A stretch of 64,000 bases of DNA from a virus, in IMG/VR virus record IMGVR_UViG_3300029922_000017, positions 1 to 64,000 of that record; one strand, written 5' to 3'. Within the stretch, counting starts at the first letter, position 1; the number at the start of each line of letters is the position of its first letter. Positions 1 through 64,000 of the stretch are shown here, piece by piece. A program made the position numbers and the translations under genes. Below the pieces are notes generated by a model that saw only the letters and a program-made list of their open reading frames with translations, ran no database searches and was not told the origin of the DNA.

Positions 1-399
1 TTATATTTCGGTATTAATTATTAATTCAATATTATCAATCTGGTTGGTCTTGGTAATAATAAATTGAACATTAATATACAATATATAACTATCTGTTAAA
101 TTGGTATTTCCGTTGGGATTGTTTGTTAGGATGGTGATTTCTCCGATTGATATCCCCCCCAACCACTTGGATATGTCCTCTTTTAATATATTTTGGACTT
201 TGGTGGTTAATAAATTATCATTTTGGTCGAACACTATTGTCCATAACCTACACCCGAATGATGGATTATATCTCCGTTCTCCTGGTATAGTGTTTAATAG
301 ATTTATCAAATTTACTCGATACGCCGAATTGGTATCGATTGTTTGTTCAAAATATCCACTATTACCCACTCGTATTGGCAATGAAATTCCGATTGGCAT
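1..399 (-). CDS. Baseplate wedge protein, T4 gp25/GPW-like
   Basis: Motif LLNTIPGERRYNPSFGCRLW matches the gp25 family pattern. Confidence 0.85.
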   Translation of the reverse strand: MPIGISLPIRVGNSGYFEQTIDTNSAYRVNLINLLNTIPGERRYNPSFGCRLWTIVFDQNDNLLTTKVQNILKEDISKWLGGISIGEITILTNNPNGNTNLTDSYILYINVQFIITKTNQIDNIELIINTEI

Positions 400-401
400 A
401 A

Positions 402-911
402 TTATTTTTTGGACATTGACTTCTTAAGAATTGCAGAAAAATCCCACTTCATTAAGTCTTTTACTGCGGGGTCGTCCTTACAGTCTAATATCGATGTCGA
501 TGTTGGTATAAATTGAGAATTTGATATTGTTTCATTTATAGTTCCAACATCACCCCGGCTGGATTGGAAATCGCCATCCAATCCAACAGATGGACTTCTG
601 CCCGACTCTCTCAGTTGTAAATCATTGACCGTTTCATTCAATATACTATTTATCATTGGGTTTTTCGTATATGTTCTCAGAGGTTTTGGGACAGCAGCCT
701 CTGGTCGAAAATTCGAAGGTTTTGTGATTGGAGTCTTGGAATTAATCATTTCCATTAGAGAACTGGCGTCTGACTTTGGTATTCCCGAATTTGTAACTAA
801 CTCTCCATCTCCGGATAATAATTCTTGCAACAAAATGGGGAGTTGTTTATTTACTTCTTTAGTTACTAACTGTTCAATAAGTGATTTTAAAATGTTTATT
901 TTCGGGTTCAT
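402..911 (-). CDS. Hypothetical protein
   Basis: 169-aa ORF packed between neighbours, TATTTAT motif upstream of ATG. Confidence 0.75.
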   Translation of the reverse strand: MNPKINILKSLIEQLVTKEVNKQLPILLQELLSGDGELVTNSGIPKSDASSLMEMINSKTPITKPSNFRPEAAVPKPLRTYTKNPMINSILNETVNDLQLRESGRSPSVGLDGDFQSSRGDVGTINETISNSQFIPTSTSILDCKDDPAVKDLMKWDFSAILKKSMSKK

Positions 912-923
912 ATATTATAAATA

Positions 924-2471
924 TCAATTTCTTGGAATTTTAACGCTCCAATTACCTGGAATTCCATGTCCAGTTGTTGTGTTTATAGTGGTTGGGGTTA
1001 CGGAGTCTGTAATTTTAGCCCCATTTCCACCCGTAGCATAGCCGCCACCAGTCATAAATACCCTCCGACTCAATAAGTCTCCAAGCCGGTCTCTAATACC
1101 CACCAACTCCTTGACCTCGACTGGTAATTGGGTCTGACCCGGCCTATCCCAGTGGGTATGGTTCAATAACCAATTGCACAATTCATACATCCAATTAACA
1201 GTAGTTTGTCCTAATAAAGCTGGTTCTGCCGTCTGATTATATTCTCCCAAATAGATTGCTGGAGAGTTGATTACGGTTTTTACATTTGTCGTTAACACTA
1301 TCTGGTCATTAGCATCAACTATAAATTCACTATCAGTGACTATTCCATACCTTTTCTTTGAAAAATGAAGAGACTCTCCATATCTAGATGAGAATATTAA
1401 TCGGTCACTATTAATTACTATCTGGTCTCCATCCATTGGAGATGGATATTTGAAACTTGTATTCCCCTCAAATATGGAAACTTCTTCTCCCATTCCAAAC
1501 ATTTTCTTATAACAAGTGGTTACAAATTTACTATTGGTCTGTCCGCTCGTTATGTGTATTGACGAACCATCCAAATTAACATCTTCGGAGATATATCCAC
1601 CTACATTTTTTTCTACTGCCGTTCCGACTATGGTTGCGGCTGAGATTGATTGTTTTGGGCTGTGTTGTAGCGAAATAGTCTTTCCAACCTCCAATATTGG
1701 TCTCTGACGATTTCGGATTAAAATCATTGGATTGCCACCATTGTTTTTATAGTCTACATTTGAAATACTGCCACTGTCGTTCGCTCTAATATAGTCATAT
1801 GCTGTAAAATGAATACTCTGCCCAAATCGACTCTCAATTGCCAAGTCTCCTTCATACCGTCTCAAATTTCGTATCCTATTATTAGCGACAAAATACTTGC
1901 CAGAATATCCCGAATATCCCACATTTCCCTTATAATTTGTAAGTGATTTTCGTTCTCCGGTATAGGGGTTGGTTGAAAATAATTCTGTGTTTGGTGGATT
2001 TGCTGCATCGATGCTAAAATCCAAATTATTATTTACCCAGTTATGATGATTTATTTTTTTAGAATAATACATTTTTCCGTTGTAATTTGATAATATTACA
2101 GTCTCATAAATTAAGGGATATTCTGATATGTTGGACTCTAGGGGATACGCCCATATCAATTTATCCTTATCAATATTTTGGCCGGTTTCCTGTGGGCGAA
2201 TTAAGGCTCTTCCAATCCAAGAATAATCTATGTCTGTGATGGCAGCGGGTTTATTATTAACGGCAAGAGGCCAGCGTTCAACATCAATAGAATTGAATGT
2301 TTTAGACCCTCCTTTGAAAAATGGATGAGTGGCGTCTAATATAACATCCAACACAACCCCCAACTCAAGTTCATAAAATTCAAGTTGAGTAGCTCCAGAT
2401 GATTGTTTATGGTTAATCCCGAAATTATCAAGTGTCCGTATATTTTTATTCTGGGATTTTGTATATGCCAT
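924..2471 (-). CDS. Baseplate hub/spike protein, gp5-like
   Basis: N-terminal OB-fold-like region (AYPLESNISEYPL..E.V), EGD..IESRFGQSI motif, C-terminal beta-strand repeats and HTH metal motif; near gp25. Confidence 0.6.
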   Translation of the reverse strand: MAYTKSQNKNIRTLDNFGINHKQSSGATQLEFYELELGVVLDVILDATHPFFKGGSKTFNSIDVERWPLAVNNKPAAITDIDYSWIGRALIRPQETGQNIDKDKLIWAYPLESNISEYPLIYETVILSNYNGKMYYSKKINHHNWVNNNLDFSIDAANPPNTELFSTNPYTGERKSLTNYKGNVGYSGYSGKYFVANNRIRNLRRYEGDLAIESRFGQSIHFTAYDYIRANDSGSISNVDYKNNGGNPMILIRNRQRPILEVGKTISLQHSPKQSISAATIVGTAVEKNVGGYISEDVNLDGSSIHITSGQTNSKFVTTCYKKMFGMGEEVSIFEGNTSFKYPSPMDGDQIVINSDRLIFSSRYGESLHFSKKRYGIVTDSEFIVDANDQIVLTTNVKTVINSPAIYLGEYNQTAEPALLGQTTVNWMYELCNWLLNHTHWDRPGQTQLPVEVKELVGIRDRLGDLLSRRVFMTGGGYATGGNGAKITDSVTPTTINTTTGHGIPGNWSVKIPRN

Positions 2472-2473
2472 AT

Positions 2474-2848
2474 TTACACTTTAAATTTTTCAATTGGCAT
2501 AATAACTGACTTAGTCAAGTCCGAAATTGTGGAGTCTATAGAATTCCTAAGTTGCTCTTTTTCTTCTTCACTCAAAATTTCTCCATCCGAACCATCTGAC
2601 TTTAATGTCTCCATTTTTTGAATTATTGAAATTAATTTAATTAATGTTTCGTCATTCTTTACTCCAACATCCATAAATTCTTTAATTCTAGGAAGCATTG
2701 TTATAGCATCATTCTTGTCTTGTATATGTTTCTGAATATCTAATAAAATTGTAGCCAATTGATTTTTCCTATCATATGAACGATTATATGCCTCCCGATA
2801 TAAATCAGTCATACTTATATTATCGAATATTTTAATATCATCACTCAT
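2474..2848 (-). CDS. Hypothetical helical protein
   Basis: 124-aa ORF coupled to upstream gene by an ATGA overlap. Confidence 0.7.
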   Translation of the reverse strand: MSDDIKIFDNISMTDLYREAYNRSYDRKNQLATILLDIQKHIQDKNDAITMLPRIKEFMDVGVKNDETLIKLISIIQKMETLKSDGSDGEILSEEEKEQLRNSIDSTISDLTKSVIMPIEKFKV

Positions 2849-3525
2849 ATATTTGGTTGGACATATTCCAATTTATCGTTTTTTCGTAAATTATCAATTG
2901 CCCATAGTGGTTGATAATTAGTATAATGACATGCCTTCGAAAATTCCGAATGGTTGGTTAAATCGAATGATGCCAGTGGTTTAATATGGTCAAGATGCCA
3001 TGTATTTCTCCCATGATTTTTCCACGTCATTCCATTTTTAAATCTACCCTCAATATATTTTTTAAATTCCCCAATCGAACAACCTAATAATTTTATAGAA
3101 GACCCAGTCTTAAAGTTTCCATTTAAAGCGTTTGAAATTCTAGTTCTAATTATGGTAGTCAATTTAAAATTAACATCAGTCAACTTTCTATTTTTAATAT
3201 ACTTATTATGAGTTTTAGATATAATATTTTTATTTCTTATAATATAAAGTTTAATTTTTTCTTTATTATTATGCCGATAAAGTTTTCCAGCAGACGATAA
3301 TTTCTGTTTATTTTTATAGTAATATATTTTCCGTTTACTTTTAATTTGCTCTTTATTAATAATATTATATAGTTTTCTTTTTTCTTTATTTTTTTGATAA
3401 TAAGATTGATTCGATTTGTTAGTTATGTATCGCTCCCGACTAAGTATCTTTTTTCGTTCGTAGGCAATTACTTTTTTTAGTAATTTCAAATTTTCAATCA
3501 GTTCAGATGTCATATCGTTATCCAT
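2845..3525 (-). CDS. HNH homing endonuclease
   Basis: WHLDHIKP...HYTNYQPLWAIDN motif and K/Y-rich N-terminal repeats. Confidence 0.8.
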   Translation of the reverse strand: MDNDMTSELIENLKLLKKVIAYERKKILSRERYITNKSNQSYYQKNKEKRKLYNIINKEQIKSKRKIYYYKNKQKLSSAGKLYRHNNKEKIKLYIIRNKNIISKTHNKYIKNRKLTDVNFKLTTIIRTRISNALNGNFKTGSSIKLLGCSIGEFKKYIEGRFKNGMTWKNHGRNTWHLDHIKPLASFDLTNHSEFSKACHYTNYQPLWAIDNLRKNDKLEYVQPNI

Positions 3526-3572
3526 AATATAATATATATACCAAATATTAGAATTTAAGCGAAATCGCTTGA

Positions 3573-4445
3573 TTAAACCTCAACAATACCGTGATTTTTA
3601 TAATCGTTACTTATATTTCTATAGTGAGACTTCATCTTGGTCAATATCTTGGTTATTGATTGGGTCTTGCAGTTTGAAATTTCTCGTATATACAAATAGA
3701 GGGTCTTTTTATTAAAAATGTCGATTTTATCCGAATTTCGCAATAGCTCTATAACCGCATTCGCTATGACCGTATCTTTTTGTTTCGGGAAAATTTTGTC
3801 TATATTTTTCTCAAAATATTTCACCATTAAATGCATAAAGTCATTAACCTCACTCTGTAAATGATGTTTATCAACTTGTTGTAATTGAACCGTGTGCTCT
3901 TCGTGGTCTTCTCCAATTTCAACGTTCTGGTTAAATTTCTTATAATTGTTATTATTCAATAATATTAAGAAATGCTTTGCCACTATGCTAAAATATGCAA
4001 ATGCCTTTGCCTTTTTAAGTGGATTTACTTTACTCTTCCGAGTTGGGTCAAATTTATATATATTCGCAACTAAATGGCTTAGACATTCTTTCTGAACGTC
4101 TAATGGGCTTGTCTCGAAGTATGAAAATTTAAAAGTATTGAATATATTTTCAACTAACTTGGAGAATGGTTTGTGTATTTGATTTATATATATTGTATTT
4201 TTCAATTCTTGGTTATCGGTGGAGTTATATTCTATGATAGCCTTCTCAGTATCATCCGTAAAATACATGAGGGGCGAGGTTGGACTTGTAAGTTTCCTCG
4301 GCTTCCTCGGCTTCTTAATGGTGAGCACCGGTTCTGGGTGGTTAATTATATTTTTTATCTTTTTGGATGTTGGCTTCTTAAATTTTATTTTATTTGAACG
4401 TGTATATTTCCGGTTAAGTTTATTTTTAGATTTATTTTTTTTCAT
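3573..4445 (-). CDS. Late-transcription sigma factor, T4 gp55-like
   Basis: KFDP..KSK..AFAYFSIVAK region-2-like motif typical of gp55 homologs. Confidence 0.7.
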   Translation of the reverse strand: MKKNKSKNKLNRKYTRSNKIKFKKPTSKKIKNIINHPEPVLTIKKPRKPRKLTSPTSPLMYFTDDTEKAIIEYNSTDNQELKNTIYINQIHKPFSKLVENIFNTFKFSYFETSPLDVQKECLSHLVANIYKFDPTRKSKVNPLKKAKAFAYFSIVAKHFLILLNNNNYKKFNQNVEIGEDHEEHTVQLQQVDKHHLQSEVNDFMHLMVKYFEKNIDKIFPKQKDTVIANAVIELLRNSDKIDIFNKKTLYLYIREISNCKTQSITKILTKMKSHYRNISNDYKNHGIVEV

Positions 4446-4764
4446 TTAGAGTTTCTATTTTAGTGTTTAAGTCCTCAACTACCTGCGTTAATTCTTTAAA
4501 TATTTGCCCGACCATATCATCTGATTCGAATAATCCAGTCTCCAATTCTCGTGATGAGAATACTCCCTGCTTGTCGATTTCACGCATGGTAGTAAGTGAC
4601 TTCATTATATTTTCTCGTATTACTATAATTAAATCATCCGCATCTGTTATTTCTTTTTCGTAGACATTTATTTTTTTTAATTGTATTTTAATTAAAATTA
4701 CAAGAGCAATAATAACTCCAATCGACAGTCCCAGTAGGGATATACACGTAACTAATATTATCAT
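4432..4764 (-). CDS. Membrane-anchored coiled-coil protein
   Basis: Hydrophobic N-terminal helix. Confidence 0.65.
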   Translation of the reverse strand: MIILVTCISLLGLSIGVIIALVILIKIQLKKINVYEKEITDADDLIIVIRENIMKSLTTMREIDKQGVFSSRELETGLFESDDMVGQIFKELTQVVEDLNTKIETLNEKK

Positions 4765-5034
4765 AATTAATAGACTCCAATATAATTGTCCAAATATTCT
4801 TTTAATTGTTCCACCGCATCCTCAACTAGTTCCATGTTTTTTTCGTAAATGGCTTCGTTGAGAATTTTTATTACGTCTTTAATATCTTGCTGTTCCATAA
4901 TTGATTTATATGAGTTTAGTTTGTTGTTCATATATATCTGTAATTTATTGAAATCATACTTTTTATTAAATATGATTCATTTTACACTAAAAAATACAAT
5001 TCGTCAACTTTTTATATAATTTATTTTGATTATA

Positions 5035-6000
5035 TTATAGTTTTAATTTTGTAATGGGCGGTGTCACCGACGAATTTCCGGGTTCAACTGGAGTTGGAGG
5101 TGTGGGAGAAGGAATAGCATCCTCAACCACCACTTCTTCTTTTATCGGTTGTGTTACTGGTTCTATGAATGGTGGACTTGGTTTTTGTTGGGTCGGTATT
5201 GAATTTATTATCGGCTGAGATTGAGTTTTAGAATTTACAGTTATATTATATGATAGTAATAATACTAACGCCAGTGGGTCGAATATAATAACTATTATAA
5301 GTATGAACCATCTAGCAACCGTATCTAGAGGAACCCCAAGCTGGTCGGCAACAAACTGGAATGTCTTTATGTCTTTCTTAGAATTCCCAGATGCCTTTAT
5401 ATCTAATATCTTGTTATCTATGGCTTCTATCTCACCGGAGATGGATTGTATTTTATCTTGTTCCGATGATATATTATTATCTGATGATTTTATCAAATCC
5501 GTGGTCTGTTCTTGTAGAAGTCTTAATTGTATTGGGTTTCGGGTAAGAAAATCATTTGTAAGTGCGCTGCTTAACCGACTTTCTTGTAGTTGTCTTACAT
5601 TATTTAATGTGTCAATTCGAATCTTAGATTGGGCTATTCTATTTGTTAGATAATTTTTCTGCGACTCCACCATCACAATTTTATCTTGTTCATTCTTAAA
5701 TCCGGAAGATGAAATTTGATATGCCGAACTTAAATATCCATATATTCCCATACTCGTAATTGATATCAATATAATAATTGAAATAAGAAGATATGTCCTC
5801 ATTATTTTTGTAATCTTATCCCAATATCTATATAGGAATGTAGTTCCGCATAACTTTGCCAATTCAATAGAACCAGCCATTATTCCAACTGATATCGCTA
5901 CATTGGAGAATAATCCGACAATTCCAACTATGCTAAAAAATGCACTGCAACTTGCAAGTAATAACGCTGATATTATTAATATAATTTCAAATTTTACCAT
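5035..6000 (-). CDS. Multi-pass membrane protein with coiled coil
   Basis: Three N-terminal TM segments, long coiled coil, C-terminal TM (IIFDPLA). Confidence 0.75.
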   Translation of the reverse strand: MVKFEIILIISALLLASCSAFFSIVGIVGLFSNVAISVGIMAGSIELAKLCGTTFLYRYWDKITKIMRTYLLISIIILISITSMGIYGYLSSAYQISSSGFKNEQDKIVMVESQKNYLTNRIAQSKIRIDTLNNVRQLQESRLSSALTNDFLTRNPIQLRLLQEQTTDLIKSSDNNISSEQDKIQSISGEIEAIDNKILDIKASGNSKKDIKTFQFVADQLGVPLDTVARWFILIIVIIFDPLALVLLLSYNITVNSKTQSQPIINSIPTQQKPSPPFIEPVTQPIKEEVVVEDAIPSPTPPTPVEPGNSSVTPPITKLKL

Positions 6001-6007
6001 TATTTAA

Positions 6008-7117
6008 TTACGGATTATGGGTGAATACATTAAATGGGACTGACGATAACGGATATGCTATATATGAATTTATTCCTTTCACCGGAATATTTATTGCTAG
6101 AATAGCATTTAAATTTTGACTTGCTCGAATTGCGCTTATGACGTAATAATTAGTAGCATAGTTAGTAGATGTATTTACCGTATATGATTGGGTTATAAAA
6201 GTTGTTGGTGAGGTCGCAAAAATTACAACCATAGGAGAAGTTGCGAATTTCCAAGTCCACGTCGAGCCGCCCCGATTATCCACCCCAAAACTCATGATTT
6301 GAGAAGGAGTTCCGGTTCCACCATATCCGGACACGGTTCCAGTTACTCCGTTACCATCATACACAGTATACAATCCCATATTCCCCACATTCTCAAAAAC
6401 AATAGACCGAGTTAATGGAGAACTTGTATTATTCCAGTCAAATTCAGCAGAAGACCCTCCATTACTGCCAATTGCGGGGCTTGGGCTTGTGGAGTTACAT
6501 CGTATTATGAAATTGTCATTGGTAGACGATAATACGGTCGTAATGGAATAGATATACGGATACGTATATCCACTACTTCCAGACACATAACTTGCCGTTG
6601 CCGCATAGCTAGAACTTATTGAGTGTAATACGAAGCTGGCGGAATTTGCATTGGATGCAGTTATCGCATAACTAGATGTCGAGACATAACTTGCCGATGT
6701 TGTATTTGATGCATAACTTGCTGATTTTATGTAACTTGCAGTTACTGCATTGGATGCAGTTATGGATAAACTTGATGTTAATGAATAACTCGAAGTTCCA
6801 AATAATGTAATATTACCGGCACTATTTCCAATATTTCCATTCACGTCTAATTGGTAAGTTGGATTTACTTGATTTATACCAACAAATCCAACGTTTAAAT
6901 TTGAAATGTTATTGTTACTATTTGATGAAGTAGACCAGTAAGTGGTTGGTTGTGGAGCATATGATGCCGAACCACTAGCCGAAAACCAAGCGTTTAGAGT
7001 TTGTATATCTGTTCGGTAAGTAGTTAAGGAACTACTTTGGACAATCGGAAAAAAATCACTACCTGAAATTTGTCCTAGCGGATTTAACTGGCTTATTTTA
7101 ATATCTATATTTGACAT
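6008..7117 (-). CDS. Tail fibre-like structural protein
   Basis: IKISQL N-terminus, S/A-rich ASYA repeats, VGIN..NP.Y.LDVNG beta-repeat. Confidence 0.6.
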   Translation of the reverse strand: MSNIDIKISQLNPLGQISGSDFFPIVQSSSLTTYRTDIQTLNAWFSASGSASYAPQPTTYWSTSSNSNNNISNLNVGFVGINQVNPTYQLDVNGNIGNSAGNITLFGTSSYSLTSSLSITASNAVTASYIKSASYASNTTSASYVSTSSYAITASNANSASFVLHSISSSYAATASYVSGSSGYTYPYIYSITTVLSSTNDNFIIRCNSTSPSPAIGSNGGSSAEFDWNNTSSPLTRSIVFENVGNMGLYTVYDGNGVTGTVSGYGGTGTPSQIMSFGVDNRGGSTWTWKFATSPMVVIFATSPTTFITQSYTVNTSTNYATNYYVISAIRASQNLNAILAINIPVKGINSYIAYPLSSVPFNVFTHNP

Positions 7118-7128
7118 AATTTAAAATT

Positions 7129-8928
7129 TTAAGTTACGCTCCACCCATAGGGAGCACCTGACAAGTATACTATATTGTATGAAGATACCGTTCCGGCTAA
7201 GATTGGGTCATTTCCAGCATAGACATTCAAAGTTCCGCCGATTATATTTGACGCACTAACTTCGGATGCCAGCATCGAAGTTATTGAGTCGAGGTCATCT
7301 ATATGTAATGAACAATATGTAATATCAACATATCGTATCCCCTTTGGCATTGTAGCCGGAAGGTTAGAAATCCCTGCGTTTCTCGATGCGTTTAAATATG
7401 ACATTGATAGTGGTAAATCTGACAAGTCTGTAATGCTATTATTAGATATATTTAAATATGACATTGAATATGTCGGATTTGGAGTCAGGGTTGATGGTTG
7501 ATATAATGATGGTATTGTGGTTAAATTACAATTTTGACATGACATGGACACTAGAGATGGCGGAACTCCGTCAACATATGATACTCCAGAGTTATCCAAT
7601 ATAAGTGTATTCAGATTTGATAATGTCCATACTCCGGTTATAGTGTCGAATGTATTCCCGTTGTTATTTAAATATGTAATGTAACTTGAAGATGCCGGGC
7701 TTCCTTGGGTTAAATTATATAGTGTGTCACTTCCATTTGATGCGGTTACTTGACCAAACAAATTCCAACTGGAACTATAATTAAATATAATTCCGTTTAC
7801 GTCTGTATTTATCACCGGAACTTCCGACAAAGTATTTCCAAAATAAGTAGGTATGCTTGAAATTACAAAGTTATTAGCCGAACTTTCCAATCTAAATGTT
7901 GGAGTTCCATAAAAATAAAATGAGAGGTTTCCTTTTCCATCGTCCATATATGATGCTCTAGCATATATCCTATATGAGCCTGATATGTTTACACTTCCAG
8001 TCAAATAAAATCTTTGGGTTGTTCCTGGAGTTGCTATAGTGGTTACGGTATTTGTAATTCCCAGAACATATGTGGAATATGATGTGGTAGCCAAAGATTG
8101 GGTTACTCCAGTTGATAAATCTTGAATTATTAGGGCAACCGTAGGTTGCCAATATGACTGATATCCAATATTATTATGTAATATAGTGATTAGTCCCCTA
8201 CAGTTTATATTTACCAAATTAGAAGTTTGAAATGGAGTATTTACCGTTATCGAGTCAATTTGAGCATTTATTGATTTTGTTACTATTGGATTAACCCCCG
8301 CTCCTATAGATGCGGTGTTATATATATAATTAGAATATACCAAATTTGAACCTTGATTTCCGGATTGATTTACCCCCGCACCAGCAATGGACAATGCTAC
8401 TAAGGCAATTGATGCTGTGTTTGAAAACAGCGAATTGTTTGATACTAATGAAAGATTTGAGGTATTTGATTGACTGGATGATATGGCATATGAGGCTGTC
8501 CCATTGGGGACTCCCACATATAGCAAATATGAGGCCGAGGTTGCATTAGTCGAATTTTGTGAAAAGCTACTCGTCAATCCAGTCACCAAAGCATACGACG
8601 CTGTCGTGGCATAACTAGAAGTGTTTGAATATGAACTAGAAATCGAGCCTAAAGAACTACTTGCCCATGAAGAACTTAATGAACTCGTCGAATATGATAC
8701 TTGAGCCGACGTTGGAGCATTTAACGCATATTCAGCAACATTTGCATAACTCGCAGTCCCATCTAAAGAGGCAGTTAAAATACCGCCGTTCAATATATAC
8801 GTCTGCAAGTCGGCGGCGGTTATGTTCTTTGTTTCTGGTAATGATATATCCGCAATAATTAATAAATCATTAGGAGATACGCCCGACGCTGGTAAATTGT
8901 TTAGTTGAGATATTCTTATATTTCCCAT
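7129..8928 (-). CDS. Tail fibre-like protein with C-terminal leucine-rich repeats
   Basis: IRISQL N-terminus, ASYA repeats, LRR-like units (LNISNNSITDL..LP, LNASRN). Confidence 0.6.
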   Translation of the reverse strand: MGNIRISQLNNLPASGVSPNDLLIIADISLPETKNITAADLQTYILNGGILTASLDGTASYANVAEYALNAPTSAQVSYSTSSLSSSWASSSLGSISSSYSNTSSYATTASYALVTGLTSSFSQNSTNATSASYLLYVGVPNGTASYAISSSQSNTSNLSLVSNNSLFSNTASIALVALSIAGAGVNQSGNQGSNLVYSNYIYNTASIGAGVNPIVTKSINAQIDSITVNTPFQTSNLVNINCRGLITILHNNIGYQSYWQPTVALIIQDLSTGVTQSLATTSYSTYVLGITNTVTTIATPGTTQRFYLTGSVNISGSYRIYARASYMDDGKGNLSFYFYGTPTFRLESSANNFVISSIPTYFGNTLSEVPVINTDVNGIIFNYSSSWNLFGQVTASNGSDTLYNLTQGSPASSSYITYLNNNGNTFDTITGVWTLSNLNTLILDNSGVSYVDGVPPSLVSMSCQNCNLTTIPSLYQPSTLTPNPTYSMSYLNISNNSITDLSDLPLSMSYLNASRNAGISNLPATMPKGIRYVDITYCSLHIDDLDSITSMLASEVSASNIIGGTLNVYAGNDPILAGTVSSYNIVYLSGAPYGWSVT

Positions 8929-8961
8929 ATGACTATAAGTATAATGGAACTGTGATTATTG

Positions 8962-9753
8962 TTAATTTTTTTGAGGTTTTGGGATATCTCTATCGATTTT
9001 TTCAATTATATACCGACACAATCCACTTCTTACAATATCATTAGTGTCAAATTTAAACGTAAAAATTCCATTTTTTCTAGACTCTTCATCGTCAAAAATA
9101 TCCATCATTTTCACAAATCCACTATTTCCATTGATGTCGCTTTGGTTTGGGTCTCCCAAAATGAATAATTTACTATGTTCTGATACACGAGTAATAAGAG
9201 TTAATATTTCTTTATAAGTCATATTTTGGCTTTCGTCGCATATAATAGCCTTAACTGCCCAGTTAACTCCTCGTAAAAAATTTAATGGCATGCCCCATAT
9301 TCTCTGCTCTTTTAGCAGTATCTCTCTATCGGATTTTGATAATATCTCCTCAAGTTTATCCATTAGTGGTTGTAAATATACCGAAACCTTCTCCTCAATA
9401 GTTCCAGGAAGATGGCCTATCTTAGTGGATGAACTTTCGACTACACTTCTTAAGTATATTAAGTCGCTTACTTTTTTATCATTTAGTAATTGTAGGGAGG
9501 CTAATACCGATAAAAACGTTTTACTAGTTCCTGCCGGGCCTGATATAAATATAACTTTAACCTCCTTATCATTTGCTAATTTTAGAAATCTCTTTTGATT
9601 TTCGGTTAAATCTGAGCGATTGTAAACGTGTATCTCGGATTTTAATTTCCCACGTTGAGGAACTACTGGACTCGTATCTTTTATGTATTCTGTAGTTTGA
9701 GAGTTTAATTGTTTATCGTGTTTATTTTTATGGTTTTTATTTTTTTTACTCAT
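8962..9753 (-). CDS. phoH: PhoH-like ATPase
   Basis: GPAGTSKT, LPG..EEK, LRG, DESQN and GDPNQSD motifs. Confidence 0.92.
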   Translation of the reverse strand: MSKKNKNHKNKHDKQLNSQTTEYIKDTSPVVPQRGKLKSEIHVYNRSDLTENQKRFLKLANDKEVKVIFISGPAGTSKTFLSVLASLQLLNDKKVSDLIYLRSVVESSSTKIGHLPGTIEEKVSVYLQPLMDKLEEILSKSDREILLKEQRIWGMPLNFLRGVNWAVKAIICDESQNMTYKEILTLITRVSEHSKLFILGDPNQSDINGNSGFVKMMDIFDDEESRKNGIFTFKFDTNDIVRSGLCRYIIEKIDRDIPKPQKN

Positions 9754-10103
9754 ATTTTATTTTTTAAAAGTTTTTGTAACTCTTCTATGCGTGGGCATAA
9801 TTCAAATAATTGCAATTTTTGATAATATTCTTTTATATGTGATAAATTATTATCAAATTCTTTTTCGGATAAGGTAATTACGAAGTCTGACTTTTTAAAG
9901 CTGAATAACTCTATCATGTTTAGTTTATGTTCTATAGCATACTCTATAGAATCGACTATATGATACATCATATCAATCTTAAATTTCCCAATGAAGCTTT
10001 CCATCTCATCATTGATGGCGGGTAATATATAAGTTTCATGCTCGTCTACCAGTTTCTTTTTTGGCATACATTCATAAATATAATCAACAAATCTTAAAAA
10101 CAA
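9750..10103 (-). CDS. Hypothetical protein (start probably at MPKKK)
   Basis: ORF overlapping the phoH start. Confidence 0.6.
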   Translation of the reverse strand: MFLRFVDYIYECMPKKKLVDEHETYILPAINDEMESFIGKFKIDMMYHIVDSIEYAIEHKLNMIELFSFKKSDFVITLSEKEFDNNLSHIKEYYQKLQLFELCPRIEELQKLLKNKI

Positions 10104-10134
10104 AAAAACCGGAAATTAATTCCGGTTTTAATTT
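10102..10134. terminator. Intrinsic terminator, possibly bidirectional
   Basis: AAAAAAACCGGAA-attaa-TTCCGGTTTT inverted repeat with A/T tracts. Confidence 0.7.
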
Positions 10135-10800
10135 TGATGTAACCTAATTGTTACCAAACTCGATGTCTTTTTGGGTCGTATTGAACAATTTCAACTTTTT
10201 CTCCATATGAATGAATATTGGCTATCTTATACCAAAATTCTAATTCGTAGATTGCATTTTCATCTATATTGGAAGAATATTCCCTGTCAGATACCCGATA
10301 ACCATCTCTGGTTACGACATACCTCGGAGATTTGAATGAAATTGCTGAGGCAGTTTCAATTGCGGTTTTCAATGTGGGTTCGAACATTGGCTCTGATTTT
10401 TTAATGTGAGTGGTCTCTGGGTTATTTTTTTTCATTGTGTTTTTTATTTAGTTCGGTTTTTATAAAATTTGATAGTTCCGATGCACGGTCGTCGGTTAAA
10501 ACTATACTATCTGCCCATGGATTTCCGGTTTTCAATATTCTCCAACACCATCTAATTCTCTCTTTCCATCGTCTAATATTTCCATTATGTCCATAATGCC
10601 ACGCAGATATATTAAATCCATTATCTTCTTTATTAATATAATATCTTTCAGTCTGCAACATATGAGATGAACATTCACATGGAGTGTATAATGATTTATT
10701 GTATTCTTTCATTTTAATTACTATAACATATCTTTTAAGATTTGTCAATAACTTTTAGAGCGTATGTTGGATATTATCATACAGATAATTAACCGAAATC

Positions 10801-10888
10801 TGAGGTAGGAACAGGGTTCGAACCTGTGGTGGATTTCCCACTCTTTCTTTCCAAGAAAGTGCAATAAACCAGACTCTGCCACCCTACC
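10801..10888 (-). tRNA. tRNA-Ser(GGA)
   Basis: Cloverleaf, anticodon loop TTGGAAA, long variable arm, TTCGAA T-loop. Confidence 0.9.
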
Positions 10889-10925
10889 ATATGGCTATTT
10901 TAAACTTCCAATAGCCAAAGTTGAG

Positions 10926-11093
10926 TTATTTCGTTGCTGCTTTTACGTCCGCAACTGCCTTGGTAGCATCCGCAACTACTACATTAGTGGTTTTGACGGC
11001 GGCGGCAACTGCCTTAGCATTTGCTTTGCCAACTAAAATTCCACCTACAAATGCAGCGGCTGCAACTACGGCGATTATAATTAAGGTTGTCAT
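10926..11093 (-). CDS. Small Ala/Val-rich membrane protein (55 aa, not in ORF track)
   Basis: MTTLIIIAVVAAAAFVGGILVGKANAK...; followed by a hairpin at about 10892-10916. Confidence 0.65.
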   Translation of the reverse strand: MTTLIIIAVVAAAAFVGGILVGKANAKAVAAAVKTTNVVVADATKAVADVKAATK

Positions 11094-11170
11094 ATTTTTG
11101 TTATTTTTTCCTATGTGCTTAATTGCACATTCTAACTTATAACTATAATCTGAAATATATAAACCACAGT

Positions 11171-11638
11171 TTATTCGACTATATATTTCTTATATTCTTC
11201 GGTGGAAAACTGTTTAATTCCACGCAATGCACTTGAACTGATATGGCGGAACATCGGTTCACAATAGAATGCCGTGACTTTTAAGTTGGGTTTCATTCTC
11301 CGCAAAAAGGCAATGAGGTTCTGTTCGTATTCCAAATCCGCACCGTTACGAAGCCCACGAACCAACACTACGTTGAAATGCTCATTTTCCAATTCCACGA
11401 TGAAATCTGTTAAAAGCGTGTCATACAACCGGGTCTCAACATTCAATACGTTCAATGCCGAAGTCGGCAACGGATACTTGTCTTCGGGAAGCTTATTCAA
11501 TTTATCGGGATTGATGCCCTTGGCTACAATCACCTTATCAAAGATTTCGACTGCTTGTTTGACGATTGATAAATGTCCGATATGGAATGGAGAGAAAGTC
11601 ACTGGATACAATCCTATGGTTGGGTTATTATTTATCAT
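11171..11638 (-). CDS. coaD: Phosphopantetheine adenylyltransferase
   Basis: YPVTFSPFHIGH (HxGH), VRGLR, EYEQ and ISSS motifs. Confidence 0.85.
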   Translation of the reverse strand: MINNNPTIGLYPVTFSPFHIGHLSIVKQAVEIFDKVIVAKGINPDKLNKLPEDKYPLPTSALNVLNVETRLYDTLLTDFIVELENEHFNVVLVRGLRNGADLEYEQNLIAFLRRMKPNLKVTAFYCEPMFRHISSSALRGIKQFSTEEYKKYIVE

Positions 11639-11681
11639 AATGTGTTATGTATATGTATCGGACATTTAGGATTCATACAGG

Positions 11682-12149
11682 TTATTCAAACGCTCCACAA
11701 TTATTTAATTCATTCAATAATTCCGAGAATGACATTTCCTCGGTCATATCAGTTGTATCAATATCAATGAAGTCTTCAAGTGGAACTTCATAATCCGCAA
11801 CCGCAAAATGTTCCCTGATACTTTTAACTTTATGGATATATATTTCAACGATATCATCACCCATTTCTTTTTTGAATTGTTCCCGCACTTCTCGATATGG
11901 ATTTACGGTTGATATAACAACGTCATAACATTGTGCGTGGATGTATTTTATTAAATTTTGGAGACATTTAGTTTGTTCAATTCTATATTCTTTTGTAAAT
12001 GTCGACGGCTCGTAGGAATTCTTAAACATTTTCCGGAGGTCGTCGCCATCGAAATATATAGTATAGTGAGTCTTATCATTGAAAGACTTGAACTTTTTTG
12101 AGAGTGTGGTTTTACCCACGCCAGCTTGACCAATAAACCAATATATCAT
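11682..12149 (-). CDS. Adenylyl-sulfate kinase-like P-loop kinase
   Basis: IYWFIGQAGVGKTT, FDGDDLR, VNPY, EIY and YEVP motifs of the CysC family. Confidence 0.75.
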   Translation of the reverse strand: MIYWFIGQAGVGKTTLSKKFKSFNDKTHYTIYFDGDDLRKMFKNSYEPSTFTKEYRIEQTKCLQNLIKYIHAQCYDVVISTVNPYREVREQFKKEMGDDIVEIYIHKVKSIREHFAVADYEVPLEDFIDIDTTDMTEEMSFSELLNELNNCGAFE

Positions 12150-12191
12150 AATACCGATAATGATATCATAAGATTGGAAGAAGTCAAGCAG

Positions 12192-12494
12192 TTATTTTTT
12201 CCTTGGAGTTTTTGAAGTTGTAGGCGGATGTTTAATCAGTCTTCTCTTTACTATTTCAGTTAGAGCGTCGATTATTTTGTCCATATTACTTTCGGCTATT
12301 CTATGAGTTACTTTAGTTGCGCCCATTGCCATTGTAATACTAACTACCGTCTGTGGTATATCCATCATTTTATCACTTTTAAATGATAAAATTCCCCATA
12401 CTAAGCACATCGTGACCATCCACAATAAGAATGCAACTCGAACTGCCGAAATTTTTCCGCCTTCGCTACTTCTTAGTATGGATGTCCATTTCAT
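12192..12494 (-). CDS. Small membrane protein (holin-like)
   Basis: GKIS..R motif followed by two hydrophobic segments and a basic tail. Confidence 0.45.
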   Translation of the reverse strand: MKWTSILRSSEGGKISAVRVAFLLWMVTMCLVWGILSFKSDKMMDIPQTVVSITMAMGATKVTHRIAESNMDKIIDALTEIVKRRLIKHPPTTSKTPRKK

Positions 12495-13693
12495 TCATAT
12501 ATACATATATAATTACTTTGAAGAAGCATCGACTTTTTCCATGAAACCAACCGAATCATCCCGATATTCTATCAACATCTCAATCAATTTCTCGTTATCT
12601 TCGGTTGAAACCAACCCATCAACATACTCTTTTATTTCTTTATTAGTTGGCTTCCAATCAAACTCCTCACACAAACTAACAACCTTTAATCCATTTTCAG
12701 ATACTATAAGTTCTCCCTCAATTATATTCTTTTTCATGAAGTCGGCACAATATTTTGATATGACTAGACATGAAATCATATCAGTATCAATCTCGACGTT
12801 TATTTCTTTGAGGCGACTTGTTATTTCTTTTAATTTTTCTCTTTTTGTCATAAATTATTAATATACATTTTATGTTTGGTCGATATCACATTCCGAACGT
12901 GTGATTTTATATCTTCAGGAAGACTTGTGGAATTCACTTTATCAATAAATCCGTCTCTAAGTCATCGTTACATTTAAGTTCTTCTTCAGAAGTTAAACTA
13001 ACAGTTCTTATAGCTGAAATAGTTTTTTCTGCAATCTCTCTAATGTCTTTTGGAATAGTATCACCAGCAGCATGTAATACGTCAGCGGCAAATTCTTTAT
13101 CAGTTGAAACTCGTTCTCTAATCATGTCAAATGCCAGTTCACGCCGCTTGTCATGAACTTGAATTGCCGAGGAGACGTAGTTTAATTTTAATTTGCGGGA
13201 TAATTTTCTTAATTTACTCATAATGTATTATATCAGTTAATGTTAAAATGTCAAGGTTTAAATCCTATGAAATCGTCGGGATATTCCTGCCTTGGAATTT
13301 CCGATTGAGTTTTGTTATATTCCTCAATTGCTTCTTTTACAATGTTGGTAGGAGTTTCAGTAAATTCAATTTCGTCAAATGGAATTGAAGGTTTACCTTC
13401 CAAAGAGTCTCGTTTAAGCTGGTGAGTTTTAATTTGAATGGTTTTACCTTTAAAGTGTTCTAAGGATTTAGGCCAATTATCGATTATATATTTTTCATCG
13501 TAAGTTTCTAAAAAATCTCCGCTATATTCTTTAATATCAGTATGGATGCCATGTTCTTGTAGAGCAAGTTTTATTAGATATGCCAGTGAGGATTTTCCGG
13601 CTCCACAATATCCTCTAATTTCAATTGTTGGAATTTCTTTATTCATGTTGAGAAGTGTAACATATTTTTGTAGAGCGGTCAAGAAGATTTTAC

Positions 13694-13783
13694 TGGCGGA
13701 AAGCACAAAGCACGATTTCGATGCACATTTAAGGCACAATCTGATTAGCAATCAGTTCCAGCACCCCGACTGGTTTACTTTCC
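13694..13783 (-). tRNA. tRNA-Ser(GCT), 8/4 fold
   Basis: 8-bp acceptor GGAAAGTA/TGCTTTCC, 4-bp T-stem, loop TTGCTAA, ends GCCA. Confidence 0.85.
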
Positions 13784-13789
13784 ATGATA

Positions 13790-13880
13790 TGGCGGATAGC
13801 TAAGAACACGATTCCTATGCTCAGTGAAGGCACAATCCGATTTCAAGTCGGTTCCGGCTCGCCCGTCCGGTTAACTATCC
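13790..13880 (-). tRNA. tRNA-Ser(TGA), 8/4 fold
   Basis: 8-bp acceptor GGATAGTT/AGCTATCC, 4-bp T-stem, loop CTTGAAA, ends GCCA. Confidence 0.85.
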
Positions 13881-13885
13881 ATAAA

Positions 13886-14557
13886 TTAAATAATATTACA
13901 TCCCAACAATTTTAAATCGCTCCGCATTAAGATTGTCAATTTATAGGGAAATTCTTTCCATTTTGCTATATCTTTTTCAGTTTTAAATCCCTTAACTTCT
14001 ACATACTCATTAGTATCTGGTAAATAAAAGTCGGGATAATAGTAATGTATTTTTCCGTCATATGTATATGGAAATTTAATTAGATTTTGCTTCCACACTA
14101 TGTTATTGTTATCTAGCCATTTAGCATATTCCATTTCATATGTGCTACGTAAATAAACTCTACCTGCAATTTTACTCGTATACCACATTTTTCTTCCTCT
14201 CCCAGACCCCTCTCGCAAACCGCCACATGCAGGATTTTTTCTCATACTTTCCGATATTTTCTTGCGCCTTGCTTGTTCTTTTTCTGGTGACAGTTTTACA
14301 TATTTTCCTCTATGACTATCCGAAATTTTCTTTTTACATTCGTCCGATAAATGCTTCCCCTTATTCCATGGAGTTAGCGGGTTGTAATCTACAGTCTTCC
14401 AATATTGAATTCCGGCGAACTTACCATTTTTTAACTTTGAGTTCAATTCTTTTTGCGAGGCACATTTACTTGTAGCATTGCTACAACAAAACTTTCCATT
14501 TTTAAACTGTGTAGTTGCCTGTTTACCACATCCATAATCACATTGTCTATTATTCAT
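13886..14557 (-). CDS. Homing endonuclease, NUMOD3 + PD-(D/E)XK
   Basis: WNKGKHLS..KKKIS repeat; YYPDFYL...EVKG. Confidence 0.8.
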   Translation of the reverse strand: MNNRQCDYGCGKQATTQFKNGKFCCSNATSKCASQKELNSKLKNGKFAGIQYWKTVDYNPLTPWNKGKHLSDECKKKISDSHRGKYVKLSPEKEQARRKKISESMRKNPACGGLREGSGRGRKMWYTSKIAGRVYLRSTYEMEYAKWLDNNNIVWKQNLIKFPYTYDGKIHYYYPDFYLPDTNEYVEVKGFKTEKDIAKWKEFPYKLTILMRSDLKLLGCNII

Positions 14558-14647
14558 ATACTTATAAATATACGAATAACTTGATTAAATAGAAAAATAA
14601 TCAACTTCAGAACAATAATCCGCTCTACCATCTCACCTTAAAATAAC

Positions 14648-14731
14648 TGAGGAAGATAATCGAATCGAACGATTGCCTTTTACGACAGGAGAGTTTTCGA
14701 GACTCATTTCACGCCATGTGACCTATCTTCC
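14648..14731 (-). tRNA. tRNA-Ser(CGA)
   Basis: Loop CTCGAAA, variable arm, GTTCGAT T-arm. Confidence 0.8.
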
Positions 14732-15215
14732 ATTAACTATAAATATCTTTTTAAATTCCATCTCCTAACTGTCCATCATCCATTTGCAGTGTTTTAATTC
14801 CCCACCAATAGACATTTTTACATGTATATGTAGAATTTGGGTCTGTTTCTTTTTCTACGTCCCATCCATGAGACAATGAATATAATATTCCATCCTTAGA
14901 TATAATATCGGAAAATGAATGAGGTCCACAACAACTAGTAAACATCTCACCATTCGAAACCCATCTAGATGATGTTATCCATTCGTAATATTCATCTTTA
15001 GTAATATTTTTCATAAATACTTTTTAAAAATTGAAGGATACCAACAATATCCATTTCCAGTATCACCGTGACCACCAAAAATACTTATAAACCAAATTGG
15101 TAAACACCAATGACTTCCCGATTTAGTTTTATGTGGAATATTCCGTGCTATAAAACATCTAGATTTCCATCTAAATGTGAATTGTTCTGGAAACATCATT
15201 TTAATTTGCGACATG

Positions 15216-15611
15216 TTATTTTTCATATATTTCTAATATTGATGTTATTTTAGAACCATCATCCCATCTTACTTTTCCGTCCTCTGTTCCGTGAATTCCA
15301 TCATAGATATATCCATCACTAATGACTATCCAATGCCATCCAGATTTTCTAGTTGGTGATTTTAATTGTGCTATTGCCAATTTAGGAAATGGTAATTTTT
15401 TAAATGGTTTACACCTATTACCGCAATTATATCCCAATTTCCTTAAAGCATTTGCCAAGTCTTTAGTTGATGTGCATCCTTTTTTACCAACTATTTTAAT
15501 TGCTTCCTCAACTGTAATATTAGCTATTACAGCAACTGCAATTTGACCACATGTTTTTTTGTTATCTGGTTGTTGTATCCAAGTTCTCATAAATAGTTTC
15601 GGAATATCCAC
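15216..15611 (-). CDS. C39-like cysteine peptidase
   Basis: QQ....CG, HWIV and YDG catalytic motifs. Confidence 0.7.
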   Translation of the reverse strand: MDIPKLFMRTWIQQPDNKKTCGQIAVAVIANITVEEAIKIVGKKGCTSTKDLANALRKLGYNCGNRCKPFKKLPFPKLAIAQLKSPTRKSGWHWIVISDGYIYDGIHGTEDGKVRWDDGSKITSILEIYEK

Positions 15612-15743
15612 ATTCGGGACATTTCAAACATGATATCAGATTTCCTTTATCATAGCAAGTATATTCAGACTTAATATATGGGTCTTTAAAATCCAGTGCC
15701 TTTCCTTTTATCATTTCTATTTTACAATATTTACATTTCATAG

Positions 15744-15826
15744 TGGTGATGTGAATGGGATTTGAACCCACATTTTCATTTCCAATTATGCGCTGAGAAT
15801 TTAGGAAATTCCGCCATTACCACATC
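15744..15826 (-). tRNA. Atypical tRNA-Arg(CCT), no D-arm
   Basis: Acceptor GATGTG/CACATC-ACCA, loop TTCCTAA, T-arm GTGGG-TTCAAAT-CCCAT. Confidence 0.6.
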
Positions 15827-16263
15827 ATATGATAATTAACAACTCCCATATTAAACTCGTTATTATTCAATTTGTCAAGTGCCATTTCAATCAGCCATGG
15901 TAAATTAGTGATTAATTCTTTCTTCCGGCGATGTATATCTTTAATATCGAGAACACTTACAACCTCATCCGTGGTAGTTTGTAATTGGGTTAAATCTCCT
16001 GTATTGGCATACACCATCACATCAAATTTATCACTATATAATTGACAATAAAATTTCCAACCATACAAGACTTCAACGCCAGTTTCTTCTTTGAATTCAC
16101 GAACCATTGCCTGATACGCCAATTCTCCATCGTTAATTTTTCCGCCTATCCCATTTTTTAGACCGGCTTGCCAATCAGGTTTAGTCTTTGTTATTAGTGC
16201 AACTCTAGATTTATCTTCATCGAACATAAATCCCAATACATATTGTTGTTTGATGTTATTCAT
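15817..16263 (-). CDS. NUDIX hydrolase
   Basis: GGKINDGE....AMVREFKEETG Nudix box. Confidence 0.9.
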   Translation of the reverse strand: MNNIKQQYVLGFMFDEDKSRVALITKTKPDWQAGLKNGIGGKINDGELAYQAMVREFKEETGVEVLYGWKFYCQLYSDKFDVMVYANTGDLTQLQTTTDEVVSVLDIKDIHRRKKELITNLPWLIEMALDKLNNNEFNMGVVNYHMMW

Positions 16264-16823
16264 ATAATCTTATCGACAACTCCTAATTTTAATGCTTCTT
16301 TAACGTCGAAATACCAATCGGTCTTTTCCAAGTAATTTTTATGTAATTGTTTCTTGGTAATCTTGGTGTGTGCCATTACATGTTTTTCAATAATTTTTTG
16401 GAGCCGGTCATTTTCATCAAAATTATCACTTATTTCTTTTAAAGTTCCTTCCGTCCCGCCCGATAATTGATGATGACAAAATGTAGATTTGTTATAGGCA
16501 TATCTTTCATGGCCAGATATTGAAATCATAAACCCGCAACTCATGGCACATCCAGTAGTAATTGTATGGATTGGAGTTTTCGAATTTTCAATTATACCTA
16601 ACAATCCAAAACATTGATATACTGTGCCACCATAACTATCAATATAAATATTAATTGGTTCGGGCGCATATACCAGTCCGTGTAATTTATATAATTGAGT
16701 TATATAAACATCATCAACATTTATTTCTAAGATAGATTTTGACAATTCTCCGATGGAAGTTTGGTCTACTTCTTTATTAAATAACAACGTTCTATCTTTA
16801 GGTAGGGGTAGTATTATTGGCAT
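16260..16823 (-). CDS. clpP: ClpP-like protease
   Basis: IYIDSYGG, AMSCG (Ser), HHQ (His), DWYF...EALKLGVVD. Confidence 0.9.
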   Translation of the reverse strand: MPIILPLPKDRTLLFNKEVDQTSIGELSKSILEINVDDVYITQLYKLHGLVYAPEPINIYIDSYGGTVYQCFGLLGIIENSKTPIHTITTGCAMSCGFMISISGHERYAYNKSTFCHHQLSGGTEGTLKEISDNFDENDRLQKIIEKHVMAHTKITKKQLHKNYLEKTDWYFDVKEALKLGVVDKII

Positions 16824-17413
16824 AATTTATTTTATAGGTATAGTATTATCCGGCAATTTTCCACGTTCCAATCCACAACACAGAGTCCATTCCGGAAAAT
16901 CACCGGAAATTATTTCCATTTCCTCATCGGTAAGTTCTACATTGCTATCGAAATATACCTGGTCATATATTTCATTTTTTCTAAACCATATTTCATTTTC
17001 GCTCGTGCGAAGAATAATATATAATTTATTTTCTTGTGTAAGACCCAATGCAGAGTCTAATGGATATTGGCTAATTTCAGACTTTAAATCTTCGTCTAAT
17101 TCCATTTCTAATGCTTGTTTGATGGTTAACATACTATATAACTTTACTATTGTTTATAATTTCATCTCTATTTGAATCGTTGATTGGTGTAACTGTTCCA
17201 TCTTTATGATGGAGTGCTTCCCATCCTTCTAGTGCCATATACGGAATACTTTCCAATAAAACACAAGTTTAATATCCGCAGAGCTACTCTCTAATAGACC
17301 GCATTTAGACCATTTATCAACTAAATACTTTGTATTTCTGTCTATCTCATTCCATAACGTTAATTACGATTTAACCTTATGTATTACCAATACGTATTGG
17401 TAAATTTTAAAAT

Positions 17414-17489
17414 TGGTGCGCCTGTCCCGACTTGAACGGGAAATAAATGGTCCGAAGCCAATTGTGATATCCAATTTCACCACAAGCGC
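17414..17489 (-). tRNA. tRNA-Arg(TCG)
   Basis: Cloverleaf, loop CTTCGGA, CCA end. Confidence 0.85.
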
Positions 17490-19691
17490 ATTAAAAATTA
17501 TTTCATAAAATATCCATGAAAAGGACAATCTTCAGGATGTTTAGCATGACATTTACACTGACTAATAAATCCATCATTTTCTCTATCTGGTAAATTATTT
17601 TCTTGTAATTTTGACCAATCAGTATTTTTCAGAATTTCACATACTTTATCATACATCTCGTTATCTACTATAGATTGTATATCTTCATATGTATTCATAT
17701 TATTTCTTATTTAAATTCTTAACTAACTTAGTAATAGACTTCTTAATACTTTTCTTAGTAGAAATCTTTTTTGATTTCTTTATTTTTTTAAGACTATCTT
17801 TTTTATTTTGGTCTATAATTAATAGGTCTTCAACACAAGCAATTCCGTGGTCATCATCCATATGAGGAAAAAATTTATTAGCCAATGCTTTTACTACTAC
17901 GTCAACGTCTTTTGGCGTTAGTGTTATTGTGTGTTCTGAATGATAATATGTGTTCATGATAGTATATCTTCTTTATCCATCCAGAAAAAATCTTCCGAAA
18001 AGGAATAATACATTGTTTTGTTTAAAATTTTATGTAATGCCCGAATATATACATTTCCATTTTTTAAATTAAAAGGTTTACCCAAGAATTCATACGTTGG
18101 GTAGCGGTCAATTATTTCTTTAGACACATATACATTCATTTATGAGAAGTATATATTAAATTGATAAAATGTCAAGTTACTTTAGTATTTTCAATACTAG
18201 CTTGGCTTTTTTCAGCTTTGCTTCAGTCTTTTTATACTCTTCTTCCGAAACATTCTTTTTATAATTGCTGCTATTAAGCCTAGTTTCTAGAAATTTGATA
18301 TAGTTTAACTCGTGCTTAAGTCGTTGTTCTTTAGCATTCATGGGTTATCTTTTAAAATTTTACCTTCAACTCCTTGACATTTGTCACATACACAATTTCG
18401 GTAAAGATAACAATCACAGGGATGTTTCTTTTTTGATTGGTCTATAAAATAATCAATCATTTTAGTTATACTCGTAAAATTATCCCTACAATATTTACAA
18501 TCTAAATCATTATGGTCTTTGAAAATAAAGGTGTTAAGCCATCTCAATCTTTGTTTGTCTGTATATCTCATAATATCAATAACAAAACCAACCATTACAC
18601 TTTACACATTTAATTCCACCGCCCGAAGCACCAATTACAAAATGTCTACACATTGGGTCGGCATCATATAATTCTTCAGTTTTACAGTTGCTATAGTTTC
18701 TAACTCTCTTTAACAATTCATTAGTTTGTCCGATATCTAATGATTGAAATCCACGGCATTTACATATAGTAACTGGTGATTTTACTTTAATAGTTTCACC
18801 GTGAAATAATTGTTCAACTTCAATTTCTTGAACTTCAAACTCCGTTTCATTATCACATTGAAAGCAAATCATAAATTATTTTTTAATTGTTCCGATTTTA
18901 TTTTTCTTCGTTGTTTGTTTTTAGCGGTTCTTAATGATTGAGCAAAGTAATGTTGAGATTTATTTTTTGTATTACGTCTCTTCGTTTTGTTATTCATATT
19001 AACAATATACCATTTCAATCAATCCTTCACGTTCCAATATATCATATTCTAAACATCCACGTTTTTGTTCCCAAGTTGGTTCCGAATAACCAGCATAAAA
19101 ATTAGTTACTGTTCCATTAAGATGAAGACCCAGCTTCATAAATAAGGTATTGTATTTTTGTTCGGGAGTAATTGCTCCCACACTATCATATAAATCTTTA
19201 AGATATTTATCGGCTTTTTCATTGAATTTTGGTTTCATAATTTTATTTTTACCTCTCATTTTTTGAACATATCCACCATATTTAGAGTAGAATCCATCCT
19301 TAGTCCATCTATAATATCTGCAATTATATTTTTGATAATCTTCTTCAAGAATATCAGCTTTCCATTGCCAGAATGGTTTAATATTAGTTTCCATATATAA
19401 TGTCATCAGATTTAATTACCCAATTTTGAGCGAATCCCATAGTTTCAAAACTTTTATTTTCAGATACTTGTATCATGCCATTTGATTATGTTCCCAAATA
19501 ATAATATTTTCCCATATTATTGGCATATTTTCTTCCATTATACATAAATGATATTTCATCACCTTCCGTTAATATTTTCATATTTCAAATTATATCACAT
19601 ACATAGAAAAAGTCAAGGTATAAATATTTCTCTACTTTTTCTGTGTTTTTTCTCTACTCAATGATATGTATATACGAAAGGAAATATTATT

Positions 19692-19835
19692 ATGGGAAGA
19701 ACCTTAAAATATAAAACACCAGAAGAAAAAATAAACGCTCGCAAAGAACGGCAGATGAAATATTATTGGAAAAATGTCGAGAAATTAAAAAAAGAGGCAT
19801 TGGAACGTTATTATAAGAGAAAGAATTGTATATGA
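19692..19835 (+). CDS. Small basic protein of the MGRxxKY family (47 aa, not in ORF track)
   Basis: MGRTLKYKTPEEKINARKERQMKYYWKN..., paralog of 57686-57880; ATGA overlap with next ORF. Confidence 0.7.
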   Translation: MGRTLKYKTPEEKINARKERQMKYYWKNVEKLKKEALERYYKRKNCI

Positions 19836-20699
19836 ATAAACAATCAATTTGTAAACATTGCCATAAAGAATTTATTATTGGAAAAAATTGTAAGGGAATA
19901 TATTGTAGTTCCACATGTCATCGATTATCTCGTATTAACACGAATATATTTAATTGTAAATGGTGCGGTGTTGGTGTATCTCGTATGCCATCAGAATTAA
20001 GAAATGTAAACCACGTATTTTGCAATAGTAAATGTGCGGCACACTATAATAATAGTATAAGAAAATGGATATAGACGCACTATAAATTCCTGTAAAAAAA
20101 CTAGCCAGACATTAAAAAATAGAAACCTTAAATTATTTAGTATTGAGATTGAATTGGGGATTAGAAATCCGGTTACACGAGAAAAAATATATAAGAATAA
20201 ATGTATTATGTGCGATGTAAATTTTGAGCGAAATTATATTGCTAAGACGTGTTCTAGAACTTGCTATCTGAAATTGCGTCCGTCAATTGGACGATTGGGA
20301 GGCTTAAAAGCAGCAACGATGCCTTTTCAAATTCGAAGTAGAAGCAAAAATGAAAGATTATTATTTGAATTAATATACCGCAAGTTTCCGGATGCAGTCC
20401 ACAATCGCCGAATGTTTAATGGATATGACGCAGATATAGTTATACCATCGTTGAAATTAGCAATTCACTGGAATGGCGCATGGCATTATACAAACGTATT
20501 AAAATCTGAATATGGACTGAAATTATTACATAAGACCCAATCTAAAAACAAACTACAATTATCAGAGATTGAAAATTGTGGATTTAAAAATTATATTATT
20601 AAAGATATGGGCGGATATAATCCTAAATTTGTAAATCCCGAATTTGAAAAACTACTGGTCCTAATGGAGAATTTCGAAATCTCAACCCCTCCCTTATAA
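19832..20699 (+). pseudogene. Frameshifted Zn-finger + PD-(D/E)XK endonuclease
   Basis: Cys-rich N-terminal ORF stops at 20074 while another frame runs open into DADIVIP..KLAIHWNG.WH. Confidence 0.6.
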
Positions 20700-20730
20700 A
20701 GAGAACGCTCTGCCTTTGAGCTACATTAGG
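20656..20730 (-). tRNA. tRNA-Ile(TAT)
   Basis: Cloverleaf, loop TTTATAA, ACCA end. Confidence 0.8.
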
Positions 20731-20784
20731 TAATTATGACTTTATAATATCACACTATTAGATTAAAGTCAAGAAATATTTAAC

Positions 20785-20860
20785 GGGTCGTCTCAGAGGT
20801 GGTTGAAACCTCACTGAATACTTTTTGGGAGTATTGCCTCTACTCTTGGGCTATGAGACG
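20785..20860 (-). tRNA. tRNA with CAA anticodon (Leu), short variable loop
   Basis: Acceptor CGTCTCA/TGAGACG, loop CCCAAAA (C at position 33), no CCA. Confidence 0.6.
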
Positions 20861-20863
20861 GGA

Positions 20864-20953
20864 TGGTGCATCTGACTGGACTCGAACCAGTAATTGAGCT
20901 TTCGCTACTCTTCGGTCTAAACGAAGCGGATTTTCCAATTTTCCTACAGATGC
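20864..20953 (-). tRNA. tRNA-Leu(TAG)
   Basis: Loop TTTAGAC, long variable arm, CCA. Confidence 0.9.
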
Positions 20954-20959
20954 ATTAAA

Positions 20960-21048
20960 TGGTGCGCCTAGCTGGACTTGAACCAGCAGTTGGGATTTCT
21001 CCACGTCAGGGTTTAAAGCTGATATCTATGCCATTCGATTACAGGCGC
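20960..21048 (-). tRNA. tRNA-Leu(TAA)
   Basis: Loop TTTAAAC, long variable arm, CCA. Confidence 0.85.
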
Positions 21049-21307
21049 ATTAAATTTTTGTCATACCATACTATGACATTTCCTATTAAATGTCAAGTTA
21101 TACTATGACATTTTAATCTATAAAATATTATATCACCCGCTACTGTAAAGTTTAATTGAAGCACCTTGATATTATCGCAGCCAATCCTCAACTCCGTAGG
21201 TTATCCTCATCTACTAATTCATGCAAGCATTATGCACATTAAGCCAAGCCCAATAATAGACTACTTTATTTTACAGATATGTTACTTTACTATATAGTTA
21301 TAAGTAT

Positions 21308-21799
21308 ATGAATAAAACTCCCACATCTTCAACTAATATTGTTACTGCACCAAAAACTAAACTATTAAGCAATCCCGAATTTTATACTATGTTCGAGCCG
21401 AAAGCTATGTTCGAGCCGAAAGTTGACCATCGATTCGTGGTAAAAGCAACCGATTCAAAAACGAATGAGACATTAATACCTACATTTTTGATAAAATCGA
21501 CTTCAATTCCTAGCTTTTCCTATAATTGGTATGGTGGCAAAAAGTATGAACCTCTAATTCTTAAATTATATAATCCAATTGTGCCATCAGCCACTCAAAT
21601 TGCATATGATATACAAAATAAAAAGTTTAATATAAACATAGCAATTTTAGGACCATTCGGAGATAACGTTGAAGAGTGGGATATATACAATGCCACTATT
21701 AAATCTATAAAATTATCATCTTATGATTGGTCTAATAATGCAGATGTTAATATTATAACTCTTGAATTTAAAATCAAGGATGTTAGATTTTTATATTAA
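21308..21799 (+). CDS. Tail tube protein paralog, T4 gp19-like
   Basis: FEPK..HRF, LYNPIVPSATQ and LGP.GD.VEEW motifs. Confidence 0.75.
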   Translation: MNKTPTSSTNIVTAPKTKLLSNPEFYTMFEPKAMFEPKVDHRFVVKATDSKTNETLIPTFLIKSTSIPSFSYNWYGGKKYEPLILKLYNPIVPSATQIAYDIQNKKFNINIAILGPFGDNVEEWDIYNATIKSIKLSSYDWSNNADVNIITLEFKIKDVRFLY

Positions 21800-21802
21800 A
21801 AT

Positions 21803-21892
21803 TGGTGGTTATAATAGGATTTGAACCTATATGGTGGACATCTGGTATGGTGTCGTTTCACCTACTAATAGCGGCTTTACATTTCGCCACTA
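21803..21892 (-). pseudogene. Degenerate tRNA-like sequence
   Basis: Intact T-arm ATAGG-TTCAAAT-CCTAT and ACCA end, 5' acceptor strand does not pair. Confidence 0.45.
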
Positions 21893-21899
21893 GGTTAAA

Positions 21900-21974
21900 T
21901 GGTGTTCCTACCGAGAATTGAACTCGGATAAATAGATTGAAAGTCTACTGAATTAACCGTTATTCTATAGGAAC
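21900..21974 (-). tRNA. tRNA-Glu(TTC)
   Basis: Loop CTTTCAA, CCA. Confidence 0.9.
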
Positions 21975-21981
21975 TTTAAAG

Positions 21982-22070
21982 TGGAGCAAAGAATTGGAGT
22001 TGAACCAATGATGATGTTTTCACATTAGAGTTTTGCAGACTCTTGCTTTCGACCACTCAGCCATCTCTGC
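21982..22070 (-). tRNA. tRNA-Cys(GCA) with long variable arm
   Basis: Loop CTGCAAA, T73-CCA, variable arm ATGT-GAAA-ACAT. Confidence 0.85.
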
Positions 22071-22168
22071 TTAAAATTTTCAATCACGCCACCCATACTT
22101 ATCACCGCTGGAGAACACACTCCAGTTTACGGGTCGCCATTGAATGTATGGAGATTTCTGCCACACCA

Positions 22169-22558
22169 TTATTTCCGTCCGAAATTTCCTTCGCTACCAT
22201 CTGTTTTCCAGTCATTGGAATAATATGGTAAATTGGAATTCGGCATAACTAACAATCTAACAAAATTTCCGTTGGAAAGATAATTTATAGAATCATCTAT
22301 TAATATATCAATTCCAAGTTCTTCACATAATACCTTTTTACAGTTTTCGCCGTGAGTTGTATAGTCGGCACTAAAAACTATTCCCTCATGCCAGATATTA
22401 TTAAGTTTAAGCATTGCTTCTGCTTTTTCAATTGGCATATCTGTAATGATAAAAACTTTTATTTCAGTCAAATTAACTGTTGTAATTAATACCGAAAATA
22501 AATCTCTAATCTGAGAATGCTTGCTTAAAACTCCACCAATGTCAAACGCTATTTTCAT
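22169..22558 (-). CDS. HAD-superfamily hydrolase
   Basis: IAFDIGGVL and ILIDD motifs. Confidence 0.65.
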   Translation of the reverse strand: MKIAFDIGGVLSKHSQIRDLFSVLITTVNLTEIKVFIITDMPIEKAEAMLKLNNIWHEGIVFSADYTTHGENCKKVLCEELGIDILIDDSINYLSNGNFVRLLVMPNSNLPYYSNDWKTDGSEGNFGRK

Positions 22559-23070
22559 TCTTCATCAATTATAAACGTATGCTGTATTTGAACGACCTTA
22601 TATGGATAAGTCGGTGCAAAATCATTTTCAAATTCGATTAACCAATGGTCTATAACATGAGTCATTCCTTTACCGACTATTTTTCCATATCGGATATCTC
22701 CTTCCGGATAACCGAGACAATTCATATCAACCTTAACCATTTCACCATCTTCAAACGTTGGTTTATTTTCCATTGTATAATGTTTAATCATTAGCGGATT
22801 ATACCAGACAAACCACAAATGTCAAGCCGATTTTAAATCAACGATGCAAGTATGGCCAATATCAATAACTTTTGATATCTTATTGAAAAACACACATCGA
22901 ACAAACCATTTATCAATAATATGAGTTGCTCCTTTACAAACTATTTGTCCAGTTACAAATATAGGATGTGATTTATTTCCACTAATATTAAAATAAACTT
23001 CTTCATTTCTAATAAACTCCGGCTTGTGTTCAAAGGTATAGTATTTAATCATGTAAGAAGTATACCACAT
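22555..23070 (-). CDS. Two tandem paralogous small proteins (22555-22818, 22822-23070)
   Basis: Shared MIK.YT.E.KP.F...E.V...G.IV.KG.TH.ID.W...HT.I pattern. Confidence 0.65.
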
Positions 23071-23105
23071 ATCAATTAAGTTGTATATGGGGTGAAATAC
23101 TAATA

Positions 23106-23179
23106 CGGAGGGAATGCTCAGAATCGAACTGAGAAATCGAATTTACAAAATTCGTGTTTTACCATTAAACTACAAACCC
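23106..23179 (-). tRNA. tRNA-Thr(TGT)
   Basis: Loop TTTGTAA; mismatched acceptor stem, ends CCG. Confidence 0.7.
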
Positions 23180-23369
23180 TTGAAATAAAATACTAACTTC
23201 TACATTTAGGACATAACAATTGATTTCCTATAAATTCTAAATAAGGTCTTCCATCATTATCATTAAAAATTGGGACGGCATTATCACGACAATTATCACA
23301 TTCGTCTTGCAATGAATAATTAGCATAATATGTCTGTTCTTCAATTGATAATTCTTTATCCATATATAT

Positions 23370-23445
23370 TGGTGCTCATATCAGGAGTCGAACCTGAAAC
23401 TCAATCTTCGTAGGATTTTATGATATCCAATTTCACCATACGAGC
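23370..23445 (-). tRNA. tRNA-Arg(ACG)
   Basis: Loop CTACGAA, CCA. Confidence 0.9.
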
Positions 23446-24197
23446 ATTATCTAATTTTTCCTCCAACATCTAGAGGCCAAGCAGGACATGGGCATTGGCT
23501 TAATCCAATATAACCACTAAAATCTTTTTTCTTATCACACCCACAATATTTTCCATGAGGACCGGTATTTGTTAATACTCGTTCAATATATGTATTATAA
23601 TCAACTTTTTTATCGTCATATTTCATAATTTACTATTTTCTACTTGTTTCTTCGCTTCTTCAAATGTTACTGATTTTGGTTGTGCGTCAACTGCGGCTTG
23701 AATTTTCTTACGAACTTCTTGTAACTTTTCATCTTCTTCGAGATATTTCTCAACTTTTCTAAGTGCCGCTTCCGACATAGTTACTCCACCAATTCGATAC
23801 ATCTGCAACAGTGCTTCTTTTTTAGATGTTAACGGTTGATTTAATCTTCCTTCTAATGTTGGCCATTTACACTTTCCGTCGGCATGACCATATTTACAAT
23901 TACATTTTTCTAATTCATCAATATTATATGTTCCATTACAAATGGGACAAATCATATGGTCAGTATTCCAAGGTTCTACTCCTTGACATAGTTCTAATTG
24001 CCTATCACAAATTTTACAATATTTAGTCATAAAGATGGTCATATTTACCCACAAATTCATACGTATATTTGATTTCACTATATGGCAATGTCCAATTCCA
24101 TAGATGGTATTTTCCATCTGACAATTTATATTGATGAGCATGTATATCGAGCATTGTGCTATTATACCAAATTTAACCTGTTTGTCAACTTTTTAAT

Positions 24198-24271
24198 TGG
24201 TGCAGTATATCTGGATTGAACAGATGTATGAAACGTGGCAGGTTTCCATTTTACCACTAAATTAATACTGC
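24198..24271 (-). tRNA. tRNA-Gly(GCC)
   Basis: Loop CTGCCAC, CCA. Confidence 0.85.
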
Positions 24272-24276
24272 ATTTA

Positions 24277-24350
24277 TGGAGCCGAATCTGGAGCTTAAAT
24301 CCAGTTTTCTTTTTTACCAAAAAAGAGTAATATCCATATACTAAATCGGC
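24277..24350 (-). tRNA. tRNA-Thr(GGT)
   Basis: Loop TTGGTAA, GCC start, CCA. Confidence 0.8.
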
Positions 24351-24361
24351 ATAACGTGTGC

Positions 24362-25114
24362 TTAGTGATTTCCATATTTCATCCGGTATTCTCGTCTAGA
24401 TGAATTTTTATTTTTACTACCATAGTTATCAGTCAACGAATGGCAGTTCCAACATAATAATTGTAGATTTTCAATTCTGTTATTTGATGCGTTTCCATCC
24501 ATATGATGAAGTGTGAGAGGTATATCGGTTTCAATTGACTGGTTAGATGATATATTTTTGATATTCCATTTAGATAAATTACAAGACTCGCATCGAACCC
24601 CACGGATATCAATCAACGCTTTTCGAATTGTATTCCCATTCGACGGGGTGCTTGGAAATAAATTGTTTTTTAATTTATTCATTCGATTTATTCTACTCAG
24701 TTCTGTGCGGCACGAATAACTGCACGTTTTATATTTTGATATTTTGTTGCATATTCTACATTGCTTATCACAATATTCCCCATGTTTAGTTCTATGTATG
24801 TTCATTATTTCTTTGTTATCCAATAACGAACATTTTCGGCTACAATATATCTTTTGTGTTTCCTTCTTCTCATATTGAATAATAACATTGCAACATTTGC
24901 ATATATTTGGATTCTTATAATAATTTGTCCTGTTTCGAATTGCTCGTTGGTGACATTGATATAAAGTAGCACATTTCAGATTGCAGAAAAAATTTTGCCG
25001 TCCAGCTTTCACATATGAGTTATATTCCGGCTCATATTTTTGAAATTCTTGATTGCATTGTTTGCAAATTAAATTTATCGTATTCATAGATATAACTATA
25101 ACGATAAATAACAT
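24362..25114 (-). CDS. HNH homing endonuclease with Cys-rich repeats
   Basis: LHHMDGN..NN..ENLQLLCWNCH. Confidence 0.85.
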   Translation of the reverse strand: MLFIVIVISMNTINLICKQCNQEFQKYEPEYNSYVKAGRQNFFCNLKCATLYQCHQRAIRNRTNYYKNPNICKCCNVIIQYEKKETQKIYCSRKCSLLDNKEIMNIHRTKHGEYCDKQCRICNKISKYKTCSYSCRTELSRINRMNKLKNNLFPSTPSNGNTIRKALIDIRGVRCESCNLSKWNIKNISSNQSIETDIPLTLHHMDGNASNNRIENLQLLCWNCHSLTDNYGSKNKNSSRREYRMKYGNH

Positions 25115-25166
25115 AAATGTAAAATATTTTTTATTATTGTTTCAATCATATGGCTGGCTTCCGCAA

Positions 25167-25241
25167 TGAGCCGCTTAGTTGAATCGAACAACTATATTAT
25201 CGCTACGAGGGATATGTGTTAGCCTGTTACACCAAAGCGGC
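25167..25241 (-). tRNA. tRNA-Thr(CGT)
   Basis: Loop CTCGTAG, GCC start, TTCGATT T-loop. Confidence 0.8.
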
Positions 25242-25284
25242 GGGTTGACCATATTGTAAACTTCTTGTGGACGGCGGAAAGGAA

Positions 25285-25635
25285 TTAAATAGTATCATGA
25301 ATAGACCATAGAGTTTTATAATCATCTCCATAATCATATTCGACGGCAGTATCACCACATTCAATTGCTAAGTTAATAAGTGCCTTTTTCTGTTTATCAT
25401 TAGGCGGCATTTTTTCATTATGTGCCATCAATACAGCACCCATAAAACATACTCTCATATAGCCGAGTTTCCATGCTTCGTCAATTGCTACCATGCTCTT
25501 TTTTATATTGGTGTAAGAGAATGCTGCATGAGTTCCATTAAGAACAGGTAAAAATTTACCATCTGGAGTTAACCAAGAATATCTATTCTTAGCAATGTCA
25601 ATTCCTTATTTTAATAATGTCCTGAGTAATATCAT
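25285..25635 (-). pseudogene. ORF with in-frame TAA at codon 10
   Basis: MILLRTLLK*GIDIAKNRYSWLTPDGKF... continues in frame into the annotated 69-aa ORF; TATTTAT motif upstream. Confidence 0.55.
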
Positions 25636-25820
25636 TAATATATAAATATATTACCATTCCGGTATAGTTGATGATTGTGTGAATTTAACAGGAATATTAT
25701 CTAGTTTGTGAATTTTTTTGATTATCATTCTGTGATTTTTTAATACTTTTTTAATTAATTTATCACTTAATTGCACCGGCACTTTAGTTGAATGTTTTAT
25801 ATACATATTTTTATTTTGGT

Positions 25821-25897
25821 TGGCACACCATCTAAGAATTGAACTATAGATTTTTCGTTTCAGAGACGAAAGTAATTAACCGTTATACGAATGGTGT
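25821..25897 (-). tRNA. tRNA-Gln(CTG)
   Basis: Loop CTCTGAA, GCCA end. Confidence 0.85.
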
Positions 25898-26914
25898 ATT
25901 TCTTAAAATTAAGGTTAATGAATTTAAATGTTTAGAAACTGCCTCGGCTGCTTCTAACTCAGTATTAAATCGTTTACAGAAGAGTGATTTCTTATCTTTA
26001 TCTTTAATATGTGCCATCCATTTATTCCTCCCCGAATTAAAGCTCACATATAAATATCTAGATGGAAATTTTCTTGTTGCTTGTTTCGGATGTTCTAGTT
26101 TAAATTTTTTACGAGACGTATGAGAAAATTTTGATATATTCTTGTTATCAATTCCATATGATTTGCACCATTTTCTTATACTGTTATCGCTTACTCCATA
26201 TTTTTTACCTAAAATACTCATCGGAAATTCTCGGATTTCTTTTTCTAATATTTCTTTGGATGGACGTATAACTTTTCTCATAAATTTCCTTGTCGATGAG
26301 TTATTATACTGTTCCACTCTATTTTCTGGTTTTTGATAGCAATCATTACATAACAATGATGATTTGCACTTTTCTTTACCGCACATACATAGATGTGTTA
26401 TTTTATTAGATTTCCCCGCAAACGTATCGGTTTGGCTGTGACAATTAGGGCATAGCCATCTTAAATTTTCAATTCTGTTATCTGTTCCAACACCATTAAT
26501 ATGGTCTAATTGAAGAGTTAGAGGGTTATTATCCCATATTGGTTCCAACTCGCAATTTTTACATATATATGGAAACATATTATATATCTTTAAATATCGT
26601 TTGACAGAACTTCTATCATAAGAACAATTTTCTATAAATAAGACTGATTTACATTCTTCCAAGGAAAGTCTATTACATTCTGGAAATTTCCGACCCCTAT
26701 TAGAGTCCATTCCAAGTTTAATATGACTGAAATCTATATTTTCTTCTATAAGTCTTCTCTTCAATGTGTTTGTGTTTCCTCCCTTCGATGTTAATCCAAA
26801 TTTAAGTAACACTTTATTTAGAGAATCTGAGTTCTTAACTAATGTTATTAATTCACTAGTTGACATTTTCCAAATTAAACTGCGTTTTGCTCTTTTTTTA
26901 AAAGTTTTAATCAT
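25883..26914 (-). CDS. HNH homing endonuclease with HTH and AP2-like domains
   Basis: LQLDHING...DNRIENLRWLCPNCHSQT; YGVSDNSIRKW; KWMAHI...FNTELEAA. Confidence 0.88.
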   Translation of the reverse strand: MIKTFKKRAKRSLIWKMSTSELITLVKNSDSLNKVLLKFGLTSKGGNTNTLKRRLIEENIDFSHIKLGMDSNRGRKFPECNRLSLEECKSVLFIENCSYDRSSVKRYLKIYNMFPYICKNCELEPIWDNNPLTLQLDHINGVGTDNRIENLRWLCPNCHSQTDTFAGKSNKITHLCMCGKEKCKSSLLCNDCYQKPENRVEQYNNSSTRKFMRKVIRPSKEILEKEIREFPMSILGKKYGVSDNSIRKWCKSYGIDNKNISKFSHTSRKKFKLEHPKQATRKFPSRYLYVSFNSGRNKWMAHIKDKDKKSLFCKRFNTELEAAEAVSKHLNSLTLILRNTPFV

Positions 26915-26973
26915 ATACTATAAATAGTATAATGGTAGCAGAAAACTCAATTTATTTTGGGTGTTACCGGTAA

Positions 26974-27047
26974 TGTTCCCGCAGTCTGAGTCGAACAGAC
27001 CCTAATTCTTTCAAAGAGAATTTTGCGAACCGATACAATATACGGGA
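26974..27047 (-). tRNA. tRNA-Gln(TTG)
   Basis: Loop CTTTGAA, TTCGACT T-loop. Confidence 0.85.
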
Positions 27048-27071
27048 GTAAATATAGTAAGATTATAAAAT

Positions 27072-27145
27072 TGGAGCAATGGGTTAGGTTTAAACTAACA
27101 AGTCCTTCAAAGAAAGAAGGCATTTTATCATTAAATTACAAATGC
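27072..27145 (-). tRNA. Degenerate tRNA, nominal TCT anticodon
   Basis: Cloverleaf spacing and CCA, but loop TTTCTTT and mismatched acceptor. Confidence 0.45.
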
Positions 27146-27935
27146 ATTAAAAGATTATTTTAACTTAAATTGATTTCTACCAATACATTCAAAAGGAACA
27201 TCATCAACTTCAGGCGTAGTTTGTGCTGCCGGTGTTTTTGCGGCAAGACTTTCCGGTGAAATAATATGAACACCATCACATGAATTATAAACTTCTCCTG
27301 CTGATTTTTGAGCATCTGCCATATTATCATTAACTGAATGGATAGTCTGATGTTGTCCTAATACTGCATCCGTTGCTTTACAATGAGCATTATTTAAAAT
27401 CATTACTATATATTTTCCTTGTGCCACGCAATAAATTGTGCATTGTTAAGAGGCATACCACGTGGACTTCGAAATTATTTACATTGCTTTTGCATTTACA
27501 CTTCTTAATGCAATTCCAAATTTGGTTCCATTTCGCCATCCAATATAAAATTCTTTGCTTTTACCTTTATAACAGAAGAACGGCAATATTATATTAACTG
27601 ACCTTCCGGTTTGAGGGTCAATATTATTAAAATTGACTAATTCCGGATTATCTGCCAATCCAATGACGTAAAAACAGAAATTGTTAAGTGGATTTCTAAT
27701 TGCCCATAAAATATTTCGTATCCATAATGGTTTATTCGGATAAAATGTTGGATGATTTGGTTCTCCTTTACTATTAACGCTATCAACTGGGTCAATATAA
27801 TTGCCGAGCCACCAAATAGGATTTATTTTCTTATACCACGGAATTGGAAATTTGTTCATATTAATAAATATAAATAAAAACGTCTAATCTATCGGTAAAG
27901 ATAGCAATCGGACAAGACTTTCAACGTTTTTTAAA

Positions 27936-28025
27936 TGGCGGTGTTAACGAGACTTGAACTCGCTATGTGCATATTATGCAGTCTTCCGTGACAGGGAAGC
28001 GGCTCGACTCTTTACCTTCAACACC
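27936..28025 (-). tRNA. tRNA-Asp(GTC) with long variable arm
   Basis: Loop CTGTCAC, GCCA end, variable arm TGCAT-AAT-ATGCA. Confidence 0.85.
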
Positions 28026-28080
28026 GTAAAATATTTACAACCAAGTAGCATTTTGAAGACTCTCACTTATATTTATAAGT

Positions 28081-28890
28081 ATGAATGAAATTGATTATAA
28101 TTTAAATCCATATAAATGTGATGCTTGCCAATCTACTATTCCATATAAAAAAGGAAGGCGCAAATCTAAGTTAGGGTTGAAATTCTGTAATAATTTGTGT
28201 CAAGGTGTTTATACCGAAACATTGAATAAGGAAAATTACTATACAAATCCACTATGTTGTAACCAATGTAATAAAATTATTCCATATAATAATAGAAAAT
28301 CAAATGGAAATTTAAAGTTTTGTAGTAATTTATGCTCTAATACGTATTATAAATATAAAAAATTTACGCCTGAAGTTTTACAAACGATGAGAGAAAAATC
28401 AAAACTAATCCAACCAAAACTATGGGATTTAACCGCTAGGATTGCACACTCCAAAATAATGAAACAAGTTGTAAATAACCATCCAAATTCATATTCTAGT
28501 AATAACATTTGCGGCAGAGTTAAATCAATTCCTATTATTGATAGTCTCGGCAATACTTCTAAATGTCTCGGAAATTGGGAATTGTTGGTATCTAAATTCT
28601 TAACTGACAATAATATTCGATGGACTAACACCATCAATACAGTATTTAATTATAATTGGAATGGGGCTGTCCATAGATATTTCCCAGACTTTAAATTACT
28701 TGATTATACTGGTGTATATATTGAAGTTAAGGGATACGAACGGGAGCGAGACCGAGAAAAATGGAAACAATTCCCGGATACATTAATAATTATTAAATTG
28801 AAAGAAATTAAAGAAATTAAAAATGGAACATTTCAATTGAATATTGGTTGCGGAGCACGGGAGTCGAACCCAGTATCTCTAAGCTTATGA
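28081..28890 (+). CDS. Zn-finger + PD-(D/E)XK homing endonuclease
   Basis: Repeated C..C/FC...C units; YFPDF...YIEVKG; 3' end overlaps tRNA on the opposite strand. Confidence 0.8.
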   Translation: MNEIDYNLNPYKCDACQSTIPYKKGRRKSKLGLKFCNNLCQGVYTETLNKENYYTNPLCCNQCNKIIPYNNRKSNGNLKFCSNLCSNTYYKYKKFTPEVLQTMREKSKLIQPKLWDLTARIAHSKIMKQVVNNHPNSYSSNNICGRVKSIPIIDSLGNTSKCLGNWELLVSKFLTDNNIRWTNTINTVFNYNWNGAVHRYFPDFKLLDYTGVYIEVKGYERERDREKWKQFPDTLIIIKLKEIKEIKNGTFQLNIGCGARESNPVSLSL

Positions 28891-28924
28891 GGCTTGAATG
28901 ATTATTCCGTTTCACTCCTCCGCA
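28845..28924 (-). tRNA. tRNA-Met(CAT), initiator-like acceptor
   Basis: TGCGGAG/CTCCGCA-ACCA, loop CTCATAA. Confidence 0.85.
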
Positions 28925-29915
28925 ATTAAATATTCATCCACCCATTAACACTAATGACTTTATTTTTTCTTAACAAACGGCGATACGTTGTGTGGACTAC
29001 TGAATTATTTAAATTATTGTTACCAGAATTCCGTTATGTCACTGGTTCTATCTCATTATTCACTCAACATACAAACGAATTACTTCTCCGCCGAGTCTTT
29101 ATGATTGGTCTATATCATCCAATCGTTATAGATAACACTTCAATTGTGCTTTCTTACGTCTATTACACTAAACAATAAATTCTTTCAGCTTGCGACTTGA
29201 ACGCTATATAATACTCCCACCACGCAGGGAACGGAGACTCACGTAACTAATGTCACTTTAATCAATAAATTATTTCTAATTATTACCCACCGATGGCCGT
29301 ATTCTCTCGAATCAACTTGATTGATATTTCGTATTGTCTTACCGCTTATACTACTGAAATTATTTCCAATTCGTCTGGGTCATATGTAGCAATTCCGGTT
29401 GAGAATTGAATATCATAACATAACCCATGACTGTCGTGGCTTGCTATAATATAGCCACATCTTCCAACATACTTCAATCTTTCAACTTGACCTTCATCCG
29501 TATAATCCCGCTGTTCAATTTTATTAGCAACTTGAACATCTATATGTTGTTTAATTTTCATATCAATTACGAATTAGTTCTCTCACGATTTCCTCGCCCG
29601 ATTTCCAGCCCCATTTTGGAGTTTGTATATCTTTTAATTGTTCCGATAAATCATTATTTTGAGTCTTCAATTGAAGATTCTCATCTTTCAATTTTTCATT
29701 TTCCGTTTTTAAAATATTGTAAAGATACTTTAGCTCGTAATATTCTCCACAAAAATTATCAGATTCGTAATTCATATTGACATGCTACCATAATTAGAAA
29801 ATAAGTCAAGAGAATAAAATCCTAATGAAGCCGCTACTATATAATGTTTATAACCATCATATTTTGCCTTGTTTAAACCATCCTATGGTCACATCATTAT
29901 TTTACGTAAATTATA

Positions 29916-29992
29916 TGGTCCCGTATGGCAGAATCGAACTGCCGCTGTTAATTTTTCAAACTAACGTGCTGACCACTCTACACTATTACGGG
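29916..29992 (-). tRNA. tRNA-Phe(GAA)
   Basis: Loop TTGAAAA, CCA. Confidence 0.85.
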
Positions 29993-30007
29993 ATACTAAA
30001 TTATTAA

Positions 30008-30084
30008 TGGTGGCAATGACAAGATTCGAACTTGTATATCTTTTCCTTATGATGGAACTGCAATACCAATTATGCTACACTGCC
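30008..30084 (-). tRNA. tRNA(CAT), Met or Ile2
   Basis: Loop ATCATAA, CCA. Confidence 0.8.
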
Positions 30085-30195
30085 ATAATTTATATTAAAT
30101 TCAAAGAATTCCACCACGCATTTAGATTTTTAATTTCTTGTTTTTTACAATGTAAAGCGGAAATGGAAATTGACTCCATTTAGCTCTATCTTTAT

Positions 30196-30269
30196 CCGTC
30201 TCCTATGATTGAGTTGAACAATCTCCACAAGTTCCCAAAACTTGTATGCTACCGGAACACCTATAGGAG
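30196..30269 (-). tRNA. tRNA-Pro(TGG)
   Basis: C1-G72, loop TTTGGGA. Confidence 0.85.
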
Positions 30270-30689
30270 TAAAACTTTTACCATGAGAAGCCGCCATATC
30301 ATTTTCACCGATAGTCTAAGCACCGGTTTACCGGCGAGTAATCTCTTCCGAAACTTTACTTCCTCATTAGCATAAATTATTTAATGCTTGGGACTTTTAC
30401 CCCGTTCTTTACTCATATCGAGCGACATAAACTCAATAGCGTTTTCTTTTATATAAAATTGTCAATTAAATTTCGGTATGAAAATCAATTCTCCATCAAT
30501 TTTCAATGTTCTATCTATAATATCACAAACTTCACAGGGAAGTGGGTCTTCCATTCGTAATTCATCTGATTCATATCCCGGAATTTCTCCTCTAAAATGT
30601 TTACATGTTTTCTTTTTATTCATACTGTAAAATATCATATATATGTTACAGCTACATGTCAGTTATGTTACATTATCGTAACATTAAAT

Positions 30690-30850
30690 TGGTGGACGTA
30701 TCGTGCCTCTTACGGTTGATTGGTTACAACGAGTTATTAGGGCTTATTCCAATAACATCAAAATTAACTTGTTAATAATAGGACAACTACTATTAACAAA
30801 TAAAGGTGCATTACTGTCCTTTGAGTAACCCTCGATGGTGCGCTTTGTCC
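30690..30850 (-). ncRNA. Putative CCA-ended structured RNA (about 160 nt)
   Basis: Closing stem GGAC/GTCC-ACCA, internal hairpins TTGTTAATAGTAG/CTATTATTAACAA and GTTATT/AATAAC, ATTT trailer. Confidence 0.5.
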
Positions 30851-31231
30851 ACTAGAATTGCAATTCTAATAAGCGTTAAGGGTTATACTTTACTATGTTT
30901 GGTCCATTGTTTTTCACAATCCAAACAATTAAAACAAACCCAATACTGATCATCATTAGGGTCAAAATTACCAGTGTTCGAATCATAATTTTTAACCGCA
31001 TTTACATGCGGACATTTAGCTTGAATCTTGTCTTTCCGTTTTTGTAAATTTGCTATTTGTTTGTTAATATCTAGAATTGATTGTTTCATTCTGATATTAT
31101 GACATATTTGTTATTAATGTCAAGCTGAAATAGTTTTCCAAGGATTTCACAAATGTTCTCTCTTTTCATGCCTTACTCAGAGAATCTATCTTGTTCCACT
31201 AGGTTAACCGAAAATGATTAACCATATAAAT

Positions 31232-31306
31232 TGGTGGGCGGGTATACTCGTCATTATGACCTTTACTCGTAACAGATTTCTCCTACGAAGATTTCAGACG
31301 CCGCCC
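31232..31306 (-). ncRNA. Putative tRNA-sized CCA-ended RNA without cloverleaf
   Basis: GGGCGG/CCGCCC-ACCA closing stem, 75 nt, no T-loop motif. Confidence 0.55.
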
Positions 31307-31320
31307 ATTCTATAAAAATC

Positions 31321-31592
31321 AACTGTTACATAGATGTTACAAGACTTAGGAGGATGCTTACATACTCATAATTCAGCTTAGTATGCCTGCTGCTACGTAA
31401 CAGTTTAAATTGTTTTATATATGACATTCATTGCGCTTCGAATAGCACTTAACGGCTAATTGCCATAGACGTTTCTATTCCAAGATTCCCGCCATATATA
31501 AATTGTTTACTAGCCCTCATTCCTAATGAGTAGCCTCAATACAATGTATCTCAGTTGTTTCGTAAGTTAATGACTGCCGCAACCTTAGTAAA
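31321..31592 (-). ncRNA. Three tandem ~85-90 nt stem-closed RNA units
   Basis: Closing stems AACTGTTAC/GTAACAGTT, TTTATATATG-like/CATATATAAA and TTTACTA/TAGTAAA separated by AAATTG spacers. Confidence 0.45.
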
Positions 31593-31879
31593 TTGTTTAC
31601 ATGTAATCGGTATCATGAATGAATTTTTTACAACCACATAATTCACATTTTGAAATTATAATATCTAAATCATAACTGGCTCCGCACCCGATACATTTTT
31701 TATAATTTTGTAAACGTTTTTTAACAGTTTCTATTGGGCGATTACAAAATTCATCAATAGTTCTTAGCTTATTTGTTTTCATAAATTGGCACTTACTCTC
31801 AAGTTGTCAATCATCACAATCCCCAGTTGGAACTGGTTACTTGTTACGGAACGATTTGCCGTTTATTTAATAAATTAAA

Positions 31880-31967
31880 TGGTGGGCGTGGCAGAATTCG
31901 AATCTGCGAAGTCAATTAAGACGAGAGATTTACAGTCTCTTGGTTTTAACCACTCACCCACACGCCC
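31880..31967 (-). tRNA. tRNA-Tyr(GTA)
   Basis: Loop CTGTAAA, variable arm, CCA. Confidence 0.92.
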
Positions 31968-31975
31968 ATTAAAAA

Positions 31976-32488
31976 TTACCCATAATAAAAATCTCTCCAA
32001 TTTTCCGGAATATATTTGTCTAGCGATGTTAATTTATCCTTATCCAGTTTCTTTGTATGCATCATTCTATGATGATTGGGACATACATATGCCAAATTCC
32101 AATGTTCATCTGCATTGTCTATTTTCTTTCCATTTATATGGTGAATATCACACGTCGATTCTTTCCATCCACAAATACAACACCCGATATTTAACCGTTT
32201 AAGTATTTTACATGCAGTTCTAGAACTTACGCTTAAAATAGAATCAATTCTTCCTTTATGTTTTCCTATTGAACTATTGATTCCGTTTATACTTCTTTTT
32301 TCTGGGTGTTTATCCCAATATCGTTTAAGTCCATGTCCTATATTTTGTTTTGCTGCATCTGACAGCTTTCGGTGTGAATTATTATATGTTGATGCACATG
32401 ACAAACTACAAAACTTTCCTCTGTTATTACCAGTTGAATATTTCGTTTCAAATTCTTTATTACAATTTACGCAATTTAATGTATTCAT
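31976..32488 (-). CDS. HNH homing endonuclease
   Basis: CCICGW...DIHHI.......NLAYVCPNHH. Confidence 0.85.
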   Translation of the reverse strand: MNTLNCVNCNKEFETKYSTGNNRGKFCSLSCASTYNNSHRKLSDAAKQNIGHGLKRYWDKHPEKRSINGINSSIGKHKGRIDSILSVSSRTACKILKRLNIGCCICGWKESTCDIHHINGKKIDNADEHWNLAYVCPNHHRMMHTKKLDKDKLTSLDKYIPENWRDFYYG

Positions 32489-32662
32489 ATACTATAAATA
32501 TACGTGTAGTAGTCGAATCTATGATTTATTTTGTAAATTTTAACAGTTTTCCCCGCTACCCCTACGGAATAATCTTGCATATTAAAGTAATCTAACCTCA
32601 ATTAGATACAGCCATTACTATGTTGACCGAGTTCACTCGCTCTGTGTTTATATAAACATACT

Positions 32663-33358
32663 TTAAAATTTATAGATTCTACCTTTCATCCATCCTTGAG
32701 ATATATACAAGTCCAGTTCCTCTTTTTTTATCTTTTTATTTAATTTTTGTTTCGTTGAGTATATCCAACATGTTCCATATTGTGAATTTAATTTTCCTAT
32801 TCTCTGAGATGCTTTTATTGATTGCTTATCCTTTGTTTCTTGAGTATGTTTACGACCAGACCAATGATGTCCATCTCGACTGAACTTCTCTTTTAAAGCG
32901 GCTGACACTTTTATTTTCCACTCTTCCCATAATCCCTTCTCTATAAGATATTTCTTAACTTCCCTACCATTCCACAAATTTTGTTTTCCATGAGTTTCAT
33001 CTCCAATTCCCGGATATAAATTTTTACCAGTCGAATTTGCGTGTTCCCATGTTCCTTGACCTCCGAGAATAAGATTATATGTATTTTCAGATTCTACGAA
33101 TATAGCATTAACTATTTCTTTTTCTTTATCATACATTGCTTCGGAAGAATCGAATACAAATAAAATTTCTTTTTTAAAATTTTCAATCCCATATTTTGCA
33201 ATTGACCGTTTAAGTAAAGTGCCAGACCCAAGATATTCATCATTTATATTTTTTGTCTTGTGAATGCCAATATAAATTTTATTATTTATAATATTGGTAG
33301 TTTTATATACTGTATATTTATAGTTCGAGTCCATGAATATAAATATGGACTCGAACAT
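32663..33358 (-). CDS. GIY-YIG homing endonuclease, Seg-like
   Basis: VYKTTN.INNKIYIG.H...Y.GSG; YNL..GG; NUMOD3-like KHTQETK. Confidence 0.88.
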   Translation of the reverse strand: MFESIFIFMDSNYKYTVYKTTNIINNKIYIGIHKTKNINDEYLGSGTLLKRSIAKYGIENFKKEILFVFDSSEAMYDKEKEIVNAIFVESENTYNLILGGQGTWEHANSTGKNLYPGIGDETHGKQNLWNGREVKKYLIEKGLWEEWKIKVSAALKEKFSRDGHHWSGRKHTQETKDKQSIKASQRIGKLNSQYGTCWIYSTKQKLNKKIKKEELDLYISQGWMKGRIYKF

Positions 33359-33388
33359 CGAAACTGTAATTTATTTTCGATTAATTTC

Positions 33389-33463
33389 TGGCTCCGAGGG
33401 CAGGTTCTGCCCCTGCACCATCTTTCTTAACAGGAAAGTGGACTACTGTTATCCCACCTCGGA
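33389..33463 (-). tRNA. tRNA-Asn(GTT)
   Basis: TCC start, loop CTGTTAA, GCCA end, unusual T-loop GGCAGAA. Confidence 0.85.
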
Positions 33464-33500
33464 ATTAAAATGATTTTTTCATCTCTTCATTAAAAGAGGA

Positions 33501-33659
33501 AGGCCTCAATGACTGGACTCGAACCAATACCACGAACAGATATAGCCCGTGCGCTACCTACTATTAATAATTTCTGTGCTTACTTCATCATCCTTATTAC
33601 GTAATAATAGATGCCTTCATCCACATACTCGATACTAATAGCAATTACACCACATTGAG
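33501..33659 (-). ncRNA. tRNA scaffold with an ~85-nt structured insertion in the D-loop
   Basis: Acceptor CTCAATG/CATTGAG, T-arm ATTGG-TTCGAGT-CCAGT, insertion closed by GCTATTAGT/ATTAATAGT. Confidence 0.6.
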
Positions 33660-33666
33660 ATTAAAT

Positions 33667-33969
33667 TGGTTCCTTATTCCGTGTCCCTTCCACGTCTCCG
33701 AAATTACGCATCATAGATAGTAGGGGCGTTAATAAGAAATTGAATTACAAAATCATGTTACGGATAGCAGTTATACAGGAACACTGTTGTCCTACACATC
33801 AATGAGATTTCCGTGCTGTATCACACTCTCAAATGGATTTTGTAAATTGTTTTCTACTTTATAATGTAAAGGCTTACTCACCAGCAAACGAGGCCAGTGG
33901 TTGGGATTCCAACCCATTACAACCGTAGCATCAGCCGTTTTTTAGTTATCGGTTCATTACTAATAGAAA
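33667..33969 (-). ncRNA. Three tandem stem-closed RNA units (33667-33738, 33741-33845, 33848-33969)
   Basis: Closing stems TTCTTATT/AATAAGGA-ACCA, TACAAAATC/GATTTTGTA and TTTCTA/TAGAAA, each with an NCA-ATTT 3' end. Confidence 0.5.
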
Positions 33970-33970
33970 T

Positions 33971-34056
33971 TGGTGGATGCTAGGGACTTGAACCCTTTCT
34001 TTCAACTAAGTTATAGTTGATGTGCTTCCTTGGAATCTCACCTACACCAAGCAACC
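33971..34056 (-). tRNA. Atypical tRNA, enlarged D-loop, nominal AAC (Val) anticodon
   Basis: T-loop TTCAAGT, CCA, loop ATAACTT. Confidence 0.5.
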
Positions 34057-34062
34057 ATAAAT

Positions 34063-34139
34063 TGGTTTTGGACACAGATTTCATACTGTAAAAACTCCCC
34101 AACAGAGAGTGGTGTTATGAATATTAACACTAATCCAAA
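34063..34139 (-). tRNA. Degenerate tRNA-like RNA
   Basis: Acceptor TTTGGAT/GTCCAAA-ACCA, four arms, non-consensus loops. Confidence 0.45.
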
Positions 34140-34241
34140 ATTTTAAACATCAACAGAAATATCAACACTTTTTATGATTGTAAACTCATAATCATATTGT
34201 AAACATTGAAGATTATGATAGTTTATTATTTTCAGTTTTGG

Positions 34242-34315
34242 TGGTGGAGAAAAAGAGAATCGAACTCTTATATACGAATTGCAAATCCGTCGTTCTACCA
34301 TTGAACTACTTCCCC
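34242..34315 (-). tRNA. tRNA-Ala(TGC)
   Basis: G3:U70, loop TTTGCAA, CCA. Confidence 0.92.
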
Positions 34316-34438
34316 ATTAAAAAATTATTATTTATTCTCCTTATTGGGGAAGAACCACGAATATTATACTATGATGAAAAACATGATAAAGTTTTCTCTT
34401 TATCCATACGGCATATGCCTATATAATATTAAATAAAT

Positions 34439-34508
34439 TGGAGCAAGAGAATAGGGTTGTCTATTATTTCCACTCGGATGAGTGGCGTTCTCATTAAACT
34501 ACTCATGC
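34439..34508 (-). tRNA. Degenerate tRNA-like RNA
   Basis: Acceptor plus TCCA, anticodon-position hairpin CCACT/AGTGG, no consensus T-loop. Confidence 0.4.
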
Positions 34509-34779
34509 ATAAATTGTCAGCCCGACGTGCGAGCCGATTTGAGCTACCTTTAGGTAAAGAGGTTCCGGCTTATTTTAATATCCGCCTCCCGATATTTTAT
34601 ATTAAATTACTTTTATTCAGTTAATAAAACCTTTGTAATTAAACAAGGTTGAAATTGTTATATTATATACTGAGTGGAGAGCATATAATAATTAAGTTAG
34701 TGTTGCCCACGGTTCGTATAGTCCACTATTCACATTATTCTAGGATTGAAGATTATCAATTCAATGATGCGTTATTAAA

Positions 34780-34854
34780 TGGTGGGGTCGGATGGATTTG
34801 AACCATCGTCTCTGCCCGCAATGGGCAGCATACTAAACACTATACGACAACCCC
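34780..34854 (-). tRNA. tRNA with aberrant anticodon loop (CATTGCG)
   Basis: Good acceptor, D- and T-arms and CCA; identity undetermined. Confidence 0.6.
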
Positions 34855-34938
34855 ATAATAATTTTCATTTTTTAAAGTTGAAACTCTTAATAACATTGCA
34901 ATCATTGATGATTATACGTTTTTTAAGATTTTCATATT

Positions 34939-35014
34939 TGGTGCGGCAACGGAGATTCGAACTCCGACTTTTGATTTGGAAGACCAACATGCTACCGTTG
35001 AACATCACTACCGC
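34939..35014 (-). tRNA. tRNA-Gly(TCC)
   Basis: Loop CTTCCAA, CCA. Confidence 0.9.
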
Positions 35015-35016
35015 AT

Positions 35017-35646
35017 TTAAATTTTAATATTATAATTTTTACACCATTTTCTTACTGCATTATCACTTACCCCGAATTTTTTCCCTATTTGTGTCATTGG
35101 AAGATTTTTAATCATTAATTCTAATTCGTTTTTTAATGGATGAACACATTTCCGTTGTCCATTAGCTCTACATTTATGAGAACAAAATTTTTGTTGAAAC
35201 GTTTTAGTATTAAATATTGAATTGCATGTTGGACATGTATGAGTATAATATTTTGGATTTGCAATATGTATTTTATTTTTCCAAGGAATGTTGGAAACTA
35301 TTAATTTTCTTCCGTCATAGTTATTTACTCTATTTAGAAATTCTTCGGTATTGTTATCTGCATGATGTATCATATGACAATTAGCACATAACAAATCACA
35401 CTTTTCTACTTCTGCCCAATACTTTTCCCAATTTGTCGTGATTGCGCTGGACAATCCAAATTCTTTTTGGGATGGGTCACGATGATGAAAATGAAATGCA
35501 GCTATGTTGCCACTCCACCCGCATCTTATGCATATTCCACCTTTTAATTTTACAGCTTCACGTTTTAATAGAAACCGTCTTATTTTTGTATTGTATGATG
35601 ATTTTGTCATACCTATAAATATAGCTAAACAATAAAAGAATAGCAA
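35017..35646 (-). CDS. HNH homing endonuclease with C-terminal HTH
   Basis: C..CG...FHFHHRDP..K...KCDLLCANCH; FGVSDNAVRKW. Confidence 0.85.
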   Translation of the reverse strand: MLFFYCLAIFIGMTKSSYNTKIRRFLLKREAVKLKGGICIRCGWSGNIAAFHFHHRDPSQKEFGLSSAITTNWEKYWAEVEKCDLLCANCHMIHHADNNTEEFLNRVNNYDGRKLIVSNIPWKNKIHIANPKYYTHTCPTCNSIFNTKTFQQKFCSHKCRANGQRKCVHPLKNELELMIKNLPMTQIGKKFGVSDNAVRKWCKNYNIKI

Positions 35647-35666
35647 TTATTTTTAAGTTCGAATAA

Positions 35667-35739
35667 TGGTGCTCCCTACCGGAATCGAACCGATGTAACT
35701 TTCTCATCAAGAAGCGCACTACCACTGTGTTAAAGGAGC
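35667..35739 (-). tRNA. tRNA-Ile(GAT)
   Basis: Loop TTGATGA, weak anticodon stem, CCA. Confidence 0.75.
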
Positions 35740-35747
35740 ATTGGAAT

Positions 35748-35822
35748 TGGTGCGCTTGCCGAGATTCGAACTCGGTTCCGACTGCTTAAGAGGCAGTGCT
35801 TCACCATCAAAGTTTCAGGCGC
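35748..35822 (-). tRNA. tRNA-Lys(CTT)
   Basis: Loop CTCTTAA, CCA. Confidence 0.9.
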
Positions 35823-35832
35823 ATTAAAAAAT

Positions 35833-35907
35833 TGGTGCATCCATCCAGAGTTGAACTGAAATCCCAAGGGTAAAAGCCTTGTAGTCTACCGATTGACTTA
35901 TGAATGC
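35833..35907 (-). tRNA. tRNA-Lys(TTT)
   Basis: Loop CTTTTAC, CCA. Confidence 0.88.
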
Positions 35908-36240
35908 ATAAATGTAAGTTTTTAATAAGATATTGACAAACTTACAAAGTTATTTTATGTGATTTTTTAGTAAATCTCCGGTCTTAATTAATTCCTCGGC
36001 AATATCACATTCCGATTTTTTACTACAAATTCGAGAACAATAAAGTTCTCGAATTAACCATCCATAATCATGAATAAACGATGATATGGCTTCATCTTTA
36101 TCATTTATTTTTCGTAAATATTTATGCTCATCCAGATGTTTTTGGATAACATCGATTTGAGTTTTCATGAATTCTGATAAGTGTTGGCAACTCATATTAA
36201 ATAAATATCAACCAGAATAAATGAAATATCAAGTTTTAAA

Positions 36241-36328
36241 TGGTCAGGCGGATGGGCGTCGAACCCACATGAAGCTTTCGCTACCAGATTCACAATCTGG
36301 GACATTAACCAATTATGCTACCAGCCTG
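36241..36328 (-). tRNA. tRNA-His(GTG) with variable arm and A73
   Basis: Loop TTGTGAA, variable arm AGC-GAAA-GCT, ends GACCA. Confidence 0.8.
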
Positions 36329-36339
36329 TTTATTTACTA

Positions 36340-36415
36340 TGGTAGTGCTGGCAGGAATCGAACCTAGCGTAGCTCATTTGAAGGACGAGCGAATCTACCA
36401 ATATTCTACAGCACC
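36340..36415 (-). tRNA. tRNA with TTC anticodon (Glu), atypical
   Basis: Loop CCTTCAA (C33), bulged T-stem, CCA. Confidence 0.7.
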
Positions 36416-36426
36416 ATTAAAAATAT

Positions 36427-36520
36427 TCAATGTTATAGTTGGATTCGAACCAACGAAGATATTTCTACCTTATCCCATACACGATGGGACAACTTCAACC
36501 ACTCGTTCATATACCATTGA
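36427..36520 (-). tRNA. Class II tRNA-like RNA without CCA
   Basis: D-arm, TCCCA/TGGGA arm with loop TCGTGTA, variable arm, GTTGG-TTCGAAT-CCAAC. Confidence 0.5.
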
Positions 36521-36560
36521 TTTTTACAAATTTACTAGTTAACATTTCACTTTGTAAATT

Positions 36561-36653
36561 TGGCACCTCGTATTAGAATTGAACTAATATTAACGGAATG
36601 ATTACCGCATCTAATTTTGGAGATTAGTGCCTTACCGGTCGAGCCAACGAGGT
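36561..36653 (-). tRNA. tRNA-Trp(CCA) with long variable arm
   Basis: Loop CTCCAAA, GCCA end, 22-nt variable region. Confidence 0.85.
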
Positions 36654-36856
36654 ATTTAAAAAATTAATACTCTGATTAATCCGGCTCAGAGTAATTGAGG
36701 CCAAATAAACATCATAAGAGGTTTATTAAACGACATTTAACCCAATGTCTCCGAGGGAATTATTGCCATCATAATTAATTAGATTAAAATGGACTAGTAT
36801 TTTACCACGGCTATAATCGCAATGTCATAGCAATAGGACTTCTCCTAGAAGGTATA

Positions 36857-37537
36857 TTATAAATATTTTTTCAATTCTTCAATGCATTTGATTACATTTG
36901 CTTTTACTTCTTTTGCCGTGAATCTTACAATCGTCCAGCCTTGTGATTTACTAAATATATCACGACGAGCATCAATTTTTTTAATCTTTTCCGATGTATG
37001 AGTTCCACCATCAACTTCAACGTCTATTTTTTTATCTACAAACGCAAAATCGTATTCATAGATTCCATTTCTGAATGCATACGTCCATCCAGTTATATTA
37101 GATGCTATCAAAGCATTCTCAAAGACTTGTTCTGGATATGATTTTCTAGATGAATGATTTATCAAATATGGAACTTTATCAGGATGTTCTGTTAAATATT
37201 TAATTCTAGCTTCGGAAATTTTTTGCTTAGTTTCTTCGGAATGTTTTTTTAAACCTCGTCCATTTTTTCGGGATAATTTATTCGCTGCTGATGTATTTCG
37301 AGTTGATTTAAATCGTCCAGACCTTATTGCGTTAAATATTACTGATTGTCCTGCTCCAAAATACGACGATATTTCTCGCCAAGTATGCCCCGCATCATAG
37401 TAAGATTGGATTTCATTCCAGTCATATTTTGATTTGTTGTTATGTCTGTAATTCTGAGGGCGTCGGGGGAATTAATCCCAATTTAAAAGCTGAATATTGA
37501 GTTTTAAGATTGAATATTTTCAACCATCTCCGGATAT
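36857..37537 (-). pseudogene. Disrupted DUF559/Vsr-like endonuclease
   Basis: YEYDFAF...IDVEVDG..H...D..RD; frame open ~100 codons upstream without ATG, apparent frameshift near 37465, 5' end abuts tRNA-Lys. Confidence 0.65.
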
Positions 37538-37540
37538 TGG

Positions 37541-37624
37541 TGGTGCTGCCGATGGGACTCGAACCCATGTTGTTTAAATACCGAGTTAAAAGCTCGGTCC
37601 AGTCGCCGCTATGGAAACGACAGC
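37541..37624 (-). tRNA. tRNA-Lys(TTT) with enlarged variable region
   Basis: Loop CTTTTAA, 12-nt variable region, CCA. Confidence 0.85.
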
Positions 37625-37941
37625 AAAAATTTATGTATCTCTCTACATCTGTCAAGCCTACGTCAAAGCGGGCTTTCGCTCTACAAATATGTTTTTATTG
37701 AAGATTTTAATCGGGAACCCTAAACAATTTAACCGGATTAAAATTGGAATGACATCATTCCCTGACTGCTATCGTCAAATCTCGGTCTGGGCTATTGACC
37801 CGCACCGCACGGAATATGGTGTTTCTTGGCACACCTACTACTCTAAGCCACTAAAATTCTAATCTTTTTATAGTGTTTCGGTATCTTTTTTACCGGACTC
37901 ACTCTTAACTTTCACTATCTTACCACATTATATTTAATTGT

Positions 37942-37974
37942 CAACAACAAACAACCGACCTTTTTTGGTCGGTT
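37942..37974 (-). terminator. Attenuator terminator hairpin
   Basis: AACCGACC-AAAAAA-GGTCGGTT followed by GTTTGTTGTT. Confidence 0.7.
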
Positions 37975-38004
37975 TATAAGTTTTTTATTTCTATTTCTTC
38001 TAAC

Positions 38005-38145
38005 TTATATTCCGACCTCGTGCTTTTTATCTTCCGCTCCTGCTAACCCGACAACTGTATTTCTATTATATGAATGGGAGCGGAGTGGTGCTACCCACTT
38101 AATTGTGGGGCAACTAAACTTCGGTTGTTTCATATTACTATTCAT
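38005..38145 (-). CDS. Putative attenuator leader peptide, 46 aa (not in ORF track)
   Basis: MNSNMKQPKFSCPTIKWVAPLRSHSYNRNTVVGLAGAEDKKHEVGI*; all 20 amino acids; 3' end complementary to the terminator 5' arm. Confidence 0.7.
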   Translation of the reverse strand: MNSNMKQPKFSCPTIKWVAPLRSHSYNRNTVVGLAGAEDKKHEVGI

Positions 38146-38223
38146 ACTAAATTATATATATCTTCGACTTTTACTTTTCTTTAAAATTTCTTAATAAATC
38201 TTTCATTAATTTATTATGTGAAC

Positions 38224-38817
38224 ATTCTACACTATTTTCGGAGAATGTCAAGTTCTTTTTAAAATATCGGTTTTACCTAGTTACATCCCCGAAAGTTTTT
38301 TAACGCACTAGGACTGCGGTAATTCATTATTACTTGCCGTTCGTCAGAATTACAATTGAGAACGTGCCAGTCAATTTACATGGAAAACTGACAAACCAAA
38401 TTTAACTATATCGACATTCTACACTATTTTCTAAGAATGTCAAGTTCTTTTTTACTTTCGTCTGGAAATTCGATTTTAGCAAACATCGGCTTATATTCAA
38501 ATTCCCACATATACCAATCTATCATCTGCTTCTTCCAGAAATTTCTTAACATTCTCAACTTCACTATTACTTTCAATGTCATTCATATTACACTATTTTT
38601 TCTAAATGTCAACTACTTTTTTAAAAGTGATGTTAATTATAACCTTTGACCGAGGGTTGTGTTGTCGACTGATAAAATATGCTACTATCCAAATTCACAT
38701 ATTTCCTGCGGCTCCATAAATTACTTTGATAGTTCATTTGGACATTCCCTATCGTTTCACGCCGACACCAACTCTAATTAACAAAATGGATTATAGACTA
38801 TTTTTCGGATTTGTCAA
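38224..38817 (-). promoter_or_regulatory. Four tandem sigma70-like promoters
   Basis: TTGACA...TAGAAT/TAGAAT/TAATAT/TATAAT with -35 boxes near 38251, 38443, 38612 and 38817. Confidence 0.7.
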
Positions 38818-39062
38818 GAGATTTCAAATTATTTTTTAATTTTTCTTCGAAATACTTATCCTACTCATCTTCTCCTAACATATCAAACGAGTCAAACATA
38901 ACGTCCATGACACTTCTCCGTCTGCCATTCTCTTTAAATTTTTCCCAAGTTTCATCATTCATAAAATATTATCTCCCTCGTAATTTCTTACATTCTAAAT
39001 TGGCACTATTACATTCGCCGCCAAATCTTAAACATGCGATTGAAAACATAAAAAAGAGCAAT

Positions 39063-39488
39063 TCACTTCCACTCTCCTAACTCTATCAATGTGCTTTTAA
39101 TCTCTTGCCAATCGGTGGCTCCGACATAGCCACTTTTATCGTCTAAAAGTATATTGAAATAAAATTTTTGCGAGAAGTCACATAACTCCGTAGATTTACA
39201 CTCTGGATTTTCATTTATATAATGGAATTTTAAATCGTGCCGGCGCAAAATATCATTTATAGAGTCGGAATGGCTAGATGTCCATAATATAGTTTTATGT
39301 AAGTTGGACTTGTATAATACATCTAACACTTCTTTCGCTACTGGATATAACATTGCGCCCGAATTCATTCGATTATACTTGCCCTCGATTACCGTATCAT
39401 GCAAATCAATTGCCCAGTAAATTTTATTCCACTTACGGATTTCCTTCTGTTCAAACGTATGTTTGATTATGTCTCTAATTGATTTCAT
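39063..39488 (-). CDS. HAD-like phage protein
   Basis: AIDLHDTV, LWTS, YINENP and LLDDK motifs. Confidence 0.7.
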   Translation of the reverse strand: MKSIRDIIKHTFEQKEIRKWNKIYWAIDLHDTVIEGKYNRMNSGAMLYPVAKEVLDVLYKSNLHKTILWTSSHSDSINDILRRHDLKFHYINENPECKSTELCDFSQKFYFNILLDDKSGYVGATDWQEIKSTLIELGEWK

Positions 39489-39952
39489 ACTTTACTTATA
39501 TCTCCAATATCCAATAATCTCGGAACATCTATCCAATTATCAGTTACTATAGTATTGCTCAATTTTCCTTTGTAGGTATCTAAATCTTCAGCCGTAGGGG
39601 AAAATAAAATTTTAACTATATTTTCAGGAAGATGGAACATAACCTCCGGTCTATCATCAATAAAATGAGTTAGTTCCAGTGCTTTTGCAAATATAGATTT
39701 GTCTTTCCGCTCAAAACAAAAGTATAAATTTTCAAATGGAACATTAGTATTTTTTAAAACTTCATATTTTAATAACCATTCCTCGACGTGCCACTTCTGA
39801 ACTGAATTACATTTTGATATAAAATATATATTATCAAATCGGGAATGTAAATTTTTGATTACATCAAATGAATTTGGGGCTGGTTCATCTTTATTACCGG
39901 TTGCCCGATTTCCTTTAATTGTCCATCCAATATCAATTCCTAAGTTTCTCAT
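39485..39952 (-). CDS. HAD-like protein
   Basis: GIDIGWTI, FIS, K..., THFIDDR. Confidence 0.7.
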   Translation of the reverse strand: MRNLGIDIGWTIKGNRATGNKDEPAPNSFDVIKNLHSRFDNIYFISKCNSVQKWHVEEWLLKYEVLKNTNVPFENLYFCFERKDKSIFAKALELTHFIDDRPEVMFHLPENIVKILFSPTAEDLDTYKGKLSNTIVTDNWIDVPRLLDIGDISKV

Positions 39953-40278
39953 ACTTCAATATATTTAATCGGTATTCCAAGTTTAATTGCCAGTGCTATT
40001 TCTCCCGCCACGCCTTTTGATTTATCCCAACCTTCCATTTTAAGAACCCACAATTCATCACATTTCGGCAAGATAAGTTCTAAATAATTCTTCCAATAAT
40101 TCCAATCGGTTGGCAATTCATGAGCAACTGCCATTGGATGTGTGGCGGCAATTGGAGAATAAATGTAATGTCCATCCTTCATCAAATTTGCGGTCACTTC
40201 CATTACTTGTTCAAATCGTTGTCTTTGAACATCTATATCAGAATGTGAATAGGGCGATGCTAAATAGATTAATTTCAT
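39949..40278 (-). CDS. Nucleoside deoxyribosyltransferase-like (DUF1937/DUF4406) protein
   Basis: IYLASPYS...CDELWVL...GWDKSKGV..E. Confidence 0.75.
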   Translation of the reverse strand: MKLIYLASPYSHSDIDVQRQRFEQVMEVTANLMKDGHYIYSPIAATHPMAVAHELPTDWNYWKNYLELILPKCDELWVLKMEGWDKSKGVAGEIALAIKLGIPIKYIEV

Positions 40279-40320
40279 TCTAAGGAGTATAACAGATATT
40301 TAGAATAAGTCAAGAAATTA

Positions 40321-40394
40321 TGGAGCGAGTGAAGGGAATCGGACCCTCGTATAAAGTTTGGAAAACTTCCATTCTACCATTGAATTACACTCGC
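40321..40394 (-). tRNA. tRNA-Gly(TCC)
   Basis: Loop TTTCCAA, T73-CCA. Confidence 0.88.
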
Positions 40395-40462
40395 TTTAAA
40401 TAGAGACTTCACAAGTCATGGTCTCTTTTCGAGATTGGGTAACTTGCCTCTAATCTCTGAAA

Positions 40463-40538
40463 TGGTAGCGATAATAGGAGTCGAACCTATATTGACAAAG
40501 CTTATGAGACTTCCGCATTACCATTATGCTATACCGCC
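40463..40538 (-). tRNA. tRNA(CAT), Met or Ile2
   Basis: Loop CTCATAA, CCA. Confidence 0.85.
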
Positions 40539-41476
40539 ATTAACTATAAATAGTGTTTACTTTTTCTTTTTTAGCGTTTTTCTTGCTTTTCTAAGCAATT
40601 CTGCTTTCTTTTTTTTAGAATATCCTGATACTCGTGTTCTTACAATGTCTGTTTCTTTAGACAGTCCATTTATGAAATCGATATTATCCCGAATTTGTTT
40701 AGTTGTTAATTTTCTCTCAACCAAATTTTCAGGTGGCTCTATTAACTGACGAGCATTAATTTCTCGAATTAATCTTTCCTTTTGAGCATCCGTCGCTCTT
40801 TGCATAGATGGAAAATATTTCGATTTCATGTTGATATAATATCAGATTTTAAATAAAAGTCAAGCAATATTATCAATTGCATCTTTTACCTTTTCAATGA
40901 TGGCATCATGCGTATCTTCAATAACATCCTGAAAATCATTGCTTAATTGACCAATTAAATCATTTACAATCTTCCATGTAAATTCTTGCCACTTTTGGCG
41001 GTCTTCATATGAAAGAGAATTTACTTCTGGGTAATGGGAATAATGTTCTTTCCAATTAATGTCAAAGGTTTTGCCGATGTTTGATAATTTATCCAGTGTT
41101 TCGTCGTATTTTTTATTCATGTTGATTTTTCCGAGACTCTTCTTCTAGGTATTTATTATAATCTTTTTTCCAAATATCTTCACCGAAAGTTTCTTCTATA
41201 AATTGACGTGGAGTTTTTTTAACTTTTAATGCATGTTTAACCAAGCATTCTATGTCATATGGGTCTCCCTCTTCAAATGCATCAAATCCAAGTAATTTTT
41301 TAGAAATTTTATTGCACTTGGATTTAAATAGTTGCTCCGTCATATTTAATGTTGAGGAAATGTTATAACTTGCCGATTGTCCATATAAATATTATCCATA
41401 TCAAAATTATTATCGCCAGTTTTACATCCGGCTTCGGACAATAATATTAAAATTAATATGAAAAATAATAAAAAGT

Positions 41477-42361
41477 TCATAGGGGTGATGCTTTTCCGAT
41501 TTTAACATAAAACCGGTTCACCAATTCAATAATTTCATCGTTCAATCTCAATTTTGCTTTCTTAATTAATTTCGTCGGAATCGTTTCCGTGCCATAAAAT
41601 GCTTCGGCAATGGAACCGGCAATTGCTGCATTGGTATCAGTATCTCCGCCCAAATAAATTGCATTTCTAATTGCCGACTCATAATCCGTAGACTCCATAA
41701 AACATACCAATGCTTGAGGAGCAGTCACGTTACATCGAATAGAGGTCTTTGGAATTGCTCTTGCGTCTTCCACTGACATATCTAACATATGTCCAAATTG
41801 TTCTTCGACATATGCTTTAATTTCCTGCTTAGTCTTACCATGACGAGCCATCCAAATTGCACTAGTAATTGATTTTACTCCACGCTCAGATTCAGGAGAA
41901 TTATGAGTCTGTTGAATGCTTGAGATTGCCATTTTATACATGTTATCCATATTAGATTCGGGAAACCTAGAATAATACATAGCAATTGGGCTACACCGCA
42001 TCATACATCCATTAGCATAACTATTATTAACAGTATAATATTCGCTATCCTTGGTTTTAACCCATTCTTTAAATGCTCCACCATATCCTCTGTCTGGATA
42101 TTTTACTGCCCACATTTTATAAGATGCAGCGAAGTTAGGAAGTGCCAGTATATTGTCTGAATTTGGCATTATTATTGATAATATCGTTTCGGCAATTGCA
42201 CATGTCAATACAGTATCATCCGTAAAACGACTGTTAGAATAGAACATGTTAAAGTTCTTTGTGCCAACCGGACGTTTCGGGTATTGTGGGCTACTTTCAT
42301 ATACCGACCCTGCGATGTCGCCAATAATTGCTCCTATCATAGTTTTATTTCTTTCTTCCAA
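41477..42361 (-). CDS. ADP-ribosylglycohydrolase (DraG/ARH family)
   Basis: GAIIGDIAGS.YE, FTDDT, NG..MR.SP and GGDTDT motifs. Confidence 0.92.
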   Translation of the reverse strand: MEERNKTMIGAIIGDIAGSVYESSPQYPKRPVGTKNFNMFYSNSRFTDDTVLTCAIAETILSIIMPNSDNILALPNFAASYKMWAVKYPDRGYGGAFKEWVKTKDSEYYTVNNSYANGCMMRCSPIAMYYSRFPESNMDNMYKMAISSIQQTHNSPESERGVKSITSAIWMARHGKTKQEIKAYVEEQFGHMLDMSVEDARAIPKTSIRCNVTAPQALVCFMESTDYESAIRNAIYLGGDTDTNAAIAGSIAEAFYGTETIPTKLIKKAKLRLNDEIIELVNRFYVKIGKASPL

Positions 42362-42548
42362 AAATATTTATATTTCATTCCTTCAATATCCGGTTTACAA
42401 TTAATACAATAATAATCTCCAGCTTTAATCGATTCCCATTGATATTCATTTAAAAATGAATTTTCTGGCTGTATCACTTCTTGTAATTCTAAATTGCAAC
42501 ATGGACATCTCATATTATTTTAATAATGTTATTGGTGCATATTCCGAA

Positions 42549-43652
42549 TCAATTAAATATTGGGGTTGGGTCTATTAAATCATTCCAATCAGATTTATTA
42601 TCGCCAACTTCTTCAAATGCACGATATATTCCATGTTTATATAATTCAATATGAAGCATGGAAGTGTTATGACCTTGGATGTCAGGTCTTTCTTTTCCTT
42701 CTTTAAGGACTCTCTTTACATTTCCTATAAAATCCCCAGATTTTAATTTCTTTCCAATTTTCATTCCAAAATCAATATCAATTTCACCATAACAAACTAC
42801 TCCGGATGCACCTTCTACTAAAACACATTTAGTATCATTCCACCACGGAGTTTGTTGAGAAGAACCAGTGAACTCTTCAATTCCTACTACGGTTCCAGAT
42901 TCAACTGCATATACGGATGCCCCATCATTGGTATATAAATCAACACCGGTATGAGTATGATGTTTTCTTTTTGTTAAAAATGCGCCGGGATGTCCTTTAA
43001 TTGGAATTCCAGAACAATTAGTGTTTTTCGAATCATCAAATCTCCAATGTAATGGGAAATGCCATTTCAATGAATTATTTACTTCTTTAACAATATCCGA
43101 AATATCAGCCAATGCTCCCATACCTTCCGTTTTGCAAGCCAACATTTTTGATTGTGGCATTACAATCTTATATCCCCAGTTGGTTAATTTATCCAAGTGT
43201 TCTTTAGTAACTGGATGTTCCCACATCGCTGTATTCGCAGCGCCGGCAATAATTAGGGGTCTATTCATATCCCACGCACGAACAACCGAGGTTAATAAGT
43301 TATCACATAATCCATTGGCAATTTTTCCCATTGTATTTAATGAACATGGGGCAATTACAAGTGCCGATGCTTGATTTCTTATATTAATATGAAGAACTCC
43401 ATCTCCAGTTTTCCACTTGCTAGTGATACGTCCTGTCGTTGGGTCTTGCCATTGCCATTCGTCGTCATCAACATAATAAATTCCACCTAGTTTTTCAACT
43501 AACAGTGCCAGTTCCAAGCAATCTATAAAATGTCTGGCTGAGTTAGTAATTATAGTATCGACTATAAAATGTTCACTCAATTGAGTGACCAGCTTCTTCC
43601 ATAATACAGTGGCAACGCTACCAGTCAATCCTAACAGTATTCGACGTTTCAT
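42549..43652 (-). CDS. HAL3/CoaC-like flavoprotein (PPC decarboxylase) fused to M23 peptidase
   Basis: GLTGSVA, VLH, APCSLNTMGKIANGLCDNLL, NTAMW, LAC; then HTGVD and MLHIEL. Confidence 0.85.
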   Translation of the reverse strand: MKRRILLGLTGSVATVLWKKLVTQLSEHFIVDTIITNSARHFIDCLELALLVEKLGGIYYVDDDEWQWQDPTTGRITSKWKTGDGVLHINIRNQASALVIAPCSLNTMGKIANGLCDNLLTSVVRAWDMNRPLIIAGAANTAMWEHPVTKEHLDKLTNWGYKIVMPQSKMLACKTEGMGALADISDIVKEVNNSLKWHFPLHWRFDDSKNTNCSGIPIKGHPGAFLTKRKHHTHTGVDLYTNDGASVYAVESGTVVGIEEFTGSSQQTPWWNDTKCVLVEGASGVVCYGEIDIDFGMKIGKKLKSGDFIGNVKRVLKEGKERPDIQGHNTSMLHIELYKHGIYRAFEEVGDNKSDWNDLIDPTPIFN

Positions 43653-43727
43653 AATTGAAGTATAGCAGAATTTATGAAAAAGTCAATTATTTTCTTTTTC
43701 GTTTAACATGTAGTTGATTTCTATTAA

Positions 43728-44345
43728 ATGGATGTAATTTCTTGTTATAATGTTGTTCGGTTGGAAATTGAACAGTTGTATTTAAATAAATGTCGAGAAA
43801 ATCCAAATACTAATTACAATTTTGCGTATGATGCTAGACGACCTATGGCTGGCAAAAAACACACTCTAGAAGCCAGACTCAAAATTAGTAATGCTGTAAG
43901 TGGATGTGGAAACGGTATGTTTGGGAAATCTCCAACTATAGAGCATAGACAAAAAATAAGTAATTCTAATATGGGAAAAAATAAAGGAAATAAACATTAC
44001 AATTTTGGAAAACATTTAGACGAAGAACTTAGACGTAAAATAAGTAAATCAGGAACTGGATTAAAACGCACAGATGAAACTAAACAAAATATAAGTAAAG
44101 CATTAACGGGAAGAGTATTCACGTCCGAACATATACAAAAACTAAGAAATCCAAATATCAAACTTAGAGGAAGTAGTCATCCAAATTTTAACCCTACGAT
44201 TTACAATTTAAAAAATACTAGAACCAATGAAGAATTTCGAGGAACTAGGCATGATTTTATTGAAAAATATAACATTCCATCCGGAAGATGTTCGAAATTA
44301 CTAAATGGTAAAGTGCCAAGTATTAAAAAATGGATACTTATATAA
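43728..44345 (+). pseudogene. 5'-truncated NUMOD3-repeat (GIY-YIG-type) homing endonuclease
   Basis: Multiple GKKHT/HR.KIS repeats after an EQLYL...YN remnant; GIY-YIG motif absent. Confidence 0.6.
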
Positions 44346-44764
44346 TTTGTCAACTAATAAATGTCAATGCTCTCATCCACGTGGAATGTTCCGATTTTAG
44401 TCGGGATTGTCTTTTTAGTGGAGGTGAGGTCGGTTTATGGGCATTCCGGAAATGTAATATTGGGCATTTGCAATGTTCAATGTTCTGGAATAGTTTTTCT
44501 TGTTTTGTTGTCATGGTTAAAGAATACCACATAACAAGCCAAATAGATATAAGGTATTATACCCATGGATTTGGATATTCAATTTCCATCCTACGTTTCA
44601 TTTTTTTAATTATTTGGACAAGACCTTTGCGGTGAGACACTCTAACATCTTTAATATAATCTTCTTCTTTAATGAGTGGTATAATACGACAATATTCGTT
44701 TAATATATCATAGATAAATTCATATTCTACAGCAGTTAAACTTCCTTCGTCTTTATTTTTCATA

Positions 44765-45475
44765 TTATCTTTTTTCAACATAACATGGAATACGAGCATA
44801 TTCCAATGAATATTCTTTACACATCTCCAAGGCTTTTCTATGAGCAGAACAGGCTTCGTCAATGTTATCTGATTGTGCCAGTGCTTTTAATTTCTTTATC
44901 TTGTTAAATACGTCAAGAGTTACATTTTCATATATCAACGTCTCTAATTCAGGTTCGTTGGTCCCGCCGATGTCGTCTAACGAAGTATTATTTCGCAATT
45001 GTTGATTGACTGCGTGGCGAGTTGAATTGTGGGTCTCTTCGTAAATATCATTTAATGTCTGGCGCAAGTGAGCATCATTCTCAATAATATCATCTTCGGA
45101 TTTATAGGTCGAAGTCAAATATCCGTTTAAAATATCCCGCTGTTCATATAGTCGTTTTCCATATACTTTATCATCATTCGACTCTTGCAATAAAAAGTAT
45201 AACCAATTTAATATTGGAGTAGAACGAGCGGGGACAAATTTTCCATATGATGATAAAATCTGGTCGTCGTCCATTCCCTTGCTTCTTCCCTCGCTTAATA
45301 AATTTCGCTTTAATTTGTCCCCCTCCTCAATTTCTTTTTCATACTTTTGAGAATATGTTTGTGCCGAGGAGAGTATTTTAGTCTTAATTTCTTTTGTCTC
45401 TACCACTTTGGCGGCAAGACGTTTTTGAAAATTATCATTGTTTTTTAATAAACTGATTAGTGACGTGTTACTCAT
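44765..45475 (-). CDS. Protein with C-terminal DUF2786-like domain (paralog of 48066-48761)
   Basis: KIKKLKALA.S.N..EA..A..KA motif; high identity to 48066-48761. Confidence 0.7.
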   Translation of the reverse strand: MSNTSLISLLKNNDNFQKRLAAKVVETKEIKTKILSSAQTYSQKYEKEIEEGDKLKRNLLSEGRSKGMDDDQILSSYGKFVPARSTPILNWLYFLLQESNDDKVYGKRLYEQRDILNGYLTSTYKSEDDIIENDAHLRQTLNDIYEETHNSTRHAVNQQLRNNTSLDDIGGTNEPELETLIYENVTLDVFNKIKKLKALAQSDNIDEACSAHRKALEMCKEYSLEYARIPCYVEKR

Positions 45476-45490
45476 AATTTTATTTTTTTA

Positions 45491-45868
45491 TTATTGATTT
45501 TTTAATTTATTTACTAATACTTTGACATAATCAGAAACATATTTTGGTTCTTCTTGTTCCGGCATATCAATTGCACGAATATCATTCTCAATATATTCTA
45601 GATAATCTTTATATATTTCCGCCGCAATTGGGATTCTATCAAGAGGAAGATTATGATTCTCATTATATAAACATCGCACGATAGGTAGAATTGTGCCGCA
45701 GAACCATTCAGATCGAATTTGAGTTTCTTTATTCGCCGCTACTAATATGGATGCCATTGCTTCTAAATTGTCGGCACATTCTCCAATTGCTTCTGGCGAT
45801 AGTTCGTCTAATAATCCGGTTAAAGTCCACTTTCTTATATTTTCTTCTGTTGATCTGTATAACTTCAT
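45491..45868 (-). CDS. Protein resembling the major capsid N-terminus (paralog of 48758-49132)
   Basis: KW..TGLL..L......A..LE......LPIVR pattern. Confidence 0.55.
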   Translation of the reverse strand: MKLYRSTEENIRKWTLTGLLDELSPEAIGECADNLEAMASILVAANKETQIRSEWFCGTILPIVRCLYNENHNLPLDRIPIAAEIYKDYLEYIENDIRAIDMPEQEEPKYVSDYVKVLVNKLKNQ

Positions 45869-45872
45869 AATT

Positions 45873-46625
45873 TTATTTTATTGGTTGAATTGTGCGGGTT
45901 AATTTTCCTTGATAGGAGATATATTTCTTCGGTATATTATCTAGCGTATAACATCCCAGCGATGAAAATGCAGGGTCTTGAAATAGTTTGATTTGTCGGT
46001 CTTTTAATAGTTTAGTCATATCGACTATGAAAACTGCAAACTCATTTATTTTAGGATAGAATCTATCATTATTAAATAATTCCTTTATTGCGGTCATATT
46101 GTAAGCAAGATATATTCTTTCGGGATGTGCCGCCATTTTATTTTGTGACTTTGGAACTAAACCGATATTTTCTATATTTTCACGACGTTGATACGGAGTT
46201 ATATGATAACCCACCTCATCTTGAAATTGCGACAATTCAATATCCTGAATATCTCTTATTGCTTCGAAGACAATGGTTATTCTATTTCCTCTATTTAGAT
46301 ATGAGATTAAATCTGCCGTAGTTGTGAATTTTTTATTGTCAGTTCCAAACCCAAATATCGTAAAATATGCTGGTTTCCATCCCCTGTTATTTGTTGATTT
46401 GATAATCCATTCAATTATATTAATATCAGTGTCTTCCGAATCTATTATACATAATATTCTATTATCTTGTTGTTCAAATCTAATAGTCGGATTTTTTATT
46501 CGTCTGTTTAATTCAATATTTAATCCTTCTACTGATTTGGTAATATCATGAGTCCAAATTAATCCCTCATCAAGTGATAATTCTTCATCATGTAATTCTT
46601 TTAATATATCGTTAAGTTTAATCAT
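45873..46625 (-). CDS. ADP-ribosyltransferase-fold (Tpt1/KptA-like) protein
   Basis: YHIT.....ENI...GLVP....RIYLA....D.....NIP motif. Confidence 0.55.
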   Translation of the reverse strand: MIKLNDILKELHDEELSLDEGLIWTHDITKSVEGLNIELNRRIKNPTIRFEQQDNRILCIIDSEDTDINIIEWIIKSTNNRGWKPAYFTIFGFGTDNKKFTTTADLISYLNRGNRITIVFEAIRDIQDIELSQFQDEVGYHITPYQRRENIENIGLVPKSQNKMAAHPERIYLAYNMTAIKELFNNDRFYPKINEFAVFIVDMTKLLKDRQIKLFQDPAFSSLGCYTLDNIPKKYISYQGKLTRTIQPIK

Positions 46626-47055
46626 GTTGATTATTTAAATCTTTGTGAAATTCATATTGTTCGGAACATTGAAAACAATTTCCTATAACCGTTAACTTAT
46701 ATTTACATAAAGGAAAACCGGCATATTTACATTTAAATTCAGTATCAATATATTCAATGACGCCAGAGAATTCGTATTTAAATGGGATATTATCTCCAAT
46801 TACAGTTGAAAAATATCCACTAACAATATCTCCTTCGTAAATTTCGACATTGTTAATATCAGTAAGTCCAATATACTGTTGCAATATAACATTATCATCA
46901 TATAAATCGTTGGCTTTATCATACAACTTACCATCTAATCCAATAAATATTTTTGAGTTCGGATGATATGTAAATTCACCATAGAATGAATTCCATACTC
47001 GAAACTTAATATTTCTTGATTGAGTTGGGTATTTATATTCTGAAATCTCTTTCAT
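46618..47055 (-). CDS. YopX family protein
   Basis: IKFRVW...QYIGLTD.N..EIYEGDIV...VIGN. Confidence 0.88.
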   Translation of the reverse strand: MKEISEYKYPTQSRNIKFRVWNSFYGEFTYHPNSKIFIGLDGKLYDKANDLYDDNVILQQYIGLTDINNVEIYEGDIVSGYFSTVIGDNIPFKYEFSGVIEYIDTEFKCKYAGFPLCKYKLTVIGNCFQCSEQYEFHKDLNNQHD

Positions 47056-48065
47056 TATTCGTTTAATTTGGTTGCTGGTGTAAGGGCAAATTTTAATAGA
47101 TTCTTGGGCTTCTCGAAGGTAATTGGGATATCATCAAACATTGTGAATTCCGTTCCATTATCCAATTCGGCAAATGTTATATTCTTGTTTTATATTCGTT
47201 AAATATACTTAATATTCGACTCCAACGGTCTTCTGCTTCCAATTCCATTGCAACTACTTGTTTAATGGCAGCAATAAAATTAGATTTATTTTCGCTATCA
47301 TTATCCAATCTTTCAATTTCCATGTCTGCTTTGATATTACCATAATCAGTTATAATAAATTGTTCTTGAATATTATTTCCACTATATACTAGTAATGATA
47401 TACTAAATATAGGAGAGCCACTTAATATACATTCGTTCATTTGCTTTTCAATTGTGTTATAAGAAAACTCAAGACAATCTCCGGCAACTGGTGATTCTGA
47501 CAATGTAGCACCATCACCAAATACAGTAATAGTTTTAGTTACTTTACTACGAAGATATTTTAAAATCTCTTCCTTGGTGCCCGTTTTAATTGTTATTTCA
47601 TTCATAATTTTTTAATCTTTCTAAGGCTACTATGTCTAACTCAATATTTTTCTTTTTTTCCGATAAATAAATTTCAGATTCTGAAAAATCAAGTTGCAGT
47701 CCCAATTCTTTACATCGTTCAATCAATGGAATAAACCATTCTTCATCGGAGCAACTATAATCAAACGATCTTCCATGTGATATATTAATTCTCCCCGACC
47801 ACCAACTTAAATAAACGTCTCCAAAACAATATTGATGGTATTTTTCAATGGTTAAATCATCTAATTTTTTCTTAAATTCTGCATCATCACATTTATCATC
47901 GCAATATACAATATGGTTTAACCAAGAAACCTTAAATATACAATTCTTTCGAATTATAGGAAGAATAAGTTTTAAATTTTCCTCTCGTTCTCGATCTCTT
48001 AAAGAGATTATGTCTCGCTTTAGTTGTGCTATTTTATCAGTGGTTAACATAATTATTGTTGATAA

Positions 48066-48761
48066 TTAATAAGATGGAATTTTATCAAATTCTAAATTAT
48101 ACCGCTTACATAATTCTTTACATTTAATGAAAGCTGAAGATGCTTCTTCGACGTTTGAGTTATGAACTGCAAGTTTTTTTAATTTTTTTACAGTTGAAAA
48201 TTGTTCTAATGTTAAATTTCCATAAATGATCTCGGCTAAATCAGGTTCATTAGTTTCTCCAATATCATCCACCGTAGTATTGGCTCTTAACAATCGGTTA
48301 ATATCTTCTCGATTATGACAACTTTTGGTTTCTTCATATATTTCGGTGAGAGTGTGTCTTAATTGATCGTCATTTTCAATAATTTCATCTTCGGATTTAT
48401 ACGTCGATTGTAAATAATTGTTTAATTTATCACGTTGTTCGTATAGTTTTTTTCCATAGAAAGTATCATCATCCGATTCACGTAATAGAAAATATAACCA
48501 GTTTAATATTGGCGTTTGGCGAGTTGGAAAAAATCCCTTACCAAAAAAACACTCTTCCTCGGTTTTTCCTTGCCGGGTGCCTTCCGATAGGAGATTTCTC
48601 CTCAACTGTTCCCCTTCTTCGATTTCTTTATCATATTTCTGAGAATAGGTTTGGGCGGCTGATAAAATTTTAGTTTTATCTTCTTTTACCTCGTTGACTT
48701 TTTTAGCAAGTCTCGCTTGGAAATTTTCATCCTTTATTAAATTTATCAGTGATAGACTCAT
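48066..48761 (-). CDS. Paralog of 44765-45475
   Basis: Shared NFQ.RLA.KV.E.KE.KTKILS.AQTYSQKY and TPILNWLYFLL. Confidence 0.7.
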   Translation of the reverse strand: MSLSLINLIKDENFQARLAKKVNEVKEDKTKILSAAQTYSQKYDKEIEEGEQLRRNLLSEGTRQGKTEEECFFGKGFFPTRQTPILNWLYFLLRESDDDTFYGKKLYEQRDKLNNYLQSTYKSEDEIIENDDQLRHTLTEIYEETKSCHNREDINRLLRANTTVDDIGETNEPDLAEIIYGNLTLEQFSTVKKLKKLAVHNSNVEEASSAFIKCKELCKRYNLEFDKIPSY

Positions 48762-49132
48762 AATTTTATTTTATCTAATAGTTGTTTAACATAATTGTAA
48801 CAATAATTTACTTCATAATCCAATCCGGTGTAGTATTCGTCTTTATAGTCTTTATATGGAATGCCAATTATATAATTTGTAAAATCGTTATATAAAAATT
48901 CTGCCGTAGGTATTTGTGTCAAAGTTAATTGATTATCTTCATTATATACCGATCTCATTATTGGTATGACACATCTGGCGAAAAATTCAGAATCGGGCGT
49001 TGTTTCAACTGTGTTTTTTACACATAATTGAGTTATCGCTTCCAGATTATTGGCACAGTGTTCGATTTTATCATCGGTTAAATAATCCAATAATCCGGTT
49101 TGCTTCCATTTTGTAATTATGTTATTATTCAT
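48758..49132 (-). CDS. Paralog of 45491-45868
   Basis: KWKQTGLLDYL...CANNLEA...IPIMR. Confidence 0.55.
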   Translation of the reverse strand: MNNNIITKWKQTGLLDYLTDDKIEHCANNLEAITQLCVKNTVETTPDSEFFARCVIPIMRSVYNEDNQLTLTQIPTAEFLYNDFTNYIIGIPYKDYKDEYYTGLDYEVNYCYNYVKQLLDKIKL

Positions 49133-49170
49133 ATCAATTATTATAGTTTATTTTAAATCAAATGTAAACT

Positions 49171-50271
49171 TTATTTATTTTCGACAAATTCATATAAAGC
49201 TTTTGCTGCCTGTAAAACCTCACTAACAAATTCTTCGGTCTTAACCTGCCCGCATTTCGTAAGTTTAACGATTTCTGTGGCCGTATCTACTAGAGAAAGA
49301 CGAATCTCATATGCATTTTTGTTCTTGATAATAACAGGTTCATTGGAATTTGACAATTTCACGTTATGAGGTGAAGATTTCTCCGATTTAAATTCTTCTT
49401 TATTAGTTATTCCGGCCAAATATTTAAATCTATCCTTAGCCCCATTCAATTCAAGTGTTCCATCCTTAACTTTAACATCGATAGGCTCGGCTTCAACTAA
49501 TAATTCTCCGTTAATCGATACAGGAACTCCAATAGTATTAATAGGTTCCGGATGAATTACCGCATTAAATAATCTAATTTTTACAGGTTCGTCCAAGTCT
49601 TTACCCGATTCCGCTGTATATTCCGATTTTAATTCTGAATATAAAGTATCAACCTCAACTGAACTCAATCCATACTTATTGCATTCTTTCTTTGTTATAG
49701 GAGCACTTGATTTTTTAGTCAAAAACCACAATTCAAAATCTTTAGTAGAATCCATTTTAACAATGGAATGTTCTCGGATAATGTTAGGATTATTTAATTT
49801 ATCTAATTGTTTATTAATAATTTCTATATCTGCCGTTGGTAATTTAGATAAAAATACAGGTTGTTCCGTAGCAAATGCCACATTTAAAAGGGTGGCACCC
49901 TCAACCGATACGTAAGCAGGATAAGTCTTCATATTTTCATGGAAATTTTTATAAATGTCAATACTGGCCGTAACAGTATTATTTTTTCTATCATCTAATG
50001 ATTCAATGAAATTTGACATATCTTCTTCTGCCGAATACTTATTAATGGAAGAACTTAATGTGGTTAATTTTTTATTAAAATCATCATTGAATTTATCATA
50101 GTTAAAATTACAGTATTCTTGAGAGTTATCATTTTTAGCTACTACTTCTAATACTTTCATAGCTTCATCGTAAGGATTTATATATGACATTGTAATTTCA
50201 GATTTTGGAAATTTGTCAATAGAAGAAGTTGTTGACAACGCAACGGTATGTTTTTTAGAACCTTTTTTCAT
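49171..50271 (-). CDS. Hypothetical protein
   Basis: 366-aa ORF, no recognised motif. Confidence 0.7.
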   Translation of the reverse strand: MKKGSKKHTVALSTTSSIDKFPKSEITMSYINPYDEAMKVLEVVAKNDNSQEYCNFNYDKFNDDFNKKLTTLSSSINKYSAEEDMSNFIESLDDRKNNTVTASIDIYKNFHENMKTYPAYVSVEGATLLNVAFATEQPVFLSKLPTADIEIINKQLDKLNNPNIIREHSIVKMDSTKDFELWFLTKKSSAPITKKECNKYGLSSVEVDTLYSELKSEYTAESGKDLDEPVKIRLFNAVIHPEPINTIGVPVSINGELLVEAEPIDVKVKDGTLELNGAKDRFKYLAGITNKEEFKSEKSSPHNVKLSNSNEPVIIKNKNAYEIRLSLVDTATEIVKLTKCGQVKTEEFVSEVLQAAKALYEFVENK

Positions 50272-50435
50272 ATTTAATGTGTGTATGTGTAAGTTGAACG
50301 GTATTGTTCAATCTTAACTATACATATCACTAAAAATAGAAAACCCCTAAATTATTTATCGTTGGCATTGCCAAACTCATGTCGGAGTTAGCATCGTGGT
50401 TGAATTGTAATATTTTAAATATATTATCACACTCA

Positions 50436-51753
50436 TGAACTACCCATCCCCTAAAGGAGATGGGTTTCCTCTTTCATCCAACTCTTTTTGAGTTGTCCAG
50501 AGGCTACTTCGGGTTGTCCCAACCCTAGTTTTTTGATATTGTTTGCTGCTAAAATGTCTCTGTCATGTGTTACTTTACACATCGGACAAGTCCATTCTCT
50601 ATCTTTCAAAGTTAGAGAATGATTTATGTATCCACAAGAACATAATTTGGATGATGGTTCAAATCGTCCAATTTGGATGAAGTTCTTTCCATACCAATCA
50701 CATTTGTATTTCAAAATGTTGGTAAACGAATTCCATCCTACATCAGCAATTTGTTGATGTCTCATTTTTTCAAGGAAACGATATTCGTCTCTTTCATCAA
50801 CATCTTTATTTTCCATCATATCCTTTGTAGATAGAGTTTCCATACAAATTGTCTTCACTTGGTTATCGTGTGTCAACTTATGACTTAACTTGTGGTGGAA
50901 ATCTTTTCTACAATTGGTTATTTTTTCGTGTGTTTTAGCAACCTTTATTCTTTGTTTGTTTCTATTATTACTTCCTTTTGTTTTCTTTGATAATTGTCGT
51001 TGTTGTTTCTTGAGTTTTTTGAGAAATCGTTTTAATGGTTTAGGATTTTCAATCTTTTCTCCGTTGGAGAATGTAGCAAAGTGTTTCAATCCCAAATCAA
51101 TTCCAATGGTTGTTTTTTCATTTACTTTTGGATTGGATGGAAGTTCTTTCCCATCTTCAACCAAAATAGAAATGAAGTATTTGCCTGTGGTAGTTCGTGA
51201 GACATAAGACGAAGATATGTCTCCCTCAAATTGTCTGTCAAAGACACACGTAATTCCTCCAAGGAACTTTGGAATGATTACTTTTCCTTTTTCAAAATCC
51301 ACTTTAGTATTTTGTGGAATACGAAACTTTTGGTCATTCCTCTTACATTTGAATTTTGGATATGCTACTTTCTTTTTGAAAAATGAAGTGTATGCTTTAT
51401 CCAAATCCTCAAGTTTGGACTGGATAGAAAGAGAACCGACTTCGGCAAGCCAAGGTTGTTCACCCTTCTTCATTTTTGGAAGTTCTGCTTGAAGTTCGTA
51501 TCTTGAGAGATTTGTTTTATCTTTTTGGTAGGCTTCCATTTTCTTACCTAATGCCCAATTCCACACAAATCTTACACATCCAAAATGCTTCTCCAAAAGA
51601 ACTTTTTGTTCCTTGTTTGGATATATCCTATATTTGAATGCTCGTATCACAACAATACATATCATTGACTTTTAGAAAACATCAACTTATTTTCTAAATT
51701 GTGTCAATTCATCCCACCCGCTAAAGCAAGTGGGATTTCTTGCCACGAAGTCG
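50436..51753 (-). mobile_element. Non-autonomous IS200/IS605-family element (solo tnpB)
   Basis: Left-end hairpin ATCCCAC..GTGGGAT (51711-51737), right-end hairpin ACCCATC..GATGGGT then AGTTCA; no tnpA. Confidence 0.85.
50451..51665 (-). CDS. tnpB: TnpB RNA-guided endonuclease
   Basis: AFKYRIYPN HTH, RuvC GIDLG / ICMETL / DRD..AA.NI and Zn ribbon. Confidence 0.93.
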   Translation of the reverse strand: MICIVVIRAFKYRIYPNKEQKVLLEKHFGCVRFVWNWALGKKMEAYQKDKTNLSRYELQAELPKMKKGEQPWLAEVGSLSIQSKLEDLDKAYTSFFKKKVAYPKFKCKRNDQKFRIPQNTKVDFEKGKVIIPKFLGGITCVFDRQFEGDISSSYVSRTTTGKYFISILVEDGKELPSNPKVNEKTTIGIDLGLKHFATFSNGEKIENPKPLKRFLKKLKKQQRQLSKKTKGSNNRNKQRIKVAKTHEKITNCRKDFHHKLSHKLTHDNQVKTICMETLSTKDMMENKDVDERDEYRFLEKMRHQQIADVGWNSFTNILKYKCDWYGKNFIQIGRFEPSSKLCSCGYINHSLTLKDREWTCPMCKVTHDRDILAANNIKKLGLGQPEVASGQLKKSWMKEETHLL

Positions 51754-51809
51754 TTAAAATTTGCCAATTAAAAAAATAATTAAAGATTTTTTATGTTTTT
51801 CGTAAAGTC

Positions 51810-52088
51810 GTGAATATGTTGCAGTATAAGAGTGATTGGAACGGAAAGAATTTTCTAAAAATAGGAAGATTCGAACCATCCAGTAAAATGTGTAGTAAGT
51901 GTGGATATACTAATCATAATCTATTATTGAGTGATAGAGAATGGGAATGTCCAATTTGCAATACTAATCACGATAGAGATGTGAATGCAGCTAATAATAT
52001 ATTAGACTTTTCATTTCCTAAAACGGAGTTTTTAAAGGGTAGGAATTACCCTATTGAAACTCAACTGCTTTAGTAGTTGGGTAGTTCA
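51810..52088 (+). pseudogene. 3' remnant of a second tnpB element with right end
   Basis: FEPSSKMCS.CG...C..C...HDRDVNAA.NI; hairpin CTCAACTGC-TTTA-GTAGTTGGG then TAGTTCA. Confidence 0.8.
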
Positions 52089-54746
52089 CGACGCCATCTG
52101 CAAATCATCATTCCCATATGCTCCCATGTAAGTTGCGTCATAATCATTTATAATATAATTTAATAATGAGGTTAGTGTTGGTAGATGTTTGACACTTCCC
52201 GATTTAAAATCTATACGAACACTGAAATTGGGATTTATGAGAATGGAGTCGGAATTAATTTTATTATGGTATTTATTATTGGAAGTATTCCATATAAATC
52301 CCTTCTCGGTCAAATATTGTTCATTGGTAGGACTTAATTTTTTACCGCCTACTTTTCCAGTTGATTGTTTATTGGTTGGAACTGGTGTTTTCCCAATAAA
52401 TCCATTGTCATCATAATTATCGGCTATATATTGGGTCATATCATTAATTGGCTTACTCAATTTAATTCCGGCAAATTGTGCCGATACCAATACTGATTTA
52501 TCATTATTAAAGAATGTAACGGTATCATTATTCTTTCTATGTTTATAATAAGTTATACCGCCATTATTTAATACTTCAAATCCACGGGACACCATTCCCA
52601 TTTCATCTCCATCCGTTAAACGTATGGATTTTGGAGGTGTATTCAATCCAACGTGTAGAGTATAATCTGAACTTGAGGTTGAATTTGGAGGAATGACCGA
52701 TGGTTTTTTAGTATACATCTGGGCAGTTGTAGAAGTTGTGCCTCCATATATATTGGACGCATATGTATTTCCGCCATAATATGGGTCCCAATTACCATTA
52801 ACATCATAATGTCCTTTGGTGTGTTGGTCGGGACTCGCCTTCTGTGTAAGAATGGGCGTTGACGGAGGGGGCGGATTTAAACTATAGTCTGCATTATGTA
52901 TTTGTGTCGGTGTTAATGTATGAAATTTTAATTCGGTATTTTTCTCGGAACATCTCTTGAATAAGTCGTCAAAGTTATTAAATGTCTCTATATACGCCAT
53001 ATCATATCTAATTCCAATTGCATATGTCCCATCAGTAAATGCCGCCGCAGTTAGCATTTTCGGTTCGGCATTACCATCCGTATCTACGACATTAAAATTG
53101 GCAAATTCCAGTCGTTCGAAATCCGATGGGCGAATATTAATGGTTAAAAATTTAAGTTTTTGTTCTTTTGTAAAGTCAGTGACGGCTCGACGAGCGGCAT
53201 ACATCGTATATCGAGGCAATTTTGTAATATTGTCACCATGTTCTTTTTTAAATTTTTCAATTGCTTCATTAAAATCATGGAACACCTGTGCATCGGAGTC
53301 ATCGTCTGTGTTTATAGTTATGATGTTATTTTCGTGAATTTTTAAGTTATATTTTAGTATTTTAATTTGGTTGTCTTTATTTTTATATTTCACGCTGGCA
53401 CTATAATTCGTCCCATCCATGGTATTAAAATCTAAAGAGTCTAATATTTTTTTCTGCTCCGGAGTGGCGTGTATAGCAGGTGAATTTATATATTCTTCCA
53501 TCTTTCGCTCATCTTCCGGATTACCCGGTAAATATACCAAACACCTATTGATTAATTGTTTTATAACGGGCGAAACATCTTCCAAATATCTGGCAACGTG
53601 AGTTACTCTGGCACGTCTATCCAAATCCCGTTGAGGAATAAATAACCCTCCCTTATTTAACATAGGACCGGAATTATGTGCTAAATCATAAATGTGGTCA
53701 ATAGCAGCCGATATTTTTTCGTAATTATGAGATTGTAATTCGGGCATTAACTTAATAAAGGCAGTCGCTCCAGTTCCCCATGCTGGTCCACCATACGAAC
53801 TTTCGCTCCATGCAATTTTGGAATAGGCATTTTCAATGTCTTTCCAAGTTAGTTTGGAGTTATTAATTGCATGATTTATTTTAGCCACCACTTTTGAACT
53901 TATCTGTCCACCAACCGAATAATCATCCTCGGTTAATAGACATATTTCGTTTATGAAATTCTCATTTGTGCTTTCCGAGTCCCAGAAGGGGTCATATTTT
54001 TTCCAGTAATCATCTTCGGTGTCATCGGTTGGTTCTGCATCGGAAAGTTCTGGGTCTTCTTCCGGTTTATATTCATTATCTGGTTTAGGTTCGATTTTGT
54101 CTAGGTCATCGGTAGCATCTGGTTCTTTTTCGGGTTCTTCCGGCTCCGGAACATCTCCAGTGCCAACATAATTATTATCATACAATGCGGAGAACTTCAG
54201 GAGTCGTTTGACCGACTCTTCTTGTCCTGTCATACTCGGCAAATATGTTTTTACAAGTTTATTAAACCTTTCTTTTGAAATTGTCGTTTTGTTTGGTTGT
54301 TTTTCCAGATAAATTGTATTTCTAAATGATAGCCATTGATGTGATTTATTAAAAATATGCCTTAACTCTTGGACTAATGCCATTCTCAAATATCCTGACA
54401 ACTTGGTTCCCAATATTTTTGTAACTTGTTCGAATACGTCATCAATAATAACTCTTAATTTATGAGGAGCAATTTTACCACCCATCATAGGATATTCAAC
54501 ATCATCCCAATTTGTCCCCGCCGCAAATCCAGCACCAAAATTCGGGTCGGTCTTTGCTGCATGGACTTTTGCACCGGTTGACATGGGGAGTGGCGTTCCA
54601 AGAATACGATGTAAGTATTCCATGGCATAAAAATCGTAAAATATACGTTTGGAAGCAGTAGTATCACCCGTTTTCAGGAGATTTATTTTCGGAGGTGTAT
54701 ATCGCAATCTCTCAACCAAGAGAGAGGCTAACAAAATTCGACTCAT
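52086..54746 (-). CDS. Large hypothetical protein (886 aa), possibly virion-internal
   Basis: Long ORF with acidic/Pro linker; TATTTAT motif upstream. Confidence 0.75.
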   Translation of the reverse strand: MSRILLASLLVERLRYTPPKINLLKTGDTTASKRIFYDFYAMEYLHRILGTPLPMSTGAKVHAAKTDPNFGAGFAAGTNWDDVEYPMMGGKIAPHKLRVIIDDVFEQVTKILGTKLSGYLRMALVQELRHIFNKSHQWLSFRNTIYLEKQPNKTTISKERFNKLVKTYLPSMTGQEESVKRLLKFSALYDNNYVGTGDVPEPEEPEKEPDATDDLDKIEPKPDNEYKPEEDPELSDAEPTDDTEDDYWKKYDPFWDSESTNENFINEICLLTEDDYSVGGQISSKVVAKINHAINNSKLTWKDIENAYSKIAWSESSYGGPAWGTGATAFIKLMPELQSHNYEKISAAIDHIYDLAHNSGPMLNKGGLFIPQRDLDRRARVTHVARYLEDVSPVIKQLINRCLVYLPGNPEDERKMEEYINSPAIHATPEQKKILDSLDFNTMDGTNYSASVKYKNKDNQIKILKYNLKIHENNIITINTDDDSDAQVFHDFNEAIEKFKKEHGDNITKLPRYTMYAARRAVTDFTKEQKLKFLTINIRPSDFERLEFANFNVVDTDGNAEPKMLTAAAFTDGTYAIGIRYDMAYIETFNNFDDLFKRCSEKNTELKFHTLTPTQIHNADYSLNPPPPSTPILTQKASPDQHTKGHYDVNGNWDPYYGGNTYASNIYGGTTSTTAQMYTKKPSVIPPNSTSSSDYTLHVGLNTPPKSIRLTDGDEMGMVSRGFEVLNNGGITYYKHRKNNDTVTFFNNDKSVLVSAQFAGIKLSKPINDMTQYIADNYDDNGFIGKTPVPTNKQSTGKVGGKKLSPTNEQYLTEKGFIWNTSNNKYHNKINSDSILINPNFSVRIDFKSGSVKHLPTLTSLLNYIINDYDATYMGAYGNDDLQMAS

Positions 54747-54787
54747 GATTATAAATATGAGATTAAAAGCAAAAACCCATCATAAAA

Positions 54788-55192
54788 TGGTGGAAATGCT
54801 CGGAATTGAACCGAGGTCTTGAATACTAATTCATAACGATACTACATGGTTATTTCATTTTAATTTAATCTTGATTTTTTTAATGAACAATACATTTCAA
54901 GCATTGATAATTTATTGAGTTATCAACGATCATATAATTTTAACTATATGCGGTTTACTCACTATTAGAGCAATAAGAATTTTAATGAGTATCCAGTCTT
55001 ATTTCGGCAACTAGACCAATTCTAATTCGGGCGTATTGATTTCTTCATTCAGAAAGAATGAAAAATCCAACGCTGCAATCTGCGCTAGGCGGTTTGCATT
55101 TGGTTTTTAATTATATTTTTAACGAGGCCATATAATAAACCCTCCCCATGCATCGTTATGTCAAAGAATTCGGTCGATACCATTACATTCCC
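54788..55192 (-). ncRNA. ssrA: tmRNA
   Basis: GGGAATG/CATTTCC-ACCA with G3:U70, GGTATCGAC D-like loop, T-arm CTCGG-TTCAATT-CCGAG, resume GCA and tag ORF at 55011-55097. Confidence 0.9.
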
Positions 55193-55579
55193 ATTAACAT
55201 TAATAACTATAACAAAATTTGGCTAAACTGTCAATTAAATTTAATCCCAAAACAGAATATTGGGGATAATAAGTCATATAATAGTTTAAAATAAGTTCGT
55301 AGTTCATAGTTCAACTTTCCATTTATCAATTGCCTTTACCACCTTTTTTAATTCTCTCATCTTTCGTTTTGCCGGTATATATCGAAGGTCAGCCTCAACA
55401 GTGTCCATGTAATCTTCGGTGATTTCCTTGAGTTTTATCAAGAGTTCTTTTTTATCTTTTTCAAATGGCATCATAACGTGTGTGTAGTATAACCGACTTA
55501 AATATAAATAGCAACCTCTTTTATCAAATTTAAATAATTCTTGACTTCTCCCGATAAATCTATATACTTTCACAAAATT

Positions 55580-55810
55580 ATGAATAATACACCAGACCAA
55601 ACACTCAACCCATACAAGTCCAAATTTAAACTCATCTGTGCATCTAAATGTAAAAAGTATGCGTTGGAGTCGGCGAAAGTTAATCGACCCACCAACAACT
55701 TTACCAGAGTATCCCATGAATTTTTGGTTTCGTGTGAGAATGCCTTGCGGCAAATCATCGACTCCAAGGTGAAGTCACACCCATCCAAGGGAAAAACTTT
55801 AATGCAATGA
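55580..55810 (+). CDS. Histone-fold-like small protein
   Basis: LI.ASK.KKY...RVS.EF......I...V.....GKTL pattern; TTGACT...TATACT promoter upstream. Confidence 0.5.
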   Translation: MNNTPDQTLNPYKSKFKLICASKCKKYALESAKVNRPTNNFTRVSHEFLVSCENALRQIIDSKVKSHPSKGKTLMQ

Positions 55811-56331
55811 AAATACTGGTATTGTTATCGGTGGGTTTTTTAACTGCGTGTTCCTCGGTTAAATATGATAATTCAATTTTTCATTATAGCGTTCCCCAAG
55901 AACACCAGCCAAATTGTGTAGTTGGGGCGTTTTGCATGTATGCAAATGAGATGTTAAATGTCAAAACCTCTCCGTTATATTGGCAAACCAACAAACTGAC
56001 AAAATTGGAAGGGACTGGAGTTGAATTGGAAAATATTATACCGGCATGGAACCGAGTGTTTATAAATTCGCCGTTAACTTGCATATATGACTCGAAAAAT
56101 TCCGATTTAAATATACATATAACCTTTAAACGGCCTTATATGTGGATTGGAAAATATAGCGGTGGCTATCATGCTTGTTTGATATATTTTCAATCCAACT
56201 CAGTAACCTATAAACATTTTATATATTATCCATTGGAACATACTAATTATATGGTGACAGTAGATTATATATCTTTCTTTACCAATACGCTCCAAATTTA
56301 TGATATCATCGGAACAACTAACAAAAATTAA
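55807..56331 (+). CDS. Lipoprotein with papain/C39-like Cys-His motifs
   Basis: Lipobox LTAC; Q...PNCV and YHACLI. Confidence 0.5.
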   Translation: MKILVLLSVGFLTACSSVKYDNSIFHYSVPQEHQPNCVVGAFCMYANEMLNVKTSPLYWQTNKLTKLEGTGVELENIIPAWNRVFINSPLTCIYDSKNSDLNIHITFKRPYMWIGKYSGGYHACLIYFQSNSVTYKHFIYYPLEHTNYMVTVDYISFFTNTLQIYDIIGTTNKN

Positions 56332-56975
56332 CTCTAAATTTCCATGGTCAAACTGTATATCGGTGTTTCAATTGGGGGATGACTCTGTCAAATGGAACTT
56401 GATAGTTAAAATTCAGAATTCGATGGGGCATTTTGAATGTCTATTATATCTTAATAAATTATCAGGTGTATTGGGCGGAAAATCTCATGCCTTGGCGACC
56501 ATCGAAGACCGGATGTTGGCCTTATACGAATTTAGCACCGCATGAACATGTTATGGATAATTTGCGGCGGCATATTTATTTATTTAATTATTTATAATAA
56601 ATAATCATATTTATAAATATGATTATTTGTTTAACCCTATCAATTTTAATATCCGTGATATTGGTCAGGCAGTATTATACGAATAAAATAAGAAAACTTA
56701 AAATTTGCAAATTTAATAATGCTTGCACAAAATACAATAAGAAAGATACTTCCGAAGCCTTAAAAACGAGTAATTCAGTTAATTATATCTGACCAAGATA
56801 CCTCTCCTCAATACGATTTAGAACTTCAATCCGCCGTTTTTTCGGCCTCCGGCAAACGCCGATAACTTTTCAATATAATAAGTCGGCTCACCCAATCGAT
56901 AGTAAAATAATAGATATTACTCCCAAGCGGCATAAAATACCATGGCTATGATTATCCATAAAAATATCGGCATAA

Positions 56976-57473
56976 TCAAAGAGTCTTAATTTCGGAACCA
57001 GTAATAGGAAAATGACCATCCAATGGAATATTCCCTGCGGCATCATGAATTGAAGTATTGAAGTTACTGATAATTTCTATATTTCCACCACCAACATCCA
57101 GAGACCAATCAGATTTTGCATAAGAACCAATACGTTTCGTAGTATTGATATCGGCGGCATTACAATACGACATAGTAATATTGTTATTGGGGAATATAGA
57201 GTCATCAACTACCACACTTGAAGTATTTATCTTACATAACTCATCGGTTGGACTATTGACATAACTAAAAGCCGTCAATTGAAAATCATTGGAAGCAGAC
57301 GCTTGAAGGGATGCCGAGGCCAATATGAGCAAATCATCCACCTTTTTCTTATAATACCTCAATAAGTCATTTTTATTCTTATAATCCTTGTTGGTAGAAT
57401 AGTATTTCGCAACGTTGTTCCGTTGTGCCGCCTTCCGTTCTGCTTCGGTATGATATTTTTTTGCTCTTCCCAT
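56976..57473 (-). CDS. Protein with MGRxxKY basic N-terminal module
   Basis: MGRAKKYHTEAERKAAQR...KYY. Confidence 0.6.
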   Translation of the reverse strand: MGRAKKYHTEAERKAAQRNNVAKYYSTNKDYKNKNDLLRYYKKKVDDLLILASASLQASASNDFQLTAFSYVNSPTDELCKINTSSVVVDDSIFPNNNITMSYCNAADINTTKRIGSYAKSDWSLDVGGGNIEIISNFNTSIHDAAGNIPLDGHFPITGSEIKTL

Positions 57474-57685
57474 AGGTTAATCTCGTGATTTTAAGTTCCA
57501 ATAGTCAATTAGACCAATTATAATTATAACCGATAACAGTATTTGTATTATATCATGAGTAGTCATGCGATATAGTTATCCCATACCAACAACCACAATC
57601 GATAAATTTTTTTTCGTAATTTTTTCAATGACGACCTTATTACATGAAAAAGCATACCATTAAAACCCATATTTTACAAGTTATT

Positions 57686-57880
57686 TTATAATTTAGATAA
57701 TGTAAATGGTTGATTGAGAGAGCCACTATCAGTAGAAGATATCCCATTAACCTGTTCATGATACCGCTCTTTATTTTTATTATTAATATCATCCCGATTC
57801 TTCCAGTAATACTTCATTTGTCTTTGTTTTCTGGCTTCGTCTTGTTGTTCTTTAGTTGTATATTTTTTAGTTCTTCCCAT
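57686..57880 (-). CDS. Small basic MGRxxKY family protein
   Basis: MGRTKKYTTKEQQDEARKQRQMKYYWKN. Confidence 0.65.
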   Translation of the reverse strand: MGRTKKYTTKEQQDEARKQRQMKYYWKNRDDINNKNKERYHEQVNGISSTDSGSLNQPFTLSKL

Positions 57881-57888
57881 AGTTTTAT

Positions 57889-58509
57889 TTAGGTTATATG
57901 TTGTTTTAAAATTGCAGGTATGTTATTTAAATCTTTATATGAAATTCGCAATAGTTTAATGTTATTTTTTATGGCATATTCATCTTTAAGCTTGTCGTGT
58001 AATTTTAATCTAGCCAATTTATCATCAGATATTATATGGCCTTTAATGTTATTACATCCAAAATGCTGTTGTCCATCAAATTCTATTAGTAAGTTATGAT
58101 ATGGAATATAGAAATCATATTTTAGTGGTCTATTCATATCACTTCTAAGAGTGTCAAATGTCTGTTGTGATTTATGTGCTATTTTATTAATACTTAAATA
58201 TGTAGAAATAGCCAATTCGCCTTTAGATAATTGACAGATAGGACATCCCTGAGAATTGAATATATGATTTTCTGGAGTTTTCCAAAAATAACTATCATGT
58301 TTAATACATTTAATCTGGATACTCTTCTTGCTTCCTATATACGTCGAATCCGAGTAATCATATAAATCACCATGTATTTTTCTGGCTCTAATAATGAACT
58401 CGTTGAGAGTTAATTTTTCGCCGCCAAAATTTCCATTATGTAGTTTATAATTTCGTCTTCTATTACATTGTCTACATTCGCACTTGAGAATTGTTTTTAT
58501 ATTGCTCAT
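57889..58509 (-). CDS. Hef/DUF723-like homing endonuclease
   Basis: EFI.RA..IHGD.YDYS, GCP.C..SKGE, YDFYIP...IEFDG.QH. Confidence 0.8.
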   Translation of the reverse strand: MSNIKTILKCECRQCNRRRNYKLHNGNFGGEKLTLNEFIIRARKIHGDLYDYSDSTYIGSKKSIQIKCIKHDSYFWKTPENHIFNSQGCPICQLSKGELAISTYLSINKIAHKSQQTFDTLRSDMNRPLKYDFYIPYHNLLIEFDGQQHFGCNNIKGHIISDDKLARLKLHDKLKDEYAIKNNIKLLRISYKDLNNIPAILKQHIT

Positions 58510-58885
58510 AATATATAAATATATTGAGGTAGAATAAAAGTAGTATAAATAAATTTTATTTTCCAGATTTTTTAGTATATAACCTAATTAGACCTAAATT
58601 CTAACCTATTAAAATCTTTATTTCGAGTTATTTCATTCTACATATATTCTACTTTTATTTTATCTAAAAGTGATTTGCGAATAGTGAATATATAGGGGCC
58701 GGCTGGTGCCACCCCCACCTTCTTTCGACCAGAAGCAACCCTAATATACCAATACGGGTAGGGTATCCTATTTTAATCCTACTATATAGGGTAAGTGGTT
58801 ACATTATTATACTTACTATAAGGTAAAATAAAAAACGCATCAAATGATTATTCACTTGACACGTTGTTTGAATTGTGCTAGGTGA

Positions 58886-59293
58886 TTAGACTATGCCGAT
58901 TAAGTTAATGTAATTGGGGTTATTAGTTTCGGGAATATACTTGTCTTCTTCCCGACAAAAGCCAGTGGTCAAACCTTGTCGCATTTGATTAATTGTCTCC
59001 GCAATTTCGGCATGGACTTGTGACATTAGGGAAAGCAATTCCCGTTGAATGGACTTGGATTTAACTGGCATATAATCCATTTCGACACCGGCTAATGTAT
59101 TGTCCACCGTTTCAATTAAAAACGTGTCTAATGTGGCGTCTTGCTCGTTTAATGCGGCATTGGCTTCCGCTTCCGCTTTCATGTCGTCTTCCGCTTTCAA
59201 TTGGGTGACAATATCCAATTGCGGATTGGCAACCGGATAATTCTTGCCGAATTGTGATTTGACTTTGTTTTTTGAACCTTTAGGGCGTGACAT
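58886..59293 (-). CDS. Early protein with AT-hook-like N-terminus
   Basis: MSRPKGSKNK; TTGACT promoter upstream. Confidence 0.6.
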   Translation of the reverse strand: MSRPKGSKNKVKSQFGKNYPVANPQLDIVTQLKAEDDMKAEAEANAALNEQDATLDTFLIETVDNTLAGVEMDYMPVKSKSIQRELLSLMSQVHAEIAETINQMRQGLTTGFCREEDKYIPETNNPNYINLIGIV

Positions 59294-59688
59294 ATGTTTA
59301 TTTTGTTATGTTGTTGACTACTTTGAAAGTGTGCCGGAAAGTATATTAAAAGTCAATTAAATAATTGGATTAAAAAAATCCAAAATATCATAGGCAATGT
59401 AATTGTCCATTTCAATTCCACGCCAGACGTTATTGCCATCGGCCTTTTCCGACAAAAGGCTATTTTGCCGGGCAATTTCCTTATCCAACATTAACCAAGC
59501 TGCCGGTTTCAGGATTTTAGCCCACTGGATTGCTTGGCGAGCCTGAATGATTAAGCCGGAAGTTTTATCAAAATTGGGGACGTTTGTGTTATTCATATGT
59601 TGGTTAAAGAATAGGTTATTTTTATTAAAAAGTCAAATTTATTTTGAATTATTTTGTAGGTTAGTTTCTCCCCTACTTTTTAATTGAC

Positions 59689-60171
59689 TTATGCCGGCGG
59701 TTGGATTAGGAAAAACTTGGAACGGGGACGGCAGCATTCACGATTTTTATCCTCGACATTTGACAAAGTGATTTTGCCGACAAGTCCCGATTTGAACATC
59801 AGCACACTAACCACCGTGTAAATCGTCGCATCGGGGTAACGGTCAAAGCCGAATTGTTCCCGGACAGCTTCAATAATTTCGGAAATAAACATTGATTGTG
59901 CAATGGCCATGTTGCGGAGCGGCGTGGTAGCAACATCAGCCGCAAAAACGGCATTGTTATTTTGGAGAATATCAATGACAAGATTTTCAATGCCGTTGAC
60001 GCCTGTCTTAACATTCACATAGTGATTGCGATAAACGAGCGGCACGTTTTTATCATTGAAAATGTTATTGTTTTCTTGCGCATTGTCAATCAGGCCAGTG
60101 GCAAGAGTAGCAATGAATGATTTTTTGGACTGTTTAGCTTTGGACTTGGCGGTTGTTAATGTTGTATTCAT
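59689..60171 (-). CDS. Hypothetical early protein
   Basis: 160-aa ORF, aacatATG start context. Confidence 0.65.
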   Translation of the reverse strand: MNTTLTTAKSKAKQSKKSFIATLATGLIDNAQENNNIFNDKNVPLVYRNHYVNVKTGVNGIENLVIDILQNNNAVFAADVATTPLRNMAIAQSMFISEIIEAVREQFGFDRYPDATIYTVVSVLMFKSGLVGKITLSNVEDKNRECCRPRSKFFLIQPPA

Positions 60172-60362
60172 ATGTTGGCTAAAGAATAAACTATTCTAGT
60201 TACTTTGCAAGGAAATAAATAAAAAAATACAAACTATTTACGATATCGTTAAAACATTGGAAAGTAAGTATAACATTCGTATTACTGGTTGGCTCGGTGA
60301 AAATAGGCAATAAAAAATCTCCTAAACCTTTCGGAATAGGAGACTTGGAAATTTACCGGAGA

Positions 60363-60666
60363 TTAGGACTTGGCAAATTCAACCTTGTCAAACCCGTTGT
60401 AGTTACGGAACTTCTTCTGGAACAAGGCATTCGGGGCGATGGGCTGGTTCGGCAGCAATCCTTCATTGCCAGCCGCAATCACGAAGGTTGACTTGAACTG
60501 GATTTTTTCGGACTTGATGGCGTTGATAATGTTTTCAACGGTGGCAGTCTTGTTCTTGCCAGCCACGATTCCGGCTTGCTTGGCCACGTTACGCAATTCG
60601 GCTTGCGTCATAGTGCGGAGGGAGATGAAAGCGATGGCAGTGGAGTTGTTATTGATTTTGGTCATA
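60363..60666 (-). CDS. Hypothetical early protein with SAP/Rho-N-like helix motif
   Basis: LRTMTQAELRNVAKQAGI...KNK pattern; probable start at aacatATG. Confidence 0.55.
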
Positions 60667-62421
60667 TGTTTTTGTTTTTTGTTGTTAATGTTGACTGACA
60701 AGAAAGAATATATAGATTTTAATTAAAATGTCAAATGATTTCGTCAAATTTAATCCAGATTGTTGTATCGGTCTGGTCGGGTTGGTCGGATAAAGTTTAA
60801 TTTTCATAATTGAAATTATAGGGATTTTCAGATTAATTGCAAGATAATTCGTAAATTATTTTTTGAAGTTTTCAATTGACAATAGTATCTATAATATTCG
60901 AGTCTCTCTCGGTGAAAGTGACCCAGTAAAAATAAAACTCCCGCTGCCATTTCTGACAACGGGAGACAACATTGCATAAGCATGGTCAACCGACCTTTGT
61001 TTTTTGATAGCCTGTTCCCGTGACAATCCTCGACGTTTCCAGTTTGGTTTTCTTGCCATGGGAATAGTATATCTATTTGAAATGGAATGTCAACCCCAAA
61101 ATTATTCCAAAATCCACTGTGCCATTTCCTTGCCATTCTCAAACACAAAAATTCGGTGGCGAGGATAATTGTGGGACACATACTCCAACGCCGTCTTAAC
61201 CGATAAGAAAGACGATGTATAGTAACATAATTTAGTCGTGTTTTCCAAATTTTGGTTTGCGTTTATAGACTTTTTTTGATTCGAGTCTCTTTGTTACGGG
61301 ATTAAGCAAACCCCAAAATTTCCTTATCTTGATTGGCATTGGTTGTTTCATATATTGATATAAATATATCAATTTCCCCGGAAATGTCAAATCTTATTTA
61401 TTACCAATCCAAGGGGTAACGTGGTAAAGCGTCAACCACAATCCACCAATGACATAACCGATATGGTTAGAATTTCCATTACCATCATCAATATACATTT
61501 TAGAGACGTGTTGCCGACCAATTACAGAACAGAGAGACTTACGGGGATATTTACCAAGATTAAGATACCGCTTACCGTATTGGTCAACTGCAATGATTTG
61601 TGTTGTCATATTTAAGAGTATATCTATTTTAATAGAAATGTCAATGAGAAATTGGATTAAATTCTTCGGACACACAAAATGATTCATCTCCGTTTCTGGC
61701 ATAACCAAAATCATCCAACTCTAATTCAGGGAAAATTGTTCTGAAATAATTGATTGCATCCTTGATATAGAGGCAAGTATGTTCTTCCAAGACTTTATTG
61801 CCACTCTGCCAATTACCAATTGGATACAATTTAAGGAGTAGAAATTTCTTCATATGTTGATAAAGAGTATGGAGATTTTTATCTAAATGTCAAATAGAAT
61901 TACGGTTTTCCTGATACTCCTTATAGCGAGCAACGGCAATTTCAACGTCATCCCTATGAATTTCCATTGAATGATAATCCTTGCTATTGCCTTTAATTCG
62001 CAATCCTTCACCAAGCATGGGATATTCATCCTTCCAATTCTGACAAAAGTAACGGCTGGCATATTGACATTGTTGCCCCCATCTGTTTGCGAGCAACATC
62101 ACCAAAATCTACAAAATCATTCATATGAAAGAATATACCTATTTATATTTTAATTGCAAGGATTATTTCAAACTATTTTCTATTCTCGAATGACGAATAG
62201 TAACTCGAATATTATAGATACTATTTCAAAAAACGAAGTCTCTTCCTCACCTTCCGCATTTAGTATACTAAATTCAATTAGAAATAGCAACAACAAATCT
62301 CACTTATTTTACACTCGACTTTATATTTATATTCATAGCGTAGAAAACTATTAACAATTTGCAATTCCCTAATAAGTTCTTCAAATAAGAATTCTACGCT
62401 TATCTTATTAGGGAATTTGCT

Positions 62422-62930
62422 TTGCAAAAGCGTAGAAAACTTATGTCATATAAAAATAAAGAAGATGCTAAAGCATTTCACAGAAGATATTATTTAGCCC
62501 ATAGAGAAGAAGCTTTACTGAAAAGTAAAGCGTGGAGAACTAACAATCCAGAATTAGCCGCAAAGCAAAAAAGAGAACATCATATTAAAAATCGTGAAGT
62601 ATTACTGGCAAAAGCTGCTATTTACAGAAAAAACAATAGAGAAACTTTATTGGAAAAGAGCAGATTAAGAAGACAGAAAAAACTTGACAATTTAGGATTT
62701 TCTGGTATAGAACACTGTGAAATTTGTGGCCGTAATAAATCGGAATTTAAGAAAGGATTAGCAGTTGACCATTGCCATGAGACCGGAAAAATACGGGGAT
62801 TATTATGTTATTTATGTAATACTAATCTATGAAGATATAGTGATAATATCAAATTATTAGAGAAGTCAATTAACTATCTTAAAAAGCATAATACTCCACA
62901 AGAAACTAATCCAGTGGAGTATTATATTTG
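62422..62930 (+). pseudogene. Endonuclease VII-like protein with premature TGA
   Basis: CEICG...LAVDHCHETGKIRGLLC..CN; frame continues after TGA as RYSDNIKLLEKSINYL. Confidence 0.7.
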
Positions 62931-62934
62931 AGAT

Positions 62935-63507
62935 TTACCGTTTAACCACAATTAGTCCCCTCGCCCGCAATTTTTGAATGTTGTTAAGCGTAACTGTGCG
63001 GACAACTGGCTTAAACTCGTTAAGGGCAGAACTAGCGTAGAAATAAGGCTTTAGGGCATCATAATCAATCCGCTTTCCAGTTTCATCAAAATATCCCGTT
63101 TCTTCCGTTTTCTTGGACTTGGAAGGATAATAAAACAGATAAAACTTTCCATCATCTTTGGTTTTATTAACCCGAATTGGGGTCATTTTTCCGTCGGGCA
63201 TATAAGGAGCGTGCCAAGAATCCGCCGGAATGTATTCAACTTCACTTGCGGCAACGCCAAGCAATGCTGCTGTCTTTTTTTCTACGGCACGCTTGTAATC
63301 TATATTCAACCATCCTTTAACTATGGCCCGTTTAATAACGCCTTTGAAAGGACAAGTCTTTTTCAATGTCGGCTCGGTAATTGTTTCGGCTGAAAAGAAT
63401 TGACTATTGGTTCCGATACCAGTGAGAAAATCCACCATTGAAGGAACGGACATTTTAAGAGTTGTTTTCATATGTTGTTTTTTGTTAATGTTAATTGTTA
63501 CTGACAA
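62935..63507 (-). CDS. Hypothetical early protein (start probably at MKTTLK)
   Basis: Long ORF, own TTGACT promoter, aacatATG context. Confidence 0.7.
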   Translation of the reverse strand: MSVTININKKQHMKTTLKMSVPSMVDFLTGIGTNSQFFSAETITEPTLKKTCPFKGVIKRAIVKGWLNIDYKRAVEKKTAALLGVAASEVEYIPADSWHAPYMPDGKMTPIRVNKTKDDGKFYLFYYPSKSKKTEETGYFDETGKRIDYDALKPYFYASSALNEFKPVVRTVTLNNIQKLRARGLIVVKR

Positions 63508-64000
63508 AGGAGAGTATAGAGATTTTTATCTTAAAGTCAAAAAGAAAATGGATTTATTTTAATTTATCCATATTTTGCCATTTATAGACAGTTTCACAAA
63601 ATTCATAATTAAAATCCCGCATATAGCAAATGCCCTGAAAAAATCCAATATGGTTACTCAAACCCCATGCCAGACTTTTCGGTGAATCTGCTAATGCAAT
63701 GGCAGACTTTTGGCAACCCGAATCAATGTAAGCAATCAATTCTTCAAGAGTGCAAGTTTTGTAATTCATATGTTGATAGAAGTATATCTATTTTTATACT
63801 AAAGTCAATTACGATCTATGGAAAAATTAATTCCATTTTTATTCCATCTTGATTTATGCCAGTCATTATGAACAATTTCAAGACATAACTCGAATGTGAA
63901 AATGTTAATGGTAGTTATTACATTGTAATAATCCCAGTTACAATGAAAGCCAAACCATTCATATTCATACCGATTGCAAACTAATGCCCACGGCCATTTT

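Follow-up and report, generated by a model that had tools for sequence, protein, structure and literature searches.

A predicted family of small RNAs with tRNA-like ends in the tRNA arrays of uncultured phages, and the folded neighbours of one member

The tRNA array of an uncultured peat phage contains a 75-nt element, here called unit B, which on comparative evidence is a genuine small-RNA gene of an uncatalogued family. Sequence comparison establishes the family, its structure, its context within tRNA arrays and its single copy, and from the same material we infer how B would be transcribed, which enzymes would process it, where its mature ends would lie and what function it might have. Four further folded units beside it, A, C, D and E, are read as unconserved folded spacers of uncertain meaning. 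The 900-bp stretch as a whole is, in our judgement, rather probably a mixed non-coding part of a minus-strand tRNA operon, in which B is an undescribed, phage-only RNA gene, E, D and C form a leader and A is a UTR.

Five folded units in a minus-strand tRNA array

The window, by which we mean the whole stretch of 64,000 nucleotides that was analysed, is the start of a 139-kb fragment (138,917 bp) of the phage; its 32 tRNA genes and its tmRNA lie without exception on the minus strand (32/32 array tRNAs by ARAGORN). Since the array genes all lie on this strand, the five units are to be read as reverse complements. The features of the stretch are the following.

30690..30852, minus strand: unit A, a 163-nt multi-hairpin element with a GUGGAC/GUCCAC closing stem and a CCA-AUUUAAU end, between the stop codon of ORF68 and the promoter of ORF58
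30883..31089, minus strand: ORF68, between B and A
31123..31096, minus strand: promoter of ORF68, TTGACA-16-CATAAT, near-consensus (11/12)
31232..31306, minus strand: unit B, 75 nt, family member (model R2, 69.2 bits, E 2.8e-16, B being among the source sequences of R2)
31321..31405, minus strand: unit C, 85 nt, closed by a stem of 13 bp (one G-U pair) and containing two UGUAACA copies; GAUUUUUAUAGAAU, the leader of B, comes next
31411..31502, minus strand: unit D, 92 nt, an irregular rod with about 31 pairs, closed by a (UA)-rich stem of 13 bp (two G-U pairs), with an ACA-AUUUA end
31504..31592, minus strand: unit E, 89 nt, closed by a 7-bp stem, with GUAAACAAUUUA on both flanks
31597..31782, minus strand: ORF61, immediately upstream of E, with two CxxC pairs and a stop codon within the first GUAAACAAUUUA

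The units had been described, in a sequence-only reading of this DNA, as more GC-rich than their flanks, and this holds: their GC content is 0.36–0.49, against 0.27–0.31 for the three flanking small ORFs, with 0.333 for the window. No ORF of at least 40 aa was found across units A to E, whether TAG was read as Q or table 4 was used. ORF61 has no Pfam match and no relatives in viral_contigs; ORF68 matched only itself among 5.8 billion proteins and has no relative in viral_contigs, and the same collection holds none of the LigA-like protein. An 886-aa protein of the phage has three relatives at 30–33% identity, and the arrays of these three contain no look-alike of any of the five units. When the 1401-nt region was compared with GenBank phages, tRNA-Tyr was the sole match. 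The stretch is contained, whole or in part, in 19 sequencing runs, none of those listed being recorded as RNA, and over 29900–32100 the contigs from 4 runs are identical wherever they cover it, with no microdiversity. A run with a small share, X11, matches the stretch only around tRNA-Tyr.

The same reading held that every unit has a terminal closing stem. Such stems are indeed present in 5/5 units, but stems alone do not go beyond chance, given that inverted repeats of at least 11 nt within 200 nt number 153 in 64 kb and that, on our estimate, chance alone would give about 4 in 10 sites a closing stem of 6–7 bp if the 5' boundary is left free. With the stems taken as unit boundaries, the z-scores indicate good folding for D and A, moderate folding for B and C and no good fold for E. 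Unit D has an MFE of -28.4 and a z-score of -5.06 (0/200 shuffles as good; plus strand -2.17), and its fold is retained in a 376-nt context; A has an MFE of -43.8 and a z-score of -3.72, its plus strand folding equally well (-4.04). The values for B and C are -2.37 and -1.96, both moderate, and that for E is -0.81, with 41/200 shuffles as good and the closing stem lost in the context fold. A sliding 80-nt z-score scan was uninformative, since it placed even true tRNAs near 0 when they were out of register. A 16-bp perfect palindrome adjoins A.

Relatives of A, C, D and E were found neither in the arrays of the protein relatives nor among GenBank phages, where A and C-D-E gave noise at E<=10, and the core of model R2 was not found in any of the four. 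The motif GUAAACAAUUUA ... AAACAAUUUA occurs at 8 places in viral_contigs, about the number expected by chance and without further similarity. A promoter reading of (U)AAACA was dropped, there being no -10 element at 16–18 nt.

Unit B and its family

Unit B can be divided into the following parts.

31301..31306, minus strand: 5' strand of P1 (G1–G6), after a leader ending in AGAAU; positions 1–6 pair with 66–71
31294..31300, minus strand: 5' strand of P2 (C7–C10) and the invariant U11 G12 A13
31258..31293, minus strand: variable hairpin, 36 nt in B and 31–57 nt in relatives
31249..31257, minus strand: the invariant A50–U54 (AUAAU) and the 3' strand of P2 (G55–G58)
31242..31248, minus strand: 7-nt bulge, A59 and the palindrome G60-U-A-U-A-C65 (family form G-N-A-U-N'-C)
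31232..31241, minus strand: 3' strand of P1 (C66–C71), discriminator A72 and encoded CCA; AUUUA follows

The description of 31232–31306 as a 75-nt element with GGGCGG/CCGCCC and then ACCA but no recognisable D- or T-loop proved correct: read from 31306 to 31232, the closing stem and tail are as stated, and Rfam, relaxed ARAGORN and R1, a model built from the phage's own tRNAs, all gave no match on the minus strand. What lifts B, alone among the five units, above chance is comparative evidence. A pattern made from B's acceptor stem, ACCA and trailer alone led to two relatives that share B's inner ends, and an inner-core pattern, which put no constraint on the four outermost acceptor pairs or on the two variable bases of the palindrome, matched 5 places in viral_contigs and 10 in metagenome_contigs. 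Removal of duplicates and of 2 GC-rich false matches (L048 and L050) left 11 distinct sequences including B, all from uncultured phage and metagenome contigs. A strict acceptor-constrained pattern gave only 2 further matches, both GC-rich and false, and the search of genome_contigs gave 1 chance match, on a coding-like GC-rich contig.

All members, which are 70–96 nt long, have in common a 6-bp acceptor-like stem, a 4-bp second stem, UGA, AUAAU and a variable hairpin of 31–57 nt, and the core of the family (model R2, alignment A3) reads G-N-N-CGGCG-YY-UGA ... AUAAU-RR-CGAG-N-AU-N'-CCCG-N-N-C-N-CCA. The invariance of positions 5–13 and 50–66 is partly forced by collection with an exact pattern, so that the free observations in the alignment are the outer acceptor pairs, the two palindrome positions and the hairpin, in a sample that is small (n=11). 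Because B helped to build R2, its membership rests on alignment A3 and on the pair counts.

These counts bear out the covariation that had been proposed as a check of the closing stem: in B's family its pairing is kept in 11/11 members with compensatory changes, and standard pairs fill 143/143 pair cells. Changes on both sides are seen in 5/13 pairs, compensatory changes occurring in both P1 and P2; in controls with the 3' partner slid by 1–3 columns, 31–48% of the cells paired and there were no double changes. Within P1, pair 2:70 is GC in eight members and AU in three, and pair 3:69 is UG in six and GC in five. P2 is likewise kept in 11/11, with L037 swapping UA/CG to CG/UA, and the hairpin shared by L033 and L053 shows a compensatory change from C-G to U-A. 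RNAalifold recovered P1 and P2 unaided. The U3-G69 pair of 6/11 members would be an A-C mismatch on the opposite strand, and the RNA strand is therefore the tRNA strand. The bulge hexamer G-N-A-U-N'-C is palindromic in 11/11 members, N/N' being UA in six, CG in three and AU in two (GUAUAC, GCAUGC and GAAUUC), at positions that were free in the search pattern.

At 12/12 loci the unit lies inside a tRNA array on the strand of the ARAGORN tRNAs, several times within about 10 nt of a tRNA. Model R2 matches once each in G000 and in G004–G007, the latter including two complete genomes of 369 and 225 kb, and neither the window nor the whole 138,917-bp record contains an R2 match other than B; no match occurs in the 65-kb fragment of G003, a relative at the protein level. 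The family is absent from Rfam 15, from GenBank phages and from 185,579 prokaryote genomes, and the 31-nt 3' core of B, as a query against GenBank phages at E=10, met chance matches only. B matches none of the 4227 Rfam models, and 0/8 of the relatives' units were matched by Rfam at E<=0.1. A literature search of listings and abstracts, covering only a minority of subscription journals, yielded no description of the family. K-turn, T-loop and loop-E folds were considered for UGA/AUAAU by eye only, and none fitted.

tRNA-like ends and a proposed maturation

The ends of B resemble those of a tRNA in several respects. In the family, U stands at -1 in 9/11 members and G at +1 in 11/11, the 3' end is one variable base followed by CCA in 10/11 (CCU once), and AUUU comes next in 10/11. 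Among the five units, B has 6 bp, A and CCA; in unit A the 6 bp overlap the CCA, ACA is the end of both D and E, and C has no such end. The sequence-only reading had seen in most units the NCA-AUUU trailer of the true tRNAs; CCA or ACA followed by AUUUA does occur in 4/5 units, but C has GAUUUUUAU instead, and A?UUU follows only 8/25 window tRNAs with encoded CCA, for which it is the commonest but not a universal trailer (background, 61/836 CCA sites on that strand). A distant relative that differs in GC content has A?UUU after 17/19 of its CCA-ended tRNAs. A search of the 139-kb fragment revealed no CCA-adding enzyme domain, a result of little weight at a completeness of 39%.

B has no sigma-70-like promoter of its own, and its transcription by read-through from upstream, via ORF61 and units E, D and C, is accordingly most likely. 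B presents features relevant to RNase P, namely RCCA, a stacked helix and a U(-1)/G(+1) junction, at which the host enzyme would generate the 5' end; the 3' end would arise by cleavage in the AUUU trailer and trimming to CCA, as with the adjoining tRNAs. The product would be a 75-nt RNA which offers a tRNA-like acceptor end to the enzymes of the cell and with which decoding would be impossible. Its predicted core comprises an acceptor-like stem of 6 bp that stacks on a second stem of 4 bp, an encoded N-CCA tail, the UGA and AUAAU strands and a 7-nt bulge containing a self-complementary hexamer. The activity would lie in this constant core, on which a protein or another copy of the RNA could dock, and the hairpin differs between phages. 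Units E, D and C would then be the folded 5' leader of the B precursor as well as the 3' UTR of ORF61, and A the folded 3' UTR of ORF68. Fragments of A, C, D and E may perhaps be freed at the same (C/A)CA-AUUUA junctions; they carry no sign of being selected RNAs. Immediately before B, unit C finishes in a stem and a run of U, which could terminate some transcripts. A terminator scan of 29800–32600 found 2 sites, both on the plus strand, and is silent there, the 13-bp long-range stem with GAUUUUUAU lying outside its definition. The broader proposal that non-cloverleaf RNAs sit in tRNA slots of this array and mature as tRNAs do is supported in part: B fits it, as a covarying, array-only family with NCCA and AUUU, and A, C, D and E have only single-sequence folding to offer. 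The roles put forward with that proposal (decoy, sponge, antitoxin mimic, aminoacylation substrate) are guesses.

What the palindrome means is a guess. The two inner positions of the hexamer always change together and self-complementarity is kept. The B family might act as a bivalent mimic of tRNA ends, two copies pairing via G-N-A-U-N'-C, and serve as a sink or misdirector of host factors that read tRNA tails or as a scaffold for phage proteins; we hold this to be unlikely. The symmetric dimer would display two acceptor-stem/CCA tails and two phage-specific hairpins, and its targets might be tail-cutting defence nucleases of the Cas12a3 kind. Within one molecule the hexamer of B cannot pair, since the loop would have 0–2 nt. 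The minimum-free-energy dimer of RNAcofold uses the palindrome in 7/11 members, and the 6-bp duplexes alone give -3.6 to -8.0 kcal/mol; these values were set aside as dimer evidence because any hairpin gains energy as a duplex in cofold. We know of no case of dimerisation via a covarying palindrome for a tRNA-like phage RNA.

Alternative explanations and known cluster RNAs

For A, C, D and E, the thought that they are ordinary AT-rich intergenic DNA (UTRs, spacers and control sites), with hairpins that arose by chance or serve generic mRNA stabilisation, has in our view close to an even chance of being right. None of the four has relatives, inverted repeats are as abundant in 64 kb as given above, the closing stem of D is a self-complementary (UA)n run, E folds no better than its z-score of -0.81 and the plus strand of A folds as well as its minus strand; moreover, 4/11 copies of TGTAACA in the genome lie at 30650–31341, with spacings of 11 and 22 nt and two of them around the ORF58 promoter, and the 16-bp palindrome stands next to A. 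This reading sits less well with the z-score of D, which no shuffle equalled, and with its persistence in context, with the better folding of B, C and D on the minus than on the plus strand and the G-U pairs in their stems, with unit GC above that of the flanking ORFs, and with AACAAUUUA at the boundaries of E, D and C, which accounts for 3/12 minus-strand copies in the genome. Furthermore, the verified stable T4 rnaD has a z-score of only -0.83, so that weak z-scores are compatible with function. A variant for the long irregular hairpins, D and perhaps C, sees them as RNase III-type processing or stability signals, which would divide the message of ORF61 from the RNAs downstream in the manner of the early transcripts of T7. 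Some 31 pairs with internal loops make up the rod of D, placed between a small ORF and an RNA gene; the hairpins are not conserved, however, and have no uninterrupted helix of about two turns, and we think this improbable.

A reading of the five units as tRNA genes that have decayed or diverged strongly would account for their occupying tRNA slots with tRNA-like junctions, for the UUCGAA and the GG-bearing loop of D, for the four-way junction with a 7-bp closing stem in the MFE fold of E and for the first 5 acceptor pairs, A73 and CCA that B and the nearby tRNA-Tyr share, and the array of G003 does contain many tRNAs with odd T-loops that ARAGORN missed. Yet 0/5 units were matched on the minus strand by the Rfam tRNA model at E<=10, by ARAGORN (relaxed scores, introns and mitochondrial mode) or by R1 with filters off, which gave 62 matches at E<=10, none of them on that strand inside a unit, and which was sensitive enough to find the weak tRNA-like elements of L017, the array of G003, down to 9 bits. 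Over 30100–32000, Rfam gave nothing above noise for any unit at E<=10, and over the window its matches at gathering score were tRNAs and one tmRNA only. B and tRNA-Tyr align at their ends only, the B-like acceptors of L054 and L049 do not match tRNA-Tyr, and the interior is a single hairpin without D, anticodon or T arm in 11/11 members. As regards detectable homology, descent by decay is largely refuted, and we give it a very small probability, while the acceptor end of B may have an ancient tRNA origin. Mimicry of the tRNA-Tyr acceptor by B was dropped as well, the acceptors in L054 and L049 sharing 2 and 3 leading bases with their own tRNA-Tyr. Equally far from likely is that B is conserved as a DNA-level element, namely a target of recombination or of a homing endonuclease or a protein operator, and not as an RNA. 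In L034 a 36-nt direct repeat, including the first 13 nt of the unit, flanks a 1.37-kb insertion with an HNH-like ORF and a TnpB-like fragment, and the bulge hexamer is a palindrome in DNA too. Against this, pairing is kept in P1, P2 and the hairpin by compensatory changes, the U-G pairs are strand-specific, the identity of the palindrome varies in a manner ill-suited to a fixed protein site, and the unit is always on the tRNA strand with tRNA-type junctions.

Taking B, then, as an RNA gene, its closest known counterparts are RNAC and RNAD of T4, which are non-tRNA small RNAs encoded within a phage tRNA cluster on the tRNA strand. In the T4 record AF158101, rnaD (species 2) is 119 nt long, begins 1 nt after tRNA-Arg and reads ...GCGCACC followed by AAAUUA, and rnaC (species 1), 139 nt, begins 6 nt after rnaD; a GIY-YIG homing endonuclease is also found in the cluster. 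The sequence of rnaD, CACC and then AAAUUA, resembles that of B, CCCACCA and then AUUUA, but rnaC keeps a tRNA-type T-arm whereas B has none, and it is the B family that has a constant core, a palindromic bulge and a variable hairpin. Homology to rnaC and rnaD was not found: nhmmer gave nothing at E<=10, and blastn-short gave matches of 11–20 nt, either by chance or to T-arms elsewhere in the array. Small RNAs other than tRNAs were first recognised in phage tRNA clusters, to our knowledge, with T4 species 1 and 2, and their role is unexplained after fifty years. A second, unrelated family is a better handle on the role of the T4-type cluster RNAs, with the assets of recurrence in giant uncultured phages, a sharp constant core, clear covariation and an always palindromic bulge; the core points to the nucleotides worth mutating, and GUAUAC, GAAUUC and GCAUGC are natural compensatory controls. 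For annotators, the array illustrates that phage tRNA arrays contain real RNA genes missed by tRNA finders and Rfam, and that stem-closed spacers are not to be called as genes from folding alone. The T4 RNAs were detected by experiment, while B is known from sequence alone; two reports describe RNAC and RNAD as detected RNAs of unknown role (PMC3014915, PMC9697503).

With tRNAs (RF00005) and synthetic acceptor minihelices B shares G1 after a leader ending in U, an acceptor-like stem, an unpaired base, CCA and the trailer of its neighbours. It differs in having 6 acceptor pairs, not 7, and no D, anticodon or T arms. Its helix differs too: it runs on along the 5' strand and is interrupted by 7 bulged nucleotides on the 3' side, a mirror image of the stacked acceptor and T stems. 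The end of B would be exactly of the type described in one report as the minimal substrate of the tRNA-tail nuclease Cas12a3, a hairpin plus CCA (PMC12851939), a likeness that we offer as a functional analogy. Phage tRNA arrays also accommodate structured non-coding RNAs of other kinds. In L049, the sequence immediately upstream of the B-like unit gave a raiA-like match below threshold (53 bits, E 1.8e-10), and L055 contains a manA-like match. GOLLD and ROOL RNAs are also associated with phage tRNAs. Compared with GOLLD, ROOL and the raiA-like and manA-like elements, the members of the B family are much smaller, at 70–96 nt, and have a tRNA-like end.

Layout of the locus

The source record in IMG/VR comprises 138,917 bp at 33% GC, with a completeness of 39% (CheckV), and its sequence is contained in peat and riverine metagenome runs; the window takes in its bases 1-64000. 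The phage is a near-orphan: contigs from four other runs match the window exactly, the best protein-level relatives share 30-33% identity, and homologs of the small ORFs flanking the units discussed here were not found. In the window, 32 tRNA genes are called by ARAGORN from 10.8 to 40.5 kb, without exception on the minus strand, and the record also codes for a LigA-type DNA ligase. Outside the window, a gene for a T4 Rnl1-type RNA ligase (92263-93360 of the whole record; PF09511, E 7e-11) points by its sequence to tRNA repair in this phage. For the five units, A to E, the minus strand is the one to read, and the locus is listed in its 5'-to-3' order, followed by the tmRNA.

31976-32488, first in minus-strand order: HNH endonuclease ORF
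31967..31880, minus: tRNA-Tyr, between the HNH ORF and ORF61
minus: ORF61, small ORF
31592..31504, minus: unit E
31502..31411, minus: unit D
31405..31321, minus: unit C
31306..31232, minus: unit B (75 nt)
31123..31096, minus: sigma-70-like promoter, near-consensus, 11/12 matches
minus: ORF68, small ORF
30852..30690, minus: unit A
30662..30634, minus: sigma-70-like promoter, near-consensus, 10/12 matches
minus: ORF58, small ORF
minus: tRNA-Pro, tRNA-Met and tRNA-Phe, in that order
54788-55192: tmRNA (Rfam)

So little room is left between each promoter and the ATG of its ORF (ORF68 or ORF58) that the mRNAs would have almost no leader or none at all. A perfect 16-bp DNA palindrome, TAGAATTGCAATTCTA (window 30853-30868), lies between unit A and the stop codon of ORF68; its centre of 2 nt leaves no room for the loop of an RNA hairpin, and binding by a dimeric protein is the likelier role. 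Four of the record's 11 copies of TGTAACA fall at 30644-30689 and 31324-31404 (minus), two per place, with direct copies spaced 22 and 11 nt and each pair accompanied by one inverted TGTTACG; in the ORF58 promoter, the -35 element and spacer have one of these copies on either side, and the cluster is a possible operator set.

tRNA likeness, ends and folds of the five units

The sequence-only reading had described the units as non-cloverleaf RNAs, and their lack of tRNA features was borne out by all three approaches used. Rfam gave no match over the units either at gathering score or at E<=10; ARAGORN with relaxed thresholds, introns or mitochondrial mode made no minus-strand call in any unit; and a covariance model built from 19 of the phage's own tRNAs, run with filters off, returned 62 matches at E<=10, none on the minus strand within a unit. 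This model is sensitive, as it recovered odd tRNAs down to 9 bits in the array of a distant protein-level relative (G003), together with eight extra minus-strand tRNA-like places in the window (19-38 bits) that went uncalled by ARAGORN and by Rfam at gathering score:

27075-27145, minus: tRNA-like
28848-28924, minus: tRNA-like
34442-34508, minus: tRNA-like
33392-33463, minus: tRNA-like
15747-15826, minus: tRNA-like
33974-34056, minus: tRNA-like
14650-14731, minus: tRNA-like
27939-28025, minus: tRNA-like

The units are non-coding whether translated by table 11, by table 4 or with TAG=Q. Closing stems and a GC content above the surroundings are present in all five, as had been claimed; the statistical weight of these stems is modest, the 64-kb window holding 153 inverted repeats of at least 11 nt at most 200 nt apart, and that of D is a (UA)n run. 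For boundaries that had been chosen for their stems, the fold z-scores are outstanding in D (-5.06) and A (-3.72), marginal in B (-2.37) and C (-1.96) and unremarkable in E (-0.81); T4 rnaD, a verified RNA, scores just -0.83, so a weak z-score is no bar to a real RNA.

The proposal that most units end in the same NCA-AUUU trailer as the true tRNAs stands for the units: such ends occur in A and B (CCA-AUUUA) and in D and E (ACA-AUUUA), and C ends otherwise. As to the tRNAs themselves, A?UUU follows just 8 of the 25 CCA-ended ones in the window, against a background of 61/836 CCA sites. In G003, whose array holds about 45 tRNA and tRNA-like genes, it follows 17/19 CCA-ended ARAGORN tRNAs despite a GC content of 43%, so that the trailer counts as a kept signal in such arrays. 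The G003 array (locus L017, G003 46000-65620) also contains many cloverleaf genes with unusual T-loops, e.g. GGGGCAGUACC, that ARAGORN missed, as well as a CCA-ended unit of 122 nt (L017 14876-14997). Around the units of our phage, the 12-mer GUAAACAAUUUA has one copy before E and another between E and D, AUAAAACAAUUUA is located between D and C, and AACAAUUUA has 12 minus-strand copies in the whole record, three of them unit boundaries, and two on the plus strand.

Homologs of A, C, D and E were found neither in relatives' arrays and B-family loci, nor in four whole virus records, nor in GenBank phages. These remain four unverified neighbours of B, and the sequence-only finding as a whole is thus partly confirmed. 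The minus-strand fold predicted for D, a long hairpin with irregularities, is convincing, and the unit could be a processing or stability element. The 5' strand of C can pair with one or the other of two UGUAACA copies, and the unit is succeeded by a U-run; the UGUAACA motif is also found, at helical-repeat spacing, about the promoter of ORF58, a hint of control at the DNA level. A appears strongly folded and 3' UTR-like, its strand not being decidable from folding (the plus strand folds equally well), and E is not separable from background. With B downstream of them, transcription of E, D and C as the leader of B is at least likely. A second cluster at 33667-33969 (minus) has three stem-closed non-tRNA units (z -2.0, -1.6 and -2.1; plus-strand z of the middle one -3.5), without a match to the tRNA model or to the B-family model described below.

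Unit B as a member of an RNA family

Homologs of B were sought in two steps. A pattern of only its acceptor stem, ACCA and AUUU matched 13 places in viral_contigs, just 4 of them tRNAs; the nine others include L033 (= L034 in sequence) and L037, which have B's inner ends and divergent middles. Also carrying GGGCGG/CCGCCC-ACCA-AUUU ends are non-tRNA units with other interiors (L032, L035, L039, L043; 82 nt) and a second non-tRNA group with interiors unlike B (L040, L041; 81 nt). The second pattern took B's inner core and put no constraint on two positions of the bulge or on the four outer acceptor pairs; viral_contigs gave 5 matching places and metagenome_contigs 10. Once two GC-rich false matches and duplicates were dropped, 11 distinct sequences of 70-96 nt, B included, were obtained.

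Common to the family are G1, a stem P1 of 6 pairs, a stem P2 of 4 pairs directly continuing its 5' strand, the invariant strands UGA and AUAAU, a hairpin of 31-57 nt that varies in sequence and length, and a 7-nt bulge, A-G-N-A-U-N'-C, on the 3' strand. The leader's last base is U in 9/11 members; the discriminator base is A in eight, G in two and U in one; and the 3' end is CCA (CCU once), with AUUU next in 10/11.

Checked for covariation across the 11 sequences, B's stems proved to be kept with compensatory changes. All pair cells are standard (143/143): pair 2:70 is GC in eight and AU in three, pair 3:69 is UG in six and GC in five, and UA/CG in P2 becomes CG/UA in L037. With the 3' partners slid by 1-3 columns, pairing fell to 31-48% with zero double changes, and RNAalifold found the same two stems unaided. 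L033 and L053 have nearly identical hairpins but differ by C-G to U-A inside and by AU versus CG in the bulge, differences that read as recent, independent compensations. On this comparative evidence, B is a member of a real and apparently uncatalogued RNA family.

The family's most unusual feature is the palindrome in the bulge, G60-N61-A62-U63-N'64-C65, which is GUAUAC in six members, GCAUGC in three and GAAUUC in two; N and N' are complementary in 11/11, both positions having been free in the search pattern. Its halves are adjacent and so cannot pair within one molecule, and the simplest reading is that two RNA copies would pair with each other. A protein site at the DNA level is unlikely, since the palindrome's sequence changes identity, and the energies from RNA cofolding do not decide for or against a dimer.

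The family's covariance model has a single match in this record and likewise a single match in each of four further virus records. Among these four are two complete genomes (369 and 225 kb, with terminal repeats) that lack the 886-aa protein marking the lineage of this phage, so the family is spread across unlike phages. In 12/12 loci the B-like unit is on the tRNA strand, in several at most about 10 nt from a tRNA gene. Rfam 15 matched 0/8 of the relatives' units at E<=0.1; no B-like RNA was found in 50,697 GenBank phage records or in 185,579 prokaryote species (one genome each), nor the family in the literature searched.

Possible production and role of B

No sigma-70-like promoter was found between C and B, and in other phages the B-like unit comes after tRNAs at spacer distance; B is therefore read as part of the array transcript. 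On tRNA and hairpin substrates, bacterial RNase P recognises U(-1)/G(+1), RCCA and a stacked helix some 10 pairs long, and in E. coli-type maturation the tRNA 3' end is first cut in the AU-rich trailer just after CCA. B has all three of these RNase P features, which the enzyme would use, and the predicted RNA, 75 nt long, would end like a tRNA but lack the decoding parts. A copy of the neighbouring tRNA-Tyr, with which B has five acceptor pairs in common, was considered and rejected, as the likeness fails in relatives.

As to function, passages in PMC12851939 describe an acceptor stem and CCA hairpin as sufficient for cutting by the tRNA-tail nuclease Cas12a3, and by analogy a role for B as a tail decoy is at most conceivable. 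Passages in PMC3014915 and PMC9697503 present T4 RNAC and RNAD as detected RNAs whose role is not known. These lie at the end of the T4 tRNA cluster, abutting tRNA-Arg, with a homing endonuclease gene adjoining; B resembles them in placement and junctions, whereas it is known from sequence alone, its sequence is unrelated and its architecture is its own. Non-tRNA RNAs in phage tRNA clusters are thus a known kind, to which the B family is apparently a new addition.

Several B-family loci carry further features. Directly upstream of the B-like unit of L049 is a sub-threshold raiA RNA match (477-771; 53 bits, E 1.8e-10), and the array with the B-like unit of L055 has a sub-threshold manA RNA match (490-753; 29 bits). 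In L034 (8278-9686; L033 and L057 have the same sequence), a 36-nt direct repeat, into which the B-like gene extends with its initial 13 nt, stands either side of a 1.37-kb insertion. Within the insertion are two ORFs, one with a double CPxCG (57 aa) and one HNH-like (225 aa), along with a TnpB-like fragment. It seems that a mobile element inserted at the 5' end of the RNA gene, of which one intact copy persists.

Follow-up and report, generated by a model that had tools for sequence, protein, structure and literature searches.

A short leader ORF that ends inside a predicted antiterminator: a candidate ribosome-mediated attenuator upstream of phage tRNA genes

On the minus strand of a 64,000-nucleotide stretch of viral DNA (positions 1 to 64,000 of record IMGVR_UViG_3300029922_000017, hereafter the window), a 46-codon leader ORF runs into an RNA switch: a predicted antiterminator hairpin, in whose 5' arm the ORF ends, competes with an intrinsic terminator. 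The antiterminator is non-random and the RNA switch exceeds chance. Sequence comparisons support an ORF that looks translated and is conserved as a short ORF. We hold it an even call whether the leader works as a ribosome-mediated transcription attenuator with an all-amino-acid ORF, in the manner of the whiB7 uORF; judging from this arrangement, transcription probably continues past the terminator when ribosomes are slow. The element spans about 270 nt and is portable. Its source is an uncultured giant phage.

Why phages hold large sets of tRNA genes, and how the expression of these sets is timed, is an open question. Current ideas are the matching of codon usage and the replacement of tRNAs destroyed by host defences.

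Results

Two alternative folds at the end of the leader

The leader was compared at the DNA level between the window and three related sequences, X15, X18 and L017, while its wider family was compared as peptides. The X15 contig covers 37864-38260, and 16 of its 18 differences are listed. L017 is a true relative from a metagenome scan and ends at codon 20; three further matches of that scan (L018-L020) were false positives within a GC-rich transposase-like gene. The features of the element are collected in Table 1.

Table 1. Positions of the elements of the leader and its promoters in the window
Feature	Position	Strand	Description
Promoter P4	38224-38251	-	TTGACA-16-TAGAAT; sigma70-type; -35 hexamer and a -10 element kept in L017
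AU-rich 5' leader	38146-38217	-	Between the presumed start and the ATG
Leader ORF	38005-38145	-	46 codons and UAA; member of an 11-peptide family
Hairpin 1	38090-38114	-	Codons 11-19; -11.3 kcal/mol
Hairpin 2	38033-38084	-	UCCGCUCC/GGAGCGGA around a 36-nt interior; codons 21-38; -15.0 kcal/mol; unchanged in X15
Antiterminator hairpin (B:C)	37967-38017	-	5' arm 38017-38002, 3' arm 37982-37967; predicted, -16.1 kcal/mol
Predicted intrinsic terminator	37945-37974	-	AACCGACC/GGUCGGUU stem, A6 loop, tail GUUUGUUG; -13.4 kcal/mol
Promoter P5	37917-37944	-	TTGACA-16-TAAGAT, TG before the -10; starts 1 nt past the T tract; unchanged in X15

The initial annotation had proposed that GGUCGG-AA-UAUAAGUU, at the end of the ORF, pairs with AACUUAUA-AA-CCGACC, and that a terminator stem AACCGACC-A6-GGUCGGUU (37974-37953) followed by GUUUGUUGUU stands in competition with it. 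Both hairpins were confirmed. The 5' arm of the antiterminator spans codons 43-46, the UAA stop (38007-38005) and the next 3 nt. The terminator has the make-up of an intrinsic one, i.e. an 8-bp stem with 5 G-C pairs, the A6 loop and a T-rich tail; by strict criteria the only other minus-strand terminator of the window is at 10129-10105, beyond the last tRNA gene. The upper AU helix of the antiterminator (38009-38002 with 37982-37975) is compatible with the terminator while the lower GGUCGG/CCGACC helix is incompatible with it, and over the region 38019-37945 the two alternative states are near-isoenergetic (-16.1 and -16.8 kcal/mol).

Adding the terminator 5' arm to its 75 upstream nt brings a gain of -11.9 kcal/mol. 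This gain ranks first among the 16 terminator-like hairpins of the record (the next is -7.7 kcal/mol), and it is equalled by 0 of 3000 shuffles and by 2 of 3000 random genomic 75-mers. As in attenuators, an alternative hairpin sequesters a strand of the terminator, and the overlap between ORF and switching strand follows from geometry alone, the stop codon being inside the antiterminator 5' arm. With the stop so placed, the layout is that of a ribosome-mediated attenuator, in which termination would be favoured by a ribosome at the stop and read-through by a delayed or absent one.

The internal hairpin that had been suggested within the ORF was also found, UCCGCUCC (38084-38077) pairing with GGAGCGGA (38040-38033), and on the predicted fold it could act as a pause hairpin. 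Hairpins 1 and 2 may instead sense a ligand, a protein or a tRNA in an attenuator independent of translation (riboswitch or protein-binding type), the ORF then being incidental. The significance of the switch would suit such an attenuator as well, and so would the interior of hairpin 2, whose 36 nt are unchanged in X15 and correspond to a stretch of peptide that the family largely keeps. However, the ORF features would then be a coincidence, among them a stop codon that 10 of the 11 family members place precisely within the switching strand, and at E up to 10 over 37300-38900 there was no Rfam riboswitch or T-box match, the matches being sub-threshold sRNA and snoRNA chance matches only. We regard this reading as unlikely.

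Composition and codon usage of the leader ORF

The ORF is present on the minus strand and translates as first described, with 20 amino-acid types and 34 distinct codons; Trp, Cys and Asp are each represented by a single codon. A count of 46-codon windows does not place this composition beyond chance: the presence of all 20 amino acids and the codon diversity are, taken alone, explained by chance. The record has 42553 windows of 46 codons without a stop, of which 1.1% contain all 20 amino acids, 1.1% at least 34 codons and 0.10% both; when the bases of the ORF are shuffled with the frame kept open, the corresponding values are 2.0%, 11% and 0.7%. Of the 184 ATG ORFs in the record that are 40-55 codons long, 2 contain every amino acid, which is the chance prediction. 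The GC-rich synonymous codons had been thought unexpected. They are accounted for by the stems, which are GC-rich. At least 34 codons occur in 11% of same-composition shuffles; the GC content of the ORF is 41% vs 34% for the record. Neither amino-acid runs nor an enrichment in cognate codons of the trp/his type were found, all 20 amino acids being present.

A chance ORF with chance complementarity, in an inter-promoter spacer whose sole function is a terminator insulating P5, would agree with the 2 of 184 count and with a finding that was chosen post hoc. Conservation in 11 diverged relatives, an antiterminator P below 0.001 and a compensatory change speak against it, and we judge it very improbable.

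The codon-usage score of the ORF, 0.212 bit per codon, resembles that of in-frame phage genes (0.249 +/- 0.099 for in-frame windows of long genes, -0.008 +/- 0.101 for open off-frame windows). Not one of 98 off-frame windows scores as high, nor does any of 105 open windows that overlie tRNA genes, and P = 0.046 relative to shuffles.

A family of leader peptides

The leader peptide is a member of a family whose 11 peptides measure 44-57 aa and share 43-84% identity with that of the window. The start position is kept in all 11 and the stop lies one codon past the conserved Gly of the antiterminator arm in 10 of them; changes in length are in-frame. These relatives were found through called ORFs, so that the conservation of the ORF is ascertained by the search route and is not an independent test.

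All 20 amino acids are present in 8 of the 11 members and 19 in the remaining three, for an expectation of about 1-2% in random peptides of the same composition and length. In some members Trp, Cys, Ile, Gln and Arg are gone from their usual column and present elsewhere. Completeness was assessed by resampling the non-consensus residues of each member, which makes the test conditional on the divergence of each: 5.5 or 5.2 all-20 members are expected vs 8 observed (P = 0.027 or 0.0056). Given that the query had been picked for its 20 amino acids, P becomes about 0.1 (hand calculation). The resampling was substituted for a column shuffle (8 observed vs 4.5 expected, P = 0.0046), which we set aside because unequal divergence puts the losses in few members and inflates significance. 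Selection for amino-acid completeness thus appears weak and weakly significant across the family sequences (P about 0.006-0.1), and completeness may be a selected property.

The conserved peptide motifs FSCP, PLRS, GAE and EVG fall on RNA stems. Moreover, 5 of the 8 substitutions seen in the ORF are non-synonymous (among the X15 differences listed and L017); counted separately, they are 4/4 in the L017 stretch and 4/7 in X15 among the differences listed. It follows that conservation does not extend to the peptide itself, and RNA constraints alone account for much of what the family members have in common.

These data bear on whether the locus is an ordinary 46-aa protein gene, driven by a promoter of its own and closed by a gene-end terminator, whose peptide is the product that matters. 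Such a gene would account for the gene-like codon usage, for the family of 11 called proteins, for a -10-like motif that precedes the ATG by 5-7 nt, an arrangement shared with the many leaderless genes of this phage, and for a stop-terminator distance taken as usual (31 nt from stop to stem, vs 8-26 nt at ordinary gene ends of the record), which also counts against an attenuator; a true small conserved protein, with the motif DWYMWEFEYKPMFA, is encoded two units upstream of the leader. It would fit poorly with the high share of non-synonymous changes, with radical substitutions (W -> G, K -> W, A -> M, H -> V), with conserved residues lying on RNA stems and with a leader peptide that has no Pfam match, and it leaves the competitor of the terminator unexplained. 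We consider this explanation quite improbable.

Natural variants and the limits of the module

Between 38145 and 37945, 11 positions are changed in X15 (among the differences listed) and L017, 8 of them unpaired and 3 in stems. All three stem changes keep pairing. In hairpin 1 of L017 a G-U pair becomes G-C at 38093, and a loop change at 38099 is tolerated; in the antiterminator of X15 the pair U38009-A37975 becomes C-G, a compensatory change. The variant leader ORF remains open with 20 amino-acid types, and the variant energies are -17.5 kcal/mol for the antiterminator and -14.1 kcal/mol for the terminator. G37952 is replaced by U in X15 and X18, giving an uninterrupted run of 6 U after GGUCGG, i.e. 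an improved T tract. The GGUCGG/CCGACC/GGUCGG strands show no variation in the DNA compared. The compensatory pair of X15 lies in the AU helix only and is no proof of the switch, since that helix fits both states.

The flanks of the element are mosaic. Upstream of P4, X15 carries a different sequence, and downstream it departs from the window at about 37864; in X18 the terminator is joined to a different sequence and the block from 37944 to about 37861 is absent. The promoter-ORF-terminator block therefore behaves like a stand-alone gene, a module complete in itself.

The leader could accordingly be a stand-alone small structured RNA gene, one of a battery of promoter-driven RNA units, with an RNA that acts in trans and an ORF that is incidental or secondary. 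Besides the self-contained block with its own promoter and terminator, the whole leader transcript folds at z = -5.15, the changes seen all spare the stems, and the conserved peptide motifs map on them. The neighbouring units are structured or non-coding: relative to the window, L017/X18 show compensatory changes at three adjacent pairs of the unit at 38396-38262 (GUA/UAC -> AAU/AUU), and the unit at 38783-38632 is about 93% conserved with 1-nt indels. Trans-acting RNAs derived from attenuators are known, e.g. rnTrpL. A small RNA gene would nevertheless not be expected to keep start, frame and stop position (10/11) across 11 peptides down to 43% identity, nor a gene-like codon usage, and a competitor of the terminator arm would have no obvious use in a simple one. 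Target complementarity in the 138.9-kb record consists of AT-rich 11-15-mers alone, none above chance. No Rfam family matched the leader or the units next to it, and at the gathering score only tRNA and tmRNA families appear in the window.

The MFE of the window sequence also suggested a closed, cloverleaf-like stable RNA, in which 38130-38121 pairs with 37958-37949. Changes at 38124, 38121 and 37952 in X15, X18 and L017 leave this closing helix 8 of 10 pairs and an internal mismatch, and it is missing from the variant's MFE. We rejected it as a conserved feature because it is weakened in the variants and because it needs the T tract while this is still in the hybrid at the termination decision. 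The weakening of this 5'-3' helix by three variant changes also counts against the small RNA gene, which on balance we find doubtful.

Promoters and genes around the leader

Four near-consensus sigma70-type promoters in tandem are directed toward the leader, P4 being the last (the others at 38817-38790, 38612-38585 and 38443-38416), and transcription from P4 would start near 38217. The distal part of the 5' leader (38182-38217) is variable, with indels in relatives, and L017 and X15 show no change in the 36 nt adjoining the ATG (38146-38181). These include a -10-like TATATA or TATAAT at a distance of 7 or 5 nt from the ATG, as is usual for the leaderless genes of this phage. Without a -35 element these hexamers resemble a leaderless or late promoter, and a promoter at this place was not retained.

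The initial annotation had the leader gate an array of about 35 co-oriented tRNA genes. Co-oriented tRNA genes do follow, with a count corrected to 30 by ARAGORN (10802-37624). Two more lie upstream of the element (40321-40538), so it is not at the head of the array as had been claimed; most of the phage's tRNA genes are downstream of the switch. Immediately 3' of the terminator come a structured RNA (37910-37625) and then the tRNA genes Lys, Trp, His, Glu, His and onward. The promoter that had been noted just after the hairpin, TTGACA-16-TAAGAT (P5), is indeed present, and a further promoter lies downstream at 37655-37628. Because the near-consensus, sigma70-type P5 begins 1 nt after the T tract, the downstream genes do not depend on read-through in the window and X15. 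The co-oriented RNA and tRNA genes downstream may belong to the unit that the switch would regulate; P5 stands between them and the terminator in the window and X15, and is missing from X18. Weaker terminator-like hairpins detected downstream by looser scans (37761-37746 and 36053-36030) could limit the reach of read-through.

In a cultured-phage database neither the DNA of 37600-38600 nor an 886-aa protein had a match, and a 141-aa HAD-like neighbour had matches of 28-33% identity only. Scans of viral contigs and genome contigs gave no relative of the element. A 102-kb relative (L003/G001), found via a 155-aa neighbour (52% identity), is non-syntenic here; its 3-tRNA cluster is preceded by a promoter only, without a leader.

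Discussion

The attenuator proposed in the initial annotation keeps a conserved ORF and a stop inside the 5' arm that competes with the terminator; it is weakened by a completeness that is only weakly significant and by the promoter P5 that follows. We infer translation, the relative timing of ribosome and polymerase, and the targets fed by read-through. RNA polymerase coming from the tandem promoters (P4, possibly P1-P3) would transcribe the 46-codon ORF. A closely following ribosome that reaches the UAA would cover the 5' arm of the antiterminator with its footprint; with 38017-38002 masked, CCGACC (37972-37967) and the downstream GGUCGG would pair, and the terminator with its U tract would halt transcription. 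If the ribosome is absent, or late before about codon 39, the 38017-38002 arm would pair first with 37982-37967, the terminator arm would be sequestered and the polymerase would continue into the structured RNA and then the tRNA genes, from Lys onward. P5 and P6 would in this manner supply a basal output, which read-through from strong upstream promoters would supplement whenever decoding is slow.

If the attenuator is real, a cis-acting gauge of ribosome speed on 20 amino acids would be a direct regulatory link from decoding failure to phage tRNA supply. We advance more tentatively, as a possibility on the less probable side, that giant phages carry a dedicated decoding gauge: a leader ORF kept by selection with every amino acid, together with the terminator and antiterminator, such that any shortage or cleavage of tRNA (starvation, host anticodon nucleases) raises the transcription of their own tRNA region. 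In the literature searched we found no description, for tRNA genes or for phages, of a pan-tRNA sensor controlling tRNA supply. If the element is instead a stand-alone small RNA, the region would still be a battery of conserved, unclassified structured RNAs within a phage tRNA array.

The classical leader-peptide attenuators (trpL, hisL, pheL, thrL and the ilv leaders) repeat one or a few cognate codons in runs and possess a 1:2 anti-antiterminator, so that the lack of translation leads to termination. The leader described here resembles them by a leader ORF, an intrinsic terminator, an alternative hairpin that shares a strand with it, and a ribosome at the stop that would favour termination. 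It differs in having neither the cognate-codon runs nor the 1:2 hairpin: the leader revealed no region 1 that would pair with 38017-38002, and for this reason the lack of translation should here give read-through.

Antibiotic-sensing attenuators and uORFs, as portrayed in parts of the reports on vmlR of B. subtilis (PMC9226507) and the topAI uORF of E. coli (PMC12121999), are likewise general sensors of impaired translation that turn on a downstream gene by antitermination. They differ, on the same accounts, in that drug-stalled ribosomes act at particular sites, in some cases via Rho or translation attenuation, and in having no link to tRNA genes.

The long tRNA array of Anabaena PCC 7120 (trn operon) is induced under translational stress (PMC8421152), and an accessory tRNA array that is on when translation is impaired is also the logic proposed here. 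Its control is ascribed to promoter direct repeats and a repressor, and in the text available of PMC8421152 'attenuat' and 'leader' occur 0 times.

The whiB7 (wblC) leader of mycobacteria consists, according to sections of a preprint (Poulton et al. 2023, PMC10274678), of a translated uORF followed by antiterminator/terminator alternatives. Ribosome stalling in the uORF leads to read-through and loss of the start codon raises basal expression, the latter matching the read-through predicted here when translation is lacking. Of the 20 amino acids the M. smegmatis uORF contains 19, and which starvations it senses depends on its composition. As far as those sections go, the two systems differ in their host, a phage here vs a bacterium, and their sequences are unrelated; in what lies downstream, structured RNA and tRNA genes here vs a transcription factor gene; and in the promoter that follows the terminator here, unlike at whiB7. 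The whiB7 uORF is highly variable and Ala-enriched, whereas the present family keeps an even set (8/11 complete). If the attenuator reading is true, near-complete uORF sensing of the whiB7 type would be extended from bacterial stress regulons to viruses.

Folding of the terminator and antiterminator

The structures proposed in the initial annotation, i.e. the antiterminator, the terminator with its T-rich tail and an internal UCCGCUCC/GGAGCGGA hairpin, are present in the sequence and fold at -16.1, -13.4 and -15.0 kcal/mol respectively. P5, the promoter directly behind the T tract, was likewise confirmed. When the 5' arm of the terminator is joined to its 75 upstream nt the folding energy falls by 11.9 kcal/mol; the source of this gain is GGUCGG (38017-38012), which prolongs the AU helix beyond a 2x2 AA/AA loop. 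No other of the record's 16 strict terminator-like hairpins gains as much (next -7.7 and -4.6; most 0), and the value was matched by 0 of 3000 shuffles of these 75 nt and by 2 of 3000 random genomic 75-mers. The RNA switch between antiterminator and terminator is not due to chance. Two near-isoenergetic states are found for 38019-37945: the upper AU helix with the terminator (-16.8) and the full antiterminator (-16.1). Mutual exclusion with the terminator is confined to the GGUCGG/CCGACC part of the antiterminator.

Coordinates of the leader element and of the features around it
Feature	Position	Strand	Remark
Leader ORF	38145-38005	-	46 codons
Hairpin 1	38114-38090		within leader ORF
Hairpin 2	38084-38033		within leader ORF
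Antiterminator	38017-38002 with 37982-37967		
Terminator	37974-37953, tail to 37945		
Promoters aimed at leader ORF	38817-38790, 38612, 38443-38416, 38251-38224 (P4)	-	four, near-consensus
P5	37944-37917		unchanged in X15
Further promoter	37655-37628		
Second strict terminator	10129-10105	-	beyond last tRNA gene
Looser terminator-like site	36053-36030		comparably stable, tail poorer
Weak terminator-like site	37761-37746		185 nt downstream
tRNA genes downstream	37624 to 10802	-	30 (ARAGORN)
tRNA genes upstream	40321-40538	-	2 (ARAGORN)
Unusually long tRNAs	within 36241-36653, 21982-22070, 37541-37624	-	His 88 and 89 nt, Trp 93 nt, Cys 89 nt, Lys 84 nt (ARAGORN)
tRNA-Tyr	20656-20730		anticodon ATA (ARAGORN)
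tmRNA	54788-55192	-	RF00023, 82.8 bits, full length
DUF559 gene	36857-37165	-	Pfam E = 1.6e-11
Upstream neighbours	39949-43652	-	see text
Strong fold	37625-37910	-	behind P5
Conserved unit	38262-38396	-	~135 nt
Small protein	38424-38600	-	L017 773-982
Conserved block	38632-38783	-	~150 nt
Promoter 6-8 nt before ATG, examples	69689, 84983, 77501	+, -, +	whole record
Second gene-start class, examples	54746, 28081, 14557		

Natural variants of the element

Three sources allow a comparison at the DNA level: L017, a JGI contig that stops at codon 20 of the leader ORF; X15, a contig covering 37864-38260; and X18, contigs covering 37945-38001 and 38082-38401. Eleven positions of 38145-37945 are changed among these variants (those of X15 taken from 16 of its 18 differences). 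Eight of them are unpaired in the model, where 94 of 201 positions are paired, and the three stem changes all keep pairing. U38009-A37975 becomes C-G by a double compensatory change, and in hairpin 1 a G-U pair becomes G-C at 38093. The compensatory pair belongs to the AU helix, which is compatible with both the antiterminator and the terminator states; as all three variants seem to represent a single lineage, it counts as one event. The change of G37952 to U makes the tail after GGUCGG an unbroken run of 6 U. With 16 of its 18 differences, X15 folds at -17.5 (antiterminator) and -14.1 (terminator) with hairpin 2 unchanged, and its leader ORF stays open over 46 codons with 20 amino-acid types. 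The long-range helix closing the MFE of the window is not kept in the variants.

Probable translation of the leader ORF

The codon-usage log-odds of the leader ORF is 0.212 bit per codon, which places it at the 35th percentile of the in-frame windows of 46 codons taken from long genes (0.249 +/- 0.099). This score exceeds those of all 98 open off-frame windows (-0.008 +/- 0.101), of all 105 open windows over tRNA genes and of 95.4% of open shuffles.

A word-based protein search gave two called homologues, a complete HMMER scan of 1.84 billion representatives gave further ones, and profile word searches supplied the remainder. The set converged at 11 peptides, which are 44-57 aa long and 43-84% identical to that of the window; P0008 and P0010, being repeat proteins, were left out as spurious. 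The start is kept across the 11 peptides, and 10 of them end one codon past the Gly that the GGUCGG arm specifies; their whole-codon length differences are forced by the way relatives were found. The 36 nt before the ATG are unchanged in L017 and X15, while the distal leader is full of indels. Those 36 nt hold a -10-like motif at the spacing typical of the phage's leaderless genes. On these sequence features the leader ORF is probably read by ribosomes.

The peptide itself is another matter: five of the eight substitutions seen in the leader ORF are non-synonymous and those of the family are radical, which counts against a functional peptide. The conserved motifs (FSCP, PLRS, GAE, EVG) coincide exactly with the stem-forming codons of hairpins 1 and 2 and of the antiterminator arm. 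Such a pattern would be expected if the RNA and the act of translation matter, not the peptide. A non-coding RNA combined with ascertainment is also compatible with it.

Amino-acid diversity and completeness

The leader ORF does contain 20 amino acids and 34 codons, a diversity on which the initial annotation had laid weight. Of 42553 stop-free 46-codon windows in the record, every amino acid is present in 1.1%, at least 34 codons in 1.1% and both in 0.10%. Owing to its stems the leader ORF has a locally raised GC (41%), and open-frame shuffles of its own bases reach all 20 in 2.0%, at least 34 codons in 11% and both in 0.7% of cases. Of the record's 184 ATG ORFs with 40-55 codons, the leader ORF and one other, antisense to a long gene, contain every amino acid. 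Two is the number that chance predicts, so that the diversity alone is not special; as a statistic on its own it is a post-hoc pick.

Within the family, all 20 amino acids occur in 8 of 11 members (P0006 and P0013 are without Cys, P0012 without Ile), as against 0.8-2.2% of random peptides drawn from the pooled composition. In several members a rare residue is gone from its usual column yet found elsewhere: Trp at 17 and not 9 in the window's peptide; Cys at 19 and not 12 in P0007, where Gln and Arg have also moved; Ile shifted in P0006 and P0007. A column shuffle of completeness gives P = 0.0046, a value inflated by unequal divergence. When the non-consensus residues of each member are resampled, 5.5 complete members are expected vs 8 observed against a phage-proteome background (P = 0.027), and 5.2 vs 8 against the family's own non-consensus residues (P = 0.0056). 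Because the query was picked for completeness, the fair test is on the six other members that lost at least one consensus residue type: three are complete vs 1.3 expected (P ~0.1, calculated by hand from the per-member resampling probabilities). The result is suggestive of selection for completeness but does not establish it.

Genomic setting and proposed control of the tRNA region

The 138.9-kb record, whose first 64 kb form the window, is only ~39% complete by CheckV and therefore belongs to a giant phage; its GC is 34%. Peat metagenome runs hold the same DNA, lake-water and freshwater runs diverged copies. No Shine-Dalgarno-like motif precedes 100 of the 116 ATG ORFs of at least 120 aa. In dozens of genes over the whole record a TTGAC(A/T)-N16-18-TATA(A/C)T promoter lies 6-8 nt ahead of the ATG and, given this short distance, their mRNAs are probably leaderless. 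A second class of gene starts has TATATTTATA 3-6 nt upstream of the ATG, without a -35.

ARAGORN finds 32 tRNA genes on the minus strand, and Rfam 27 tRNAs plus one tmRNA. The count of about 35 co-oriented tRNA genes downstream of the leader has to be lowered accordingly (Table). Some ARAGORN tRNAs are unusually long for normally short-armed identities. The tRNA region also holds the small DUF559 / restriction-endonuclease-like gene, which may be a mobile element. The upstream neighbours encode DUF1937, two HAD-like small proteins, a flavoprotein-M23 peptidase fusion and an ADP-ribosylglycohydrolase (E = 1.5e-36).

By strict criteria the minus strand of the window has only this terminator and one other; a looser scan gave 15 sites, only one comparably stable. 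Most of the tRNA genes lie downstream of the terminator. With P5 and the further promoter giving a basal supply, read-through could only add to it.

The P5 block (37944 to ~37861) is an insertion/deletion polymorphism, present in the window and X15 and missing from X18, where the terminator tail is joined to the sequence that follows 37864 in X15. The promoter-ORF-terminator block remains intact, but its flanks vary: the X15 sequence upstream of P4 is a different one, and in L017 blocks are added or missing between the upstream units. Such modularity fits either a stand-alone gene or a portable regulatory cassette.

The region behind P5 has a strong fold (-73.5 kcal/mol, z = -3.3, 0 of 200 shuffles as good) without an Rfam match; X15 shares only its first ~46 nt. 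In the upstream region small units, driven by promoters, follow one another, and at least two are non-coding. The unit 38262-38396, behind promoter 38443-38416, is a structured RNA for which Rfam also gives no match. It is almost unchanged in L017 and X18 apart from GUA (38353-38351) to AAU and UAC (38321-38319) to AUU; these changes amount to three compensatory pairs, side by side, within the 7-bp helix GUAAUUC/GAAUUAC. The block behind the perfect-consensus promoter at 38817 is ~93% identical in L017, where three 1-nt indels mark it as non-coding, and is probably another small RNA. The small conserved protein has the C-terminal motif DWYMWEFEYKPMFA[KR]IEFP; in the window the part matching the L017 N-terminus (MNDIE...) is in a different frame from the C-terminal part; a frameshift, an alternative start or an error in the assembly may be the cause.

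Proposed mechanism and comparison with known systems

Our preferred reading, at about even chances, is that the element is an attenuator governed by the ribosome, like the whiB7 uORF. On reaching the UAA, a ribosome would cover 38017-38002 and the terminator would form; with the ribosome absent or delayed, the antiterminator would form and polymerase from the strong tandem promoters would enter the downstream RNA and tRNA region. The layout of the element agrees with this: the ribosome footprint reaches ~12-13 nt downstream of an A-site stop. A ribosome with the stop (38007) in the A site would cover the whole 5' arm, leaving 37982-37967 free, and on the same established footprint figures the sole Asp codon (38031-38029) would be the last stall position still leaving the 5' arm free. 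In trp and his leaders an upstream strand pairs with the antiterminator arm; in the phage leader no upstream strand pairing with the 5' arm was found, so its untranslated state should be read-through.

Read-through is also the outcome of loss-of-start mutations in whiB7 (PMC10274678). Sensing of many amino acids by near-complete uORFs has been shown experimentally for whiB7; the uORF of M. smegmatis is without only Cys, and after removal of its Trp or His codons the corresponding starvation is no longer sensed (PMC10274678). In Anabaena, accessory tRNA arrays are induced by translational stress, but control is described as acting via promoter repeats and a repressor, not attenuation (PMC8421152). 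Full-text searches turned up no description of a leader-peptide attenuator ahead of phage tRNA genes, nor of phage leaders that contain all 20 amino acids.
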